A stretch of 61,047 bases of DNA, counting the filler. It is 9 parts of 9 records of this genome, joined end to end, with 100 filler letters (N's around TTAATTAATTAA, not from the genome) between each part and the next. Parts side by side here need not be neighbours in the genome. Positions count along the whole stretch, not along the records: positions 20,898 to 26,363 come from SRR31156797_56337; 8 more parts are not named here. One strand, 5' to 3'. This document shows, piece by piece, positions 1-61,047 of this stretch; positions within the stretch are counted from its first letter, which is position 1; every line of letters begins with the position of its first letter. The notes beneath the pieces were generated by a model, which saw only the letters and a program-made list of their open reading frames with translations, was not told the origin of the DNA and did not search any database. Position numbers and translations under genes: made by a program.

Positions 1-855
1 CTTGATATCCTTCTTCTCATCATCGGATAAAGTCCCGAAGGGTCTCCGGCAGGAACCTATCGGTACCCCCAGAAGCTCCATACAGAATTTTGCAGCGGGA
101 AACACATTTATATTAACCAGAGTTTCAATAAACTGGTTCAGCTTGCTCTGAAGTTTTTGGGCCTCCGTGATATCTTCCTTATGGAATGCAGTTTGTATCG
201 CTTTCAATAAGCGAGGGCAGATATTGACTGTAGTCCCTATCGTTGCCGTAGCCCCTGCGGAGAGACTGTAGAGCCAAATCTCATCGAATCCATTGAAAAT
301 GGTCTTCTTTGAGAACTCCTGACGCATCCTTTCCAGTTCATAGAGATTCATGGATGTGTGCTTAATTCCGATCACCTTTTCATTCATCAGCGTACTGTTC
401 TCTTTGGAAAAAGAGATCCCTGTAAACTGTGGGATATTATACACGATAACGCCGAGATCTATTGCATCCACCACATCCTGATAGTACTGGGTTATCTCCT
501 CCTGATTATAGTTATAATAAATCGGCGGAATGAGAGATACAGCAGAAGCACCCTTATTCTGTGCATGTTTTGATAGGGCGATTGCTTCCTTCGTTTTTAA
601 TGATCCTGTATGGACGATGAATGGTATCTCTCCATTGGTTTCTTCGGCCACAACCTCAACAATTTTCATTCGCTCCGACTGATCAAGGAGGAGTCCCTCC
701 CCTGATGAGCCGCAACAGTAAATACCCTCTATCCCATGTTCAAACTCATATCGAATAAGGGATCTCAAGCTTTTAACATCCAGCTCTCCGGAATCGGTGG
801 CCGGAGTAAAGAGGGCAGAGTAAATACCGTTTTTATTTAACGGTTTGTTTACCAT
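1..855 (-). CDS. DHDPS/N-acetylneuraminate lyase family class I aldolase (3' end runs off window)
   Basis: Not in the ORF track. Manual translation gives MVNKPLNKNGIYSALFTP...GIYCCGSSGEG...PPIYY...YNIPQFTG...VIGIKHTS (Schiff-base Lys). The ATG overlaps the SDR stop codon. Confidence 0.9.
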   Translation of the reverse strand, partial: MVNKPLNKNGIYSALFTPATDSGELDVKSLRSLIRYEFEHGIEGIYCCGSSGEGLLLDQSERMKIVEVVAEETNGEIPFIVHTGSLKTKEAIALSKHAQNKGASAVSLIPPIYYNYNQEEITQYYQDVVDAIDLGVIVYNIPQFTGISFSKENSTLMNEKVIGIKHTSMNLYELERMRQEFSKKTIFNGFDEIWLYSLSAGATATIGTTVNICPRLLKAIQTAFHKEDITEAQKLQSKLNQFIETLVNINVFPAAKFCMELLGVPIGSCRRPFGTLSDDEKKDIK

Positions 856-1679
856 GCAGTCCATCCTCCGTCCATGATCAGGTTGGAGCCTGTCATGTAC
901 TTGGAGGCATCGGATGCCAGGAATATGATCGCTCCATTGTATTCATCAGCCTGAGCCATTCTTCCCATGGGCATTCTGTTGCAGTAGTTGGTCTGGAATT
1001 CTTTATCCTGGGTTTCTCTCCAGACTCCGGAGGGGGTAAAGGTATTCACTCTGATTCCTTTTCTGCCCCAGTAGGTTGCACAGTATCTGGTCAGGTTGTA
1101 CATTCCGGATTTTGCAGCACTGTAGGCTACGGGCTTGATAAAGGGGATGCCGGTCTTCTCAGCCTTGTAGGCATAGATATCCTGAATGGGGCTTACCATA
1201 CCGTAGATAGAACCTATATTGATGATGGATCCCTCTTTCTCGGCCTTTATCATACGACTACCCACAGCCTGGGTCATCAGAAACGTTCCTGTCAGGTTTG
1301 TATCAACCACCTCTCTGAATACTTCTTCGGGAAAGTTTTCAAAGGGGCCGGATACTTCGGGGGGAGCGCTGGGCTGGGTGTCGATACCGGCATTGTTGAT
1401 AAGTACGTCAGGAGTCCCCCAGTGATTCTCTATCTGATCCAGCACGTCGTTGATATTCTCTTTATTGGTGATATCCGCAGCATATAAAGCGATGGTGCTG
1501 CAATCGGCAACTTCCTTTCCAAGGACAGCTTCCGCCTTGTCTTTATTGGCGGAGCGGGAAAGAACGGCTACTTTCGATCCCCTGGCATGGAACTCTTTTA
1601 CAAACTCCGCACCGATCTGTCCGAGCCCTCCCGTTATTACTACGATTTTATCCGTTACGTCAAAAAGTCTATCCTTCAT
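849..1679 (-). CDS. SDR family NAD(P)-dependent oxidoreductase
   Basis: TGGLGQIG, NNAG, YSAAK catalytic motif, C-terminal MDGGWTAW. Confidence 0.92.
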   Translation of the reverse strand: MKDRLFDVTDKIVVITGGLGQIGAEFVKEFHARGSKVAVLSRSANKDKAEAVLGKEVADCSTIALYAADITNKENINDVLDQIENHWGTPDVLINNAGIDTQPSAPPEVSGPFENFPEEVFREVVDTNLTGTFLMTQAVGSRMIKAEKEGSIINIGSIYGMVSPIQDIYAYKAEKTGIPFIKPVAYSAAKSGMYNLTRYCATYWGRKGIRVNTFTPSGVWRETQDKEFQTNYCNRMPMGRMAQADEYNGAIIFLASDASKYMTGSNLIMDGGWTAW

Positions 1680-1693
1680 AATCCTTGTTCTCC

Positions 1694-2809
1694 TTAAAGT
1701 TTAACTGTTCCATAATGATTCAGATTCGTGTAATTCAGTTCGAGTCCCAGTCCGGGTTTGTCAGGGATGTTCATCATGCCGTTTACGGGCTGGGGTGCAT
1801 CGATGAAGGTGTTTTCTATCAGCTCATTGAACATGAACAGGCTTTCAAGGAATGCGCCGTTTGAGTGGGCTGAAAGCAGATGCATATGAATGACGTCGAA
1901 ACCGTGGGGGGCATAGGCAGTATTGTAGGCCTGAGCGAAGGATACGATCTTTCGTCCTTCGGTAAATCCGCCGCAGCGCGTGATGTCGCACTGAAGATAG
2001 TCCACGCAGTTGTTGACGATCAAATCTCGGGCCCCATAGCGGGTGTACTCATGCTCACCTGAACCGCAGGGGAGGATTCCAGCCTGTCTGAATCTTGTCA
2101 GACCGGGGGTGTCGTCCGCATACACAGGCTCTTCGAAGAAGGTGATATTGCAGTCTCTCAGCTTGTAGGCCAGTCTCAGGGCAACCGCTGAAGTAAAGGC
2201 GTTGTTCGCATCGATCATGATTCCGATGTCGGGCCCTACGGCATCGCTGACTGCCTGTATCCTTCTGGCATCTTCGTTGGGATTGGTACCGCCGTCGACA
2301 CCGATCTTAATTTTTACATACTTATATCCGGCCTCAATCATCTGTTTGACCTCGTCCACAAGCTGCTGTGTCGAATAGGAGGTCCATCCGCCGCTGGCGT
2401 AGCAGGGAATCTGTGTACGCTTTCCTCCCAGAAGTTTGTAGAGAGGAAGGTCGAGCATCTTTCCCTTCAGGTCCCAAAGGGCGATGTCCAGGGCACTGTA
2501 GGCACAGAAGGCAAGCCCTTTTCGACCCACTCCTCTCATATAGGCGAATACCTCATCGTAGAGGGCTTCGGTTTCAAGAGGCGAGCGTCCCAGAAGTTTC
2601 GGGCCGATGGAACTCTTGATAAACTCACAGATAGCCTCTCCTCCAACCTCATGATAGGTAACGCCGATACCATGTCTTCCGTCATCCGTTTCCATGTCCA
2701 CGACGACGTACCCGATGGTTTCCACTTTTCTCGTTGAGTCAGAGAAGTCTCCCTTTGCTTTTGTTTCGATCAGATAGGAATCGATCTTTGTAATTATTGA
2801 ACTGTGCAT
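1694..2809 (-). CDS. Mandelate racemase/muconate lactonizing enzyme family, probable sugar-acid dehydratase
   Basis: SALDIALWDLKGK, YASGG, KIKIG (KxK), DAN, EEP, GEHE, PH motifs. Confidence 0.9.
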   Translation of the reverse strand: MHSSIITKIDSYLIETKAKGDFSDSTRKVETIGYVVVDMETDDGRHGIGVTYHEVGGEAICEFIKSSIGPKLLGRSPLETEALYDEVFAYMRGVGRKGLAFCAYSALDIALWDLKGKMLDLPLYKLLGGKRTQIPCYASGGWTSYSTQQLVDEVKQMIEAGYKYVKIKIGVDGGTNPNEDARRIQAVSDAVGPDIGIMIDANNAFTSAVALRLAYKLRDCNITFFEEPVYADDTPGLTRFRQAGILPCGSGEHEYTRYGARDLIVNNCVDYLQCDITRCGGFTEGRKIVSFAQAYNTAYAPHGFDVIHMHLLSAHSNGAFLESLFMFNELIENTFIDAPQPVNGMMNIPDKPGLGLELNYTNLNHYGTVKL

Positions 2810-2848
2810 TTTAACCTCTTATTTAATACATCTCATTGAGATATTGAT

Positions 2849-3682
2849 TTACCCTTTCACTGCTCCGGCGGTCAGGCCGGCAACCAGCCTTTTCTGTGCA
2901 AAGAAGAACATGATGCATACGGGGATGATTGTGACAATCCCTCCTGCAGTAAGGAGATCCCATTGAACACCCAGCTGGCCGATCAGGTTTTTCAGGGCAA
3001 TGGGAATGGTTCTGGTCTTCACATTTGTGAACATCATAGCGAATGTGTACTCATTCCATGATGTCATGAAGATGTAGATTCCGGTTGCAACCAGACAGGG
3101 GGTCAGCACCGGAAGGATAATCCGAATAAAAGCACTGCCTCTGTTGCAACCGTCTATCATGGCCGCTTCTTCAAGGGATATGGGCAGGTCGTTAATGAAT
3201 CCGTTAAGCAGCCATACGGAAAATGGAATCGTAAAGGTTGTGTATGAGAGTACGAGGGATGAATGGCTGTAGAGCAATCCCATCCTTCGCATAATCGCGT
3301 AAAGAGGAATCAGCAGCAGCACGGTTGGAAACATGTTATTGCTCAGAAACAGGAACATCAATGCCTTGCGGCCATGGAACCTGTACCTTGAAAAGGCATA
3401 TGAGGCCAGAGTGGATACAGACAGAGACACTATTGAAGTGGTTAATGCCACAACTAAGCTGTTCTTCATTGCCGCCAGAAAGTTTACTGTTGTCGTAAAC
3501 AGTTTCGCATAGGACGCGAAAGTGATGATCTGTGGCCAGTAGGTGACGGCTCCGTATAGCTCGTTCTCTGTCTTCAATGAAGTGACAAGAGTCCAATAGA
3601 ATGGGAACAGGAGAAAAATAAGAATTATCAACAGTGGTAATCCCAATGTTAAGGCTTTTTTTATATATGTTTGACTTTTCAT
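2849..3682 (-). CDS. Carbohydrate ABC transporter permease (MalG-like)
   Basis: EAA loop LEEAAMIDGC, multiple TM helices, C-terminal GLTAGAVKG. Confidence 0.93.
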   Translation of the reverse strand: MKSQTYIKKALTLGLPLLIILIFLLFPFYWTLVTSLKTENELYGAVTYWPQIITFASYAKLFTTTVNFLAAMKNSLVVALTTSIVSLSVSTLASYAFSRYRFHGRKALMFLFLSNNMFPTVLLLIPLYAIMRRMGLLYSHSSLVLSYTTFTIPFSVWLLNGFINDLPISLEEAAMIDGCNRGSAFIRIILPVLTPCLVATGIYIFMTSWNEYTFAMMFTNVKTRTIPIALKNLIGQLGVQWDLLTAGGIVTIIPVCIMFFFAQKRLVAGLTAGAVKG

Positions 3683-4554
3683 TTTGTATCCCTGAATGTG
3701 GCGCTTAGATATGGTATGGCAACTAATGAAAGCAGAATCGCCATAATTATTGCCATGCTGGATGAATAGCCAAGGTTAAGGGAGTTACCCTTGTTATAGA
3801 TATATACGCTGAGGGTCTGGGTTGAATACGCAGGCCCGCCTTCGGTCATGTTGAAGATAACGTCCACTGAGTTCGCTACCCAGATGATCCTGAGCAAAAG
3901 GGTTATATAGAGTGTGTTCTTGATGGACGGTATGGTTACGAAAAGGAGTTTCTGAATAGGATTGACTCCGTCCATATCAGCGGCTTCGTAGAGTTCTTCA
4001 GGTACGACCTGCAGAGCAGCCAGCAGCATCAAAGCAAAGAAGGGAATTCCCTGCCATATAATTGTGACGATGACCGATGGAAGAGAAGTTGTTGTTTGAG
4101 AGAGAAAGGGAATGCTGTTTTGAATAATGTTCCATTTGAGTAAGAGGTCGTTTAGGACACCGAAGTTTCCGTCGTATATCCACCTCCACATGAGTCCTAT
4201 AAGGACTCCGGGAGTAACCCAGGGAACCATGCTCACGGCTCTTAATACCCCCCGTCCAAAGAACTTTCTATTCAGAAGTATGGCAAGGATGAATCCGAAG
4301 ACAAACTGAAAACCGACACCGAAAAATACCCAGAGGAAGGTTCTCCAGAGAGCTCCCCAGAAAAGGGGATCTTTCAGCATAAATACATAGTTTGCCAGGC
4401 CGATGAAACTTATTTCTTTCGGACGTCTCAGGTCATAGCTTTGGAAACTCATCAATATTGCGTTAACGATCGGTACGAATACAACACCGATTATGATTAG
4501 TACGGCAGGTGTGACGAGTATGTAAGGCCATATGTTTTGTTTTGCTTTATTCAC
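3679..4554 (-). CDS. Carbohydrate ABC transporter permease (MalF-like)
   Basis: FIGLANY, LYEAADMDG EAA loop, TEGGP. Confidence 0.93.
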   Translation of the reverse strand: MNKAKQNIWPYILVTPAVLIIIGVVFVPIVNAILMSFQSYDLRRPKEISFIGLANYVFMLKDPLFWGALWRTFLWVFFGVGFQFVFGFILAILLNRKFFGRGVLRAVSMVPWVTPGVLIGLMWRWIYDGNFGVLNDLLLKWNIIQNSIPFLSQTTTSLPSVIVTIIWQGIPFFALMLLAALQVVPEELYEAADMDGVNPIQKLLFVTIPSIKNTLYITLLLRIIWVANSVDVIFNMTEGGPAYSTQTLSVYIYNKGNSLNLGYSSSMAIIMAILLSLVAIPYLSATFRDTK

Positions 4555-4579
4555 ATACTACTCCATAAGAGTTTTTAAA

Positions 4580-4606
4580 GGAGGAGCAGAAACAGGCTGC
4601 TCCTCC
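4580..4606 (-). terminator. Stem-loop after the SBP gene (partial terminator or mRNA stabiliser)
   Basis: Perfect 10-bp inverted repeat GGAGGAGCAG / CTGCTCCTCC. Confidence 0.6.
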
Positions 4607-4628
4607 GTATTGCCGGGTGAGTTATTGA

Positions 4629-5876
4629 TTATCTGTAAAGCGCACCCTGCAGCGTATCCATACATTCTTCTGCGGAAATCTTGCCGGTCAGTGCCTGGGC
4701 AACGGTGTTGGGCCAGATCACGGATATCCATTCGGTCGTCGTATCCAGAATGGGTAAGATACCGGCATAACCCTGGCTGTCGATCGAGGCCTTCATGAAG
4801 CGGTTATCCTGGAAGAAGTCGGAAGCGGCGACTGTCTTGCTGACGGGTACGTTCCCGGTGCCTTCACACCACATTTTCTGTCCCTCTCCTGCCGCAAGAT
4901 AAGAGATCCACTCAAAGGCAGCTTCCTTATTTTCACAGGATTCGAAGATTACAGTTTCAGTATCACCCATAGAAGTCCACTGTCCTTTACCGGAGGGAAA
5001 GGGGAAAGCGGAAACATCATCACCCAGGGCATCGGTCATTCTGGAAGAAGAACCGGTATGGTGGATTGTCATAGCGGTTTTTCCGGACTGGAAATTAGAG
5101 ATGATCTCGCTGAATCCGTCGTTAGTAGCCGTGGGGGGAACAAAACCCTTTTTATAGATGTTGATGAAGTCTTGCATACCCTTAACGGCATCACTGCTGT
5201 TAAGCTTGTCAAAGCTTCCTCCCCGTCCGTAAACGAAGCTTCCCCAGGGTTCCTGGCCTCCTTTCGCGCCCCTCATTCCGTAACCGTAGATATCTGTTTT
5301 TCCATCGTTGTCAGTATCCAGAGTACATTTCTCAATGGCTTTAAGGAAATCATCGTATGTGCTGGGAACATCAACCTCAGCAGCCTTAAAGATGGAAGGA
5401 CGGTAGTATACGTATAGCACCTGAATATTCCAGGGCATTACGTAGATGTTGTCAGAGTTCCCGGCCTTCTTCATGATTGAATAGATATTGCTGTCAATAT
5501 CATCTTTCTTTGACCAGTCTTGAATGTAGGGAGTCAGATCAGCAAGAAGATCATTGTTGACGAACAGGGGGGTGGATGTCAGTTTCCATGTCGCGCAGTC
5601 GATGGAGCCTCCACCCATCATGGTATTGAACAGGTTCTCAGAATATGCTCCTCCGTCCCAGGGAACTTCTTCTCCAATGACTATAATCCCTTTTGAATTT
5701 TCTGCATTGAACTTTGCGATGATGTCCTGCATGAGCTGAGAATAATCAGTGTTATCAGCCCAGTAGCGGAAAGTAATCATTGTAGAGTCGGGCTTTTCCT
5801 CAGCTTGACCATTCGAGAACGCAAGAGTGGAAAACGATATCAGTAGAACCGATACAATAATAGATATTTTTTTCAT
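4629..5876 (-). CDS. Sugar ABC transporter substrate-binding protein (CUT1)
   Basis: Signal peptide with spirochaete-style 'FSNGQAE' N-terminus; SBP_bac_1-like motifs (LLADLTPY, FQSGKTAM). Confidence 0.9.
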   Translation of the reverse strand: MKKISIIVSVLLISFSTLAFSNGQAEEKPDSTMITFRYWADNTDYSQLMQDIIAKFNAENSKGIIVIGEEVPWDGGAYSENLFNTMMGGGSIDCATWKLTSTPLFVNNDLLADLTPYIQDWSKKDDIDSNIYSIMKKAGNSDNIYVMPWNIQVLYVYYRPSIFKAAEVDVPSTYDDFLKAIEKCTLDTDNDGKTDIYGYGMRGAKGGQEPWGSFVYGRGGSFDKLNSSDAVKGMQDFINIYKKGFVPPTATNDGFSEIISNFQSGKTAMTIHHTGSSSRMTDALGDDVSAFPFPSGKGQWTSMGDTETVIFESCENKEAAFEWISYLAAGEGQKMWCEGTGNVPVSKTVAASDFFQDNRFMKASIDSQGYAGILPILDTTTEWISVIWPNTVAQALTGKISAEECMDTLQGALYR

Positions 5877-5903
5877 GTGACCTCCATATTGAATGACAAC
5901 AGA

Positions 5904-5914
5904 CTGTCAGACAA
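5904..5914. promoter_or_regulatory. Putative GntR/FadR operator upstream of the SBP operon
   Basis: CTGTCAGACAA, near-copy of the palindrome TTGTCGGACAA at 6144-6154. Confidence 0.55.
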
Positions 5915-6109
5915 TTTTTTTTGTTCATATTAGCATATAAGCACATGCTGTCAAGAGAAAAATATGAGATCGAGGATGGAAAGAAGAAGAGTATATGATT
6001 TCATATTTCTTTAATTTGATTGTTGGTAAATAAATAAAAGTATGTCATTCAATCCCCCAAGGCTGTTGAAATAATTGTCCGATGTCGAAAACCTATTTAA
6101 ATTCTTGAA

Positions 6110-6154
6110 TTGACAACAGGCATGTTGAATGATATATTGTCTATTGTCGGACAA
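6110..6154 (+). promoter_or_regulatory. Sigma70 promoter plus autoregulatory operator of the FadR gene
   Basis: TTGACA (6110), 17-bp spacer, TATATT (6133) with TG extension, then palindrome TTGTC-G-GACAA (6144-6154). Confidence 0.6.
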
Positions 6155-6159
6155 AAATT

Positions 6160-6873
6160 ATGAGAACAATAAAAAGAGTATCAGTAACAAAGCAGGTTGC
6201 AGAATCGATTAAAGAGTCGATTATAGATGGCAAATTTTCAGTTGGTGAGAAGCTTCCGGCAGAGGTAAAACTCTGCGAGCTTCTGAATGTAAGTCGTTCT
6301 TCAGTCAGAGAAGCAATGCAGGCATTGCAAGTGGAAGGGTACGTGGAATTAATTCCAGGTCGGGGGGCGTTTGTTAAAGATAATCAGTCTCATGACTATG
6401 ATGCAGTGAAAAATTGGTTTATTGAGTCAGCTCCCACTCTGGAAGATTATACTGAAGTTAGAGAGGCAATCGAGCCTTTGGCCATTCGTATGGCAATTAA
6501 ACGGGGAACAGAGGAAGAACTGGTTGAACTTTTGAAGATTCATCATAGCTTTATTGAAGCCGCTGTTGAAAAAAATGTCTCATTATTGGCCAGTCTGGAT
6601 GAAGAGTTTCATACCCAGATCGTAAAAATGGCCCATAATTCCCTTCTCTCTAAAATCAATACACTGCTGGCCACAGATCTGAAGAAGTATCGTGTCTTAT
6701 CAATCTCTGTGAAAGAAAAATCGGATAATACGATCAAAGAGCATGAGCTTATCTGTGAGAGTATAAAGATGCGGGATGAAGGGCTGGCGACGTCTGCGAT
6801 GTTGAGGCACCTCGGAATGACCATGTCTGATATGAATAAGGTTGTACGCGGCACCGAAGACGAGAAGAGATAG
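6160..6873 (+). CDS. GntR/FadR family transcriptional regulator
   Basis: wHTH GEKLPAEVKLCELLNVSRSSVREA plus FCD domain (DEEFH, HN). Confidence 0.93.
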   Translation: MRTIKRVSVTKQVAESIKESIIDGKFSVGEKLPAEVKLCELLNVSRSSVREAMQALQVEGYVELIPGRGAFVKDNQSHDYDAVKNWFIESAPTLEDYTEVREAIEPLAIRMAIKRGTEEELVELLKIHHSFIEAAVEKNVSLLASLDEEFHTQIVKMAHNSLLSKINTLLATDLKKYRVLSISVKEKSDNTIKEHELICESIKMRDEGLATSAMLRHLGMTMSDMNKVVRGTEDEKR

Positions 6874-6876
6874 ATT

Positions 6877-6948
6877 ATGAACATTAAGAGAATCGATCAT
6901 GTGACTATTATCGTAAAAGATCTGGATAGAACACTTCAGTTTTATGGA
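6877..6948 (+). CDS. VOC/glyoxalase family protein (N-terminal fragment, truncated by contig end)
   Basis: MNIKRIDHVTIIVKDLDRTLQFYG is a typical VOC N-terminus. Confidence 0.75.
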
Positions 6949-7048
6949 NNNNNNNNNNNNNNNNNNNNNNNNNNNNNNNNNNNNNNNNNNNNTTAATTAA
7001 TTAANNNNNNNNNNNNNNNNNNNNNNNNNNNNNNNNNNNNNNNNNNNN
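6949..7048. other. Artificial contig linker
   Basis: N-run with central TTAATTAATTAA (stops in all six frames); GC content shifts across it. Confidence 0.98.
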
Positions 7049-8592
7049 TCAACGTCGTGGATCAGGTTGTGGCGCAGCACCGTGCCGGGGGCGAGGCCCA
7101 ACGTATAGATCGCGCCCATGTCTGAGAGCAAACCCTGGCCGATGTGATGAATGTGATTGAACTCGATCACATTGTCCCGGCTGATGCTGCGCTGATAGCC
7201 CCAGTTCCAGCCAATCGAGACCCCGGTATACCAGCCGTGATGGATGTCGTTGTGGGCAACGTGATTGCCGTTGGTGTGCATCAGCAGCACGCCGACAGCG
7301 GACGGGTACTCCTCGCCATAGTGGTGCAGCACGTTATCACTGATCACGTTGTAGCCCGTTCGCTCCAGTGGGTGGGTCTTTTCGGTTCCGCCATTGACGC
7401 GAAAGCCCCCGGCGCCGAGATAACTGATCTCGTTGTGCGTGAAGCGGTTATCCCGGCAGCCCTTGCCGATCTCGAACGCGAACGTACCCGTGCGTGTCAC
7501 CTGGCAGCGATCGAACCGACAGTGCCGAGCGCCGGTCAGCGTAATCGCAGCCGGGACACTGGCCGAGCCCTGCCGGTCGTTGGAATTGCCGGGCGGCAGT
7601 TGCCAGTTCGTATACCGGAACGAGATCCCCTCGAACCCGATATGCTCGACGTACTGCCGTTGGACGGCGTCGCCCCGAAAATGGAGGAAGGCCGGCGCCA
7701 CCGGCGCGACAACGTCGGCGTCGCGCAAATCGTCACCCAGTTTCGGCACGACATAGAGCACGCCCGTCTTGCGATTGAGATACCATTCGCCCGGCTCGTC
7801 GAGCCCTTCGAAGACGTTCTCGACGATATAGCGCGCGCCATTCTCGCTGAAATCGTCGGTGAACACCTTGCCCGCCTTGTGTTTGAAGGTCACGAGGTGC
7901 TTGTCGGTGTCGATCGACTGAATCGGCAGATGCGAGTCGGTCCAGAAATGGTAGACGACGACCTCCACGTCGTCGAGGTTGGTCCAGTCGGGATCGAGAT
8001 CGCCCGGCTTGAATTCGAACGATTGGCAATCCTTGTGATAGTGCGCGGTCTTGGGCGTCCCTTCCGGACAGCCGGCCACGCGCAGAAAGCCCTCGTTCGG
8101 AATGCGGGCCCGACGGTACCGACGGCCATTGACATACAGTTGCCGAAAGGTCCATTGTCCGGCCTTAACTGCTGGGATCTCAACACTCCAGACCCCGCCC
8201 GCGCCCCGCTTGAATCCGGAGATCCGCCGCCCTCCGCTGATGATGGGCTTCTCCTCCAGGTAGGCGCGATAGGTCACGGGGCAATCTGGTGTTCCTGAAT
8301 CGACCGGGTTTAGTCCCAAGGGCTCGGTGATTTCGTAGATCCCGCCGCGCAGATAGATCGTGACCGGCTGAGCGAGCTTGCCGCCTGTCTTGAGTTGCCG
8401 CACGGCGTCGCGAGCGCGTTCGAGCGTTGCGAACGGTTCCTCTATTCTCGTGCCTCGCGCCGCGTCACTACCGTCGGGCGCCACGTAGAACGTTGGCTCG
8501 GCGTGGACCATGACCGGCTCAAGGCCACCCAGCCCCATGGCCAGAGCACAAAACAGAAGGACGACAGAATGGCGTGCGGCGGTGTTCATCAA
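7049..8592 (-). CDS. Secreted right-handed parallel beta-helix protein (GH141-like glycoside hydrolase), 3' truncated
   Basis: Signal peptide; FYVAPDGSD, PFATLERARDAVR, RQLYVNG, LDEPGEWY, SDMGAIYTLG; PbH repeats. Confidence 0.8.
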
Positions 8593-8835
8593 AAGCTCTC
8601 CTTACCTACAACGTGATACGGCCTCGGACAACGCGTCTGCCCGAGCCCCCGTCACTACGTTCTATACCACACCAGACCCCAGCCGTCCACCTCTCGGCCG
8701 CACCCGTCCGAGCGATACGCCCATGCGCTTCATCTCAGCGGTTGACGGATACCGCACGAATGCGATAGGATGGCGCCGCCCTTGAGCAACCGTGAACGAG
8801 GCGCCGGTCAGACCGGCAGAATTCGCGAGGTGACG

Positions 8836-10575
8836 ATGGTATTTCTCGGATTGCACGTAGAGATCTGGATCGTGCTGGTGCTTTACCTGACCGGCATGCT
8901 GCTGATGGGCTGGTGGAGTAAGCGCGGGATCACCAATCAGGAGGGGTATCTGCTCGGCAATCGACAGTTCGGCGTGACCATGATGGTGATGCACGCCTTC
9001 GGGGCCGGCACCAACCCGGGCGACGTCGCCGGCGTGATGAGCAGGACCGTCTCCAGCGGCGCCTCGGGGATCTGGGTCTCGTGGATGTGGATGTTCGGGA
9101 CACCCTTCTATTGGCTGATCGCCCCGATCATCCGCCGCATGCGCTGCCTGACCCTGGCGGATTTCTTCCAGGAGCGCTTTGGCAAGCCCGCCAGCGCCCT
9201 GTACATCCTCGTCGCGTCGGCCGGCATGATCGTCTGCCTGGCCAGCGTGCTGTTGGCAACAGCCCGCACCGCACAGGGGCTTATGGGCAAAGCCACGACG
9301 CAGGTCGCGGTGGTTGAACAACCGGTCGATGACGGCGCGACAACCCCAACCGAAACCGCCCCGCTGACCGAGCGCGAAAGCGAGATGTGGTTCTTCGGCA
9401 TCTTGCTCGTCACCACGGCGGTCTTTCTCGTTTACAGCTACTGGGGCGGGATCGTCGCGGCCATTCGCACCGACATGATCCAGGGCTTGATGATCATTGC
9501 CCTGTCGGTGATCGCCATCCCGGCGGCGCTGAACCTGACCGAGGTCGGCGGCCTCTCGGGCATGCGCGCGACACTCACGGCCCAGACGGACAAGGGGAAC
9601 CTCCTGAGCCTGTTCGACCCCAGCATGTTCAACCCATGGACCGTGATTCTCCTCTGCATCAACGCCCCGCTCAGCGCCCTGGCTTTCCCGCACCTGATCC
9701 CGGTCTGCGGCGCCGGCCGCACCGAATGGGAAGGGCGCGTCGGCTTCGCCTATGGCAACATGCTCAAGCGCATCTGTACGATCGGCTGGTGCCTGCTCGG
9801 CCTGGCCTGGCTGACGTACCTGATCCAGACCGGCTCAGCCATCCACCCGGACGCCGCCTTTGGCGACTCGATTCGCCTGCTGCTCTCGCCCCTGCTCCAG
9901 GGCGTCATGCTCGCCTGCGTCCTGGCCACCGCCATGTCGTCGGGCGACGCGTTTCAAATCACGATCGCCGGACTCTTTTCCGAGAACATCTACCGCGTCT
10001 ACTTCAAACCGGACGCCGACGATAAACACATGGTCCATGTCACGCGACTCGCCGGAATCGTCGTGGTGTTCACGGCCCTGGCCATCGCCATCCTGGTGCG
10101 CGAAAGCGTGGTCAAGGCGATCCTGGATTACTTCAACATCCTCGCGCTGGTGGGCATCTCCACCGCCATGGGCATCCTCTGGCGACGCATGAACACGACC
10201 GGGATGTTCTGTAGCACGATCTCGGCGGTGGTGGTCTTCGTGCTGACCCGCTATATCGGTGACCTGTCCCGCGGGGTGACCATCGGCCTGCCGATCCTGG
10301 CGGGCGTCACAGGCGGCATCGTCGGCAGCTTGCTCAGCCGGCCCCCGAAACGCGAGACCATCGAACGATTCCTCACCAAGATCTACGTCCCTATCGGCCA
10401 GGAAGAGAAACTCGACCTGCCGCTCGACGAGGCGGTCCCCGTTTCGCAGCGCTGGATCACGGCCGGCGGGCTTTTCGTTCCCAAGCCCACCCGCCAAACG
10501 TGGCTGGGCTTCCTCGTCACCCTGGGCATCTGCGTGTTATGCGTGATCGTCATGGTCGCGCTGCTGAACCGGTAG
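8836..10575 (+). CDS. Sodium:solute symporter (SSS) family protein
   Basis: YLLGNRQFG, GGIVAAIRTDMIQG, LATAMSS, ~13 TM helices. Start placed at ATG 8836 after RBS GAGGTG (ORF is open from 8770). Confidence 0.88.
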   Translation: MVFLGLHVEIWIVLVLYLTGMLLMGWWSKRGITNQEGYLLGNRQFGVTMMVMHAFGAGTNPGDVAGVMSRTVSSGASGIWVSWMWMFGTPFYWLIAPIIRRMRCLTLADFFQERFGKPASALYILVASAGMIVCLASVLLATARTAQGLMGKATTQVAVVEQPVDDGATTPTETAPLTERESEMWFFGILLVTTAVFLVYSYWGGIVAAIRTDMIQGLMIIALSVIAIPAALNLTEVGGLSGMRATLTAQTDKGNLLSLFDPSMFNPWTVILLCINAPLSALAFPHLIPVCGAGRTEWEGRVGFAYGNMLKRICTIGWCLLGLAWLTYLIQTGSAIHPDAAFGDSIRLLLSPLLQGVMLACVLATAMSSGDAFQITIAGLFSENIYRVYFKPDADDKHMVHVTRLAGIVVVFTALAIAILVRESVVKAILDYFNILALVGISTAMGILWRRMNTTGMFCSTISAVVVFVLTRYIGDLSRGVTIGLPILAGVTGGIVGSLLSRPPKRETIERFLTKIYVPIGQEEKLDLPLDEAVPVSQRWITAGGLFVPKPTRQTWLGFLVTLGICVLCVIVMVALLNR

Positions 10576-10653
10576 GGGCGAATCATGATTCGCCCTTTCG
10601 TCGATCGTGAATTCTGTTGCGGGCAGAACCCGCTTGATGGGTTAAGGACGGTC

Positions 10654-11760
10654 ATGAAAAACACGAAACAATGGACCAAAACACTGGCGGCCATCGCGGC
10701 CCAGCCATTGGAATTCTGCGAGGATTTCCCCGCGATCGCGCAGCGCGTCGAAGCGTGGTGGCAGCAGGAGTTGGTGGATCGGCCCGTCTTCCTGGCCCAG
10801 ACCAATACCCGACCAGAGCGGCTCATCACACGCCGGCTGGAACTGTTGGATGATCCCGACGCCTGGCTGGCTGCGAAATTGCAGGACATGCAACAGCTTC
10901 ACCGCGTCGGCGACACCCTGCCTCACGTGCGCGTCGACTTCGGCCCCGTCCTGCTGGGCAGTCTCCTGGGTGGCACGCGCGAGATCCGCTCCGACACGAG
11001 CTGGACGCATGCGTTCATCGATGATGATTGGTCGAACGCGCCCGACTGGACCATCCCCGACGATCATCCCGATTGGCTGCTGTTGCAGAAGCTGACCAGG
11101 CTGGTTGCCGAAGACGCGGCGGGCCGTTACCTTCTCTGCACGCCCGACCTGGGCGCTTCGGCCGACGTGCTGCTGAACCTGCGCGGCTCGGAGCAACTCT
11201 GTATGGACGCGGTCATGCGTCCCGAGACCATTCAGGCAGCCATCGATGCGATTTACGCCAGTTGGCTCCAGGCCTTCGCCAGTCTTTACGCCAACGCGAT
11301 CGAGTCCGGCGCGGGTGTCATTCATTGGCTGGGCCTGTGGTCGAATCGTCCACACGTGGTCCCCGCCTGCGATTTCAACGCGCTGATCGGTCCGGCTCAT
11401 TTCCAGCAACTCTGCCTGCCCGAGATTGCGCGCCAGGCGGAGGCCGTCGGCCGGGCCATCTTCCACCTGGACGGACCCGACGCCGCCCGGCACATCGACG
11501 CGCTCCTCGACGTGCCCCAGATCCAGGCGATCCAGTTCACCCCCGGCGCCGGCAGCCCCTCGGCCCTCCAGTGGCTCGACATGCTGCGCAAGATTCAAGA
11601 CCGAGGTCGCTCGCTACTGATCTTCACGCCGGTCGAAGAGGTCCTTGAACTGGCGCAGTCGCTCAAGCCCGAAGGCCTGGCCATCTTCATCGAGTGCCCT
11701 CCTGCCCCCGGCGACCTCGACACCTTGTTCGACCGGTTCTGTCGCCAATTTGAAGGTTGA
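10654..11760 (+). CDS. URO-D/MtaA-like (cobalamin methyltransferase superfamily) TIM-barrel protein of unknown function
   Basis: PDLG...LRG..QLCMD, CDFNALIGP..F, FHLDGP, IQFTPGAG motifs. Start uncertain (10585 or 10654). Confidence 0.65.
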   Translation: MKNTKQWTKTLAAIAAQPLEFCEDFPAIAQRVEAWWQQELVDRPVFLAQTNTRPERLITRRLELLDDPDAWLAAKLQDMQQLHRVGDTLPHVRVDFGPVLLGSLLGGTREIRSDTSWTHAFIDDDWSNAPDWTIPDDHPDWLLLQKLTRLVAEDAAGRYLLCTPDLGASADVLLNLRGSEQLCMDAVMRPETIQAAIDAIYASWLQAFASLYANAIESGAGVIHWLGLWSNRPHVVPACDFNALIGPAHFQQLCLPEIARQAEAVGRAIFHLDGPDAARHIDALLDVPQIQAIQFTPGAGSPSALQWLDMLRKIQDRGRSLLIFTPVEEVLELAQSLKPEGLAIFIECPPAPGDLDTLFDRFCRQFEG

Positions 11761-11823
11761 TTTCCTCCCTCTTTTGCGGCATGGTAGCCCCGACGACCTG
11801 AGAGTACACGCTAAGGAACCGCC

Positions 11824-13008
11824 ATGCTTGAAACGCTCGAACAGATGCTTCCGATCTCCAGCCCGCTGGCCGTCCTGACGACTCTGGCCGCGACTGCCGC
11901 GCTGTTCTTCTTCCTGGAACACGCCACGAAGTGGAAGCTGTTCGCGTACCTGCCGCCACTGCTGTTCATCTATGCGTTCCCCATGGTCCTCTCGAACACG
12001 GGCCTGCTGGTCCACGAGAGTCCGGTCTACGGCGCAATGAGCCGCGTGGTATTGCCCTTCCTGCTGGTGGTCATGCTGCTGAAGGTGGACGTCGTCTCGA
12101 CCGTCCGCGTGATGGGCAAGGGAATCCTCGTCATGCTGTGCGGCACGGCGGGCGTCGTGCTCGGGGCGCCGGTGGCCTACGCCCTCATCAAGAGCAAGCT
12201 GGACCCGACGGGTTGGAAGGCCTTCGGCACGCTGGCCGGCAGTTGGATCGGCGGCACCGGCAATATGGCGGCCGTCAGCGAAGGAATCGAGGCCTCGGGG
12301 ACCGAGTTCGGCCTGGCCGTCCTGGGTGACAACGCCGTCTACCTGATCTGGCTGCCAATCCTGCTCGCATCCAAGGGCCTGGCACCCTGGTTCAATCGCT
12401 TCGCCCGCGTCGATCCGAAACGTATCGAAATGCTCGAAGCCTCCAGCGCCGATCTCGATCAGAGCGAGGAAAAGCCAGCGATGCGTCACCTGCTGTACCT
12501 TCTGGTTCTGGGCCTGGGCGTGACACTGGCAGCCGAGGCAATTTCGCAATGGCTGCCCCAAGTCCCGCCCGTCCTGACGGCCTCCTCCTGGAAGATCCTG
12601 TTGGTGACCACATTCGGATTGCTGCTCTCAGCGACGCCGGCTCGAAGGATTCCGGGCAGTCACGAACTGGCGATGGCCCTGATCTATCTCTTTGTGGCCA
12701 ATATGGGAGCCCGCGCCAGCCTGTCGGGACTGGAGGAGCAAGCCTTGTGGTTTGTCCTGGGCGCCTATATCTGGATCGCGCTGCACGGGATCTTCTGCGT
12801 CCTGGCCGCGCGGCTGTTCCATGTGGACATCCATTCGACCGCCATTGCCAGCGCCGCCAATATCGGCGGGGCCGCCAGCGCCCCGGTCGTCGCGGCTCAC
12901 CACAATCCCAAGCTCGTCCCGGTCAGTATCCTCATGGCCCTGATTGGCTACGCCGTCGGCACCTACGGCGCCTTCGTCGCCGCCTGGCTCTGCCAACTCA
13001 TCGCCTAG
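11824..13008 (+). CDS. DUF819 family membrane protein
   Basis: GSWIGGTGNMAAV and ASAANIGGAASAPVVA motifs, ~10 TM helices. Confidence 0.85.
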   Translation: MLETLEQMLPISSPLAVLTTLAATAALFFFLEHATKWKLFAYLPPLLFIYAFPMVLSNTGLLVHESPVYGAMSRVVLPFLLVVMLLKVDVVSTVRVMGKGILVMLCGTAGVVLGAPVAYALIKSKLDPTGWKAFGTLAGSWIGGTGNMAAVSEGIEASGTEFGLAVLGDNAVYLIWLPILLASKGLAPWFNRFARVDPKRIEMLEASSADLDQSEEKPAMRHLLYLLVLGLGVTLAAEAISQWLPQVPPVLTASSWKILLVTTFGLLLSATPARRIPGSHELAMALIYLFVANMGARASLSGLEEQALWFVLGAYIWIALHGIFCVLAARLFHVDIHSTAIASAANIGGAASAPVVAAHHNPKLVPVSILMALIGYAVGTYGAFVAAWLCQLIA

Positions 13009-13017
13009 AGCCCAGAA

Positions 13018-13129
13018 GGTGTCCGGTACCTTTTTTCCTCCCTGGCCGGAGATAGCAAGCCACTGCCCAAACACTCATTGGCCACCGAATCCGGCTGGAC
13101 ATGCGCTGGGAAAAAAGGTACCGGACACC
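13018..13129. repeat. REP/MITE-like inverted repeat pair between convergent genes
   Basis: Perfect 21-bp IR GGTGTCCGGTACCTTTTTTCC (13018-13038) / GGAAAAAAGGTACCGGACACC (13109-13129) with a 70-nt spacer. Confidence 0.75.
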
Positions 13130-13158
13130 CTCCTCACATGGATGAACCACAGGATCAA

Positions 13159-14902
13159 TCACTGCGCCGGCACGATCTTGAAGGCGACGTCGTTGCCGAT
13201 GTGCAGCGCGTGGCCACCGGTCGTTTTGAGCTCGGGGATTGTGCAGGTCAGTTTGCCATCGCGTGTTTCGATCTTCTGGGTATCCAGGTATCGACCGCGC
13301 CAGGTTCGGTACAACCGCACGTCGTAGGAACCGTCGGGCAATCCGGACAGCGTGAAGGACTCGTTCGCAACGCTGGTTTGCGGGTGAACGACCCAGCCGA
13401 AGATCAGCTTGTCGCTCTTCATCACCCAGGCGTCGCAGTCGCCCGCCGCGACCTGGGCGGGCGCGAAATCGAGATTGGCGAAATCGATATCGGCCACGAA
13501 CTGTGAGAAATAGCGCATCTGGTTGGTCACGACGCTGTCGTTAAGCCAATCCGAATAGGACCACCAGAACGGCGTCGCACACAAGCCATTCGCCAGGCTC
13601 ACCCAGAGAGCATTGTGATACATGGCGAGGTAGCCCGGCATGCCCGGCTCGTAATAGGTATGGTCCCAGCCGCACTCGCCGATCATCGCGGGCTTGTGCC
13701 AACCTTTCCAAAGATCTTGCGTCTGCTTGGCGTAGGTGCGGTAGCTGAACTGCAGCGGATTGTCATCGTTGGGGCCGAGCTTGCCGCTCTTCGGCATGGG
13801 ATGGCCCTGCGCCTCATAGATCTCTCGCGCGGCAATATCGAAGATTTCGTAACCACCGGGCCACCACTGGCCGATGCCCCCGCTCTGCGTGCCCGTGGTC
13901 GGCCGACCGTATGGATCGTGCCGGCGGAAATACTCGTGCATCTTGCGCGACCATTGCTCGGCGCCGGCCTGGCCGCCCTGGGTCCAGCCTTCGGTGCCAT
14001 TGATCTCATCAACGGTGAACCAGAGGAACAAGGCTCGGCTATACCCCCAGCGGGCCATGATATAGCGATAGAGTTTCTCCTGATAGGCCCACGCCTCGTC
14101 GCTGGCGAAGAAGTCCTTGGCGCTGGCGACGAGTCGGTAGGGATTGTTGCGATACCGCGCGTTGCCGCCGCCCCAGACCGCCTGCGAAATGTAGGAATGG
14201 AACCAGATGTTCCAACTGATGTGCAGGTCGCGCTGTTCGCACCACTCGAAGAGCTGGTCCATCCGCCCGCAGCGATTCTGGTCGTAGCGGCCCAGACCGG
14301 TGCCCATCGTTTCCAGGGGCGTCGGGAAGAAGCTGATGAAGTTGGCCCCACGTCTCTTCAGATTGTCCAGCCCTTCCTCGGTGATGCGCCCCTCGCTGAA
14401 CCGCTCGTAGCTGTCATTGTACCAGAGGCCGACGCCGTAATATGACGTGCCGTCGGTGTAGTGCAGATACCGTTGGTTCGGCGCGATGCTCACAAAGCCA
14501 TGGTGGGCCGAGTCCACGACGGTAAATCGACCCGTGCGTGCTTCCGAGGTCCCTTCGGAATCAGTCACCGTAACGACATAGCGCCAGGCCCCTTTCTCCG
14601 TCGGCGCGAAGCGCACCATCCACAGCGACCCCCAACTGGAGGGATTGTAGAAACCCCAGATGAGATACGTCTGGCCCGACGGCGCGGTGAACTCGGCGCT
14701 CAGATCGATCTGTTCGGGATCGAAAGGATTCGCATAGGTCGCCTCCAGATCGATCCGCAACTCGAACTTCTCATAGAGTCCGACCTGACGGGAATCCGGC
14801 CGTACCGACCGGATCGAAGGCGGCTTGGCCCGCGCAAGTGCCACCATGTTCAAACAGACCAAACCCACAACCACGAACAGAAAACCACGACGCCTCTGAC
14901 AC
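13159..14902 (-). CDS. DUF5060-domain secreted glycoside hydrolase (clan GH-A/GH5-like), start codon lost at contig end
   Basis: N-terminal YEKFEL...NPFDP...W.VRFAP...G.WRY (DUF5060); acid/base-like DE and nucleophile-like IGECG. Confidence 0.75.
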
Positions 14903-15002
14903 NNNNNNNNNNNNNNNNNNNNNNNNNNNNNNNNNNNNNNNNNNNNTTAATTAATTAANNNNNNNNNNNNNNNNNNNNNNNNNNNNNNNNNNNNNNNNNN
15001 NN
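14903..15002. other. Artificial contig linker
   Basis: N-run with TTAATTAATTAA. Confidence 0.98.
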
Positions 15003-15094
15003 TTTTTAGCGAAGTGATGTATCAAAAAGAAAATAAAATTTATATATCATAAAAAAAATAAAGCCGAACTTTATAAAATAATCAAGGAGAGAAT

Positions 15095-15226
15095 ATGCTA
15101 ATTTTATATAAAACATGGTACTGGTTAAGAATCAAATTATATAAAGCATTTAGTAATTTCCTTACAATAAAACAAAACTCACAAAATAAACGAAAACATA
15201 AAAAAACTAAGAAATCAAAATTTTAA
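15095..15226 (+). CDS. Putative 43-aa small basic protein
   Basis: RBS AAGGAGAG just upstream of ATG; MLILYKTWYWLRIKLYKAFSNFLTIKQNSQNKRKHKKTKKSKF. Confidence 0.4.
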   Translation: MLILYKTWYWLRIKLYKAFSNFLTIKQNSQNKRKHKKTKKSKF

Positions 15227-15275
15227 CAATATAAATTTGAAGCAAATAAATAAAACTATAATTGGAGGCAAAAAA

Positions 15276-16766
15276 TTGTTTGAAAGATGTAGCGGTATAT
15301 TACTTCACCCAACTTCCCTACCAGGTAAATATGGTATAGGAGAACTTGGTGATGAAGCATTTAAATTCGTAGATTTTCTGATTAATTCAGGACAAAAATT
15401 ATGGCAGATATTTCCATTAGGACCAACGGGTTACGGAGACTCACCTTATCAATGTTTCTCTGCTTTTGCGGGGAATCCATTATTAATAAGTCTGTCTGAG
15501 CTTAAAAACGCAGGACTACTTAGCTCTGATGATCTAGACCACAAAGAGGAATTCGAGTCTTCTAAAATTGATTATGGTCAAGTATTGAACTTCAAAATGA
15601 ATTTAATAAAAAAAGCTTATGAAAATTTCAAAATTAAAAACGATTTTTTATTAAATAATAAGTTTAATCGATTCTGTACAGAAAACGCAAAATGGCTTGA
15701 TGATTACGCATTATTCAGAGCAGTCAAAACACATTTTGGTGAAAAATGTTGGAGTGATTGGGATGATAAAACAATTGTTTTCAGAGAAAAAGAAGCACTA
15801 GATATATATAGTGAGATGCTCGCTGATTCAATAAATTTCAGAAAATTTATTCAGTTCACATTCTTCCAACAATGGTTAGAGTTAAAAAGTTACGCTAATA
15901 GTAACGGAATTAAAATAGTAGGAGATATTCCTATATTTATATCTTATGACAGTTCAGATGCATGGTCTAATCCGGAACTATTCCTGTTTGACGAAGAAAG
16001 AAAACCTGTAAAAGTAGCCGGTGTTCCACCTGATTATTTCAGCGCTACAGGTCAATTATGGGGAAATCCTATATATAATTGGGATGCTATGAAACAAAAT
16101 AACTTCTCATGGTGGATAGATAGAATAAAAGCTAATCTTATGATTGCTGATATAATCAGAGTAGATCATTTCAGAGGTTTTGCACAATACTGGGGTGTTG
16201 ATGCTCATGAGGAAACAGCTATCAATGGTAAATGGTATGACAGCCCGGGACAGGAGCTATTTGAATCAATCAGAGATGAACTGGGTAAACTGCCTATTAT
16301 TGCAGAGGATTTAGGTTTAATTACAGAAGATGTGCTTGAGTTAAGAGATCATTTCGACTTACCCGGAATGAAAGTACTGCAATTTGGCTTTGATGAGTCG
16401 CTTGACAGTGACCACATACCACACAAAACTATTAAAAATTCTGTAGTTTACACAGGGACTCATGACAATGATACAATCACAGGATGGTATCATTCGATTA
16501 ACGATAAAGAGAAAAATATCGTTAACGATTACTTAAGAATTAAGAGCGCAAAAAACGTATCATGGGAGTTTATACAAACGGCATTTTCATCAGTTGCAGA
16601 TATAGCTATAGTTCCACTACAAGATATACTGAGCGTTGGCTCAGAGGGTCGTATGAATACTCCCGGGCTTGCAGCAGGTAACTGGCAATGGCGATATGAG
16701 AGCGGAAATCTAAATAAAAGATTAGCATTAAAATTAAAGGAATTAAGCAGATTATATTCAAGATAA
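15276..16766 (+). CDS. malQ: 4-alpha-glucanotransferase (amylomaltase, GH77)
   Basis: GILLHPTSLPG, GVPPDYFSATGQLWGNP, RVDHFRG, AEDLG, YTGTHDN; TTG start after GGAGG. Confidence 0.96.
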   Translation: MFERCSGILLHPTSLPGKYGIGELGDEAFKFVDFLINSGQKLWQIFPLGPTGYGDSPYQCFSAFAGNPLLISLSELKNAGLLSSDDLDHKEEFESSKIDYGQVLNFKMNLIKKAYENFKIKNDFLLNNKFNRFCTENAKWLDDYALFRAVKTHFGEKCWSDWDDKTIVFREKEALDIYSEMLADSINFRKFIQFTFFQQWLELKSYANSNGIKIVGDIPIFISYDSSDAWSNPELFLFDEERKPVKVAGVPPDYFSATGQLWGNPIYNWDAMKQNNFSWWIDRIKANLMIADIIRVDHFRGFAQYWGVDAHEETAINGKWYDSPGQELFESIRDELGKLPIIAEDLGLITEDVLELRDHFDLPGMKVLQFGFDESLDSDHIPHKTIKNSVVYTGTHDNDTITGWYHSINDKEKNIVNDYLRIKSAKNVSWEFIQTAFSSVADIAIVPLQDILSVGSEGRMNTPGLAAGNWQWRYESGNLNKRLALKLKELSRLYSR

Positions 16767-16768
16767 GT

Positions 16769-16807
16769 AAAAGAGCTCGATGGTGATAAACACCATCGAG
16801 CTCTTTT
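16769..16807. terminator. Bidirectional intrinsic terminator
   Basis: 17-bp perfect IR AAAAGAGCTCGATGGTG / CACCATCGAGCTCTTTT between convergent genes. Confidence 0.88.
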
Positions 16808-16814
16808 ATCTTAT

Positions 16815-17096
16815 TTACTTCAAATTTTTAATTTTAACTTCTTTAGATAATTTAACATTTTTTGAAACTATTTCTAAATCATCTAATTTTTTTCTATTTG
16901 AGTCTTCTAAAAATCCAATTTTTAGAGAGAGAAAATTATTGCAATTTATACAAAATGTAATATCTGATAATAAATGTTTCGTTTCCATTTTTTTATCAAA
17001 ATTAACTGAAAGCGAAATAATATGAACAAAACTATCAAATCTATTTTCATGTCCACATTTTATGCATCTTCCTTTAACCACTCCGAATATTTTCAT
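16815..17096 (-). CDS. Small hypothetical protein, possible zinc ribbon
   Basis: Two CxxC pairs (CIKC, CINC); RBS GGAGAGAG. Confidence 0.6.
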   Translation of the reverse strand: MKIFGVVKGRCIKCGHENRFDSFVHIISLSVNFDKKMETKHLLSDITFCINCNNFLSLKIGFLEDSNRKKLDDLEIVSKNVKLSKEVKIKNLK

Positions 17097-17132
17097 TACT
17101 TCTCTCTCCTCAAATAGTTATAAATCATTTAA

Positions 17133-18023
17133 TTATTGATACTCTTTTTCTTCTCCAAGTTTATACCAGTATTTATTATTTTTTAATACTTTTGTACTTG
17201 CTTCTGAAAGAAGAGGGTTATCAATTCTAAATATTTTTCTATTTGGAATATTAACTAATTCAAATATTTCTTTGTTATTTGGATGAGTAAATAATAAATT
17301 ATTGAAGCTTCCATCTGCAATTGCTCTTTCCAGTCCATATTCAATTCTAGCTGCTAATTTTCTGTTATCTTTATTTACGAAAAAATAGATAGGTGCAGGG
17401 TATTGAACCATTATAGTTTTTTCTACAGTTAATTTACCATCCTCGAATCTTTCTACTTCACTCCAAGGTTCGTTAATTCCTCTAGGGAAATAATCAAATC
17501 TTTTACCACTTAACATTTTAAATAGATGCTTATACTGAGGTGCTGTTTGTACCGGGATTCCGCCTGCTTTTAGAATTTTAGTATCCGGCCAGTCATGCCC
17601 CTGTCCTGCTTTTAATTGCTGTAGATCCTCAAAAGTTTCAACTGCTGCGAATCTATCTTCATCGCCTTTTCTGATAATAAATATTCTGTGACCTAACAAC
17701 CCTTTAAACAGAGGGATTCTTATTGCTTTTAGAACCTGCTCTCTTTCAACAGATGTCATTGTCCACATTACATCGATATTTCCGCCTCTTTTTACTTCCT
17801 CAATAACTCTACTTTGTACAGTATTTCCTCCGAAACCAACTAGATCAAATTCACCATATTTATCTACAGATTTATCAAGCGCTAATTTAAGCATATCCAG
17901 ATAATACTGATTTTTTCTCGCTTTGTTTGCCGCTGATTCCATATAGTGAATTGTTTCAGCTGAGAATGATGATGCTAAAATAAATACAAATAAACCTACC
18001 AATAATAACAATCTTTTTTTCAT
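17133..18023 (-). CDS. Periplasmic solute-binding protein family 3-like protein
   Basis: Signal peptide; IRIPLFKGLLGHR, AGQGHDWPDT, RFDYFPRG, YPAPIYFFV motifs. Confidence 0.8.
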   Translation of the reverse strand: MKKRLLLLVGLFVFILASSFSAETIHYMESAANKARKNQYYLDMLKLALDKSVDKYGEFDLVGFGGNTVQSRVIEEVKRGGNIDVMWTMTSVEREQVLKAIRIPLFKGLLGHRIFIIRKGDEDRFAAVETFEDLQQLKAGQGHDWPDTKILKAGGIPVQTAPQYKHLFKMLSGKRFDYFPRGINEPWSEVERFEDGKLTVEKTIMVQYPAPIYFFVNKDNRKLAARIEYGLERAIADGSFNNLLFTHPNNKEIFELVNIPNRKIFRIDNPLLSEASTKVLKNNKYWYKLGEEKEYQ

Positions 18024-18076
18024 GCTGCTTCCTCCCATAAACTCAATTTTATAATAATAATAATTTTATAAAAATA

Positions 18077-18102
18077 TGAGCCCCTAAAATCTTAGAGGCT
18101 CA
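18077..18102 (-). terminator. Intrinsic terminator after the PTS operon
   Basis: TGAGCC..CTAA / TTAG..GGCTCA hairpin with an A/T-rich flank. Confidence 0.6.
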
Positions 18103-18192
18103 CTTTTATGTAGATCAATTATGTAAGAATTTTACCCTGTCTGTTAGTTTTTATATCTTTTGGGCAAAATTTAAAGTGGTCGCTAATTCATT

Positions 18193-18699
18193 TTAACGTT
18201 TAAGTTTTACTTTCATTAACAGATCGCCTGGTTTAACTTTTCCACTTGCATATTCTATACTCTCCACCATATCCATTGATGATATTACAACAGGTGTTGC
18301 AACTGATGGTACTCTTTCTTTGATGAAATCTAAATCGAAACTGATAAGTTCATCACCTTTTTTAACAGGACCTTCTCCTTCATGAAGTGCTGTAAATCCC
18401 TCTCCTGCTAAACTTACTGTATCCAAACCAAAGTGTATAATTAATTCAAGTCCATTTTCAGTTTCAAATGACAGTGCGTGTTTTGTTTCAAATATAACTG
18501 TTTCGTTTGCATTACACGGGGCGAATATTTTGTTTCCCTCACCATTTGGCATGATTGCCAAACCTTCTCCGAGTTCTTTTGAAGCAAATGCTTCATCTTC
18601 AACTGATTCAAGTGGCATTATCTCTCCATGCATTGGTGAATATATCTCAAAAGAGTTTGAAACTTCTTGTTTTTTAAATATCTTATCAAATAAACCCAT
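18193..18699 (-). CDS. crr: PTS glucose-family EIIA component
   Basis: DEAFASKELGEG, TKHA, IHFGLDTVSLAGEGF. Confidence 0.9.
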   Translation of the reverse strand: MGLFDKIFKKQEVSNSFEIYSPMHGEIMPLESVEDEAFASKELGEGLAIMPNGEGNKIFAPCNANETVIFETKHALSFETENGLELIIHFGLDTVSLAGEGFTALHEGEGPVKKGDELISFDLDFIKERVPSVATPVVISSMDMVESIEYASGKVKPGDLLMKVKLKR

Positions 18700-18824
18700 A
18701 GCATTATATTCCTTTCTATTATAAATTGATTTAGCTTCATAGTTGTATTATCAATATTTTCATAGCTTTAAGAGTTTTTTAGAGTCGACTCCACTATATG
18801 AAAGCTCAATTTATTTTAATTCTA

Positions 18825-20342
18825 TTAAAATCCTAAAACATCTTTAACTTTACTCGCAATTACGTTAACTTTTGGTCCGTAAATTACTTGTACTTGTGTT
18901 CCAGATAATACTTTTACTCCTGCTGCTCCTGTTGATTTTAACTTTGCCTCATTAATCTTAGCTGTATCTTTTAGGTCAAGTCTTAATCTAGTAAAACAGT
19001 TATCTACAACATCTATGTTTTCGTGTCCTCCAAGACCTTCAATAATAGTTACTATTTTAGAATCTCCTGCTGCTGTTCCTGTTGATTTAGTTTCTTCTGC
19101 TTCATCTACACCACTGTCGATTACCAAATTTTTCTTAACGAAATAAGTTTTGAATACGAAGAAGTAAATTCCGGCATAAGCAATTCCTACGATTACAGGC
19201 ATGATCCAGTTTGATCCAGGTACTAACATTCCGTAAACTCCTAAATCTATAAGTCCACCTTGTGTATTACCGATTCCTACATTTAACAGATCCATAAGCA
19301 TGAATGATAATCCAGCCATTACAGAATGGAATAAGAATAATACCGGTGCAATAAATAAGAATGTGAATTCTAAAGGTTCAGTGATTCCTGTAGTCATTGA
19401 TGCAAGTACTCCTGCAATTAATAGTGCTTCTGTAGTTCTCTTTTTATTTTCAGGTGTTACTTTATACATAGCGTATGCTGCTGCAGGAAGTCCGAATACC
19501 ATGTATGCGATTTTTCCTTGAGCTAAGAATCTAGTATATGGTTTTAATTCGTTGATATCTACTTTTCCGAAGTATTCGAAGAAGATATTCCATACTCCAA
19601 CTGTTCCGTTTAATTCTCCACCAACTGCTGTAGTTCTGAAGATACCATTTAATAAGTGATGTAATCCTGTAGGGATAAGTAATCTCTCTAAGAATCCATA
19701 TAAGAATGTCCCGAATAATCCAAGGTTAGCAATTCCAAGTCCTACCATTTCAATAGTTTTACTTACAGGTAACCATACGAAAGGAATAACTTGTCCAATA
19801 ACTGCACCAACAACGATTACTGCAATGGCAACGAATCTTTTACCACCAAAGAATGCAATAGCAACCGGAAGTTCGATATTATAATATTTATTATGAATAT
19901 AAGCTGTTAAACAACCTGCCAACATACCCGCAACTGCTCCCATTTCAGGAACTCCGCCAATACCAAGTGCTCCACCTAAAGCTGATTTAGGAAAAGTAAT
20001 ATAATCAGATGCAACCATATAACTTGCACTCCACATCATGATATAATAACAAACAAATCCTGCAAGTGCTGCAATTCCTTTTTCCTTTTTAGCCAGTCCT
20101 AACGATATCGAGATAGCAAATAGTACAGGTATCAGTCCGAATACCTTTATACTCATAGTTCTGATTAAGAATAATACATATGCAACTCCACCACCATTTA
20201 AAAACGGTAACATCTCTTTGATCTGAGGTCTTGATAATGCTGCTGTAAATCCAAATAGTATACCTACTGCTGCTAATAATGCGATTGGAAGCATTAAACT
20301 TCTACCAAAATCCTGCAGATACTTCATAACTTTGTCTTTCAT
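18825..20342 (-). CDS. PTS maltose/glucose-family EIICB component (MalX-like)
   Basis: LERLLIPTGLHH, GITEPLEFTFLF, EIIB motif NCFTRLR. Confidence 0.9.
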   Translation of the reverse strand: MKDKVMKYLQDFGRSLMLPIALLAAVGILFGFTAALSRPQIKEMLPFLNGGGVAYVLFLIRTMSIKVFGLIPVLFAISISLGLAKKEKGIAALAGFVCYYIMMWSASYMVASDYITFPKSALGGALGIGGVPEMGAVAGMLAGCLTAYIHNKYYNIELPVAIAFFGGKRFVAIAVIVVGAVIGQVIPFVWLPVSKTIEMVGLGIANLGLFGTFLYGFLERLLIPTGLHHLLNGIFRTTAVGGELNGTVGVWNIFFEYFGKVDINELKPYTRFLAQGKIAYMVFGLPAAAYAMYKVTPENKKRTTEALLIAGVLASMTTGITEPLEFTFLFIAPVLFLFHSVMAGLSFMLMDLLNVGIGNTQGGLIDLGVYGMLVPGSNWIMPVIVGIAYAGIYFFVFKTYFVKKNLVIDSGVDEAEETKSTGTAAGDSKIVTIIEGLGGHENIDVVDNCFTRLRLDLKDTAKINEAKLKSTGAAGVKVLSGTQVQVIYGPKVNVIASKVKDVLGF

Positions 20343-20559
20343 TTCCACTCTCCTTTAAATAAATTGTATTAAAAATAAAATAATTTTTCTAAAACTAACA
20401 GTGCTCCTTTGTTGGTTTTGGAAGAATTATTCTCCCAAGAACAAACAATTTATTACTAATTTCCACTCAGCTATATTACTTCAAATCCTCTACAATTCAC
20501 TATAATTATTATAATAAAATTTAAATAAATTCCATAAAGTTACTATCAAATTAGCCCTT

Positions 20560-20790
20560 AGTCAGAATTTACACAGAGTAAGTATGATTCAAGGATCATG
20601 GGCGAGGACTCTGTGTAAACTCATGACTTTTATAGAAGTTCATGGGCAAAAATTAGCAATTGTTATTTGATTTTTAAACCGTGCCTTCGCGGCACCCGCG
20701 CGAACTAAGGTGAAAGTGATTCATCTTCACCGAAACTTTAGCTTACGTTCATCGAATATTCGTAGGGGTAAATTCTATATTTACCCAGTC
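20560..20790. repeat. Cluster of hairpins / REP-like elements at the contig end
   Basis: 12-bp IR TTTACACAGAGT / ACTCTGTGTAAA, GTGCC..GGCAC, GGTGAA..TTCACC, GTAG-GGGTAAAT-TCTAT-ATTTACCC. Confidence 0.5.
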
Positions 20791-20797
20791 AGAAATA

Positions 20798-20897
20798 NNN
20801 NNNNNNNNNNNNNNNNNNNNNNNNNNNNNNNNNNNNNNNNNTTAATTAATTAANNNNNNNNNNNNNNNNNNNNNNNNNNNNNNNNNNNNNNNNNNNN
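20798..20897. other. Artificial contig linker
   Basis: N-run with TTAATTAATTAA. Confidence 0.98.
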
Positions 20898-21749
20898 CTC
20901 GGGTATCGTGGAAATGTCGGCATCATGGTCTCTGAAGAAGATGACGAACCACGCGTGGTAGCACCATCAAAACCCGGGACGCGATATATCGTCCTCTTCG
21001 ATCCGCTCGATGGATCCAGCAACATCCATGTGAACGCGGAAATCGGGACGATCTTCTCCATCTTACGGGAAGATAAAACGGTTCCTGCTTCCGAAGGCCC
21101 GCTTCCCCATGTACTCCAGCCTGGCATCAAGCAGGTCGCTGCTGGATACGTGGTGTATGGCAGCAGTACAGTGCTCGCGTACACAACGGGTAAGGGGGTC
21201 CACATGTTCACCCTTGATCCGGAAATCGGGGCATATGTGCTCTGTCGCGAACATATCTCCATGCCCGAGTCCGGTCCGGTTTACAGCGTCAATGAGGGCA
21301 ACTACGAATCCTTCCCATTGGGGTATCGAAACTATCTTGACTGGGTGAAAAGCGTAGAAGCGGGTCCATATTCGTCACGGTACATCGGATCACTGGTTGC
21401 GGACTTCCATCGCACCCTGATTGCTGGCGGTGTCTTTATGTATCCGCCGACAACGAAATATCCAGGTGGAAAGCTGCGCCTCATGTACGAAGCCAATCCG
21501 CTTGCGTTTCTTGCCGAGCAGGCTGGGGGAGCCGCGACGGATGGCCGGAAGCGCATTCTCGAAAAAGAACCGCAAGCACTACACGAACGCACACCTTTGA
21601 TCATCGGTAGCTTTGAAGAGGTCGATACCGTCCTGTCGTTCCTCGGAGAAACACAGGAGTTTGATCGTGCTTACAGACGTCTTCGCGAGGAATCAGAACT
21701 TCCCTTGGCCGAGTCCATCCGCATTCACGATGCCGCGGAAGAAACCTGA
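20898..21749 (+). CDS. fbp: Class 1 fructose-1,6-bisphosphatase (5' truncated)
   Basis: SEE, FDPLDGSSN, RYIGSLVADFHRTL, GKLRLMYEANP. Confidence 0.95.
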   Translation, partial: LGYRGNVGIMVSEEDDEPRVVAPSKPGTRYIVLFDPLDGSSNIHVNAEIGTIFSILREDKTVPASEGPLPHVLQPGIKQVAAGYVVYGSSTVLAYTTGKGVHMFTLDPEIGAYVLCREHISMPESGPVYSVNEGNYESFPLGYRNYLDWVKSVEAGPYSSRYIGSLVADFHRTLIAGGVFMYPPTTKYPGGKLRLMYEANPLAFLAEQAGGAATDGRKRILEKEPQALHERTPLIIGSFEEVDTVLSFLGETQEFDRAYRRLREESELPLAESIRIHDAAEET

Positions 21750-21984
21750 TAGATTCTCATGTAGCACATTCTGTGTGAAGTAAGAGAATCTGTGCCTTGA
21801 TCAAAGAGATTTCAAGTTTCTGCTCGTCTCAGCAGTACTTCATTTCAACATTGAACTTGTATCCGTCTGGAAAAAACTGGTAGTCAGCCGCGCTGAATTA
21901 TGGTACGTTCATCTTTGGTTGGGGAAATCCAATACCGAAGAACAGACTTCAAAAGAAGTCACTCAAACGCGGAGAGTACATGCC

Positions 21985-24900
21985 ATGACAGCTTCCAGAC
22001 TCAGTGTGTTACTCAGCATTCTGCTGACGTGTATGTGTTATGCCGACGACAAAGCAGCTCCTGCTACCGTGGGTACCGATCAGGTTACCATTCAATTGAA
22101 ATCTGATGATGCTCAGCAACCGACAGAACCGGAGAAGTTTTCTGCGCGGTTCGCGCCGAAGGATCTGATCGCTCTGCTGGACTCCGAACCGGATGAACTT
22201 CCTCTGCCGCTTCGCCTGGAGTTTCAGCGGAAGCAGATCATTGCTGCACTGGAGCGAGTCTCAATGCAGGAAGTGGTCCAGAAAATGGAGAAGCAGCTGC
22301 ATGATCGCTTCAGCGGACGGTACCGCCCTGATTCCAGTTTAATCACGGCTCCTGTTCCTGCAGATAAACTGGTTGTGCTGGATGCGCCGGATTGTCCGGA
22401 CAAAGTCTGGAAGGGACCAAAACGGGAAGTTACGGGTTTCATCCTCTTTGATATCACTGAGAAGGAATACATCGAAGTCGCGGTCATCGTGATGCAGACG
22501 GCACGCCAGTTGATCGATTCCGGTGATCCGATCTGTGATCGTGATCATTCAGACTACTATAAGATTCTTGCCGAGAAAGAACTGGCTGACTGGCGGGATG
22601 TTCAGAAGCAGCTCATGAAGGATGAGCAGTTCAAGGCCGAAGTTCGTCAGCGTGTCGCCAAAGCTCTCAAGCTGGACGAAGAAGGCAACGGCGCAGACTG
22701 GGTTCGTGAAACCCGACGGTTCACGTACATCATCAAGGAAGGGAAGTTTATCGGAAAACTGCAACCGCTCGTCGAAGAGATTAACCACGATATGGAAGTG
22801 GCGGGCTTCAAGCCGAATCTTGGTTTGAATACTCCGGGTATCTGGTACGATCCGGACCTGCAGGATGTGGAGATCCTGTTGCCGCGACCGATTCTTGAGG
22901 GATTCCTCGATATTGCAGACCAGCTCGAAAAGCGAATGGCCGAGGAACACATCATCAGTATCGAAGCTGTTCGTCTGACAGACCGCGACATCCAGGACGG
23001 CACCATGGCTGCCCGTCTGAATCTGGAATCCCAGGGCGTTCATGATCCCCGCGCGTATCGTACGTCATCCGCGGTTCGCGAACTGGGTCTGAACTCGCTC
23101 CTGGCGGTTGCGAACCAGAATCTCCAGATCAACACGCTGGAACAGATCGCCGCGGGTGGACTTCCTTCGGGTGTGACACCGGTTCAGATTGCTCCGCCGA
23201 CGCTGCCCCCTCCGAACTTTACGCGTGAAGCGACGACAGTCGGTGGTGGTTTTTCGGTGGGGGCTGAAGACCTCTTCTTCGATGGAAGTGAACAGAGCTA
23301 CGGGTTCAGTTATATCAGTCCTGACGGCGTAGAGCATAATATTTCACTCGACGTGGCGGATAGCCTTCGTAAGTACTGGAACAGGATCGAACGAAACCTG
23401 ATCGTCCATAAGATCAAGAAAACCGAATCCAACTCGCAGTTCGAAGTGCCGATCGGGCCGAACACCAAGACGTTCGAAGGGATTGCGGCACTGATCTCCC
23501 AGCAGAACCAGCACCTGATCGTAGCAACCGGTACGGGGGCAATCTCCGAAACGGATGCAACGGCTGGTACATGGCTGATTATCCAGAATTTCTCGATTGC
23601 TCCGATTCCCGGCTCATCAACAACACTCGCAACCAAGGAACGCAAAGCGATTCGTGATAAGGTCCTCCTGACGATGATGCTGCGCGACCCCGATCGCCCG
23701 ATCGACTTCAAGCATCAGCTTCTGGATTCGGAAACACCGGAAGAACTGGAATCTCTGCTTGAAGATCATTACCTGGAAATTAAGGATGACTCGGTCTTCG
23801 GCGGCCAGAAAGCCAGGACGTATGAAGAGATTCTCACCAAACGTCAGACCGAAATGACCGAGGAAGCCCGAATCGAAAAGAAGGAAAAGAACTCGGCGAT
23901 CAGCATGTCGTTCTACTCCAGTCAGGGTACGATCCAGTTGACACCGGGCGAAACGCAGTTGGGTGATGCGAACGATTTGACTTCGTTCACGACTGAACTT
24001 CAGCCCAACGTGGTAACGCCGATTTCATCATTCATTTATCGCAGTGGTGAAGGGACGAAAGCCTCATCGTCGCTCACCGGTTTTGCACGCGGTGAAAGCT
24101 CGCAGGAAGAAAAGACGATGACCCACCTGGTGATTCGTGCCCGCTTCCCGACGATGCATCGCGAAAAGAGCGACCGGTTCGAAGGTCGTTATCTCGGATA
24201 CTTCAATCTTCCGGTACTGCAGGATCCGGTAACGGGCGAAAGCTTCCCGTTCCTGTCCAGTTCGGAACATCCGCTCGAGCGGCTTGCCAAGATGCGCATC
24301 GGCGCCATGTTCGATGCTCTCCAGGAAAACCGCATCCGTTCGACCTGGTCATTGTTTGATCCGAACATTGTCAACGGAACTGTTTCCCGGGAAACCTGGG
24401 AAGTCGCGATGACCAGGCTTCTGCTCAACCGCAAGATCATCAGTGATGCGGCACACCAGCAGAGCAATCTCAGCCCGGAAATGCGTCAGAAATTCGATGT
24501 CGAAGTCCGAACGCTTCTCGAATACGATGATATCTTCTTCGATGCTCCCAATGTTGCACTCAGTAACATGATGGAGTGGAATGATGTAACGCGGATTCTG
24601 CTGGCCCTGAATAACTCCCCGGACCGTTTCGCACTGGAACGTCTGCTGATGCTTCTGGACGACCTCGGTGAAACCATCGTCACGGATGAATACGCCCAGG
24701 AAACGCTGGCTGTTGCGATTCCTTCAGGGCTCGACGGGCACCTGCTCAGACCTCTGACGGAAAACGAACTGCGGTTGCTGCGTCGCGATGTCGCGAACCA
24801 TTACCTCCGCTTCGAGCAGGCATATGGCGATGCGTTCATGGAATCCGTCAGTATCATCTGTGGTCTCGGTACCTACCGGGCCAAGGACCGTGGACCGATG

Positions 24901-25137
24901 GAAAAAGGACCGTTCCGCGGCTGGCTGAATCTCGTGGTTTACGACAACAGTGCCCGCGCTGCTGCTGATCCGGAAGACTTTGAAATCGGCCATGACGATT
25001 TCATGCTGCTCAAGGAAGGCGGCATTCGCGGCGGATGGTTCGAACCGTCCATGATTGCCATCGAAAACCTCGACGACGAAAGTCGCAAGTTTGTCATTCG
25101 AGGCAAGGAAGTCGTGGAACGCGTATTCGGCAAGTAA
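21985..25137 (+). CDS. Large exported hypothetical protein (~1050 aa), putative highly divergent secretin
   Basis: Signal peptide after RBS GGAG; central region matches the secretin N3 and barrel pattern by eye (see findings). Confidence 0.55.
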   Translation: MTASRLSVLLSILLTCMCYADDKAAPATVGTDQVTIQLKSDDAQQPTEPEKFSARFAPKDLIALLDSEPDELPLPLRLEFQRKQIIAALERVSMQEVVQKMEKQLHDRFSGRYRPDSSLITAPVPADKLVVLDAPDCPDKVWKGPKREVTGFILFDITEKEYIEVAVIVMQTARQLIDSGDPICDRDHSDYYKILAEKELADWRDVQKQLMKDEQFKAEVRQRVAKALKLDEEGNGADWVRETRRFTYIIKEGKFIGKLQPLVEEINHDMEVAGFKPNLGLNTPGIWYDPDLQDVEILLPRPILEGFLDIADQLEKRMAEEHIISIEAVRLTDRDIQDGTMAARLNLESQGVHDPRAYRTSSAVRELGLNSLLAVANQNLQINTLEQIAAGGLPSGVTPVQIAPPTLPPPNFTREATTVGGGFSVGAEDLFFDGSEQSYGFSYISPDGVEHNISLDVADSLRKYWNRIERNLIVHKIKKTESNSQFEVPIGPNTKTFEGIAALISQQNQHLIVATGTGAISETDATAGTWLIIQNFSIAPIPGSSTTLATKERKAIRDKVLLTMMLRDPDRPIDFKHQLLDSETPEELESLLEDHYLEIKDDSVFGGQKARTYEEILTKRQTEMTEEARIEKKEKNSAISMSFYSSQGTIQLTPGETQLGDANDLTSFTTELQPNVVTPISSFIYRSGEGTKASSSLTGFARGESSQEEKTMTHLVIRARFPTMHREKSDRFEGRYLGYFNLPVLQDPVTGESFPFLSSSEHPLERLAKMRIGAMFDALQENRIRSTWSLFDPNIVNGTVSRETWEVAMTRLLLNRKIISDAAHQQSNLSPEMRQKFDVEVRTLLEYDDIFFDAPNVALSNMMEWNDVTRILLALNNSPDRFALERLLMLLDDLGETIVTDEYAQETLAVAIPSGLDGHLLRPLTENELRLLRRDVANHYLRFEQAYGDAFMESVSIICGLGTYRAKDRGPMEKGPFRGWLNLVVYDNSARAAADPEDFEIGHDDFMLLKEGGIRGGWFEPSMIAIENLDDESRKFVIRGKEVVERVFGK

Positions 25138-25186
25138 TAAGATAGTATGGTTCCTGCAGGAACTGTCTGACCTTTGAAAGAACTTT

Positions 25187-26363
25187 ATGGCGTTTGAACG
25201 AACCCTGAAACCGAAAATTCGTCCCGGCGTGGATGCCGGTCAGTTCGACCACACGGCAGAAGGAATGGTGACGCTGTATGATTCATCGCTGCTGTCTGCC
25301 GAAGTGCTGGAGATCAGTCCGCCGGTGTTGTGGATCATCGGGCACTTCGACGGTGTAATGACACTTCAGGATATTGAGCAAAAGTTCGAAAAGGAAATCG
25401 GACGCCCGCTGGAACCGCAGCAGCTCGACCAGATCGTTGACCTGATGGAGAAGAGCCGGTTTCTAGAAGGACCATCGTTCGAGCGGTATTACGCGGGACT
25501 GGTCGATCAGTATCGCCAGCTCCCGGCACGACCCGCCCTGGAGATGGGGCTGGAAAACAACAATGGTGAACTCGCCGATGACCTGAATAATATTCTGATC
25601 GAAGGACGTCAGGCGAGCGAACAGAAGGAGTTGGATTATCCTCCGGCTGACTCTATTGTCGGCGCCATTTCACCGCACCTGGATTTCCCCCGGGGCGCTC
25701 CGTGCTACGGAATTACCTATTCGATCCTGGCCCAGCGGAAAAAGCCCGACCGCGTGATTATCCTGGGGACCAACCATAACCCACGTACCTTCGCACCGAT
25801 CGCATCGGGTATCCCTTTCGCAACACCACTTGGAACGACTCCGGTTGACCTGGAGTTTATTGAAAAGGTAGAAAGCCGGTGCGGTAACCTGCGCCGATGC
25901 GAGCTCGATCATGTACGCGAGCATTCCATCGAACTTCAGTTGATCTGGTGCCAGCATCTCTGGGGTGCAGAATCATTCGAGGTCGTTCCCATTCTCTGCA
26001 CCGATCCTTTTATTGAGGCAGAAGTATTCCCGGGTGCTACCGAATGCTTTTCCGTGGAAGACGTAGCCGATGCAATGCGTGAACTTATTCCGGCGGACGA
26101 GAAAGATACGCTCGTGATAGCCGGGGCGGACTTCAGCCATATTGGTTCGCAGTTTGGTGAGGATCGCCTTGTGGATGAGGCCTATCTCGAAGAAATCCGC
26201 GTCATCGACAACAATGCACTGGATCGAATCGGAGAGAATGACGCGGACGGTTTTCGGAGTCTGCTGGCTGGTACTTGCAATCCTACCCACATCTGCAGCT
26301 CGGGTTGTTTGTATCTCCTGATGAAGATTCTTCCCGAATCGAAGATTACGGTTCTCGACTATC
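25187..26363 (+). CDS. amrB: AmmeMemoRadiSam system protein B (MEMO1 family) with N-terminal PqqD/RRE-like domain, 3' truncated
   Basis: PHLDF, GTNH, FATPLG, EHSIELQ, GADFSHIG, ICS motifs. Confidence 0.85.
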
Positions 26364-26463
26364 NNNNNNNNNNNNNNNNNNNNNNNNNNNNNNNNNNNNN
26401 NNNNNNNTTAATTAATTAANNNNNNNNNNNNNNNNNNNNNNNNNNNNNNNNNNNNNNNNNNNN
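26364..26463. other. Artificial contig linker
   Basis: N-run with TTAATTAATTAA. Confidence 0.98.
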
Positions 26464-26715
26464 CAAGACTCATAAGACGATCCAGGCATCCGAACAGAAC
26501 GGTTCAATTTTTCGCAGGAAAATTGTGCAATAGCACAATAACGTCCATTTTTCCAATATTCATCCACATGGCGGGCGTTTTAAAGGGTGCAAAACCCTTG
26601 GTTGACCTCCCAAAACCACAAAAAACACGAGGCATTGAAAACAACTCGAATCCCGTCGTGTTCTTCATGTTTTCGGTGAGAAAACCATTCCGATTTTTAA
26701 GGCCCAGGTTGCGGC

Positions 26716-27942
26716 TCAAGCATTGCTGCTCACTTTCTCTGCAATCTCCATGAATTCCCCTTCGCTGAGGACCCTTTTCAGATCGTGAGACCTGATCTTC
26801 ACCGCGGCAAGGACCTCGAGGGCTTTATCCTCGTTCAACTCCAACCCCAGTTTGTCGCACCATACCCAGATATTGTCCAGCCCGCTCTTTTTCCCCATGA
26901 GGATTTTCGGGTCTTCACGACCCACAAAGGCCGGATTGACCGGGTACAGGGTGGTGGGGTCGTCGGCGTATGCGTTTCGAAACCAACCGGTAACGATCCC
27001 CGATTCAATGCTGTAGGCGCCATCCCCGATGAAGGGTCTGGAAGAAGGAATTTCGGTTCCGGAAAGCATCCGCACCAGTTGTGAAAGCTCATTCATCCTT
27101 GAATAATCGATGCCCACATCGATGCCGTACATGGTCAAAAGCGCCATGACCGTCTCTTCCATGGGCGTATTCCCCGCACGCTCCCCGATGCCCAGGATCG
27201 TGGAATGGATCACTTCTCCACCCGCCAGAAGGGCATTGATGGTATTGGCCACCCCCAGACCAAAATCTGAATGAAAGTGGATCTCCAAAGGCTTGCTGAT
27301 CCTCTCCTTCACTCTTTTTGTAAAGTAAGTTGCGGCTTGTGGATTGAGAACGCCAAAGGTGTCCACCAGGGTAAATGCATCCATATGACCCTCATGGGCC
27401 ACCTTTTCCACCAGATTGAGCAGCCAGTTCATGTCGGATCTCGTGGCGTCAATGGTGAAAAAAACCGTGTAAAGACCTTGCTTCTTTGCAAATTCCGTGG
27501 CCTTGATGGAAAGTTCCATGGCCTTTTCCATGGGCCACTTGTACCCTTTCTCAATGAGGTGCGCGCTGGAAGGGATTTCGATTATGATTCCGTCTACGCC
27601 GCAGTCCGCCGCAAGCGCCACATCCTGCACCACGCACCTGCAAAAGCAGAATATTTCCGAATTCAAATTCCGCTTTACAATTTCCCGAATGGCCTCTTCA
27701 TCTCGTGGAGAAACCGCCGGCATCCCGGTTTCGATGCGATGAATGCCCACTTCCGACAATTTTTCAGCAATACGGATTTTGTCGTCTTTGTTGAAGATAA
27801 TCCCCGCCTGCTGTTCTCCGTCCCGAAGGGTAACATCATGGATCTTCACCTTTTCAGGTATAATAATATCATTTCTGACTTCATCGAGATAGTTCCAGGG
27901 GCTGACAAACCAATTGTCTGATTTCCACGGTGAATTGTTCAA
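26716..27942 (-). CDS. DRE-TIM metallolyase (LeuA/homocitrate synthase-like) without a regulatory domain
   Basis: DVTLRDGEQ, HFHSDFG, GIGERAGN, MGKKSG; TTG start after GGAGG. Confidence 0.85.
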   Translation of the reverse strand: MNNSPWKSDNWFVSPWNYLDEVRNDIIIPEKVKIHDVTLRDGEQQAGIIFNKDDKIRIAEKLSEVGIHRIETGMPAVSPRDEEAIREIVKRNLNSEIFCFCRCVVQDVALAADCGVDGIIIEIPSSAHLIEKGYKWPMEKAMELSIKATEFAKKQGLYTVFFTIDATRSDMNWLLNLVEKVAHEGHMDAFTLVDTFGVLNPQAATYFTKRVKERISKPLEIHFHSDFGLGVANTINALLAGGEVIHSTILGIGERAGNTPMEETVMALLTMYGIDVGIDYSRMNELSQLVRMLSGTEIPSSRPFIGDGAYSIESGIVTGWFRNAYADDPTTLYPVNPAFVGREDPKILMGKKSGLDNIWVWCDKLGLELNEDKALEVLAAVKIRSHDLKRVLSEGEFMEIAEKVSSNA

Positions 27943-27996
27943 AATTTCATCCTCCAAAAATATTGATAGATGCCCGACACCGACATCCAAAATGTT

Positions 27997-29010
27997 TTAA
28001 TTGCGTTTTGCAGCAGCCCGTTTGGAATAGTAATTGGCCATAATGGCCATGAGCAGAAGGCCGCCTTGAGCAAAATACATCCATTGGGGACCGGCGCCCA
28101 ACAGCGTCAGTCCATTGAGCAGACTGATGAGGAAAATGGCCCCTATGAGGGTTCCGGTAATGATGTTTTTTCCATTGAAGATGACGGTTCCCAGCATGGC
28201 GGCGATGAACGCCTCCAACATAAACCGTTCACCCAGATCCACATTCCCAACCGCCTGCCGGGCGGCCAGCAGTATGCCGCTGAAGGTGCTCAGAAAACCG
28301 CAGATCACAAATGTCAGCATGGTTAGTTTTCTGATGTTCACGCCCGACAGCCTGCAGGCCTCAATGTTCCCCCCGATCATGGTGATGTTTCTGCCGTAGC
28401 TGGTTTTTTCCATAAAGAGATAAGCCATAACAAAAACCACAGCCATGATAAAAACGGGAATCGGTATGTTCAAGAAAGTGCCGTTCCCCAAGATCTCGAA
28501 ATTCTCGGGCACAATATGAACACTCACGCCGCCGGTTATGCCGTAGAGAAACCCCACCAGCACAAACATGGTGCCCAGCGTTGCAATGAGCGAATTCATA
28601 TACAACCGGGTCACCATGAGTCCGTTGCATACCCCGATAAAAATGCCGATGGCAACGCCTGCGGCGATGCTTACCCAGATATCATATCCCATATTGCTCA
28701 TGAGATGGCAGGTGAGCATGGCGGCGGCGCCCGCGGCGTTTCCAACGGAGAGATCCAACCCCCCGGCGGCAATGACGATGGCCTCCCCAAAGGAGACAAA
28801 AGAGATAATGGCTGTTTCCGTGAAGATGTCGTAAAGATTGCCTAAGCTGATAAACCCGGGCCGTAAAATGCTGACGATCACGTAATAGATGGCGAAAACA
28901 ACGAAGATGCCGTACTGAATCAGGTGAGGTCCGCTTTTTCGGCTTTCCGCCTCAACCGGTGTGCTGATCGGCACGGCCGCGGTTACGGTATTAGAATTGG
29001 ACTTGCTCAA
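27997..29010 (-). CDS. CUT2 monosaccharide ABC transporter permease (RbsC-like)
   Basis: GGLDLSVG, IATLG, GRNITMIGGNIEACRLSGV. Confidence 0.9.
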   Translation of the reverse strand: MSKSNSNTVTAAVPISTPVEAESRKSGPHLIQYGIFVVFAIYYVIVSILRPGFISLGNLYDIFTETAIISFVSFGEAIVIAAGGLDLSVGNAAGAAAMLTCHLMSNMGYDIWVSIAAGVAIGIFIGVCNGLMVTRLYMNSLIATLGTMFVLVGFLYGITGGVSVHIVPENFEILGNGTFLNIPIPVFIMAVVFVMAYLFMEKTSYGRNITMIGGNIEACRLSGVNIRKLTMLTFVICGFLSTFSGILLAARQAVGNVDLGERFMLEAFIAAMLGTVIFNGKNIITGTLIGAIFLISLLNGLTLLGAGPQWMYFAQGGLLLMAIMANYYSKRAAAKRN

Positions 29011-29953
29011 TTTTCCCCCTCCTTACAGAAGAGATGGCGACAGATATGATGAGGATGAGACCCTGGGCAAATGGAACCAGATAAAACTTCATTCCCAGTG
29101 CGGTAAACCCGCTCAACAGGGTATACAGGAAGAAGGCGCCGATAAGGGTTCCCGGGAAATTGGCTTTCCCCGCCTTAAAGGTTGCGGTTCCCAGGAAACA
29201 TGCGGCAAGAACGGAAAGCAAAAGCGCCTTTCCCGCATACATGACCGCACCCCCGATGCGAAGTATTTCGATGTACCCGGCAAAGGCGAAGATGAGCCCT
29301 GCAACCACAAAAACGCCGGATTTCAGCAGCTTTTCTCGAATGCCCACCTCTTTGACGGCGCTGATATTCTCTCCCAGGGCCCTGATGTATTGCCCCACGG
29401 GCGTTTGGGTCTGCAGAAACCAGCAGATGGCGAACAGGACAAGCAGATAGATCACCGGCAGCGGCAGCGGTCCCAGTTTGGTCTGTACGATGGCCAGCAC
29501 TTCCGGATCCCTGATCCAGGTGGTAATGCCCTGGTTGTAAATCCTTTCAGCCCCCATACAGATAAACATGACCGCAACACTGGCCAGAAAGGAAGGGAGA
29601 TTCAGCACAACGATGAGAATGGCGTTGAGCAGGCCCGTTCCCAACCCGATGGCCAGGCAGACCAGCGTCACCGTGCCGATGGAGTGTCCCCCTTTGAGCA
29701 TCCCCGCCAATACGGCCCCAACCAGGCCCACCACCCCGCCGTAGGAAAGATCGATCTCACCGGTAATGAGAACAAAGGTCAAGCCAAAGGCGCAGATCCC
29801 CAGGGAAGTGGATTGAACCAGAATGTTCTGCAGGTTCTGTCCGCTGAAAAATCCCCGGGATGCAAAGGAAAAGAAAATGATCGCGGCAATGAAAGCAAAG
29901 GTTGCCCCGTAATTATTAATGACCTCTTTTGGCGTTGTTGGCTGATTCTGCAT
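28991..29953 (-). CDS. CUT2 monosaccharide ABC transporter permease (RbsC-like)
   Basis: GEIDLSYG, GQYIRALGEN; likely ATG at 29953. Confidence 0.9.
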   Translation of the reverse strand: MQNQPTTPKEVINNYGATFAFIAAIIFFSFASRGFFSGQNLQNILVQSTSLGICAFGLTFVLITGEIDLSYGGVVGLVGAVLAGMLKGGHSIGTVTLVCLAIGLGTGLLNAILIVVLNLPSFLASVAVMFICMGAERIYNQGITTWIRDPEVLAIVQTKLGPLPLPVIYLLVLFAICWFLQTQTPVGQYIRALGENISAVKEVGIREKLLKSGVFVVAGLIFAFAGYIEILRIGGAVMYAGKALLLSVLAACFLGTATFKAGKANFPGTLIGAFFLYTLLSGFTALGMKFYLVPFAQGLILIISVAISSVRRGKIEQVQF

Positions 29954-31490
29954 AGTCTCTCCCACCCATGACGTAAAATAGCACTTCCTCCCGATTGGTC
30001 GCCTCTGTTTCAAGCTCCTTGATGATCCGGCCGTGGAACATCACCAGGAGGCGATCACAAAGAGACAACACTTCCGTAAGCTCATTGGAAATAAAAATGA
30101 CGCCGGCGCCCTTTCGGGCAAGGTCGACAATGAGTTTGTAAATATCATACTTCCCGCCCACATCGATCCCCTTGGTGGGCTCGTCGAAGATATAGATGTT
30201 TGAATCGCTCATGAGCCATTTGGCCACCACCACTTTTTGCTGGGTACCGCCGCTTAAGAACTGAACTTCCTGTTCGGTTGTGGGCGTGGCAATGGCGAGG
30301 GTGCCGATATACTCCTTAACGGTCTTGGTTTCCAGATCCTGGTTGATCCATGAGGGACCGACGCAGAATTTTTTCTTCAAAGACGCCAGGGTAATGTTTT
30401 TTCTGACCGATTCATTCCCCACCAACCCCTGTGCTCTTCTTTCCTCGGGGATCAAGGCCAGGCCGTGGCGGAGGGCATCCTGGGGCGTGTTGATCCTCAC
30501 TTTCCGGCCTGAAACGTGGATATCTCCCCTCTGCTTGGGGTCCGCGCCGAATATGGCGCGCGCCACTTCGCTCTTGCCCGCTCCGATGCTCCCCACGATC
30601 CCCAGAATTTCCCCGGATTTCAGTTCCAAATGAATATCTTCTCCCTTTTCCTTGGGGAAGAGTTTCTTGATGGAGAGCATGGTCTCGCCAATTGGAAAAT
30701 ACTCTTTGGGAACCTGCTGGGTGATCTCCCTTCCCAGCATGTGTTTTACCAGTTCGGTCTTGGGCAGGTCTTCACTCTTGGCGGTGATGATCTTGCGTCC
30801 GTCCCGCAGAACCGTAATGCGGTCACAGATGCGGTAGATTTCTTCAAGGCGGTGTGAAATATAGACCACCGTCAGTTTTTTTTCCTTGGCCCGCTCCAGA
30901 AATGCAAAAAACGCATCCGATGCCTTTTGATCCAGACGGGCCGTGGGTTCATCCAGTATCAATAAGCGTGGGGAGGTCACCAGGGATCGGGCAATGGCCA
31001 CCAGCTGCTGCTGGGAAATGCTGAGGTTTTCCACCAGAGCCTCAACATCGATTTCAGAAGTGACCTCGGAAAGAAATCTATCGGCCATTTCGTGCATGGC
31101 TTTCCAGTCGATTTTCACAAACCATTTGACCGGTTCCCTACCCAGGCAGATATTTTGCGCCACCGTCAACATGGGGATCAGGTTCAAGTCCTGGTGGATC
31201 AGGCTCAGGCCCAATTCCTGCACCCCCCGTATCCCCAGGTCTTTCACATTTTGACCCTCGATGAAGATGTCCCCCTCTTCCTCGATATATTCCCGGACAA
31301 TGGTCTTCATGAGCGTGGATTTTCCGGCGCCGTTTTCTCCACAAAGGGCATGCACTTCTCCACGGGTGACCTCAAAGTCCAACGCTTTTAAGGCTTTGAC
31401 GCCTGGAAAGGATTTTGAAACCCGCTCGGTCCTGATCACAATGCTCCCTTGATCATCCTTTGGACTGTTCATCTTGTCTCCATAGGGCAT
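29916..31490 (-). CDS. CUT2 sugar ABC transporter ATP-binding protein (RbsA-like, two ABC domains)
   Basis: GENGAGKST, LDEPT, LSGGTQQK, FDEPTKGIDVG. Confidence 0.93.
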   Translation of the reverse strand: MPYGDKMNSPKDDQGSIVIRTERVSKSFPGVKALKALDFEVTRGEVHALCGENGAGKSTLMKTIVREYIEEEGDIFIEGQNVKDLGIRGVQELGLSLIHQDLNLIPMLTVAQNICLGREPVKWFVKIDWKAMHEMADRFLSEVTSEIDVEALVENLSISQQQLVAIARSLVTSPRLLILDEPTARLDQKASDAFFAFLERAKEKKLTVVYISHRLEEIYRICDRITVLRDGRKIITAKSEDLPKTELVKHMLGREITQQVPKEYFPIGETMLSIKKLFPKEKGEDIHLELKSGEILGIVGSIGAGKSEVARAIFGADPKQRGDIHVSGRKVRINTPQDALRHGLALIPEERRAQGLVGNESVRKNITLASLKKKFCVGPSWINQDLETKTVKEYIGTLAIATPTTEQEVQFLSGGTQQKVVVAKWLMSDSNIYIFDEPTKGIDVGGKYDIYKLIVDLARKGAGVIFISNELTEVLSLCDRLLVMFHGRIIKELETEATNREEVLFYVMGGRDYAESANNAKRGH

Positions 31491-31540
31491 CGGTTATCAT
31501 CACACGGGTCCCTTTCGCGAGGGCCCGTGTGACATTAAAA

Positions 31541-32575
31541 TTACCAGGGTTTTCTGACTTTGGTGCCGGCAAAATTGCCGTCCCAGCAAGCGTCTACGCT
31601 TTTGTAGATCTTTTTCGGTTTAAACTCATCAACGCCTTTGGTCGCCACATAGGAAACGCCGATAACGGAAAGGGCCGGGAGATTTGCTTTGGCTTCCTGC
31701 ACGGTCTTGAATCCCATGGCCGCTTCCATTGCCTTTGCGGCAGCGGTTCCCTGTACAACGGGCTCGATGCCCACAACGGCGGTGGCCGGGCAACCGGGTT
31801 TGTGCATCTGGGCCAGAAGGGCTGCTTCCTGATCGATGCTGATGATGGAAACCTGTTTTTCTTTCTTCATTTCCCTGATGGCCTTGATGGCCCCCACGGC
31901 GGGCAGCCCCCAAGTGGTGGCCACGCCTTTCAGATCCGGATGGGCCCGAAGGGTCGCCTTGGTGATCTTATAGGCGTTGTTGACAGGATCCGCCGGGTTC
32001 ACCTCATGGTATTCGCCGATCATTTTGATTTCCGGGAACCATTTCAAAACTTCACCATAGGCTCTTTTTCGAACTTCAAGGGTATGCCATCCGGCCGCAT
32101 CCATACCGATATATTTTCCGGAACCCCGCATCTGATTGACCAGCCATACCGCCAGGTTGGTGCTGCCCTGCCAGCTGTCTTCAACGGAGTTATGCACGGC
32201 GTAGGGCAGGAACATGATGACCGTCACCACCGGGATATTGGCGTCCCAGGCCTTTTTGGAGACGTCCAGAAAGGCGTCCCCTTCTCCGCCCTTGATAACG
32301 ATCCCGTCAACGCCCATGGAGATGAAATTTTCCACATCGGCTTTTTGCTGACCCGTTTTCCCTTGAGCATTGGTGCTGATGACCTTGCACCCCTTCTTTT
32401 CAAGGTAATCGATGATGGTCTGGTTGCATCTGGCATTCCAGTCATTTCCCAGCCAGAGGTTGGATACGCCCACGACTTTTTGCTTGGCCAAAACGGGCGC
32501 TGCAAAACAGAATGTAAGGGCAAGAACCGCAAGTAGCAAAAGGATTGGCAGACTCTTCAAACTCTTTTTTCCCAT
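31541..32575 (-). CDS. Sugar ABC transporter periplasmic binding protein (Peripla_BP_4)
   Basis: Signal peptide; QQKADVENFISMGVDGIV, ANIPVVT, LRAHPDLKGV. Confidence 0.88.
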   Translation of the reverse strand: MGKKSLKSLPILLLLAVLALTFCFAAPVLAKQKVVGVSNLWLGNDWNARCNQTIIDYLEKKGCKVISTNAQGKTGQQKADVENFISMGVDGIVIKGGEGDAFLDVSKKAWDANIPVVTVIMFLPYAVHNSVEDSWQGSTNLAVWLVNQMRGSGKYIGMDAAGWHTLEVRKRAYGEVLKWFPEIKMIGEYHEVNPADPVNNAYKITKATLRAHPDLKGVATTWGLPAVGAIKAIREMKKEKQVSIISIDQEAALLAQMHKPGCPATAVVGIEPVVQGTAAAKAMEAAMGFKTVQEAKANLPALSVIGVSYVATKGVDEFKPKKIYKSVDACWDGNFAGTKVRKPW

Positions 32576-33086
32576 GATAATACCTCCGAAGTTGTTTTGG
32601 TTGATAATGCTTGTCCTTTTAAATACGACCCGATGTGACAACCACCTCCTTTCTTTTGGAGGATGACGGCGTTGTGATCAACGCCATATAATTTGGATAC
32701 GGAACGTTGTCCAAGGAAACATAGACTAAAAGGCTTAGAGGTCTAATGAACTTACCACTTAATATTTCTAATGGCGTTTCTTGTCAAGGACTATTTTGGA
32801 CTTCAAGAAAAAGCCGAAGGGTCTGGGAGAGACACCCTCTTTTTTTTGTGCCCGGATGACCTGTCCATTGGGTCCTTAAATCTTGACACGTAAGGGTAAA
32901 TGGTTGTATACATAGCTGTTTCATCAAAAAATCGACGCCCTGTCACCCGTATGCCAATCAATGGGGGCCTCTTTTTTTGCCCCGGGGTCGGTTTGATTTT
33001 TTTATTGACAACCCAACTTTTCCTATTGTAATACCTTTCTTGGAGATGCTTAGGGGTAGGACCAATAGATGGCTCATGAGGATTCC

Positions 33087-33809
33087 ATGGATACTTTATA
33101 CTCGCCAATCAAGCCAAAACGAATTTCGGAAGAGATCGTTGAACAGATCAAAACCCTCATTTTCCAAGGCAGCCTGAAGCCCGGCGAAAGCCTGCCGCCG
33201 GAAAGAGAATTGTCCAAATCGTTGAATGTCAGCAGGGTTTCTCTCAGGGAGGCCTTGAATACCCTCCAGGGGATGGGCTTGCTGGAGATCCAGCAGGGCA
33301 ACAGAACCTGTGTGCGGCCCATCACCACCCGATCCATCCACGACCCATTGGTTTCATTTGCCAAGAACTCCCCCGGCAATATCTTAAAGGTGTTCGAGAT
33401 TAGAAAATATCTGGAGGTCGGTTCCGTGGCACTGGCCGCCGAGCGGGCGACCCTCCAGGAGATTGAGCAGTTGGAAAATACTCTGAAGGAAATGGAGGAG
33501 GACCTTCGGAAAAACCGACTGGGCGCCAAGGCCGATCTCGATTTTCACGCCCTGTTGGCGGAAGCCACCCACAACCCCGCCTATGTCCATTTGATGAATA
33601 CCATTTTCGACCTTTTGCAAGAGGAACTTCGCATTGCGTGGGGCGGTATTTTCAAAAAGAAAGACGAACGGAACAAACTTTTTCAGCAGCATAAGAATAT
33701 TTTAAAGGCGGTAAAGGCACGAGACCCTGAAAAAGGCAGGGAAGAAGCCTTAATCCATTTGCGGTTTGTGGAAGAGAGATGGGAAAAGGCATTGGCCCAA
33801 TCCTTGTAA
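33087..33809 (+). CDS. GntR/FadR family regulator (LldR/PdhR-like)
   Basis: LKPGESLPPERELSKSLNVSRVSLREAL plus FCD domain (DLDFH, THN); divergent from the ABC operon. Confidence 0.92.
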   Translation: MDTLYSPIKPKRISEEIVEQIKTLIFQGSLKPGESLPPERELSKSLNVSRVSLREALNTLQGMGLLEIQQGNRTCVRPITTRSIHDPLVSFAKNSPGNILKVFEIRKYLEVGSVALAAERATLQEIEQLENTLKEMEEDLRKNRLGAKADLDFHALLAEATHNPAYVHLMNTIFDLLQEELRIAWGGIFKKKDERNKLFQQHKNILKAVKARDPEKGREEALIHLRFVEERWEKALAQSL

Positions 33810-33960
33810 GCCCATCTGCAACCACTGTCATGCCAAATTTATAAAAGCATTCAGGAAAGCGATCTTTCCAAAGAGAGTCGCAAGGACCCATATGAAAAAT
33901 GGTCAATGGGGCTTTTCACGGATCGCAATCGAAATCAATAATTTTATAGGTGGTGAAAGA

Positions 33961-34034
33961 ATGGCTGACGTGAAGATCACAATCGATGGTGAGAAAATGA
34001 GCGTCCCGGAGGGGATGACCATCCTGGAAGCGGC
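33961..34034 (+). CDS. 2Fe-2S (Fer2_4) N-terminus of a hydrogenase/FDH/NuoG-like subunit (fragment)
   Basis: MADVKITIDGEKMSVPEGMTILEA. Confidence 0.7.
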
Positions 34035-34134
34035 NNNNNNNNNNNNNNNNNNNNNNNNNNNNNNNNNNNNNNNNNNNNTTAATTAATTAANNNNNNNNNN
34101 NNNNNNNNNNNNNNNNNNNNNNNNNNNNNNNNNN
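34035..34134. other. Artificial contig linker
   Basis: N-run with TTAATTAATTAA. Confidence 0.98.
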
Positions 34135-34341
34135 CGATGTCCCTTCAGAGAAGTCGCCCCATTGAAGAGGGGAGGCTCTTTTGCCAGCCCAGCATTGCGG
34201 ATGACGGTTCGGATACTTACTCCTTAGAATAGATGATAGACAAATTGCTGTGATGGGGGTCACACTTCGAAAACGGAAAATTGAGGCATCGGTTGAATGA
34301 GGGCGCAAAGATTGCCACCCTCATGAAGAGCATCAAACGCA

Positions 34342-34719
34342 TTGATCGTTTCGAGATTTTTAACAAGAAAAAAAACAGAAGAGATGAACTATGGGATGAT
34401 CGGTACTGTCTTGCCGCTCAGCCTCTACCCTGAAGGATACAACGCTTCACCCGGAACGCCACTGCCCTTTGCGAACATCGCTCCCCAAAAAAATTACATC
34501 TCCCTTTATCACCTGGGGATCCACGCAGATCCGAGACTGCAAAAATGGTTTCGGGACGAATATCCGCTTCACAGCAAATTGAAGCTGGACATGGGAAAAA
34601 GTTGTATCCGTTTCAAAAAGGCAGACCCAATTCCATTGGTTCTTATCGGAAGGTTGATGCAGAAAGTTTCGGTAAAAGATTGGATAAGGCTGTCTGGGGA
34701 GGAACGAAAAAAGGGCTGA
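34342..34719 (+). pseudogene. DUF1801 (YdhG-like) protein, apparently N-terminally truncated
   Basis: YGMIG..P.SLYP.GY....PLPF...A.QKNYISLY...KLDMGKSCIRFKK; the usual N-terminal helices and a good start/RBS are missing. Confidence 0.55.
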
Positions 34720-34752
34720 ATCGGTTTTTGGGATCGCTCCTGCATGGAACTG

Positions 34753-35373
34753 TCAGCGTTCGAATTGAACCTCTATCTGGTTCAGGTTTTCCGGATCAAA
34801 ATTCTCTATGCCGCGTGTCCTTTCCAGAAAATCTTCTATCGAGCGAACCGCTCCGTTATAGGTCTCCATCACCGACGCCAGTCTGGTTACCATCGGATCC
34901 TCTTCGCCCAGCTTATCGACCACCTCTTCCAATAGCTGAATGCCGCCTTTGTAGTGACGTTGGATACCGGAAAAAGCGGCTTTGCGCATTTCATATTTTT
35001 TTTGCTCATTGTCGATGACAGGCAGTAAACGTCTTACAGAAAATTCAACCAATGCATCGCGGGGTGCGTTGAATGCCCTTGAAATTTCATCCAACAAGGA
35101 GAGAGATTGCCTGCTGATCACATAGGTTTTTTGTACCCGGTTTTCCGCTTTCACCCTTGCATTTTGTACTTCTCTGGCAATGGCATTGAGAAAGTCGCTG
35201 TCCTGGGCAAGGTGGTCGAAGAGAGACTTCTGTTTGATCCCCAACTGTGCGGCGACGATGCTGATCGCTTCAATGCAGCCGGAGGATAGTTTGAAGGTTG
35301 CCCGCACAGACTGCTTGCCGCGAAGTCCTGAACTGGTGATGAAAGCCATGGCGCTGGAATTTTTATTTTTCAT
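34753..35373 (-). CDS. Hypothetical protein with two putative ribbon-helix-helix units
   Basis: RBS AGGAGG; SVRATFKLS-helix-helix and VQKTYVIS-helix-helix repeats. Confidence 0.6.
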   Translation of the reverse strand: MKNKNSSAMAFITSSGLRGKQSVRATFKLSSGCIEAISIVAAQLGIKQKSLFDHLAQDSDFLNAIAREVQNARVKAENRVQKTYVISRQSLSLLDEISRAFNAPRDALVEFSVRRLLPVIDNEQKKYEMRKAAFSGIQRHYKGGIQLLEEVVDKLGEEDPMVTRLASVMETYNGAVRSIEDFLERTRGIENFDPENLNQIEVQFER

Positions 35374-35536
35374 AGAATAGCGACCTCCTGTCGATACATT
35401 CCAATCAATATTACTAAATAATAGTATATAAAAAAAATAATGCAATAAAAAAGTGATTGTGGATTGATCTTGGAAAATGAAAAATTGAACGAACCTGGCT
35501 CTCTTACGAATCGCCGGTTGTCAGGAACAAGGACGC

Positions 35537-36721
35537 TCAACCCCGATCATTTTTTTCTTGTGGTGTCAAAGATCCCCGATGAACGGCAGAACGGCCGAAC
35601 CGTTCTGCGATTCGATCTACGGTCCGATCGATTTTTTCCCATCCTTTAACTTTCTTATTGACCGTTTCCATTCCTGCGAACAGCCCCTCTTGCTGGGGGG
35701 TGGAGTCTCGAATCAAAGCCGATGCGCCGACACCGATCAACCGAACTGCCTTCCCCAGATGGTTTTTTTCTAAAAGATCGTTGGCCATACGAAACAGCAT
35801 TTCAGAAGATTGGGTAGGACGGTCCAGGGTGACACTTCTGGTCATTTGCTTAAAGTCCGCGTCCTTCAACTTCAGGGTAACGGTGCGGGTCAGAAACCCT
35901 TGCCTGCGCAATTGACGCCCCACCTCCTGGCTCTGGGAGAGGATGTGGTTTTTCAATGCTTCACGATCCAGGGTGTCCTCTTTCAGCGTTCTTTCCGTTG
36001 AGATCGATTTGGTGGGCGAATGGGGAACCACGCGGGTTGCGTCACGACCATGGGCCAGGTCCATCAACCGATGACCGAATTTTCCCAGGCGGTGTGTCAG
36101 AAGGTTCCGATCCATTTTTTTTACGTCTCCCAATGTTGAAATACCCATCTTTTTAAGTTGGTTATAGGCGATCTTGCCTACGCCCTGCACTTTTTTTACG
36201 GGAAGCGTCGCAATAAAATTTTCCATCCTTTTTTCGGAAATAATGGTGAGCCCGTCAGGTTTATTCAGATCCGACGCTATTTTGGAAAGAAACTTAAGGG
36301 GTGCGACACCAATGGAACAGGTGAGACCCACCTTCTCCTTTATTTCCGATTTGATGGCTTGGGCCATGGTTTCAGGGGGGCCGAGGAGTCGTTCACAACC
36401 GAAAGCATCCAGGTATGCTTCATCAATGGAAACCTGCTCCACAATGGGTGAATAGCCGCGTAGAATATCCATGATCGATCGGGAAACTTCACCGTACCGC
36501 CCCTTACGCGAAGCGACGATGACCAGATCGCGACAACGCTGTTTTGCCATGAAGATGGGCATGGCACTGTGAATTCCGTATCTCCGGGCTTCATAGCTTG
36601 CGGCCGCGACCACCCCTCGTCCGGAGTCACCACCTACAACCAGGGGTTTTCCCTTCAACGCTGGCCGATCTTTTTGCTCAACCGATGCAAAGAATGCATC
36701 CATGTCAATATGCAGGATCAT
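35537..36721 (-). CDS. dinB: DNA polymerase IV
   Basis: ILHIDMDAFFASVEQ, AASYEAR, SIDEAYLD, KIASDLNKPDG, VRLIGV. Confidence 0.96.
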   Translation of the reverse strand: MILHIDMDAFFASVEQKDRPALKGKPLVVGGDSGRGVVAAASYEARRYGIHSAMPIFMAKQRCRDLVIVASRKGRYGEVSRSIMDILRGYSPIVEQVSIDEAYLDAFGCERLLGPPETMAQAIKSEIKEKVGLTCSIGVAPLKFLSKIASDLNKPDGLTIISEKRMENFIATLPVKKVQGVGKIAYNQLKKMGISTLGDVKKMDRNLLTHRLGKFGHRLMDLAHGRDATRVVPHSPTKSISTERTLKEDTLDREALKNHILSQSQEVGRQLRRQGFLTRTVTLKLKDADFKQMTRSVTLDRPTQSSEMLFRMANDLLEKNHLGKAVRLIGVGASALIRDSTPQQEGLFAGMETVNKKVKGWEKIDRTVDRIAERFGRSAVHRGSLTPQEKNDRG

Positions 36722-36843
36722 TAAAAACAACCTTGTTGAGAAATGTGATGATATACTTCTATCAGGCCTTGCCATAGGTTACAAAAATGTTGTAAAAGAG
36801 GTTTCGATTTACATATTATGTATGGAAAGGTGCTGATTAAAAA

Positions 36844-38367
36844 ATGAAAGCCATTGAACAGGTCACTCTCTTTTACGAAATATCAAATGCTCTAAACGAG
36901 CACTTGGATTTAAAGAAATCCATGTACAAAGCGCTCGATATATTGTCCAATTCCATGCAAATGGAGCGTGGAACGATCTCAATTTTGAATCCTTTGAGAA
37001 ATGAAATCAATATCGAAGTGGCACACAGCCTTTCAAAAAGTGCCATGGAGAGAGTGAAATACAAATTGGGGGAGGGGATTATCGGAAGGGTGATTCAAAC
37101 CGGCGAAGCCGTTGCCATTCCCAAAATCAGTGAAGAACCCCTGTTTCTCAACCGGACGGCCTCCCGCCGTATCAAGGGGATGGGAGAGATCTCCTTTATC
37201 TGCGTTCCCGTACAGAAGGGAACGCGGGTTGTCGGCGCCCTCAGTGTAGATAGATCATACGACCCGGGTTATTCCTTGGAAGAGGGGACAAAGCTGCTTT
37301 CCGTTGTCGCCACCATGCTGGCGCGCCATGCCATCAACCTGGAAACCATCCATCTGGAAAAAGAGGCCCTTCGAGACGAGAACAAACGTTTGCGGGATGA
37401 ACTGCAGAATAAATACCGGATCAATAACATTATCGGTAACAGCAACAAGATGCGGGAAGTGTTTCAAATGATCAGCCAGGTCTCGCGTTCCAATGCAACC
37501 GTGTTGATCCGGGGGGAGAGCGGCACCGGCAAAGAGTTGGTGGCAAACTCCATCCACTATAATTCCAAACGTTCAAAAATGCCTTTTGTAAAGGTAAACT
37601 GCGCCGCGATCCCCAATAATCTGATTGAGAGTGAATTGTTCGGTCATGAAAAGGGAGCTTTTACCGGGGCGGTGAAACAAAAACCCGGGCGTTTTGAATT
37701 GGCACACAAAGGAACGATTTTTCTGGACGAAATCGGCAGCATCGAACCGGATGTACAGGTCCGTTTGCTTCGGGTGTTGCAGGAAAGGGAGTTCGAACGG
37801 GTCGGCGGACACAAGACGATCAAAGTTGATGTTCGGATCATCGCCGCCACCAACAAGAATCTGGAGCAGGCCGTAGAGGAGGATACATTTCGTGGAGACC
37901 TCTATTATCGTCTGAATGTCTTTCCCATTTATATGCCGCCCCTCAGGGAAAGAAAAACGGATATCCTTTTATTGGCCGACTTTTTTTTGGAACGCTACGC
38001 CGACGAGAACGGCCGTGAGGTGAAGCGTCTCTCGACACCCGCAATCGATATGATCATGGGATATCATTGGCCCGGTAATGTTCGGGAACTGGAAAATTGT
38101 ATCGAACGGGCGGTTTTGCTTTGCGAGGAAGGAGCCATCCACAGCTATCATTTGCCACCAACGCTGCAAACGGGAAAGGAGAGCGGAACCCTTCCGGACC
38201 TGTCATTGGAGGATGCTGTCGCTGCATTGGAAAAAGAGATGATTATCGATGCGTTGAAAAACACCCGGGGGAACATCACAATGGCTGCCGATATCCTTAA
38301 AACAACGGTTCGCAAGTTTGCTTACAAAGCCAAAAAGTACGGGGTGGATTATCGGAACTACAGGTGA
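36844..38367 (+). CDS. NifA-like sigma54-dependent activator (GAF-AAA+-Fis HTH)
   Basis: GAF domain, [25 protein letters not shown]-terminal HTH; no nif genes nearby. Confidence 0.92.
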
Positions 38368-38416
38368 GGGAAGCCGTGGATCAACCAAATTGTCTGAAAG
38401 GCCGGTAGGTTGATTC

Positions 38417-38959
38417 CTACCCTTGGATTTGGCCGATACGTCCCGCTTCATTCCGAATGGCTTCGGCAAGGCTTCGTGTAATCGGACCCTTTTGGGCGCG
38501 GATCTGACCGAACCCTTCTTTTTGGTCGACCAGCCACGTAACATAGATCTTTTCGAGCTGCTCCCTCGCTCGGGACATGGCCGTTGATAACCGAGTACGT
38601 GCACCGCCGAGGTCCTCAATCCGCGGGGAAACAATTCCTTTTTGCTTGGGAAATTGTTTTCCGATTTTCTTTAGGCGGTCCAGTTCCTTATCTACGGCCA
38701 CCAGCATATCGTCGATTGTTACCATATTTTGGTACAGTGCTGGCGAGACCGTGTCGTGACCGAACCGGATCAGCTCATTTTTCATTTTAATGGTCGCAAA
38801 CTTTGTCTTTATCGGAGGTTTTTTTAACCATTTATTGTATGCTGCATATCCCCCCCCTGCAGCGATGGCCATAAAGATAAAAACAAACAGGATAATCAGC
38901 AAGGCTCCGCCATTGGAGTTGCGGAGCGGTTGCATTGTGCGGTAACGTTTTTGTGTCAT
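38417..38959 (-). CDS. Hypothetical single-TM helical protein
   Basis: One N-terminal hydrophobic helix followed by a coiled-coil-like region. Confidence 0.6.
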   Translation of the reverse strand: MTQKRYRTMQPLRNSNGGALLIILFVFIFMAIAAGGGYAAYNKWLKKPPIKTKFATIKMKNELIRFGHDTVSPALYQNMVTIDDMLVAVDKELDRLKKIGKQFPKQKGIVSPRIEDLGGARTRLSTAMSRAREQLEKIYVTWLVDQKEGFGQIRAQKGPITRSLAEAIRNEAGRIGQIQG

Positions 38960-39129
38960 GATGTTTGGTTTTTTCGAGATTTTTCCACCCGTTTTAATTA
39001 GAAATCAGTACGTGTACGAACCTTTCATTTTCATAACTTTTATCGGCAGATGTTGGCTTGCCTGTATGTATAAATTGGAAAGTATTGTTATTTGACTGTA
39101 ATTATTGAAACATTAGAGGAGTATGAAGA

Positions 39130-39623
39130 ATGCGAACAGCCTTAACGATAGCCGGTTCCGACTCATCGGGAGGTGCCGGTATCCAGGCGGATATGAAAAC
39201 CTTTCAGGCCCTTGGTGTATTCGGAATGAGCGCCGTGACGGCCGTCACCGTGCAGAATACCCAAAAGGTGTATGATATTCAGGAGATAGCGCCCCATATC
39301 GTTGCCGGGCAGATTGCCTGTATCTTCGAGGATATACCCGTCCATGCCGTCAAAATAGGGATGGTCGCCAGTGTGGATTTGATCGAGGCCATTGCTGATT
39401 CTCTCCAGAAGATCGAAAGACGTCCTCCCGTTGTTCTGGATCCCGTGATGATTTCCAAGAGCGGATATGCATTGCTTGCATCCGATGCCAGGGATGCGCT
39501 TGTTCGGAACCTTTTCCCGTTGGCCACGGTGGTGACGCCGAACCTGCCTGAGGCTGAAGCATTGCTCGGAAGGCAAATCAAAAGCAGAGAGGATATGAAA
39601 TTTGCTGCCGAGGAGATCGCCGA
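39130..39623 (+). CDS. thiD: Hydroxymethylpyrimidine/phosphomethylpyrimidine kinase (3' truncated)
   Basis: LTIAGSDSSGGAGIQADMKT, KIGM, DPVM, TPNLPEA. Confidence 0.95.
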
Positions 39624-39723
39624 NNNNNNNNNNNNNNNNNNNNNNNNNNNNNNNNNNNNNNNNNNNNTTAATTAATTAANNNNNNNNNNNNNNNNNNNNN
39701 NNNNNNNNNNNNNNNNNNNNNNN
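39624..39723. other. Artificial contig linker
   Basis: N-run with TTAATTAATTAA. Confidence 0.98.
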
Positions 39724-39805
39724 CGGCTGCAAGTGAGGGACTTATCCGGTCAAAAGGGGTTAACTCCCTTTTATCATTATCAAATCAGACATCAAGAAAC
39801 AAGCA

Positions 39806-40570
39806 TCAATTAGATACTGTTTCCTCAAGTTTCTTCAATTCTTTTTTGGCTTCCTTTTTCCATACTTTCTGGCATTCCGGCCAATCGGCTTTATCACATG
39901 GAGCATCAATGGCCATCTGAACCAATTCCTTTGCTTCCTCAACGTTGCCTTCGTCCTTGAGGAGGTCGGCTATCCACAAATGGGTCAACCAGCTTGTTGA
40001 ACAGCATTTTAATGCCTTCCTATAGTAACTCATGGCCTTTTCGTTGCTGCCGCCCAAGGCGCCTGGCAGGCTGAAATAAACCCGGCCAAGAGTTCGATAT
40101 GCAGCCCCGGATTTAAAACAAGGAGAAATCCTGATGACTTCGGCCATTTCCTTCTTGATCGGTTCGATATAGGCCAGACTGTGCACGACGCCCTTGGCCT
40201 GGGCGTATAATCCCATAGTGACGCCGTACAGGTAATGTGCTTCCGCTGATTCCGGTGAAATTTCAACAGCTTTTTTCGCTGTTTCCATGGCTTCTTCATA
40301 AACATCGACATCAGGCCCGACAGGCAGGTTGATGCCGATCCAATAAAGAGCCCCGGCAAGTTTGAGCGCGCATTTTTCATTGTCAGGCTCAAGTTTAAAT
40401 GCCTGGCGGTATTTGTCCACGGCTTGGCGGGCTTTGCTCATATCCGTTCTTTTACTGAAAAGCCGGTCTCCCTGGACTAACAGGTCCGAAAACTCTTCTG
40501 AATGTGTAACTGCTGGATATATAAGTATTAATAATAAAACAACACCTAAATAAAATCTACTCTGCTTCAT
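39806..40570 (-). CDS. Secreted TPR protein (TRAP TatT-component/RMD-like)
   Basis: Signal peptide; AEAHYLYG..G.YAQAKG..SL, GAAYRTLGRVYFSLPG..GGSNEKA. Confidence 0.75.
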   Translation of the reverse strand: MKQSRFYLGVVLLLILIYPAVTHSEEFSDLLVQGDRLFSKRTDMSKARQAVDKYRQAFKLEPDNEKCALKLAGALYWIGINLPVGPDVDVYEEAMETAKKAVEISPESAEAHYLYGVTMGLYAQAKGVVHSLAYIEPIKKEMAEVIRISPCFKSGAAYRTLGRVYFSLPGALGGSNEKAMSYYRKALKCCSTSWLTHLWIADLLKDEGNVEEAKELVQMAIDAPCDKADWPECQKVWKKEAKKELKKLEETVSN

Positions 40571-40645
40571 TAGACCCCATATTTCACTGACTTTTATTTC
40601 GGCCGAATACTCCCATTAAATTTCGGTCGTTTAAGCGGTATATAA

Positions 40646-41401
40646 TTAGGACTTTTTTTCTATTTCACGCAAGAGTTTTCTCGCCCTTTTTTTCCACATT
40701 TTGCATTCAGGGCCGGCGAGTTCTTCGCAGGGGCTGCTTAAGGCGACCTCAAGTTCCGCCGCCGCTTCCTTGGTCAGGCCTTCATCCTGATAAACTTCGG
40801 CCAGGTATATGCGCGTCAGTTGCCGCTTGGGGCCGTGTTTTATCGCCTTTTTCAAATTCGAGATCGCTTTATCGTTGTCTCCCCCAAAAAATCCCGGCAG
40901 CTTAAAAAAAAGCCTGCCCAGAACCATGTAAGCCCCGCCGGAATCATAGGCCGGATTGATGGCGATAACGGCGTTCATTTCCCTTTTTATAGAATCCACC
41001 ATGCGCAAACTGGCCATGCTGCCCTGGGTGTTGGCCCACAAGCTCAAATTTACTCCATACCAATAATGGGATTCGGCTTTGTCCGGCGCCAGTTTGACGG
41101 CCTTTTCGCCAAAAGATGCGGCTTGTTTGAAAATTTCGTTCTGTTTGTTTTCAGGACTGTTGCGGCCCACCCAATAAAAGGCCCGGGCCAATCGGTAAAA
41201 AGCTTCAAATCGGTTCGGGTCAAATTGCGATGCTTTTGTATATACATCAATAGCTTGTCCGACCTTGGCCTGATCCTGCCTTTCAATGTAAATCCTATCG
41301 CCTTTTTTTATCAGATCCTCATATTCATCTGCCAGGGCTATCCCCGGCGCCTGGATCGCTAACAACAAAAAAACGATAAACAGAACTTTCAGTATTTTCA
41401 T
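40646..41401 (-). CDS. Secreted TPR protein, paralogue of 39806-40570
   Basis: AESHYWYG, GGAYMVLGRLFFKLPGFFGGDNDKA; shared C-terminal PC..PEC motif. Confidence 0.75.
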   Translation of the reverse strand: MKILKVLFIVFLLLAIQAPGIALADEYEDLIKKGDRIYIERQDQAKVGQAIDVYTKASQFDPNRFEAFYRLARAFYWVGRNSPENKQNEIFKQAASFGEKAVKLAPDKAESHYWYGVNLSLWANTQGSMASLRMVDSIKREMNAVIAINPAYDSGGAYMVLGRLFFKLPGFFGGDNDKAISNLKKAIKHGPKRQLTRIYLAEVYQDEGLTKEAAAELEVALSSPCEELAGPECKMWKKRARKLLREIEKKS

Positions 41402-41655
41402 GGTGTTCCATTCCTATATTATTCATGAGCCAGTATTCAGGGCGCGTCAGCCCATTCAATTCCTAGTTTTCAGGATAACAGTATTTACCTGATAGTCCAT
41501 GCCGGATAATAATCAAATATATGCGTATAAAACTTAAAAAGTGCAATTTGTTATTATTTTTTAGGGGAATTCTTTTTTCCCGGTTGACATTCCAGGCCGA
41601 TTAAAGCATTGAATGAGCAGAAGTAAATGACGGTCGAAAATAAAAGGAGAATGAA

Positions 41656-41973
41656 TTGGCCGAACTAAAAGGATACCAGAAAAAATATTTAAGAGGACTG
41701 GCCCATGGCGCCAATCCCAATGTCTATATCGGGCAAAAGGGGATTACGGACATGGTGGTCAAAGAGACTGATGAAGCCCTGGAAAGGCATGAGCTCATAA
41801 AAATCAAGTTTGTGGATTTAAAAGAGAAGTCCTCCAAAAAGGAATGCATCTCCATACTGGAGGAAAAAACCGGTTGTGAATTGGCCGGAATGGTGGGGCA
41901 TACCGCTGTTTTTTACCGCCCGCACCCTGATCCGGCCAAGAGGAAGGTTAAGGTCCCCAACAAGGAATCATAA
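41656..41973 (+). CDS. yhbY: Ribosome assembly RNA-binding protein YhbY (CRM domain)
   Basis: QKKYLRGLAH, IGQKG, LERHELIKIK, VGHTAVFYR. Confidence 0.93.
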   Translation: MAELKGYQKKYLRGLAHGANPNVYIGQKGITDMVVKETDEALERHELIKIKFVDLKEKSSKKECISILEEKTGCELAGMVGHTAVFYRPHPDPAKRKVKVPNKES

Positions 41974-42133
41974 TAAATCCTGCCCGGGCGGCCGCTCTCC
42001 ACGAACTTCCCCCTACACACTCACCGGTTAGGCTCTCAGAAACAGAATCAATCCGAAAACCAGTATTTGTAATCAGGCGCCTGCGTTCGAATTCGTTCAA
42101 CCTGATTACTGTTAACAATGCTGACTTTTGTGG

Positions 42134-42445
42134 TCAGGCCGAAGCCGGGGCATGCAGGCCGCCGTGTTCGGGGAGATGCACGGCATCCCAGTAATTCTTC
42201 AATGCCGCCAGCCTCCCGGCTTCCATATCCCTTATCTTGGATGCCTCATATACTATCCAGTTGATAGTGGCTTTTAGAGGCATGCCTGATTGCTTTACCT
42301 GTAAGACGACTTCTTCAGGAGTGTAATCCAGGAGCATTATAATCGCTGCTCGGGCGGTTAACGATCCTGTTTGCCAGTCCATGGCCCCACTTTCCATATC
42401 GTCTATTGTTTTCTTTAAAGATTCCCAGATGATTCCAATTTCCAA
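42134..42445 (-). CDS. 103-aa hypothetical protein downstream of a cobalamin riboswitch
   Basis: TTG start after AAGGAAGGTG; predicted all-helical; no family recognised. Confidence 0.65.
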   Translation of the reverse strand: MEIGIIWESLKKTIDDMESGAMDWQTGSLTARAAIIMLLDYTPEEVVLQVKQSGMPLKATINWIVYEASKIRDMEAGRLAALKNYWDAVHLPEHGGLHAPASA

Positions 42446-42498
42446 CTTACACCTTCCTTTTAAATGCGTAATTTCGATTTTTACCTGATAAATCCAAT

Positions 42499-42528
42499 AA
42501 AAAACCCGCTTCGCTTATGCAAAACGGG
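42499..42528 (-). terminator. Intrinsic terminator forming the riboswitch expression platform
   Basis: Minus strand CCCGTTTTGC-ATAA-GCGAAGCGGG followed by TTTTTT. Confidence 0.75.
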
Positions 42529-42589
42529 CGGTCGAGGCTTTTTTGCCTTCTTCCACCACCTTTACCGCGAAGATGATTAGTGGTTCCCG

Positions 42590-42755
42590 AAACCGGCCGG
42601 TCTCCTGACTTGTGGATCTTCCGTAACGCCGCGCCTTCCCGATCAATGTATTGTTCAGTGGCTGTTGCAGCGTCCGTCCCCTACTTACAGTGGCGGGCCC
42701 GCAGCGGATTTTCACCGCTTTCCCGATTAAGCCTGAATAGGCGCCGGATGGGATA
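42590..42755 (-). ncRNA. Cobalamin (B12) riboswitch
   Basis: Minus strand: TTAATCGGGAA-GCGGTGAAAATCCGC...CCCGCCACTGTAA...AGCCACTG...GGGAAGGC...AAGTCAGGAGACCGGCC (B12 box). Confidence 0.92.
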
Positions 42756-43008
42756 TTCAATTTTGTCAAATATAATAACCGTTACGACTTTGATGTCAAC
42801 CTGTTTATACTCACCCGAATAATTAGCAATGGCATCGACGCCGCGTAGCGTGATCAGGCCGCATTATTAGAATTATAAAACGACTATTAAAAAATCTACA
42901 TTGATATGAATATTGATGTTGTGCTATTGCATTAAGATGTATGACTTGTTAATTTGTTTCGGGAACTGCCGCATCATCGGCAAGGGGGGCGGATTCGCCT
43001 GTTAAGCA

Positions 43009-43911
43009 ATGACGCTTTCGATTAAACATTACTTCCGCTTGGGCAACATTCTCATACTGGGTCTGGTCGTGTGGCTGGCCGTCAGCCTTGGCATGTCCGT
43101 CTTAGGCCGGCGAATTGAAAGCGGATTAATTATTAGGGGGCCGGTCGAAGTCAATCGTCTAGCCCCGCAACGCAGCAGAAGCCTTTCCGACTATGATGAT
43201 ATAGTGAAGTATAATATTTTCGGCGGTTCCAAGGGCAGTGTCGAGATCGACAAGTCCGCGGGACCTGCGACTCCGATAGTTGTCACCGGCGGAGAATACA
43301 GGCTTATCGGAACAATTGTCGAAGATGAAAAAGGGTATTTGGCCGCCATTCTGGAAAACACAAAAACAAACGAACAGGATTTATACAGACCGGGAGACAG
43401 CCTCGGTTCTTCTGAATTGATAAGCGTCAAGCCGGACAGCGTAATTATTAGACAGGATGGACGCGAGGTCACACTGCCCATATACATGTCGGAAGGAAAA
43501 AGTATCGTCGGCCGGCGGCCGGGATCGTCCCGGAATATCAGCCGGAATGTCAATAAAGCTTCATCAGGGGCCCTGGCCCGAAAAATCGGACCGAACAATT
43601 ATGTTATCGAGAGAGAAAACCTGGCCCGGCACATGGGAGATCTCAGCCTGTTTTTATCACAGGTCAGAATACAACCGTCATTTCAGAACGGGCAGCCCAA
43701 TGGATTTAAAATCGCGGCCATCAGCACTAAAAGCCCGATAAGACAACTTGGCTTCAGACGCGGTGATGTAGTTTTGGAAGTTAATGATATTTCGGTCAAC
43801 AATCCCGAAGACCTGGTGAATCTATACCGCCAGGTGCAACAATTGGAGAACGTGAACGTCAACCTGTTACGAAATGGAAATCCACTCACCATTACATACA
43901 GCCTTAGATGA
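43009..43911 (+). CDS. gspC: Type II secretion system protein C (TM + HR + PDZ)
   Basis: N-terminal TM, YRLIGTI..AAILE...QDLYRPGD HR domain, PDZ (GFKI...LGFRRGDVVLEVN). Confidence 0.85.
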   Translation: MTLSIKHYFRLGNILILGLVVWLAVSLGMSVLGRRIESGLIIRGPVEVNRLAPQRSRSLSDYDDIVKYNIFGGSKGSVEIDKSAGPATPIVVTGGEYRLIGTIVEDEKGYLAAILENTKTNEQDLYRPGDSLGSSELISVKPDSVIIRQDGREVTLPIYMSEGKSIVGRRPGSSRNISRNVNKASSGALARKIGPNNYVIERENLARHMGDLSLFLSQVRIQPSFQNGQPNGFKIAAISTKSPIRQLGFRRGDVVLEVNDISVNNPEDLVNLYRQVQQLENVNVNLLRNGNPLTITYSLR

Positions 43912-44005
43912 TCCGCTTCCTCATTCAGTATTAATATCGGCGCCGCTTGTCATTTGGCGCCGCCAAAATAATATAAGCGCCACATATTGACTGGAGGTCA
44001 GGATA

Positions 44006-45106
44006 ATGCCTTTTACATTACCGGCTTATAAAGAGCCCGATTTTGATCAACCCAAATTCAGCGCCTGCCCGAACGTTTCATTTGAAAAAGTGGAAAAACA
44101 CGGCGTTGCTCCCGAAAACTACCATGGAACTTCCGTCTATCCCGAATATTTGCAGATGGAAAAAGGCGAATGGCGTCTGCTTGAAGAGTCCCGCATGGAC
44201 TGCGTAATTGTAAAAAACGAAGGCGGCGACCTCGAAGTCAAGGAATTCAGAAACCTGAAAAAAGGCGAATGGGTTGCCTGCGGACGCAGCGAAAACGGAG
44301 AAGAAGGCATCTACGTCCATACCGATCCCTTTGAATTTCCGGAACACGTGAAGGAAAAGTTTGCTTTCCGGTCTCAGCTTACACGCGAAACATCCTTTTC
44401 AATCGATTACGACGAGTTATACAACCTGCTTGAATACGAGAGGCGGAATGGTTTTATTGTCTGGGTGCTGGGACCGGCCGTTGTTTTCGATTTTGACGCC
44501 CGCCAGGCCTTTGCCGGTCTCATTGAAAACGGTTACGTACACGCCCTGTTGGCCGGAAACGCCTTGGCCACGCATGATATAGAAGGAGCGTTTTTCGGGA
44601 CCGCACTGGGACAGGAAATATACTCCAAGACCAATGTCGCCCTCGGGCACTATAACCATTTGGACGCCCTGAACAAGGTGCGCGCGCTCGGTTCCATTGA
44701 AAAAGGGATTGAAAGCAAGGCCATAAAAGACGGGGTGATGAAAGCGGTCATGGAGAGTAAGATTCCATATGTACTGGCCGGCTCCATACGCGATGACGGG
44801 CCGCTGCCCGAGGTGGTTTCAGATGTTTACGAAGCCCAGGATCGCATGCGGGCCATAACCAGGAAAGCCACCACGGTCATCGCCCTGGCCACACAGCTCC
44901 ACACCATTGCCGTCGGCAACATGGCGCCTTCATATCATGTCAATGGCAGCGACTCGGTCAGGCCGGTTTATTTCTATACCGTCGACATGTCCGAATTCGC
45001 GGTAAACAAACTGGCCAACCGGGGCTCCCTGACCGCCAGGTCCATTTTAACCAATGTCCAGGATTTTGTGGTCACGGTGGATAGGGGCCTCAAGAACAAG
45101 CATTAA
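44006..45106 (+). CDS. TIGR00300 / ArgZ-C-like ornithine cyclodeaminase family protein
   Basis: GVAPENYH, RMDCVIV, LAGNALATHDIE, LAGSIRDDGPLP, KLANRGS. Confidence 0.8.
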   Translation: MPFTLPAYKEPDFDQPKFSACPNVSFEKVEKHGVAPENYHGTSVYPEYLQMEKGEWRLLEESRMDCVIVKNEGGDLEVKEFRNLKKGEWVACGRSENGEEGIYVHTDPFEFPEHVKEKFAFRSQLTRETSFSIDYDELYNLLEYERRNGFIVWVLGPAVVFDFDARQAFAGLIENGYVHALLAGNALATHDIEGAFFGTALGQEIYSKTNVALGHYNHLDALNKVRALGSIEKGIESKAIKDGVMKAVMESKIPYVLAGSIRDDGPLPEVVSDVYEAQDRMRAITRKATTVIALATQLHTIAVGNMAPSYHVNGSDSVRPVYFYTVDMSEFAVNKLANRGSLTARSILTNVQDFVVTVDRGLKNKH

Positions 45107-45160
45107 TAAGGTATTGACGCCTAAAGGGACGCCGCCGCCGTCGTCCCTGACAACATGACT

Positions 45161-46516
45161 TTATACTCCCCATTCCTCCTTCACCAGCAGTCCAAGGTCC
45201 AGGCCTTTTGTCTTTAATGCGCTTTTTCGCAGGATGTAATATACAACTCCCGAAATAATAAACAGAACAAAGCAGCCGATCTTTACCGGCGACTTGAGAT
45301 CAACGATCAGAACAATGCTGAAAAACAACACCATGAGCATACCCACAATCGGGCAGAACCAGAACCAGAAACCCTTTAGTTTGAATCGGGCGTTCTTATA
45401 TTGATCCGGATACAAAGAAGGCAGCCTTAGAGAGGCAAGTTGAATAGGGAGAAATATTATCAGGCCTCCCAGGGCCGCATATGAAGCCAGCGTATCCAGG
45501 GACAACCCGGATACAATGCCGGCTATCGACAATATCCAGATACAGGTCAAAAGAACATGCGGCGTCCCGAAACGTTTGTTAAGCCGCCCGAGGCTTTCCG
45601 GGAACAATCCATCCTGGATTATCATGAGCAGGGATTTTGTGCCGACCATGAAAAGCGCGTTTAATGTAGTAATCAGGGCCAGAACGGCGCCGCCGATAAT
45701 AAAAAAGATTGCGCCTCCCGGACTGCAAATTGAACGGCTGACGCTGATAAGGGGTTCGGGCAGTTCGATCAGCTTATCCACGGGCATAACGCCGACAGTA
45801 GCCAGGGCCACGCTGACGTAAACAACCGCCACAATAGGAAAGGCAATGAAAAAGGCCCGGGGTATTGTTTTGCCGGGGTCGATAATTTCGCCGCCCAATT
45901 CAATAATCCCGTTGGCGCCGAAATAAGTGAAAGTCAGCAGGGCCACGGCCAGTAAAAGGCTCCCGCTTCCCCTGGCTGTCATATCCCGAAGGTATTCCAC
46001 ATTTAAACCGGACAATCCTTTGAATGAATAATAAACCAGGGCGGCGATCAATACGAATACCAGTACCGCTTCCACCTGTGCGGCGAGTTTTAATCCGAAA
46101 ATATTGACCACATAGAAAAACGTGACAACCAGGACGGCAAAAAGCGTCGGCGGGATGGATGGATTGATTGCCTGGGCGTACTTGGCGCAGCCCAGGGCGT
46201 ATAGAGGTATTTGTCCGAAAAACGAGGCCAGCAGATAAACCCATATTCCGACAAAAGCCAATCCAGGAGAAACCATTCGGCTGGCATATTTATAATTGGC
46301 CCCTGTAACCGGCAGCGCGGAACCGAGCATGGCCATGGGCATCATGCTTATAAATACGGGAATTACAGCCAGGCCGTAGGCCAATGGCAGGCCTTGCCCG
46401 GTAATTTTCAGAGCCAGGCCGGTAAAGACAAAGACGCCCCCGCCTATCATGAATCCGACCGCTATTAGTGTGACGGCAGGTAGACCCAACACCCGTTTCA
46501 GACCAGAGTTTTCCAT
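45161..46516 (-). CDS. APC family amino acid permease
   Basis: LKRVLG, MIGGGVF, GGEIIDPGKTIPRA, RFGTPH; ~12 TM helices. Confidence 0.9.
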   Translation of the reverse strand: MENSGLKRVLGLPAVTLIAVGFMIGGGVFVFTGLALKITGQGLPLAYGLAVIPVFISMMPMAMLGSALPVTGANYKYASRMVSPGLAFVGIWVYLLASFFGQIPLYALGCAKYAQAINPSIPPTLFAVLVVTFFYVVNIFGLKLAAQVEAVLVFVLIAALVYYSFKGLSGLNVEYLRDMTARGSGSLLLAVALLTFTYFGANGIIELGGEIIDPGKTIPRAFFIAFPIVAVVYVSVALATVGVMPVDKLIELPEPLISVSRSICSPGGAIFFIIGGAVLALITTLNALFMVGTKSLLMIIQDGLFPESLGRLNKRFGTPHVLLTCIWILSIAGIVSGLSLDTLASYAALGGLIIFLPIQLASLRLPSLYPDQYKNARFKLKGFWFWFCPIVGMLMVLFFSIVLIVDLKSPVKIGCFVLFIISGVVYYILRKSALKTKGLDLGLLVKEEWGV

Positions 46517-46527
46517 GTGATTTTCCT

Positions 46528-47901
46528 TTACTCCAATAGTTTGAAGGCTAACGCGGAAAGAAAGCCGGCCAACGAAGCAAGGCCGACTGAGTCCGGTTCA
46601 CCCAAATGAACGGCTTCCGGAATCATGGTCGATGTGATCATGGTCAGGATGGATCCGGCGGCCAGTCCCTCCAAACCCACGACAACCACGGGCGGCAGGG
46701 CTTCTCCGGCCATAAAGCCGATCAGCGATCCGGCCATGGTCATAATCAATATTGTCATCCACATAAATATTATTTTACCGGGCCGCAATCCCTGGTTCTG
46801 CATCATCACGCTGCCGGACATGGCTTCGGGAAAATTGGACAGGGCGAGCCCGGCGATAAGGGTGTAAGGAACAGCCTGCCAGATGGAAAATTCATTGCCG
46901 GTAGATGCATGCAAAGACAAAGCCGCTAAAAAACCGGTCCCAATCACCAGGCCGTCCGGGACGGCGTCCAGAAGCATGCCCAGCCAAATGCCGAGGGTTC
47001 CGCCTCCGTGATCCTGTCCTACACGCCTGACATCGTCCGGAGTGGGGACTTCAGCGCCCCGGCGCAAGGCTTGGGAGGCCTTGTCGATCCATTCCAGGGC
47101 CTTATGCATTCTGGCTTCACTCAAACGCCCGAGTTCTTCAACCCTGTCCCCGGCTATATTGCGGACGGCTTCGTCCAATTCGGAGCAGGACGCTCTTATC
47201 CGGTCAAAATCTTCTTTTTTAAGGGCCAGTGCTTTTACCGGTTCGCCGGCCCTGGCGTCGGCGGTTCGGGGAGCGCCGGTAAGAAGAGCCAGTTCCCCGA
47301 GCACATCTCCTGACCCCAACTCCTTGAAAAAAATACCGTCCCGGATCAACTCCACCCGGCCGGAGCGAATAAAGAACAGACGATCTCCCGTGTCGCCTTC
47401 ATGGAAAAGATATTCACCGGTCTTAAATTCAATGGGTTCAACGCAATCCACCAGGGCGTGTATATGTTCGGAAGGAATATGATGAAGCAGGGGCACATTG
47501 CCCAGGTCTTCTATGATGCGGGCTTGCCTTTTCTTTTTATCCGCGCTGAACCAGGCAATGGCGGTGGCGTGCTTGCGCAGGAATCCACCCTTTTTGTTAA
47601 TTAAGCCGTCCAATACTACAAAAAGAACGCCGCCTAAAACGGCTCCCGCGATCATGGCCGCGAATTCAATCAAGGCCCCGCCGTTATTTTGTTCCTCTAT
47701 CACTACAGCCTCGACGGTGGGAGCAACGAGTTCAACCGTAAAAGCGGCCAATAAGGCGCCGGCCCCGAAAGCGGTTAAAACCGCGGTCAATGATTCCCTG
47801 GGCCTGATGATCAGGCCGGCGATCGATCCTATGGGAAGAGAGACCGCGCTCAACGCCCCAATAAAAAGAGCCCAAACAAGGTATTCGGACGGATATGACA
47901 C
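46528..47901 (-). CDS. ZIP-family metal transporter with an inserted cyclic-nucleotide-binding domain
   Basis: AFGAGALL, LDAVPDG, LSNFPEA, TMIPEA (ZIP); FHEGDTGDRLFFIRSG...GELALL...PRTADARA (cNMP). Confidence 0.8.
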   Translation of the reverse strand: MSYPSEYLVWALFIGALSAVSLPIGSIAGLIIRPRESLTAVLTAFGAGALLAAFTVELVAPTVEAVVIEEQNNGGALIEFAAMIAGAVLGGVLFVVLDGLINKKGGFLRKHATAIAWFSADKKKRQARIIEDLGNVPLLHHIPSEHIHALVDCVEPIEFKTGEYLFHEGDTGDRLFFIRSGRVELIRDGIFFKELGSGDVLGELALLTGAPRTADARAGEPVKALALKKEDFDRIRASCSELDEAVRNIAGDRVEELGRLSEARMHKALEWIDKASQALRRGAEVPTPDDVRRVGQDHGGGTLGIWLGMLLDAVPDGLVIGTGFLAALSLHASTGNEFSIWQAVPYTLIAGLALSNFPEAMSGSVMMQNQGLRPGKIIFMWMTILIMTMAGSLIGFMAGEALPPVVVVGLEGLAAGSILTMITSTMIPEAVHLGEPDSVGLASLAGFLSALAFKLLE

Positions 47902-48027
47902 TTGCCGGTTCCCTTATCGTGGTTTAATAAGTCGTTATTTGAAATTGCTTTAGCCGAGAAGGCCTGAAATTGATGATACTCTATTTTAAGGTATTGATCA
48001 AATATCCGCCCGGGATGCTTTATCAAG

Positions 48028-48927
48028 CTATTCTTCAAATTCCACGCTTTTTACCGGCGCTTCCCGGACCGGCAGCTTGATTTCCAAAATCAGTATTCTT
48101 TTGACACTGTTTCTGGAGTGGAGAAAGGCCTTTCTAAACCTGTTCATCCCGTAAGGCGTGCGAATATTAGCCCTGTATGATGCGGAACTGTTATGAGTCG
48201 TCTGATAGAGCCACACTCCGCCTTTTTCATCCACAAGAAAAAGCCCTACGTGATAATGAAGAATTCTCCTGGGGCTTTCCTTGCTGAATCCGGCCAAATA
48301 CAGACGACCGGTCTTCATTTGAGGCAACACGTTTTTCCAGAGGTTCTTATCCTGCGGATCGAACCCCCGCATGTTTGTCCCGTCCATTGACTCATCAGGA
48401 AAAACACCTCCATATGGACCGATAATCCTTGGATTCATTCCCTCGGCCAGGTTGAAAATCAGATCCCAGCCGTAATCCCATTGTTCGCCCCTTTCAGAAT
48501 CCGGGCCGCTGTCCCCTTTGCGGTCCTTTTGGACTTCTTCAATGGTAAAATTTTTCTGCAAAAGAAAACGGCAGATGGCTACGGTAAGCCCGCTGCAATT
48601 AAGGCCGGCGCTTTTAAATATTTTTTCAGGCCTGCGGAAAGTGGTAAACTGACCGTTTTCATCTATCGCGCCGTCGTTGCGATACGGAATACGTAAAAAT
48701 GTATTTGCGATTTCAATAGAATCGGTCTTCCGGTCAATGTTGGTCCCGGTCAGTTGATCAGGCGTCGGTATCGGTTCACCGCAATAGGCTTGATTGGAAA
48801 AAACCGCCAAAAAAAGTAAAAGCGGGCCGATGTAACATAGGAGCCCACGCCCATACATGGTTTTGGCGCGGGTTAATAATCGGAAACGCAGGCGTTCAAT
48901 TAGCGCTTTTTTTAATCTCGTAATCAA
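48028..48927 (-). CDS. Secreted hypothetical protein, divergent NlpC/P60-like cysteine hydrolase
   Basis: FLRIPYR..G, GLNCSGL, HVGLF; true start probably downstream (MYGRG...). Confidence 0.55.
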   Translation of the reverse strand: MITRLKKALIERLRFRLLTRAKTMYGRGLLCYIGPLLLFLAVFSNQAYCGEPIPTPDQLTGTNIDRKTDSIEIANTFLRIPYRNDGAIDENGQFTTFRRPEKIFKSAGLNCSGLTVAICRFLLQKNFTIEEVQKDRKGDSGPDSERGEQWDYGWDLIFNLAEGMNPRIIGPYGGVFPDESMDGTNMRGFDPQDKNLWKNVLPQMKTGRLYLAGFSKESPRRILHYHVGLFLVDEKGGVWLYQTTHNSSASYRANIRTPYGMNRFRKAFLHSRNSVKRILILEIKLPVREAPVKSVEFEE

Positions 48928-49186
48928 TTTTTAAGCAGCCTCTCCAATATTGCATTTTTCAGGCAGCGATTTTGACCCACCTTACTATTATCATTTTTTT
49001 GTGTTAATAATCAACAAGTTAATAAAAAGGAGAAATAGCAATATTATGAGGTGGAGCCTGGGAGTGAGTGTAAAGGAGAGACAGGCTGCCATCATTGTCC
49101 TTCTTAAAAATTTACGGGCGGATTCACCCGGTGGGGGACCCGGAAGGCCGGAAGCAGGGATGTATGGACGAAAAATAAAAAAAATT

Positions 49187-49217
49187 GTTGGGTTACACTA
49201 CGCTAACCCTACCTACG
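49187..49217 (-). repeat. REP-like element at the contig end
   Basis: Minus strand GTAGGTAGGGTTAGCGTAGTGTAACCCAAC: GTAG tetranucleotide plus GGGTTA..TAACCC hairpin. Confidence 0.65.
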
Positions 49218-49317
49218 NNNNNNNNNNNNNNNNNNNNNNNNNNNNNNNNNNNNNNNNNNNNTTAATTAATTAANNNNNNNNNNNNNNNNNNNNNNNNNNN
49301 NNNNNNNNNNNNNNNNN
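49218..49317. other. Artificial contig linker
   Basis: N-run with TTAATTAATTAA. Confidence 0.98.
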
Positions 49318-49318
49318 A

Positions 49319-49822
49319 GTCATCCAAACCCAGCTGCATTACGACCACTGCGGTAATACCGCTAAGTGTAAAAACGCTGAAGTCATTGTGCAGAAAAAGG
49401 AACTGGATTACGCCCAAAATCCGCATCCGCTTTTCAGCCTGATTTATGATCGGGCTTTCTTTCAGGATCTCAACTTCAGAGTTGTGGATGGAGATGTGCG
49501 AATCGACGAAGGAATCGAGCTTCTGCTGACCCCCGGCCATTCTCCAGGGGGACAGTCTGTTGCAGTAAATACGGCTAATGGCAAGGTGATCATCACCGGC
49601 TTTTGCTGCGATAACAGCCTCTTTGAAATGCCCGATGAAATAACCGGCTATTCAGCCGAAGGTTTGGAATTTCTTGAGACAATTTGGCCGGTTCGGGCGC
49701 CGGGGATTCATGTTGACGCTACAGCCGCTTATGACAGCGCTTTAAGGGTAAAAAATCTGGCTGACATCATAGTGCCCATACACGATCCCATGTTTGAACA
49801 TGTCGCAAGAATACCGGAATGA
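49319..49822 (+). CDS. N-acyl homoserine lactonase-like metallo-beta-lactamase fold protein (5' truncated)
   Basis: In-frame TQLHYDHCGN upstream of the listed ORF; TPGHSPGGQSV; PIHD. Confidence 0.85.
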   Translation, partial: VIQTQLHYDHCGNTAKCKNAEVIVQKKELDYAQNPHPLFSLIYDRAFFQDLNFRVVDGDVRIDEGIELLLTPGHSPGGQSVAVNTANGKVIITGFCCDNSLFEMPDEITGYSAEGLEFLETIWPVRAPGIHVDATAAYDSALRVKNLADIIVPIHDPMFEHVARIPE

Positions 49823-49849
49823 ATCTGCGAAACTGAAAGGACTTGACAA

Positions 49850-50055
49850 ATGACATATGTAAAAACAAGTGACGGAGTAAACCTGTATTGCGAAGTAACA
49901 GGTCAGGGTGAAGCCATTATGCTGTTAGCCAGTTGGACAACGAGCACCCAATCCAATGGTGGAAAAAGCAGATACCGGCGCTAAGTAAAGGTCATCGCGT
50001 CATAGCATTGGATATAAGGCAGACATACCATATGCTGTGCCCGCCAAGGATATAG
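49850..50055 (+). pseudogene. Alpha/beta hydrolase remnant, frameshifted and truncated
   Basis: MTYVKTSDGVNLYCEVTGQGEAIMLLASWTTSTQ, then a CCAAT duplication shifts the frame to QWWKKQIPALSKGHRVIALDIR; homology ends there. Confidence 0.75.
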
Positions 50056-50244
50056 TATTTTGGATCCAAATTAGGGAAAGGATTACTATAACTACTAACC
50101 TCAGGACTTCACCAACCGTGTATAAAGTGCGATACTTACCGGACATTTTATATATATCGCAGCAAGCCGCAAGATATCAAATCCGCTTCATTAGACTTTC
50201 TACCGGTCATATTCGGTTTCACCGAAATAGGCCTAAAAAAAATC

Positions 50245-50304
50245 TTGACATTCCGTCCAAAAACATTTTAAATCAATCGAATGATTGATAATCAATCGAT
50301 TGAT
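50245..50304 (+). promoter_or_regulatory. Promoter and tandem palindromic TetR operators
   Basis: TTGACA (50245), 17-bp spacer, TTAAAT; ATCAATCGAATGAT (50272) and perfect palindrome ATCAATCGATTGAT (50291). Confidence 0.7.
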
Positions 50305-50347
50305 CCTATATCCAAGACCAAAAACAGGAAAGGCGAAACGGAATATA

Positions 50348-51076
50348 ATGGTCCGTAAAAAAGAAGGCCCTGACACCAGGGAAAGAATCATCAAAGCCGC
50401 CGAAGCCCTTTTCGCCGAACAGGGATACGACGGAACATCAACCAGGCAAATAGCCGCGAATGCTGAAATATCATTACAAACTCTCCATTATCACTGCGAC
50501 GACAAATCAACGCTGTACAATCTCGTGCTCGAGCGGGCTCTGGCGCCCGTCGCTCATATCATTGATCACAACGTAAAAATAATGGCCGAAGTGGACCTCA
50601 ATGACGATCAGGCTTTCCAGGTCGCCATCAACAATGTCATTGAAGAACTGTTCGACGAATTTCACGAAAACCCGAATTTTCCACTGCTTCTACTTAGACA
50701 ATGGCTTGAGCAAAATCCGAATCTAAGACAGGTGGAATGGGACCTTCTCGTCCCGGCCATCATGAAATGGGTGAGTCAGGTTCAAAAGAGCATGGATCCC
50801 AGCCGATATTTCGGCATAGATCTTCATTTAATGTTCTTTTCCATTTCGTGGACCTATTGGGGTTTGCTAAGCAATCCTCAATTCCTGGGAGAATTGATGG
50901 GCCTTGACCCTGAGTCCATGGAATTTAACTCGCAATTAAAAGCGCATGCCAAAGAAATGACCGCCCGGATCATGGGCGGAGGCTGCAGATTTTCCAGGAA
51001 CAATCCTGGAGGTCCAATGCCTTCGCCATGCATGTGGTGCAATCGTAAAGACGAGTGTACGAATGACAAAATATAA
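50348..51076 (+). CDS. TetR/AcrR family regulator with a Cys-rich C-terminal tail
   Basis: TRERIIKAAEALFAEQGYDGTSTRQIA HTH; tail C-X14-C-X2-C-X5-C. Confidence 0.9.
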   Translation: MVRKKEGPDTRERIIKAAEALFAEQGYDGTSTRQIAANAEISLQTLHYHCDDKSTLYNLVLERALAPVAHIIDHNVKIMAEVDLNDDQAFQVAINNVIEELFDEFHENPNFPLLLLRQWLEQNPNLRQVEWDLLVPAIMKWVSQVQKSMDPSRYFGIDLHLMFFSISWTYWGLLSNPQFLGELMGLDPESMEFNSQLKAHAKEMTARIMGGGCRFSRNNPGGPMPSPCMWCNRKDECTNDKI

Positions 51077-51195
51077 GAATATTCATGGCAAATAAATGGA
51101 TTAATTCGAACAGGCAAAAACGAAATCCGGAGGTATAAATACCGAAATTTAATAATAGAAAAATAAGTCCGTTTTATAATGGGGTCCATGTGGAC

Positions 51196-51245
51196 AAAAA
51201 AAGGCCATCAACCGGAAAACTTTGGCGAGCTATCAGTTGATGACC
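51196..51245 (-). terminator. Long hairpin with a U-tract on the minus strand
   Basis: GGTCATCAAC...CTCGCCAAAG...GTTGATGGCC followed by T7. Confidence 0.55.
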
Positions 51246-51519
51246 CGGGCAGGCGCATAAGGTAAACCAACCTTTACAGGTTGAATTAGCTTTTCGCCTT
51301 TCTATAAGCTACCGCATACCCCCTTAAAAATCAAGCATTATGTATCCGTTTCGCTTATGTTCGCACGGATTCGTACGCCCTCGGCCGGTCGGATTAAGCG
51401 ATTCCTGGAACGGATGCAGGTAATGCCGGGGAGGTGAGCCAAATCATCGGAAAAAGGTAATCATCAGCAACCATGAACTATTCCAACTCTCAAAACCAAA
51501 AAACGTATAGGGGGATGAT

Positions 51520-52671
51520 ATGGAAGCAATGGAAAGGCTGGCGCAACATCTGGCCGGCCGGTCAACCGAACTGAGAAAGCTCAAGGAACAGGGAGTCAAA
51601 ATCATAGGGTACCCGCCGGGCGGTTATATGCCCGAAGAACTGGTATATGCCGCCGGAGCGGTTCCCATATGTCTGCTCAGAGGCGGCGATCCGGAACCGC
51701 TAACCGAAAGCCTGGCTTATTTACCTCGCTTCATAGACACATTCTGCAGGGCTCAAATCGGTTATCGGATACTGGGCGAAGAACCACTTTATCAAATGCC
51801 GGACCTTATTGTCGCACCCATCACTGATTGCAATAATAAAGCAATTGCCGAATGCTGGAATTTCTATACGGATACCGAAGTTTTCCGGTACGGAGTCCCA
51901 GCCAACAAGGATGAGCAGGGAATCGCTTCCGATTTCTACCTGCGCGCGCTGCGTCTTCTCAAGGAAAAACTGGAAGACTTCACCGGTAACAAAATCACTG
52001 ATGAAAAACTCAAGGAAGAAATAGAAACCGGAAACAAAATACGGTCCCTTCTCAGATCCATCAGCCTGATGCGCCGTTCAGGAAGAGCGCCCATTTCCAG
52101 CCAGGATTTCGTCAAGCTGCATCACGTCTCGTTTTATGCCGAAAAAACAGAATTCCTGAACATTCTTGAATCCATTTACAGTGAGCTAAAGAGCATGGCG
52201 CCCCAGCCGGCTAACGGACCTCGAATCCTGTTCACCGGTTCCACCCTGGCCATGGGCGACAACAAAATCTATGAACTCTTAGAAGGAACAGGCGCTGAAA
52301 TTGTTTTTGAGGAATTCGGCGAAGGCCTCAGGCCTTACATGCATGACGTGGATCTGAATGGCGGAGATCCCCTCAAGGCCCTGGCTAAAACCTATTTTGA
52401 CGACCGCATCCCGCCGGGTTGGGCCAGGCCCTGGGATGAAAGCATGGATCACCTGGTTGACCTGGCCAGGGACTTCAAGGTCGACGGAGTGCTTTGGTAC
52501 CAGCTTATGTACCGGGATGGTTACGACATGCAATCCCATGTTTTTGAAAAAAAGCTCCAGGCCGACACGGGCCTGCCCATGCTCAAGCTGGAATCAGATT
52601 ACGACACCTCGGAAAAAGGCCCCTTTAAAACCAGGATCGAAACATTCGTCCAAATGATTCAGGGAGGTTAA
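51520..52671 (+). CDS. 2-hydroxyacyl-CoA dehydratase family subunit (HgdB/FldC/BcrC-like)
   Basis: MPEELVYAAGAVP, DTFCRA, ITDCN, GPRILFTGS, VDGVLW, LKLESDY...KTRIETF. Confidence 0.9.
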   Translation: MEAMERLAQHLAGRSTELRKLKEQGVKIIGYPPGGYMPEELVYAAGAVPICLLRGGDPEPLTESLAYLPRFIDTFCRAQIGYRILGEEPLYQMPDLIVAPITDCNNKAIAECWNFYTDTEVFRYGVPANKDEQGIASDFYLRALRLLKEKLEDFTGNKITDEKLKEEIETGNKIRSLLRSISLMRRSGRAPISSQDFVKLHHVSFYAEKTEFLNILESIYSELKSMAPQPANGPRILFTGSTLAMGDNKIYELLEGTGAEIVFEEFGEGLRPYMHDVDLNGGDPLKALAKTYFDDRIPPGWARPWDESMDHLVDLARDFKVDGVLWYQLMYRDGYDMQSHVFEKKLQADTGLPMLKLESDYDTSEKGPFKTRIETFVQMIQGG

Positions 52672-52674
52672 GCC

Positions 52675-54084
52675 ATGTATTCCAAACTTTTCCAAATGTG
52701 CGGTTTTACCCAGGCCGAAATTGATGAACAACGCCCTAGAATCGATAAAGTCCTGGAACGCATCGGCGTCACAACCAAGGAAGCTGTCAGAGAAGCAGAA
52801 GAATGCGTTCAAGCTAATTTTGATGTGGAACTCAACGGCACACGCCAGTTTTTATGGGTTTTCATGAACGAGTTCCTGGACGCGGTTCTGGCCCGGGATG
52901 AAAACGATTGCGTTGTTTACTCAAACCTGCCGATTCCATTCCACGTGTCTCAGCCTTTTATCGAAGCCGTTAAAGATAAGGGTTCCAAGGTCTATGTCGG
53001 CTGCGCCCTTGATATGTGCTGGCAGGTGCTGGGGCCGGTTTTCAACCAGGTCAACGATCTGCTGGAAGCCGGGGAGTTACTGGGCCAAACAGCCGGCCGC
53101 GCCCATTGCTCTCACTACCAGATTAATGCCGGCCTGTATGAAAAAGGCATAATTCCCAAGCCTGATCTGCTGATCGGATCGGGCCTTTTCTGCGACCAGT
53201 CTGCCGAAGCGGACGAGCTCACATCCAAGCTGTATGATTTCCCGACGGTTTATATCGACGGTCTGAATGACTGGAATTACGGGACCTGGCCCGATCTTGA
53301 AGAACACGGCGTTCAGTATGTCAGAGAAAAACTTGTGAACGCGTACCGCACTTTTGAAGAGGCAACCGGAGTTCCCGTCACCGAAGAACACCTGGCCAAA
53401 GGCCTGACCTATGTCGGAAAAACCACCATGGGTTGGCAGAACCTGGTGGATATGGTGGCGAAAATCGATCCGCAGCCTATCAGTCAGGCCGACATCACTC
53501 TGCCTTTCTATATCTGGTCACTCTTCAATCATTATGAACCGCAAGCCCTGGCCGCCTTCAACGCCATGATGCGCGATGTCAATAAAAGGAAAAAAGAAGG
53601 CAAGGGCGTCGTACCCAAGGGAGCGCCGTCAGTATACGTCCAATTAAGGACCAACTGCGACACCCGGCCAATGAAAACTTTCGAAGAGCTCGGTCTCAGA
53701 GTTCCCATGATGTTCTTCGACAAGATGCTCCCCGAAACCATGGCCGAAAGTCAATATACGGATCTTTATTCAATCGTAGCCGAAGCGTTGTATAAAATCC
53801 CCATATTCGCCGGTACTGAAAGCTCGATCGAATACTGGGAACGCATGTGCAAGATGAATGAAGTCGACGGAATGATCATGTGGTACCAGTTCTCCTGCCG
53901 TCCCTGGTGCGCCCCGCCCCTTATGGGTAAAAGGGCGATTCAAGAAAGGCTCGGCATCCCCGTCCTTATTGTGGAAGGCGACAGTTGGGACAGCCGAAAC
54001 TATAGCCACGGTCAATTGAGGACCAGGGTTGAATCCTTTGCCGAAGTTCTGAAAATGAAAAAAGCCGCCCAAATGGCCGCCTGA
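52675..54084 (+). CDS. 2-hydroxyacyl-CoA dehydratase family subunit (HgdA/FldB/BcrB-like)
   Basis: AHCS, FCDQ, VDGMI...SCRP, GIPVLIVEGD...QLRTRVESFAE. Confidence 0.85.
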   Translation: MYSKLFQMCGFTQAEIDEQRPRIDKVLERIGVTTKEAVREAEECVQANFDVELNGTRQFLWVFMNEFLDAVLARDENDCVVYSNLPIPFHVSQPFIEAVKDKGSKVYVGCALDMCWQVLGPVFNQVNDLLEAGELLGQTAGRAHCSHYQINAGLYEKGIIPKPDLLIGSGLFCDQSAEADELTSKLYDFPTVYIDGLNDWNYGTWPDLEEHGVQYVREKLVNAYRTFEEATGVPVTEEHLAKGLTYVGKTTMGWQNLVDMVAKIDPQPISQADITLPFYIWSLFNHYEPQALAAFNAMMRDVNKRKKEGKGVVPKGAPSVYVQLRTNCDTRPMKTFEELGLRVPMMFFDKMLPETMAESQYTDLYSIVAEALYKIPIFAGTESSIEYWERMCKMNEVDGMIMWYQFSCRPWCAPPLMGKRAIQERLGIPVLIVEGDSWDSRNYSHGQLRTRVESFAEVLKMKKAAQMAA

Positions 54085-54263
54085 CTGCAGGCTTTGACGC
54101 CATAACCCAATAAGGAGGTAGTCAAACAGAGCCGGGAATGCGACCGTCCTACGCCCAAAACATGCCGAAACCCGCTTCTGCATATTCTGCTTAGCGGTTC
54201 GCATTCCCAAACCCTTTTGACGCCCTATTCCTATTCGGCTTCAAACGATCGGGGGAAATAATA

Positions 54264-55076
54264 ATGATTGTAGCAGGCGTTGATGTAGGAGCCGCAACAG
54301 CGAAAACAGCCATAGTGGTTGATAATGAATTCATATCCCATGCCGTAATGCCTACGGGAGACAACGTACCTCAAGCAGCCAATGAAGTAACTGAAAAGGC
54401 TCTTCAAAAAAGCGGTCTTTCCATGTTGGATCTTGATTACGTTGTTTCCACCGGATATGGACGGAACAACGTCCTTTTCTCAAACAAAGCAATCAGCGAA
54501 ATAATCTGCCACGCCAAAGGAGTCCATTTTCAGATTCCCGGCGCCAAAACTATAATCGATATCGGAGGACAGGACAGCAAGGTCATAGGACTTGGCGAAC
54601 AAGGAACTGTAAGCAATTTTGTCATGAATGATAAATGCGCGGCCGGCACCGGACGCTTTCTAGAAGTCATGGCCGGAGTGCTTAAACTCACTATCGACGA
54701 CATGGGTCCGGTCTCACTGACCAGCAGGGATCATGCCCGGATCACCAGCACCTGCACCATTTTCGCCGAATCCGAAATGATTTCTCTGCGCGCCGACGGC
54801 GCCAAAAGAGAAGACATTGTGGCCGGCATTCACAGGGCGGTTGCCAAGCGTGTGATCATCATGGGAAAAACCGTGGGATACAAAAAGGATGTCGTGTTCA
54901 CCGGCGGCGTGGCCATGAATTCGGGCGTATTGAAATTCCTCGAAGATTTCCTGGACACAAAAATATTGATTCCGGAAGCGCCCCAAATCATGGGCGCCCT
55001 GGGGGCCGCCCTGCTGGCGGGCGCGGATATCGGTTTTGCCCGCCAAACGGTTCAAAGAGCCGACGCGGCCGGATAG
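54264..55076 (+). CDS. ATP-dependent CoA-substrate enzyme activase (HgdC/BcrAD_BadFG, ASKHA)
   Basis: GVDVGAATAK, STGYGR, IDIGGQDSK, MNDKCAAGTGRFLE, STCTIFAESE. Confidence 0.95.
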   Translation: MIVAGVDVGAATAKTAIVVDNEFISHAVMPTGDNVPQAANEVTEKALQKSGLSMLDLDYVVSTGYGRNNVLFSNKAISEIICHAKGVHFQIPGAKTIIDIGGQDSKVIGLGEQGTVSNFVMNDKCAAGTGRFLEVMAGVLKLTIDDMGPVSLTSRDHARITSTCTIFAESEMISLRADGAKREDIVAGIHRAVAKRVIIMGKTVGYKKDVVFTGGVAMNSGVLKFLEDFLDTKILIPEAPQIMGALGAALLAGADIGFARQTVQRADAAG

Positions 55077-55108
55077 CTTCGAATCATAATAACAAAAGGT
55101 GACATACA

Positions 55109-55356
55109 ATGAGGGAAACAGAAAAAATACTTCAGAAGTGCCGAGGAGACGCCGCCCCCGCCTGCATGGCCGCCTGTCCGGCGCACGTCAACGTTAAGGG
55201 GTACGCGTCCTTAATCGCCCAAAGCCGCTTTAAGGAAGCCCTGGATCTCATCAGAACAACCATGCCCTTCCCTGGAGTGTGCGGCCGCGTCTGTACTCAT
55301 CCCTGTGAATCCGAATGCGAGCGAAACTGGTTAGACCAACCCGTGGCCATACGGGC
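55109..55356 (+). CDS. GltD/NfnB-like Fe-S flavoprotein N-terminus (truncated)
   Basis: PACMAACPAH, PFPGVCGRVCTHPCESECER, PVAIR (Fer4_20). Confidence 0.85.
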
Positions 55357-55456
55357 NNNNNNNNNNNNNNNNNNNNNNNNNNNNNNNNNNNNNNNNNNNN
55401 TTAATTAATTAANNNNNNNNNNNNNNNNNNNNNNNNNNNNNNNNNNNNNNNNNNNN
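55357..55456. other. Artificial contig linker
   Basis: N-run with TTAATTAATTAA. Confidence 0.98.
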
Positions 55457-55945
55457 TTGCTGACCTCCTGAAAGAAAGGTTCCTTTTTTATGCAGCGAAT
55501 CTTTTACCTCGCTCCATAAAGCCACATCGTTTAATGCAGTTTCTACAATCTCGTCTCTTTCGTCTTGCTTTAAACGTATACCATTTAATTTATATCCGGC
55601 AATCACATTGTCGTAAATACTCATGGTTGGAAATGGATTTGGTCGTTGAAAAACCATTCCAATATGACGACGTAACTCAATAGTTGACATTTCCATGATA
55701 TTATCCCCGTTCAGGAAAATATTCCCTTCAGTTTTAATATCAGGATATAATTCATGCATTCTGTTAATGGCTCTCAGTAAGGTACTTTTACCACAACCGG
55801 ACGGTCCCATGATAGCGGTAATTGCATTCTTCTTGATGGTTACACTAACGTCTTTAACAGCGTACTTATCTGATTTATTATAGGCTATAGATAGGTTTTC
55901 AATTGAAAGTACCGGATCTTTTATAATGTCTATATTATTGTTCAT
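55457..55945 (-). CDS. pstB: Phosphate ABC transporter ATP-binding protein (3' truncated)
   Basis: GPSGCGKST, GMVFQRPNPFPTMSIYDNV, LSGGQQ. Confidence 0.95.
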
Positions 55946-56118
55946 TTTAAATAAATTAACCATAAAACTGTTAGGAAAAGCAGATGTAAAGTTGGTTTAG
56001 CAATTCTTTTTCAGTTTTATGCGTCTAACGTAATTCATAATGCAGCCAAATATACAAAACTCATTTATGGATTTTATTCAATTCAAAATTGGAATGATAT
56101 TTAGCTTATCATTTTATT

Positions 56119-57006
56119 TTATTTGTTCGCTGCTATTCGTTTTGAAACGATATTTAGAGTTAATACAAAGCCCATTAAAAATAATGATGAGCTCCAGATT
56201 AAATCAACCATATTCGGATCATTGTAAAAATCCCAGATAAGCAAGGGAACCGCACTTGTTGGTTTGTCAGGAGCCCAGTTAATCATAGGATTTCCTAATG
56301 TGGTCAACATTAAAGGTGCTGTTTCTCCCAATATTCTGGATATTGAAAGTAATATACCGGTAATTAATCCACTCTTACCAGAAGGGATAAGAACACGAAG
56401 AATTACTTTATAATATGGAGTCCCTAAAGCTAAGCCGGCTTCTTTTAAAGATACCGGAATCATTTTCATGGTTTCTTCGGTCGAACGAATAATTAAAGGA
56501 AGCATCATAATAACCAGGGCAACACTTCCTGCAAAAGCAGAATAACCGTGCGTTACACCTTTAACAATCCATAAATAGGCAATTAAACCTAAAACAATGG
56601 AGGGTACACCTTGTAGAATATCGGATAAACTTCGGATCAGACCGGCATATCTGCTACTTTGATTCTCGTATAAAAATAGTCCAATTAATATCCCAACAGG
56701 TATGGCAATTAAGGCTGCCATACCTACAATAAATAAAGTTCCGGTAATACCGTTAACAATTCCGCCGGGAATAATTTCATTATTACTTACGGCAGTCATT
56801 GCTTCGAATGTGCTTGGCGTTACCTCTGTAAAGAAAGAAAAATTAATTTGCTTAATTCCTTTAACTACAAGCTTCCCGATGATTAATATAATAGGTGAAA
56901 TAGTAATTATAGAAACAATAATTACACCCCATAAAAACATCTTATCTTTGGCTATACGATATGAGCTTTTAACCCTTATATCAACACTCTGAATTTCTTT
57001 TCCCAT
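56119..57006 (-). CDS. pstA: Phosphate ABC transporter permease PstA
   Basis: LQGVPSIVLGL, LKEAGLALG, RILGETAPL. Confidence 0.95.
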   Translation of the reverse strand: MGKEIQSVDIRVKSSYRIAKDKMFLWGVIIVSIITISPIILIIGKLVVKGIKQINFSFFTEVTPSTFEAMTAVSNNEIIPGGIVNGITGTLFIVGMAALIAIPVGILIGLFLYENQSSRYAGLIRSLSDILQGVPSIVLGLIAYLWIVKGVTHGYSAFAGSVALVIMMLPLIIRSTEETMKMIPVSLKEAGLALGTPYYKVILRVLIPSGKSGLITGILLSISRILGETAPLMLTTLGNPMINWAPDKPTSAVPLLIWDFYNDPNMVDLIWSSSLFLMGFVLTLNIVSKRIAANK

Positions 57007-57021
57007 TTTACCTTAATCTGT

Positions 57022-57873
57022 TTAAGATAACCTCTTAATAATTAGTTTTCCAATAGCGTTTACAATGCCTGTAATAATAAATAGTAAAAGACCTATGGCA
57101 ATTAACGCACTCAATTTTAATCCATCAGCTTCGCCAAATTGGTTGGCAATTACACTGGCCATACTATTTCCGGTACTAAATAAACCGGTAGGTATAATGT
57201 TAGCATTCCCAATAAGCATTGTTACTGCCATCGTTTCGCCCAAAGCTCTACCAAAAGCTAACACAAAAGCGGCCACTATTCCTGAACGGGCATTGGGTAA
57301 AACAACATTAAAAATTACTTCCATTCGAGTTGCACCCATTGCATAAGCAGCCTCTTTTAACTCATTAGGTACCATCGAAATAATCTCAGCACTTAAAGAG
57401 GTAGCATATGGGATAATCATAATGGCCAGTATTAATCCTGATGTGAAAATACCGTAACCTTGTGGATCAATTCCTAACGAAACTATAAATGGTCGGAGTG
57501 TATAAAAACCCCATAAACCATAAACAATGGAAGGAACACCTGCCAATAAATCTACCATAGAACCAATAATACTGGATACGGTTGTTTTCTTATAATATTC
57601 GGCAATAAACAAGGCGGTGGCAAATGCCATAGGTAAGCAAATTAACAGGGCAAGTATAGAGGTACTTAATGTACCTGCTATAAACGGTAAAGCGCCATAA
57701 CTTTCTCTACCTTCAGTTGGGTTCCATTCTGTAGAAGTAATAAAACCCCATCCAAATTTTTGAAATACTGGTACAGCATCACCAATAAGTGAGAATACCA
57801 TACCACCAGAAATCAAAAGGATAATAAATGATGAAAGAAAAAGAATATATTTTGTTATACTATCGCTTTTCAT
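57022..57873 (-). CDS. pstC: Phosphate ABC transporter permease PstC
   Basis: LLAGVPSIVYGLWG, KEAAYAMGATR, GRALGETMAV, IANQFGEA. Confidence 0.95.
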   Translation of the reverse strand: MKSDSITKYILFLSSFIILLISGGMVFSLIGDAVPVFQKFGWGFITSTEWNPTEGRESYGALPFIAGTLSTSILALLICLPMAFATALFIAEYYKKTTVSSIIGSMVDLLAGVPSIVYGLWGFYTLRPFIVSLGIDPQGYGIFTSGLILAIMIIPYATSLSAEIISMVPNELKEAAYAMGATRMEVIFNVVLPNARSGIVAAFVLAFGRALGETMAVTMLIGNANIIPTGLFSTGNSMASVIANQFGEADGLKLSALIAIGLLLFIITGIVNAIGKLIIKRLS

Positions 57874-57956
57874 ACTTCACAATTGTGCCTTAAACCTAAA
57901 AAAGCATCAAGGTATAACTAGCTATTGGGCTACTCAACCTTAATGTCTGTTAACAA

Positions 57957-57991
57957 GTAAAAAACAAATTCCAAAGGAATTTGCTTTTTAC
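57957..57991 (-). terminator. Hairpin between pstS and pstC (mRNA stabiliser or attenuating terminator)
   Basis: GTAAAAAACAAATTCC / GGAATTTGCTTTTTAC inverted repeat. Confidence 0.65.
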
Positions 57992-58025
57992 CTTTTTATC
58001 TTTATTATACTTCTTATTAAAAATC

Positions 58026-59093
58026 TTATTTTAATAAAGCTTCACCTTTGTAGGTTACTGATCTAAGAATAGCTTTAGCTTGCTTAACTGCTTTTTCTGG
58101 AAGAGGTGCGTAATTAACTTTAGAAGCACTAGCTTGTGCATTTTCGCTAACTACCCAGTCAAGGAATTGTAAAGTAGCTTCAGCCTGCGCTTTGCTTCTT
58201 CCTTCGTAAGCCTGATCTTTGTAAAGAATTAACCAGGTAAAACCACTAATAGGATAGGCATTGGCATCGTCTGAATCAGTAAGCATTACTCTTGTATCAG
58301 CAGGAAGTTCGCCTTGTGCTGCTGCACTAATAGACTCAATGCTTGGCTCAATGTAATTTCCACTTTTGTTTTGTAACAAAGCAACTGGAATTTTTTGAGC
58401 AAAAGCATACTCACTTCCTATATAACCAATAGAACCAGGTGTTGATTTAATAGTTCCTGCTACACCAGGATTTCCTTTAGCTCCAATTCCTACAGGCCAT
58501 TGAAGTGATTTACCACGTCCTACTTTTTCCTCCCATTTGCTGCTTATTTTGCTTAAAAAGTCGCTAAAAATGTAAGTAGTACCACTGCCGTCTGATCTGT
58601 GAACAAAAGTAATAGCCTGATCAGGTAAAGCGATACCGTCATTATTGGCTTTAATTTTAGGATCATTCCATTTGGTAATTTCTCCCATAAAAATTCCCTC
58701 TAATAACTCATTGGTTAACTTTAAACCTTCAACACCTTCCAGGTTATATGCAATTACTACGGCTCCTAAACAAGTTGGTATATGAACTATTTCAGAAGGC
58801 ATAGCCGCCATTTTTTCGTCAGATAAATAAGCATCAGTCGCTCCAAAATCAACTACTTTATCTTTAAGGCTTTTAATACCACCTCCAGAACCAATTCCTC
58901 CGTAAGTTACTAGGATACCAGTTTCTTTAATGTAGTTTTTAATAATCATGTTGTAATAAGGCATTGGGAATGTAGCCCCAGCTGCGGCAATACTTGTAGC
59001 TTTTTGAGAGTCGGATGATTTACTTTTATCACCACCATTCTGACATGCCATAAATAGGCCAGCTAACATAAGAACAACCAATAACTTTTTCAT
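58026..59093 (-). CDS. pstS: Phosphate ABC transporter substrate-binding lipoprotein PstS
   Basis: Lipobox FMAC, GATFP, GSGGG, DFGATD, HRSDGSGTT, YPISGFTW. Confidence 0.96.
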   Translation of the reverse strand: MKKLLVVLMLAGLFMACQNGGDKSKSSDSQKATSIAAAGATFPMPYYNMIIKNYIKETGILVTYGGIGSGGGIKSLKDKVVDFGATDAYLSDEKMAAMPSEIVHIPTCLGAVVIAYNLEGVEGLKLTNELLEGIFMGEITKWNDPKIKANNDGIALPDQAITFVHRSDGSGTTYIFSDFLSKISSKWEEKVGRGKSLQWPVGIGAKGNPGVAGTIKSTPGSIGYIGSEYAFAQKIPVALLQNKSGNYIEPSIESISAAAQGELPADTRVMLTDSDDANAYPISGFTWLILYKDQAYEGRSKAQAEATLQFLDWVVSENAQASASKVNYAPLPEKAVKQAKAILRSVTYKGEALLK

Positions 59094-59221
59094 CTTAATG
59101 TATTGTTTAAATTAAATTAATTAGACTTTTAGTCTTAGTTTAAATATTTAAAACGCTTTTGCTAGATCGTTTTACTTTATTTATGAATCTATAAAAAATA
59201 GATTTTTAATGCTACAAATAT

Positions 59222-59282
59222 ATTAACACAGCGTTACTCGTTAGTTAAGCAATCGTTACAATGATGTTACTTTTTTGCTAGG
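59222..59282 (-). promoter_or_regulatory. Pho-box-like array upstream of pstS
   Basis: ATTA/GTTA/GTTA/GTTA/GTTA/GCTA at 59222, 59233, 59244, 59255, 59266 and 59277: exact 11-bp period. Confidence 0.75.
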
Positions 59283-59407
59283 AGTAATAAGCTATACAGC
59301 GATATCTTTGTTATAAAGACATGTTAAAAATCGTTTAGACAATACTGAAAATATATTGATATAGTAACACTAATCTAACTTTTTAACTCAGTAAAAGCTT
59401 TTGAGCT

Positions 59408-60547
59408 TTAAAACTGAAATTCCATTTGTAATCTGGTAATGATTTGATCTTGATTACCTATTTTGTCACGTAAAGTAACATCTCCTTGAATCTTAAAATT
59501 ATTACCAATAATATATTTGCTTACAGCAAAGGTATAATCTGTAATCTCAGGGTAGTACGCAGTTTCATTCGGTTTAGTAAAAGAATAACGTCCGGATAAT
59601 TCCCAGTTGTTCTTGAATACATAACCCGTTTGAACATTGGCACCATAACCGGTATAATAAGCGCCTTCAATACTTCCATTCTCATAAACAAATTCGTTAT
59701 CATCAGTTACAGATCTGGAACCTCCTTCTAGTAATAAAGAGTATCCTCTGTATTTTAGTAAGAAATCACCTCCTACGTTTAGTAAATCTGCTTCTCCTCC
59801 AATTACATCTCCTATTTGTCCACCATCTTTATAGGCGTCTTTGTTGTGGTTAGCATAAACAGCAAAAGCAACTTTAGGAGTTTCTTCGCGGCTTAAATCA
59901 GCAGATTTATAATGTCCTTTCGATTTGAATTCTCCTAAGGGAAGAACTTCTAATTTTCCGGTTAAACTAAGTCCTGGTGCAAAATCATTATCTTCTATAC
60001 CATTACCAGAGGTGATAGCCCAGCTATCTTGAAAAATTGCTTTACCTATTTTAAATTTATGGTGAAGTTGGATACCAGCATCCCTGTCTAAAGTGTAGTA
60101 TTTATTAAATACCGAACGATCTGCCATTTGTAAATTAGCTGATGAAACCAAACGCTCTCTGTTACTTGGAAGTTTTCCTTGACCAAACCATAACTGTAGG
60201 TTATTCATCTTGTACTTCACTAATGCGTCTCTTACGTACCCACCTGCTAAATCGTATTCAATTTTATAAACAAGATTTTCGTTAAGGAAATACCCGTCGA
60301 ACTTTAAGCGTGCTCTTTTTACAAAAGCTTTGTTCTCAAAGTTATTGTCAGAATTAGAGTTTAAGGTGTTGTGGAATTCCCACCTTGTTTGAATTCTTGT
60401 GGTAAGTTTAAGATAAAATAAATCATCCTCAGTCTTAAACTGAATACCTTTTCCAACTTTTGCAGCTACATCTGCATTTGATTGTGCTTGAATTCCGTAA
60501 GTGCATAACAAACCTAATATCGCACTTAAAAATACAATTTTTCTCAT
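59408..60547 (-). CDS. Phosphate-selective porin (OprO/OprP family)
   Basis: Signal peptide, KRARLKFDG, GQGKLP..RE...SS..LQ..DRS, C-terminal Phe; lies upstream of pstS. Confidence 0.88.
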   Translation of the reverse strand: MRKIVFLSAILGLLCTYGIQAQSNADVAAKVGKGIQFKTEDDLFYLKLTTRIQTRWEFHNTLNSNSDNNFENKAFVKRARLKFDGYFLNENLVYKIEYDLAGGYVRDALVKYKMNNLQLWFGQGKLPSNRERLVSSANLQMADRSVFNKYYTLDRDAGIQLHHKFKIGKAIFQDSWAITSGNGIEDNDFAPGLSLTGKLEVLPLGEFKSKGHYKSADLSREETPKVAFAVYANHNKDAYKDGGQIGDVIGGEADLLNVGGDFLLKYRGYSLLLEGGSRSVTDDNEFVYENGSIEGAYYTGYGANVQTGYVFKNNWELSGRYSFTKPNETAYYPEITDYTFAVSKYIIGNNFKIQGDVTLRDKIGNQDQIITRLQMEFQF

Positions 60548-60668
60548 TTTAATTCCTGTGTTTTATTTATCAATGCACCTCCCACAATGCATTGGTAAAG
60601 ATTTATTAATGTGTTATAAATTTTCCTTATTTCCCGATGCAAACATATTTCATAGTCACCAATGTGCT

Positions 60669-60707
60669 ATTAAGTACGAGTTACTTTACTGTTAAAAAAA
60701 AGTTAAG
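60669..60707 (-). promoter_or_regulatory. Pho-box-like array upstream of the porin gene
   Basis: ATTAAG/GTTACT/GTTAAA/GTTAAG at 60669, 60680, 60691 and 60702: 11-bp period. Confidence 0.7.
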
Positions 60708-61047
60708 TGGTCGAGAATTTATTCACAGTTATCAAATTTATTTAAAGGTATGAAAAATAATGATTTATGTAAATATGTAAGTGTTTTTTAATACAGAGGA
60801 TGAAGTTCCTGGTTTTAGAATGTGAATGGCCGGTTTTTCGATGCTTATATATATAGGGGATGTTAGTGTGTGTCGTTAATGCTTTAAAGTAGAGTGTTAT
60901 AAGGTTTTTTTGAATGAGTGATTTTTGCCAATCGAGTGTCTATTTATCTTGTCTCAATGTTAATACAGTGTTAAGCGAGTGTTTTTTATAGGTAAAATGA
61001 TTGATTTTATAAAAAGAAAGGATCAGCAGATAAAATTGGGTCTGGGT

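Follow-up and report, generated by a model that had tools for sequence, protein, structure and literature searches.

Can a protein that carries no recognisable secretin signature in its sequence form a secretin-type channel? The question is raised by a predicted exported protein, 1,050 amino acids long, from an uncultured Phycisphaerae bacterium, which a reading of the DNA letters (the sequence-only reading) had proposed to be an orphan, highly divergent and expanded secretin acting as a stand-alone channel. Secretins are a common outer-membrane gate: type II and type III secretion, competence, type IV and Tad pili and the export of filamentous phage all use them, and they are normally detected via one Pfam signature. 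From its predicted structure, we put the probability that this gene product is a subunit of a secretin-type outer-membrane channel, drawn from a compact Phycisphaerae family, at about 0.7.

Gene, reading frame and neighbours

The window, meaning the whole stretch of 61,047 nucleotides that was analysed, is made up of nine short contigs joined via N-TTAATTAATTAA-N linkers. The contig of the secretin-like gene spans 20898–26363 only, with linkers at 20798–20897 and from 26364, and carries the following genes:

20898–21749, plus strand: fructose-1,6-bisphosphatase (FBPase), upstream neighbour (PF00316 and PF18913; 5' end truncated where the contig starts)
21985–25137, plus strand: whole gene of the 1,050-aa predicted exported secretin-like protein (open frame and 94 homologues)
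25187–26363, plus strand: Memo/AmrB-type protein, downstream neighbour (PF01875, E = 7.8e-31; 3' end truncated where the contig stops)

The open reading frame at 21985–25137 is genuine: it runs for 1,050 codons without an internal stop before a stop codon at 25135–25137, and all of the features previously listed for it are present. A TTG lying 22 codons 5' of the annotated start is also in the open frame, but the homologues start at the hydrophobic N-terminus. Pfam confirmed the two neighbours, which had been named fbp and amrB, as an FBPase (its PF00316 match begins at profile position 85 of 191) and a Memo/AmrB-type protein. The further claim that no secretion genes lie alongside holds in the window for 5.5 kb only, since this contig is short and begins and ends inside the neighbouring genes; it also holds in 40 related loci, described below.

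The beginning of the protein resembles an export signal:

21985–22047, plus strand: signal-peptide-like N-terminus, residues 1–21 (sequence reading; putative cleavage site)

An arginine at position 5 is followed by a hydrophobic core at about residues 6–19 (window 22000–22041), which ends in an A-x-A-like site. The highest Kyte-Doolittle mean over any 12 residues among the first ~70 is at least 1.5 in 88 of 89 aligned members of the family and above 2.0 in 65 of 89. The signal peptide that had been read here is thus borne out by a hydrophobic N-terminal stretch in nearly all members, and its sequence suggests Sec-type export to the periplasm.

A compact family in one order of Phycisphaerae

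If "orphan" is taken to mean a lack of relatives, the term was wrong: 94 homologues were found, with 44–59% identity and for the most part 1,040–1,100 amino acids long. Conservation spans the full length of the protein (mean column identity 52%), and all of the taxon-labelled homologues come from Phycisphaerae/Planctomycetota MAGs. Carriers of the gene account for 30 of 151 genomes in one order, for 11 of 49 genomes in the family to which one carrier genome (G001) belongs, and for 1 of 301 genomes in a sample of the phylum; some genomes hold two full-length copies. We conclude that the protein is a member of a compact family that had not been annotated before and is restricted to one order of Phycisphaerae. 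Among the papers listed on divergent or orphan secretins and on secretins in Planctomycetes/Phycisphaerae, no title or abstract opening describes it.

Sequence searches give no secretin match

The sequence-only reading had named comparison with secretin profiles as a check, and this check gave no secretin hit. Pfam returned no family for the protein at E ≤ 10, hence neither PF00263 (Secretin) nor PF03958 (Secretin_N), and these two profiles matched 0 of 46 further family members at the same threshold. NCBIfam and a phmmer search of PDB sequences gave no matches to the protein, and the best match of the family profile among PDB sequences (E = 1.6) covered 31 residues of a peroxiredoxin-type protein. 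Profile-profile alignment (hhalign) against nine canonical Phycisphaerae secretins yielded a probability of 0.6%. Searched exhaustively by profile, 1.84e9 representatives yielded 40 proteins, comprising the family, its fragments and one unrelated repeat protein, with no secretin among them. With the whole protein as query, the ESM Atlas, a language-model feature search, reached Planctomycetota secretin clusters at 0.82, a sub-threshold value that serves as a lead only.

The loop motif of the secretin domain, which we take to be of the P-x-L-G-x-L-F type, had been noted as missing, and it is missing throughout the family: the expression P.[LIVM]G.[LIVMF]F occurs in 0 of 89 members, by contrast with 6 of the 9 canonical Phycisphaerae secretins. 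As far as sequence profiles can tell, then, the family lies outside PF00263 and PF03958.

The predicted structure resembles secretins

An AlphaFold2 (AF2) monomer model of the full protein (pLDDT 80.8, pTM 0.64) suggests the following arrangement:

22120–22689, plus strand: N-terminal predicted periplasmic alpha/beta domain, residues 46–235 (AF2 model)
22690–22947, plus strand: predicted N3/N1-type ring-building (KH-like) domain, residues 236–321 (AF2 model and structural matches)
22948–24150, plus strand: secretin-like beta-domain, residues 322–722, predicted as long beta-hairpins broken by two inserts (AF2 model)
23053–23226, plus strand: insert 1, residues 357–414, a predicted helix (360–389) and Pro-rich loop (pLDDT 48–61)
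23605–23892, plus strand: insert 2, residues 541–636, four predicted helices inside the beta-domain (pLDDT blocks mostly 85–96)
24217–25134, plus strand: C-terminal domain, residues 745–1050 (306 aa), predicted mainly helical (folded separately)

Residues 18–45 form a linker with pLDDT below 50. The N-terminal domain that follows is predicted with pLDDT blocks of 85–97 for residues 51–230 and 73 for residues 231–240, and ends in two long helices (159–179 and 191–227). Some structural alignments made with VIA start at about residue 50 and reach the N1/N2 domains of secretins, at an overall rmsd of 16–29 Å; no N0 domain was recognised in the protein.

Immediately ahead of the beta-domain, the model places what appears to be an N3/N1-type ring-building domain. 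Its order is beta-alpha-beta-beta-alpha (strands 239–244, 285–289 and 294–300; helices 259–273 and 301–321), and it aligns with the N-domains of GspD, PilQ, EscC, InvG and XcpQ at Z 5.6–7.2 and rmsd 2.4–2.8 Å. The individual matches include GspD (3ezj, Z 7.2, rmsd 2.6–2.8 Å over 67–69 residues; 3oss, Z 7.0), PilQ (4av2, Z 6.7) and EscC (3gr5, Z 6.0–6.1). KH domains match at Z 5.2–5.9, as expected for such a fold.

The beta-domain points in the same direction. The sequence-only reading had named Foldseek as a check, and the 39 PDB matches with E ≤ 0.001 (best E 3.8e-11) are secretins without exception: GspD, PilQ, InvG, BfpB, XcpQ and pIV, from type II secretion systems (T2SSs), type IVa and IVb pili (T4aP, T4bP), type III secretion systems (T3SSs) and filamentous phage. 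The Tad secretin RcpA comes next at 1.3e-3, and the first non-secretin has an E value of 0.077. VIA-align matched 28 secretin entries at Z 8.7–10.6 over model residues ~238–740, and in a scan of 48,161 chains that was independent of Foldseek all 12 chains with Z ≥ 8 were secretins, with every secretin class represented.

The T2SS secretins GspD, XcpQ and PulD (5w68, 5wq9, 5wln, 6hcg) are the best matches, at Z 9.5–10.6 over 276–341 residues that cover N3 and the beta-domain; for GspD 5w68, 277 of 350 residues align to the beta-domain region (Z 10.2). Among pilus secretins (Tad RcpA and the type IV pilus proteins PilQ and BfpB; 8odn, 6ve4, 6w6m, 9u5s) the beta-domain scores Z 8.8–10.0, with 271 of 304 residues of PilQ 6ve4 aligned (Z 10.0) and the lowest rmsd for RcpA 8odn (5.7–5.9 Å over 205–206 of 244 residues, Z 9.2). 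Phage pIV (7ofh) aligns over 223 of its 231 resolved residues, comprising N3 and the secretin domain, at Z 9.8. In the account of pIV given in PMC8563730, an N3 of three strands and two helices is joined directly to the barrel, and residues 199–234 form the beta-lip; our model would share this element order, with a three-strand, two-helix N3 and the first barrel strand directly after it.

These matches fall where secretin elements had been read from the letters. All eight peptide strings quoted at that stage are present, at residues 241–250, 255–263, 285–316, 322–331, 524–533, 638–643, 668–684 and 705–721 (all within window 22705–24147), and the region proposed to hold them (22699–24150, residues 239–722) is the span matched by the structure searches.

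Could the likeness instead be a prediction artefact or convergence, in some other beta-rich exported protein with a structural role in the periplasm or at the surface, or with a different way of forming pores? Sequence support for a secretin is nil, pLDDT in the beta-domain is moderate (46–89 in 10-residue blocks), TM-scores are low (0.21–0.42 on the target) and rmsd is high (6–11 Å), so that details of the barrel are unreliable; gasdermin and pleurotolysin pores also match weakly, at Z 4.0–5.0. Against this, two aligners agree, the 12 chains at Z ≥ 8 cover every secretin class, no other fold exceeds Z 6.6, and the N3-type domain, itself separate and well predicted, occupies the exact position it has in secretins. 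We therefore regard an artefact as improbable. A two-copy complex prediction of residues 236–735, made without an alignment and with the chain fold uncertain, scored 0.00 and speaks neither for nor against a secretin. Together, the predicted N3-type domain and secretin-type beta-domain, with no other fold confidently assigned, lend support to the secretin-like reading.

Inserts and C-terminal domain

Insert 1 comes after the first long hairpin of the modelled beta-domain. By element order and length only, we infer that it lies at the position of the extracellular beta-lip of secretins. Amphipathicity of the model elements, in which we sought a membrane loop or lipid-facing belt, was uninformative (muH 0.19 for helix 360–389). 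Insert 2 corresponds to the helical insertion of ~90 residues that had been noticed inside the putative barrel, and the model shows it between beta-strands 520–540 and 637–652, with helices at 550–567, 573–580, 585–599 and 613–635; in the scan of 48,161 chains it gave weak matches to death-domain/CARD bundles (Z 4.9–5.2).

The C-terminal extension, earlier put at ~330 residues, is likewise present after the last long strand (701–720), as a helix (724–736) and then the 306-aa domain. Folded separately from 34 sequences, this domain reached pLDDT 86.3 and pTM 0.86. Foldseek against the PDB gave a best E of 0.73 and no match at E ≤ 0.001, the VIA scan of 48,161 chains gave a best Z of 4.9 and none at 5 or above, Pfam and PDB sequences gave no match, and the ESM Atlas gave no usable one. 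In T2SS and T3SS secretins, a short C-terminal S-domain binds the pilotin; by analogy, the C-terminal domain would occupy its place. Altogether ~560 residues outside the secretin core have no assigned fold (the C-terminal domain was searched separately, the rest within the whole model), and we consider the N-terminal domain, both inserts and the C-terminal domain to be lineage-specific parts.

These parts set the protein apart from its closest structural matches. The T2SS secretins are, like the modelled protein, exported with periplasmic N-domains preceding the barrel; the Phycisphaerae protein differs from them in lacking a PF00263/PF03958 signal, the loop motif, a recognised N0 and nearby gsp genes, in its additional inserts of ~58 and 96 residues, and in the 306-aa domain that replaces the S-domain. 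Sequence profiles detect RcpA, PilQ and BfpB, whose genes accompany those of their pili; the Phycisphaerae protein shares neither trait. Phage pIV, at ~400 aa, has a compact lip and no S-domain; the Phycisphaerae protein has 2.5 times its length and a non-phage context. Canonical and giant PF00263 secretins share Phycisphaerae genomes, and presumably the membrane too, with the secretin-like protein, and several of the canonical ones have a T2SSE ATPase encoded no more than 30 kb away.

Gene neighbourhoods and possible partners

Gene clusters at 41 loci of the family have neighbour families in common at 4–5 loci at most. Pfam analysis of 125 neighbours (±2 genes, 40 loci) found no family more than 4 times, the count of the top family, ABC_tran; the 25 neighbour families listed, out of 88, include none for secretion or pili. 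The neighbours are varied housekeeping genes. These loci thus show no link between the gene and modules of the T2SS, T4P, Tad, T3SS or filamentous-phage kind, and the neighbourhood analysis of homologues that the sequence-only reading had suggested agrees with it: secretion, pilus, Tad and phage genes do not recur. A small Cys-rich lipoprotein adjoins the gene in 7 of the 41 loci; we rejected it as an obligate pilotin-type partner, since it occurs in 0 of 49 genomes of the family of G001, though 11 of them carry the gene.

Origin from an integrated filamentous phage or other mobile element, with the protein as its secretin, would explain the patchy occurrence of the gene and fits the two full-length copies in some genomes, and one viral predicted structure does match (E = 8.8e-9). 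However, this is a single match, the neighbours include no recurring phage or mobile family, the gene has the GC content of its contig, and phage secretins measure ~400 aa against a steady 1,040–1,100 aa in the family. We rejected a phage origin as highly improbable.

A secretin-type protein might also serve machinery encoded at a distance. Three large Phycisphaerae genomes with the gene (G001–G003) each hold 15–17 T2SSE ATPase matches in 11–14 loci, and only 3–5 of the loci per genome have a PF00263 secretin within 30 kb; 7 of 11, 11 of 14 and 6 of 11 loci have none. Genome scans with PF00263 hit 5–7 places in each, never the secretin-like gene; matches over the cut-off number 4–7 per genome, and the T2SSE ATPase nearest to the gene lies 35 kb (G003), 392 kb (G002) or 531 kb (G001) away. 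With so many T2SSE loci and so few secretins beside them, unlinked partners are plausible, and the earlier description of the protein as "stand-alone" is compatible with its neighbourhoods, though these genomes hold many unlinked pilus and secretion ATPase loci.

One form of the secretin reading is therefore an unlinked secretin of a T2SS-, T4P- or Tad-like filament machine encoded elsewhere, which we hold to be possible, if tentative. In its favour are these secretin-less T2SSE loci and the predicted N-domains, of a type that docks to inner-membrane platforms in known systems; against it, the gene is patchy even within its own family and order, and no N0 domain is recognised.

In another form, the protein would be a secretin-type pore sufficient in itself, with no filament machine behind it. 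It might act as an exopolymer nozzle or as a gated conduit for large molecules, and the C-terminal domain and inserts would cover functions normally given by partners. The absence of a conserved neighbour across 40 loci and the ~560 residues of unassigned fold argue for it. PilQ/GspD-family secretins are reported in PMC12475490 as slime nozzles, which gives non-protein cargo a precedent; those secretins, as that report presents them, belong to T2SSs, which counts against a pore free of such machinery. Moreover, where genes are dispersed over the genome a lack of linkage counts for little, and neither an energy source nor a cargo can be named. We find such a pore rather doubtful. We also think it unlikely that the family is a self-contained pore class without filament, T3SS or phage machinery, diverged beyond the reach of sequence methods, in which a 300-aa C-terminal domain of new fold, an enlarged lip and the intra-barrel helical bundle replace pilotins and machine partners; such a pore might serve to export polymers or to pass large molecules through the Phycisphaerae envelope.

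Discussion

Taking the product as a secretin-type channel subunit, and by analogy with solved secretins, 12–15 copies would assemble in the outer membrane as a double-walled beta-barrel with a gate, the N-domains building stacked rings in the periplasm and insert 1 lying at the lip on the extracellular side. On the outside of the barrel just beneath the membrane, where the S-domain is found, would sit the 306-aa C-terminal domain, which may take on targeting, anchoring or partner docking. The predicted channel would give a folded macromolecule, fibre or polymer passage across the outer membrane, and an inner-membrane partner, if any, would be encoded elsewhere in the genome.

On the basis of the predicted monomer only, the family would be a new secretin variant undetectable by sequence, which suggests that profile-based censuses miss secretin-like channels. 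It combines ~560 extra residues, among them a C-terminal domain predicted with confidence and placed at the pilotin-binding position, with the absence of machine genes nearby. Should the fold be confirmed, the family would serve as a test, provided by nature, of the secretin features required for assembly and gating, its C-terminal domain would be a new domain for characterisation, and the protein would become a candidate outer-membrane partner for the secretin-less pilus and secretion cassettes of Phycisphaerae.

The gene, its contig and its family

The secretin-like gene lies on a 5,466-bp contig (20898-26363, GC about 53%) that carries three genes: a fructose-1,6-bisphosphatase gene cut at its 5' end, the 1,050-codon open reading frame at 21985-25137 (+), whose frame is open throughout, and a Memo/AmrB-type gene cut at its 3' end. 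The window, a chain drawn from a mixed bin or metagenome, was built from nine short contigs, whose GC runs from 33% to 63%, with linkers of the form N44-TTAATTAATTAA-N44 between them. Since the contigs are merely chained by linkers, adjacency across a linker is meaningless and the DNA beyond it is unrelated.

Linkers in the window
6949-7048, linker
14903-15002, linker
20798-20897, linker
26364-26463, linker
34035-34134, linker
39624-39723, linker
49218-49317, linker
55357-55456, linker

The contig placed before that of the gene (GC 33%) encodes a 4-alpha-glucanotransferase, a PTS EIIA and an EIICB at 15237-20348, and is typical of an organism quite different from that of the Phycisphaerae contig.

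The sequence-only reading had called the protein an orphan, which it is not: a word-indexed search found 94 homologs at 44-59% identity, mostly of 1,040-1,100 aa, labeled as Phycisphaerae or Planctomycetota MAGs and, wherever named, as 'hypothetical protein'. The nearest full-length relative is 55% identical, and the exact sequence was absent from the searched protein collection. The family is conserved over its whole length (mean column identity 52%). When 1.84 billion cluster representatives were searched exhaustively with the family profile (HMMER), only 40 proteins came back: the family and fragments of it, a divergent member of full length (P0104; 1,040 aa) that shares 22-27% identity with the others, and one unrelated repeat protein (E 2.5e-4); none of the 40 was a secretin. 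Judging from titles and abstract openings, we found no description of the family in the literature.

Sequence comparison with secretins

Searches with the secretin-like protein gave no match at E<=10 in Pfam, NCBIfam or the PDB sequences, and no further family member (0/46) matched Secretin or Secretin_N in Pfam at that threshold. Against the PDB sequences the family profile made nothing better than a chance match of 31 residues. Nine canonical PF00263 secretins, taken from three related genomes, were compared with the family alignment by hhalign, which returned a probability of 0.6%. The canonical loop motif, which had been reported missing, is indeed absent from 89/89 family members, whereas 6/9 canonical secretins of related genomes have it. 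Because neither the Pfam signature nor the loop motif was found, we keep the protein outside the Pfam secretin family.

The eight peptides in which secretin elements had been read all occur as quoted, within residues 241-721. A putative signal peptide, likewise proposed earlier, is recognizable as a basic residue followed by a hydrophobic core that closes in an A-x-A-like site, and 88/89 aligned family members have a comparable hydrophobic N-terminal stretch.

Predicted structure

A full-length AlphaFold2 model made from 89 sequences (mean pLDDT 80.8, pTM 0.64) was confident in its N-terminal, N3-like, insert-2 and C-terminal parts and moderately so in the beta-domain (46 to 89 in 10-residue blocks). 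Foldseek matched this model to 39 PDB chains at E<=0.001, and 39/39 were secretins: GspD (5zdh, 3.8e-11) was best, followed by PilQ, InvG, BfpB, XcpQ and pIV. Next below the cut-off came RcpA (1.3e-3), and the first unrelated match stood at 0.077. Re-checking with VIA-align gave Z 8.7-10.6 for 28 secretin entries over model residues ~238-740, and a Foldseek-independent scan of 48,161 representative chains found 12 at Z>=8, all 12 of them secretins. The predicted match thus spans residues 238-~740, the region that had been marked on sequence (22699-24150). Compact secretins were covered almost fully (pIV 223/231 resolved residues, PilQ 271/304, RcpA 205-206/244). Rmsd was high (5.7-11 A) and TM-scores low, which we attribute to the inserts and to modeling a ring-folding protein as a monomer; the fine structure of the model is therefore not to be trusted. 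Weighing these superpositions and the blank sequence searches against the uniformly secretin matches, we consider it improbable that the fold has been misassigned.

A beta-alpha-beta-beta-alpha domain spans residues 236-321 (Z 5.6-7.2, rmsd 2.4-2.8 A against secretin N-domains) and in the model leads directly into the first long strand, as has been described for the N3 domain of pIV (PMC8563730). Insert 1 (residues 357-414), a low-confidence helix and Pro-rich loop, follows the first long hairpin. In pIV the lip covers 199-234, with Gate 1 at 267-297 and Gate 2 at 321-335 (PMC8563730), and from this order of elements, together with length, insert 1 may take the place of the lip, at the extracellular end. 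The helical insertion claimed inside the putative barrel appears in the model as a four-helix insert between long strands (insert 2, 541-636), preceded by about 100 residues of strands and followed by the last four; matched by length, it would lie near the place at which canonical secretins have the missing loop motif.

In residues 46-235 the model shows, with high confidence, an alpha/beta domain that includes two long helices; certain alignments extend to secretin N1/N2 domains, only at very high rmsd, so we assign it no fold. The C-terminal extension also stands, as a separate region past the last long strand (701-720). Its 306 residues, folded alone from 34 sequences, reached pLDDT 86.3 and pTM 0.86, with no Pfam or PDB-sequence match, no Foldseek match (best E 0.73) and nothing at Z>=5 in a VIA scan of 48,161 chains, where a Bcl-2-like bundle scored highest at 4.9. 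It occupies the chain position of the S-domain, which in T2SS and T3SS secretins is C-terminal, packs on the outer barrel wall and binds pilotins (PMC8563730).

Together, these data best support reading the protein as the subunit of a secretin-type channel of the outer membrane, with additions particular to its lineage, to which reading we give a probability of roughly 0.7.

Distribution and gene neighborhood

The gene is present at 41 loci in species-representative genomes, all Phycisphaerae/Planctomycetota MAGs. Of the genomes sampled over the whole phylum 1/301 is a carrier, namely the centre genome; within its order carriers number 30/151 and within its taxonomic family 11/49. Since the sampled genomes are MAGs, absences carry limited weight. 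Two full-length copies occur in at least four genomes (L005 with L020 in one MAG, L027 with L037 in another, G360 and G364), the paired copies sitting on different contigs.

Clustering all flanking ORFs of the 41 loci revealed no family shared beyond 4-5 loci. The 125 proteins within two genes on either side at 40 loci (leaving out L041, whose split gene escaped a motif filter, and ORFs <90 aa or >900 aa) matched 88 Pfam families, the commonest being ABC transporter (4 proteins). Among the best 25 of these 88, no family belonged to secretion systems, pili, Tad or phages. A mobile or phage origin is very unlikely. That the protein acts on its own, as the lack of a shared neighbor would allow, we regard as doubtful.

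A small lipoprotein of ~177 aa, with a lipobox Cys, four Cys-rich repeats (C..DC...L.CQ....TCQ) and no Pfam family, is encoded directly downstream at six loci and close by at one more. It was found in 0/49 genomes of one family, 11 of them carriers, and is thus at most a lineage-specific companion.

Cys-rich lipoprotein genes (locus:coordinates)
L011:8199-8729
L007:3245-3772
L018:6495-7139
L028:10419-10955
L017:3089-3721
L040:13184-13720
L004:7048-7383

Three large Phycisphaerae genomes that carry the gene (G001, G002 and G003, the source of loci L015, L021 and L025) each pass the PF00263 cut-off 4-7 times. T2SSE ATPases give 15-17 matches per genome, spread over 11-14 loci, and a secretin lies within 30 kb of just 3-5 of these loci, so that most are without one at that distance. 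In these three genomes the secretin-like gene lies 35-531 kb from the nearest T2SSE ATPase. Service to one of many unlinked type IV filament machines is, on these counts, a tentative reading, somewhat likelier than solitary action. In related Phycisphaerae genomes, canonical PF00263 domains occur in giant open frames of 4,913, 4,933 and 1,489 aa.

Canonical PF00263 secretin loci
L043, G001:C1:2612538-2616038
L044, G003:C1:1125482-1128982
L042, G002:C1:3396241-3399744

Secretins have also been reported as slime nozzles (PMC12475490, 2025), which widens the range of plausible cargo. On its predicted fold, we regard the protein as a new secretin variant, undetectable by sequence.
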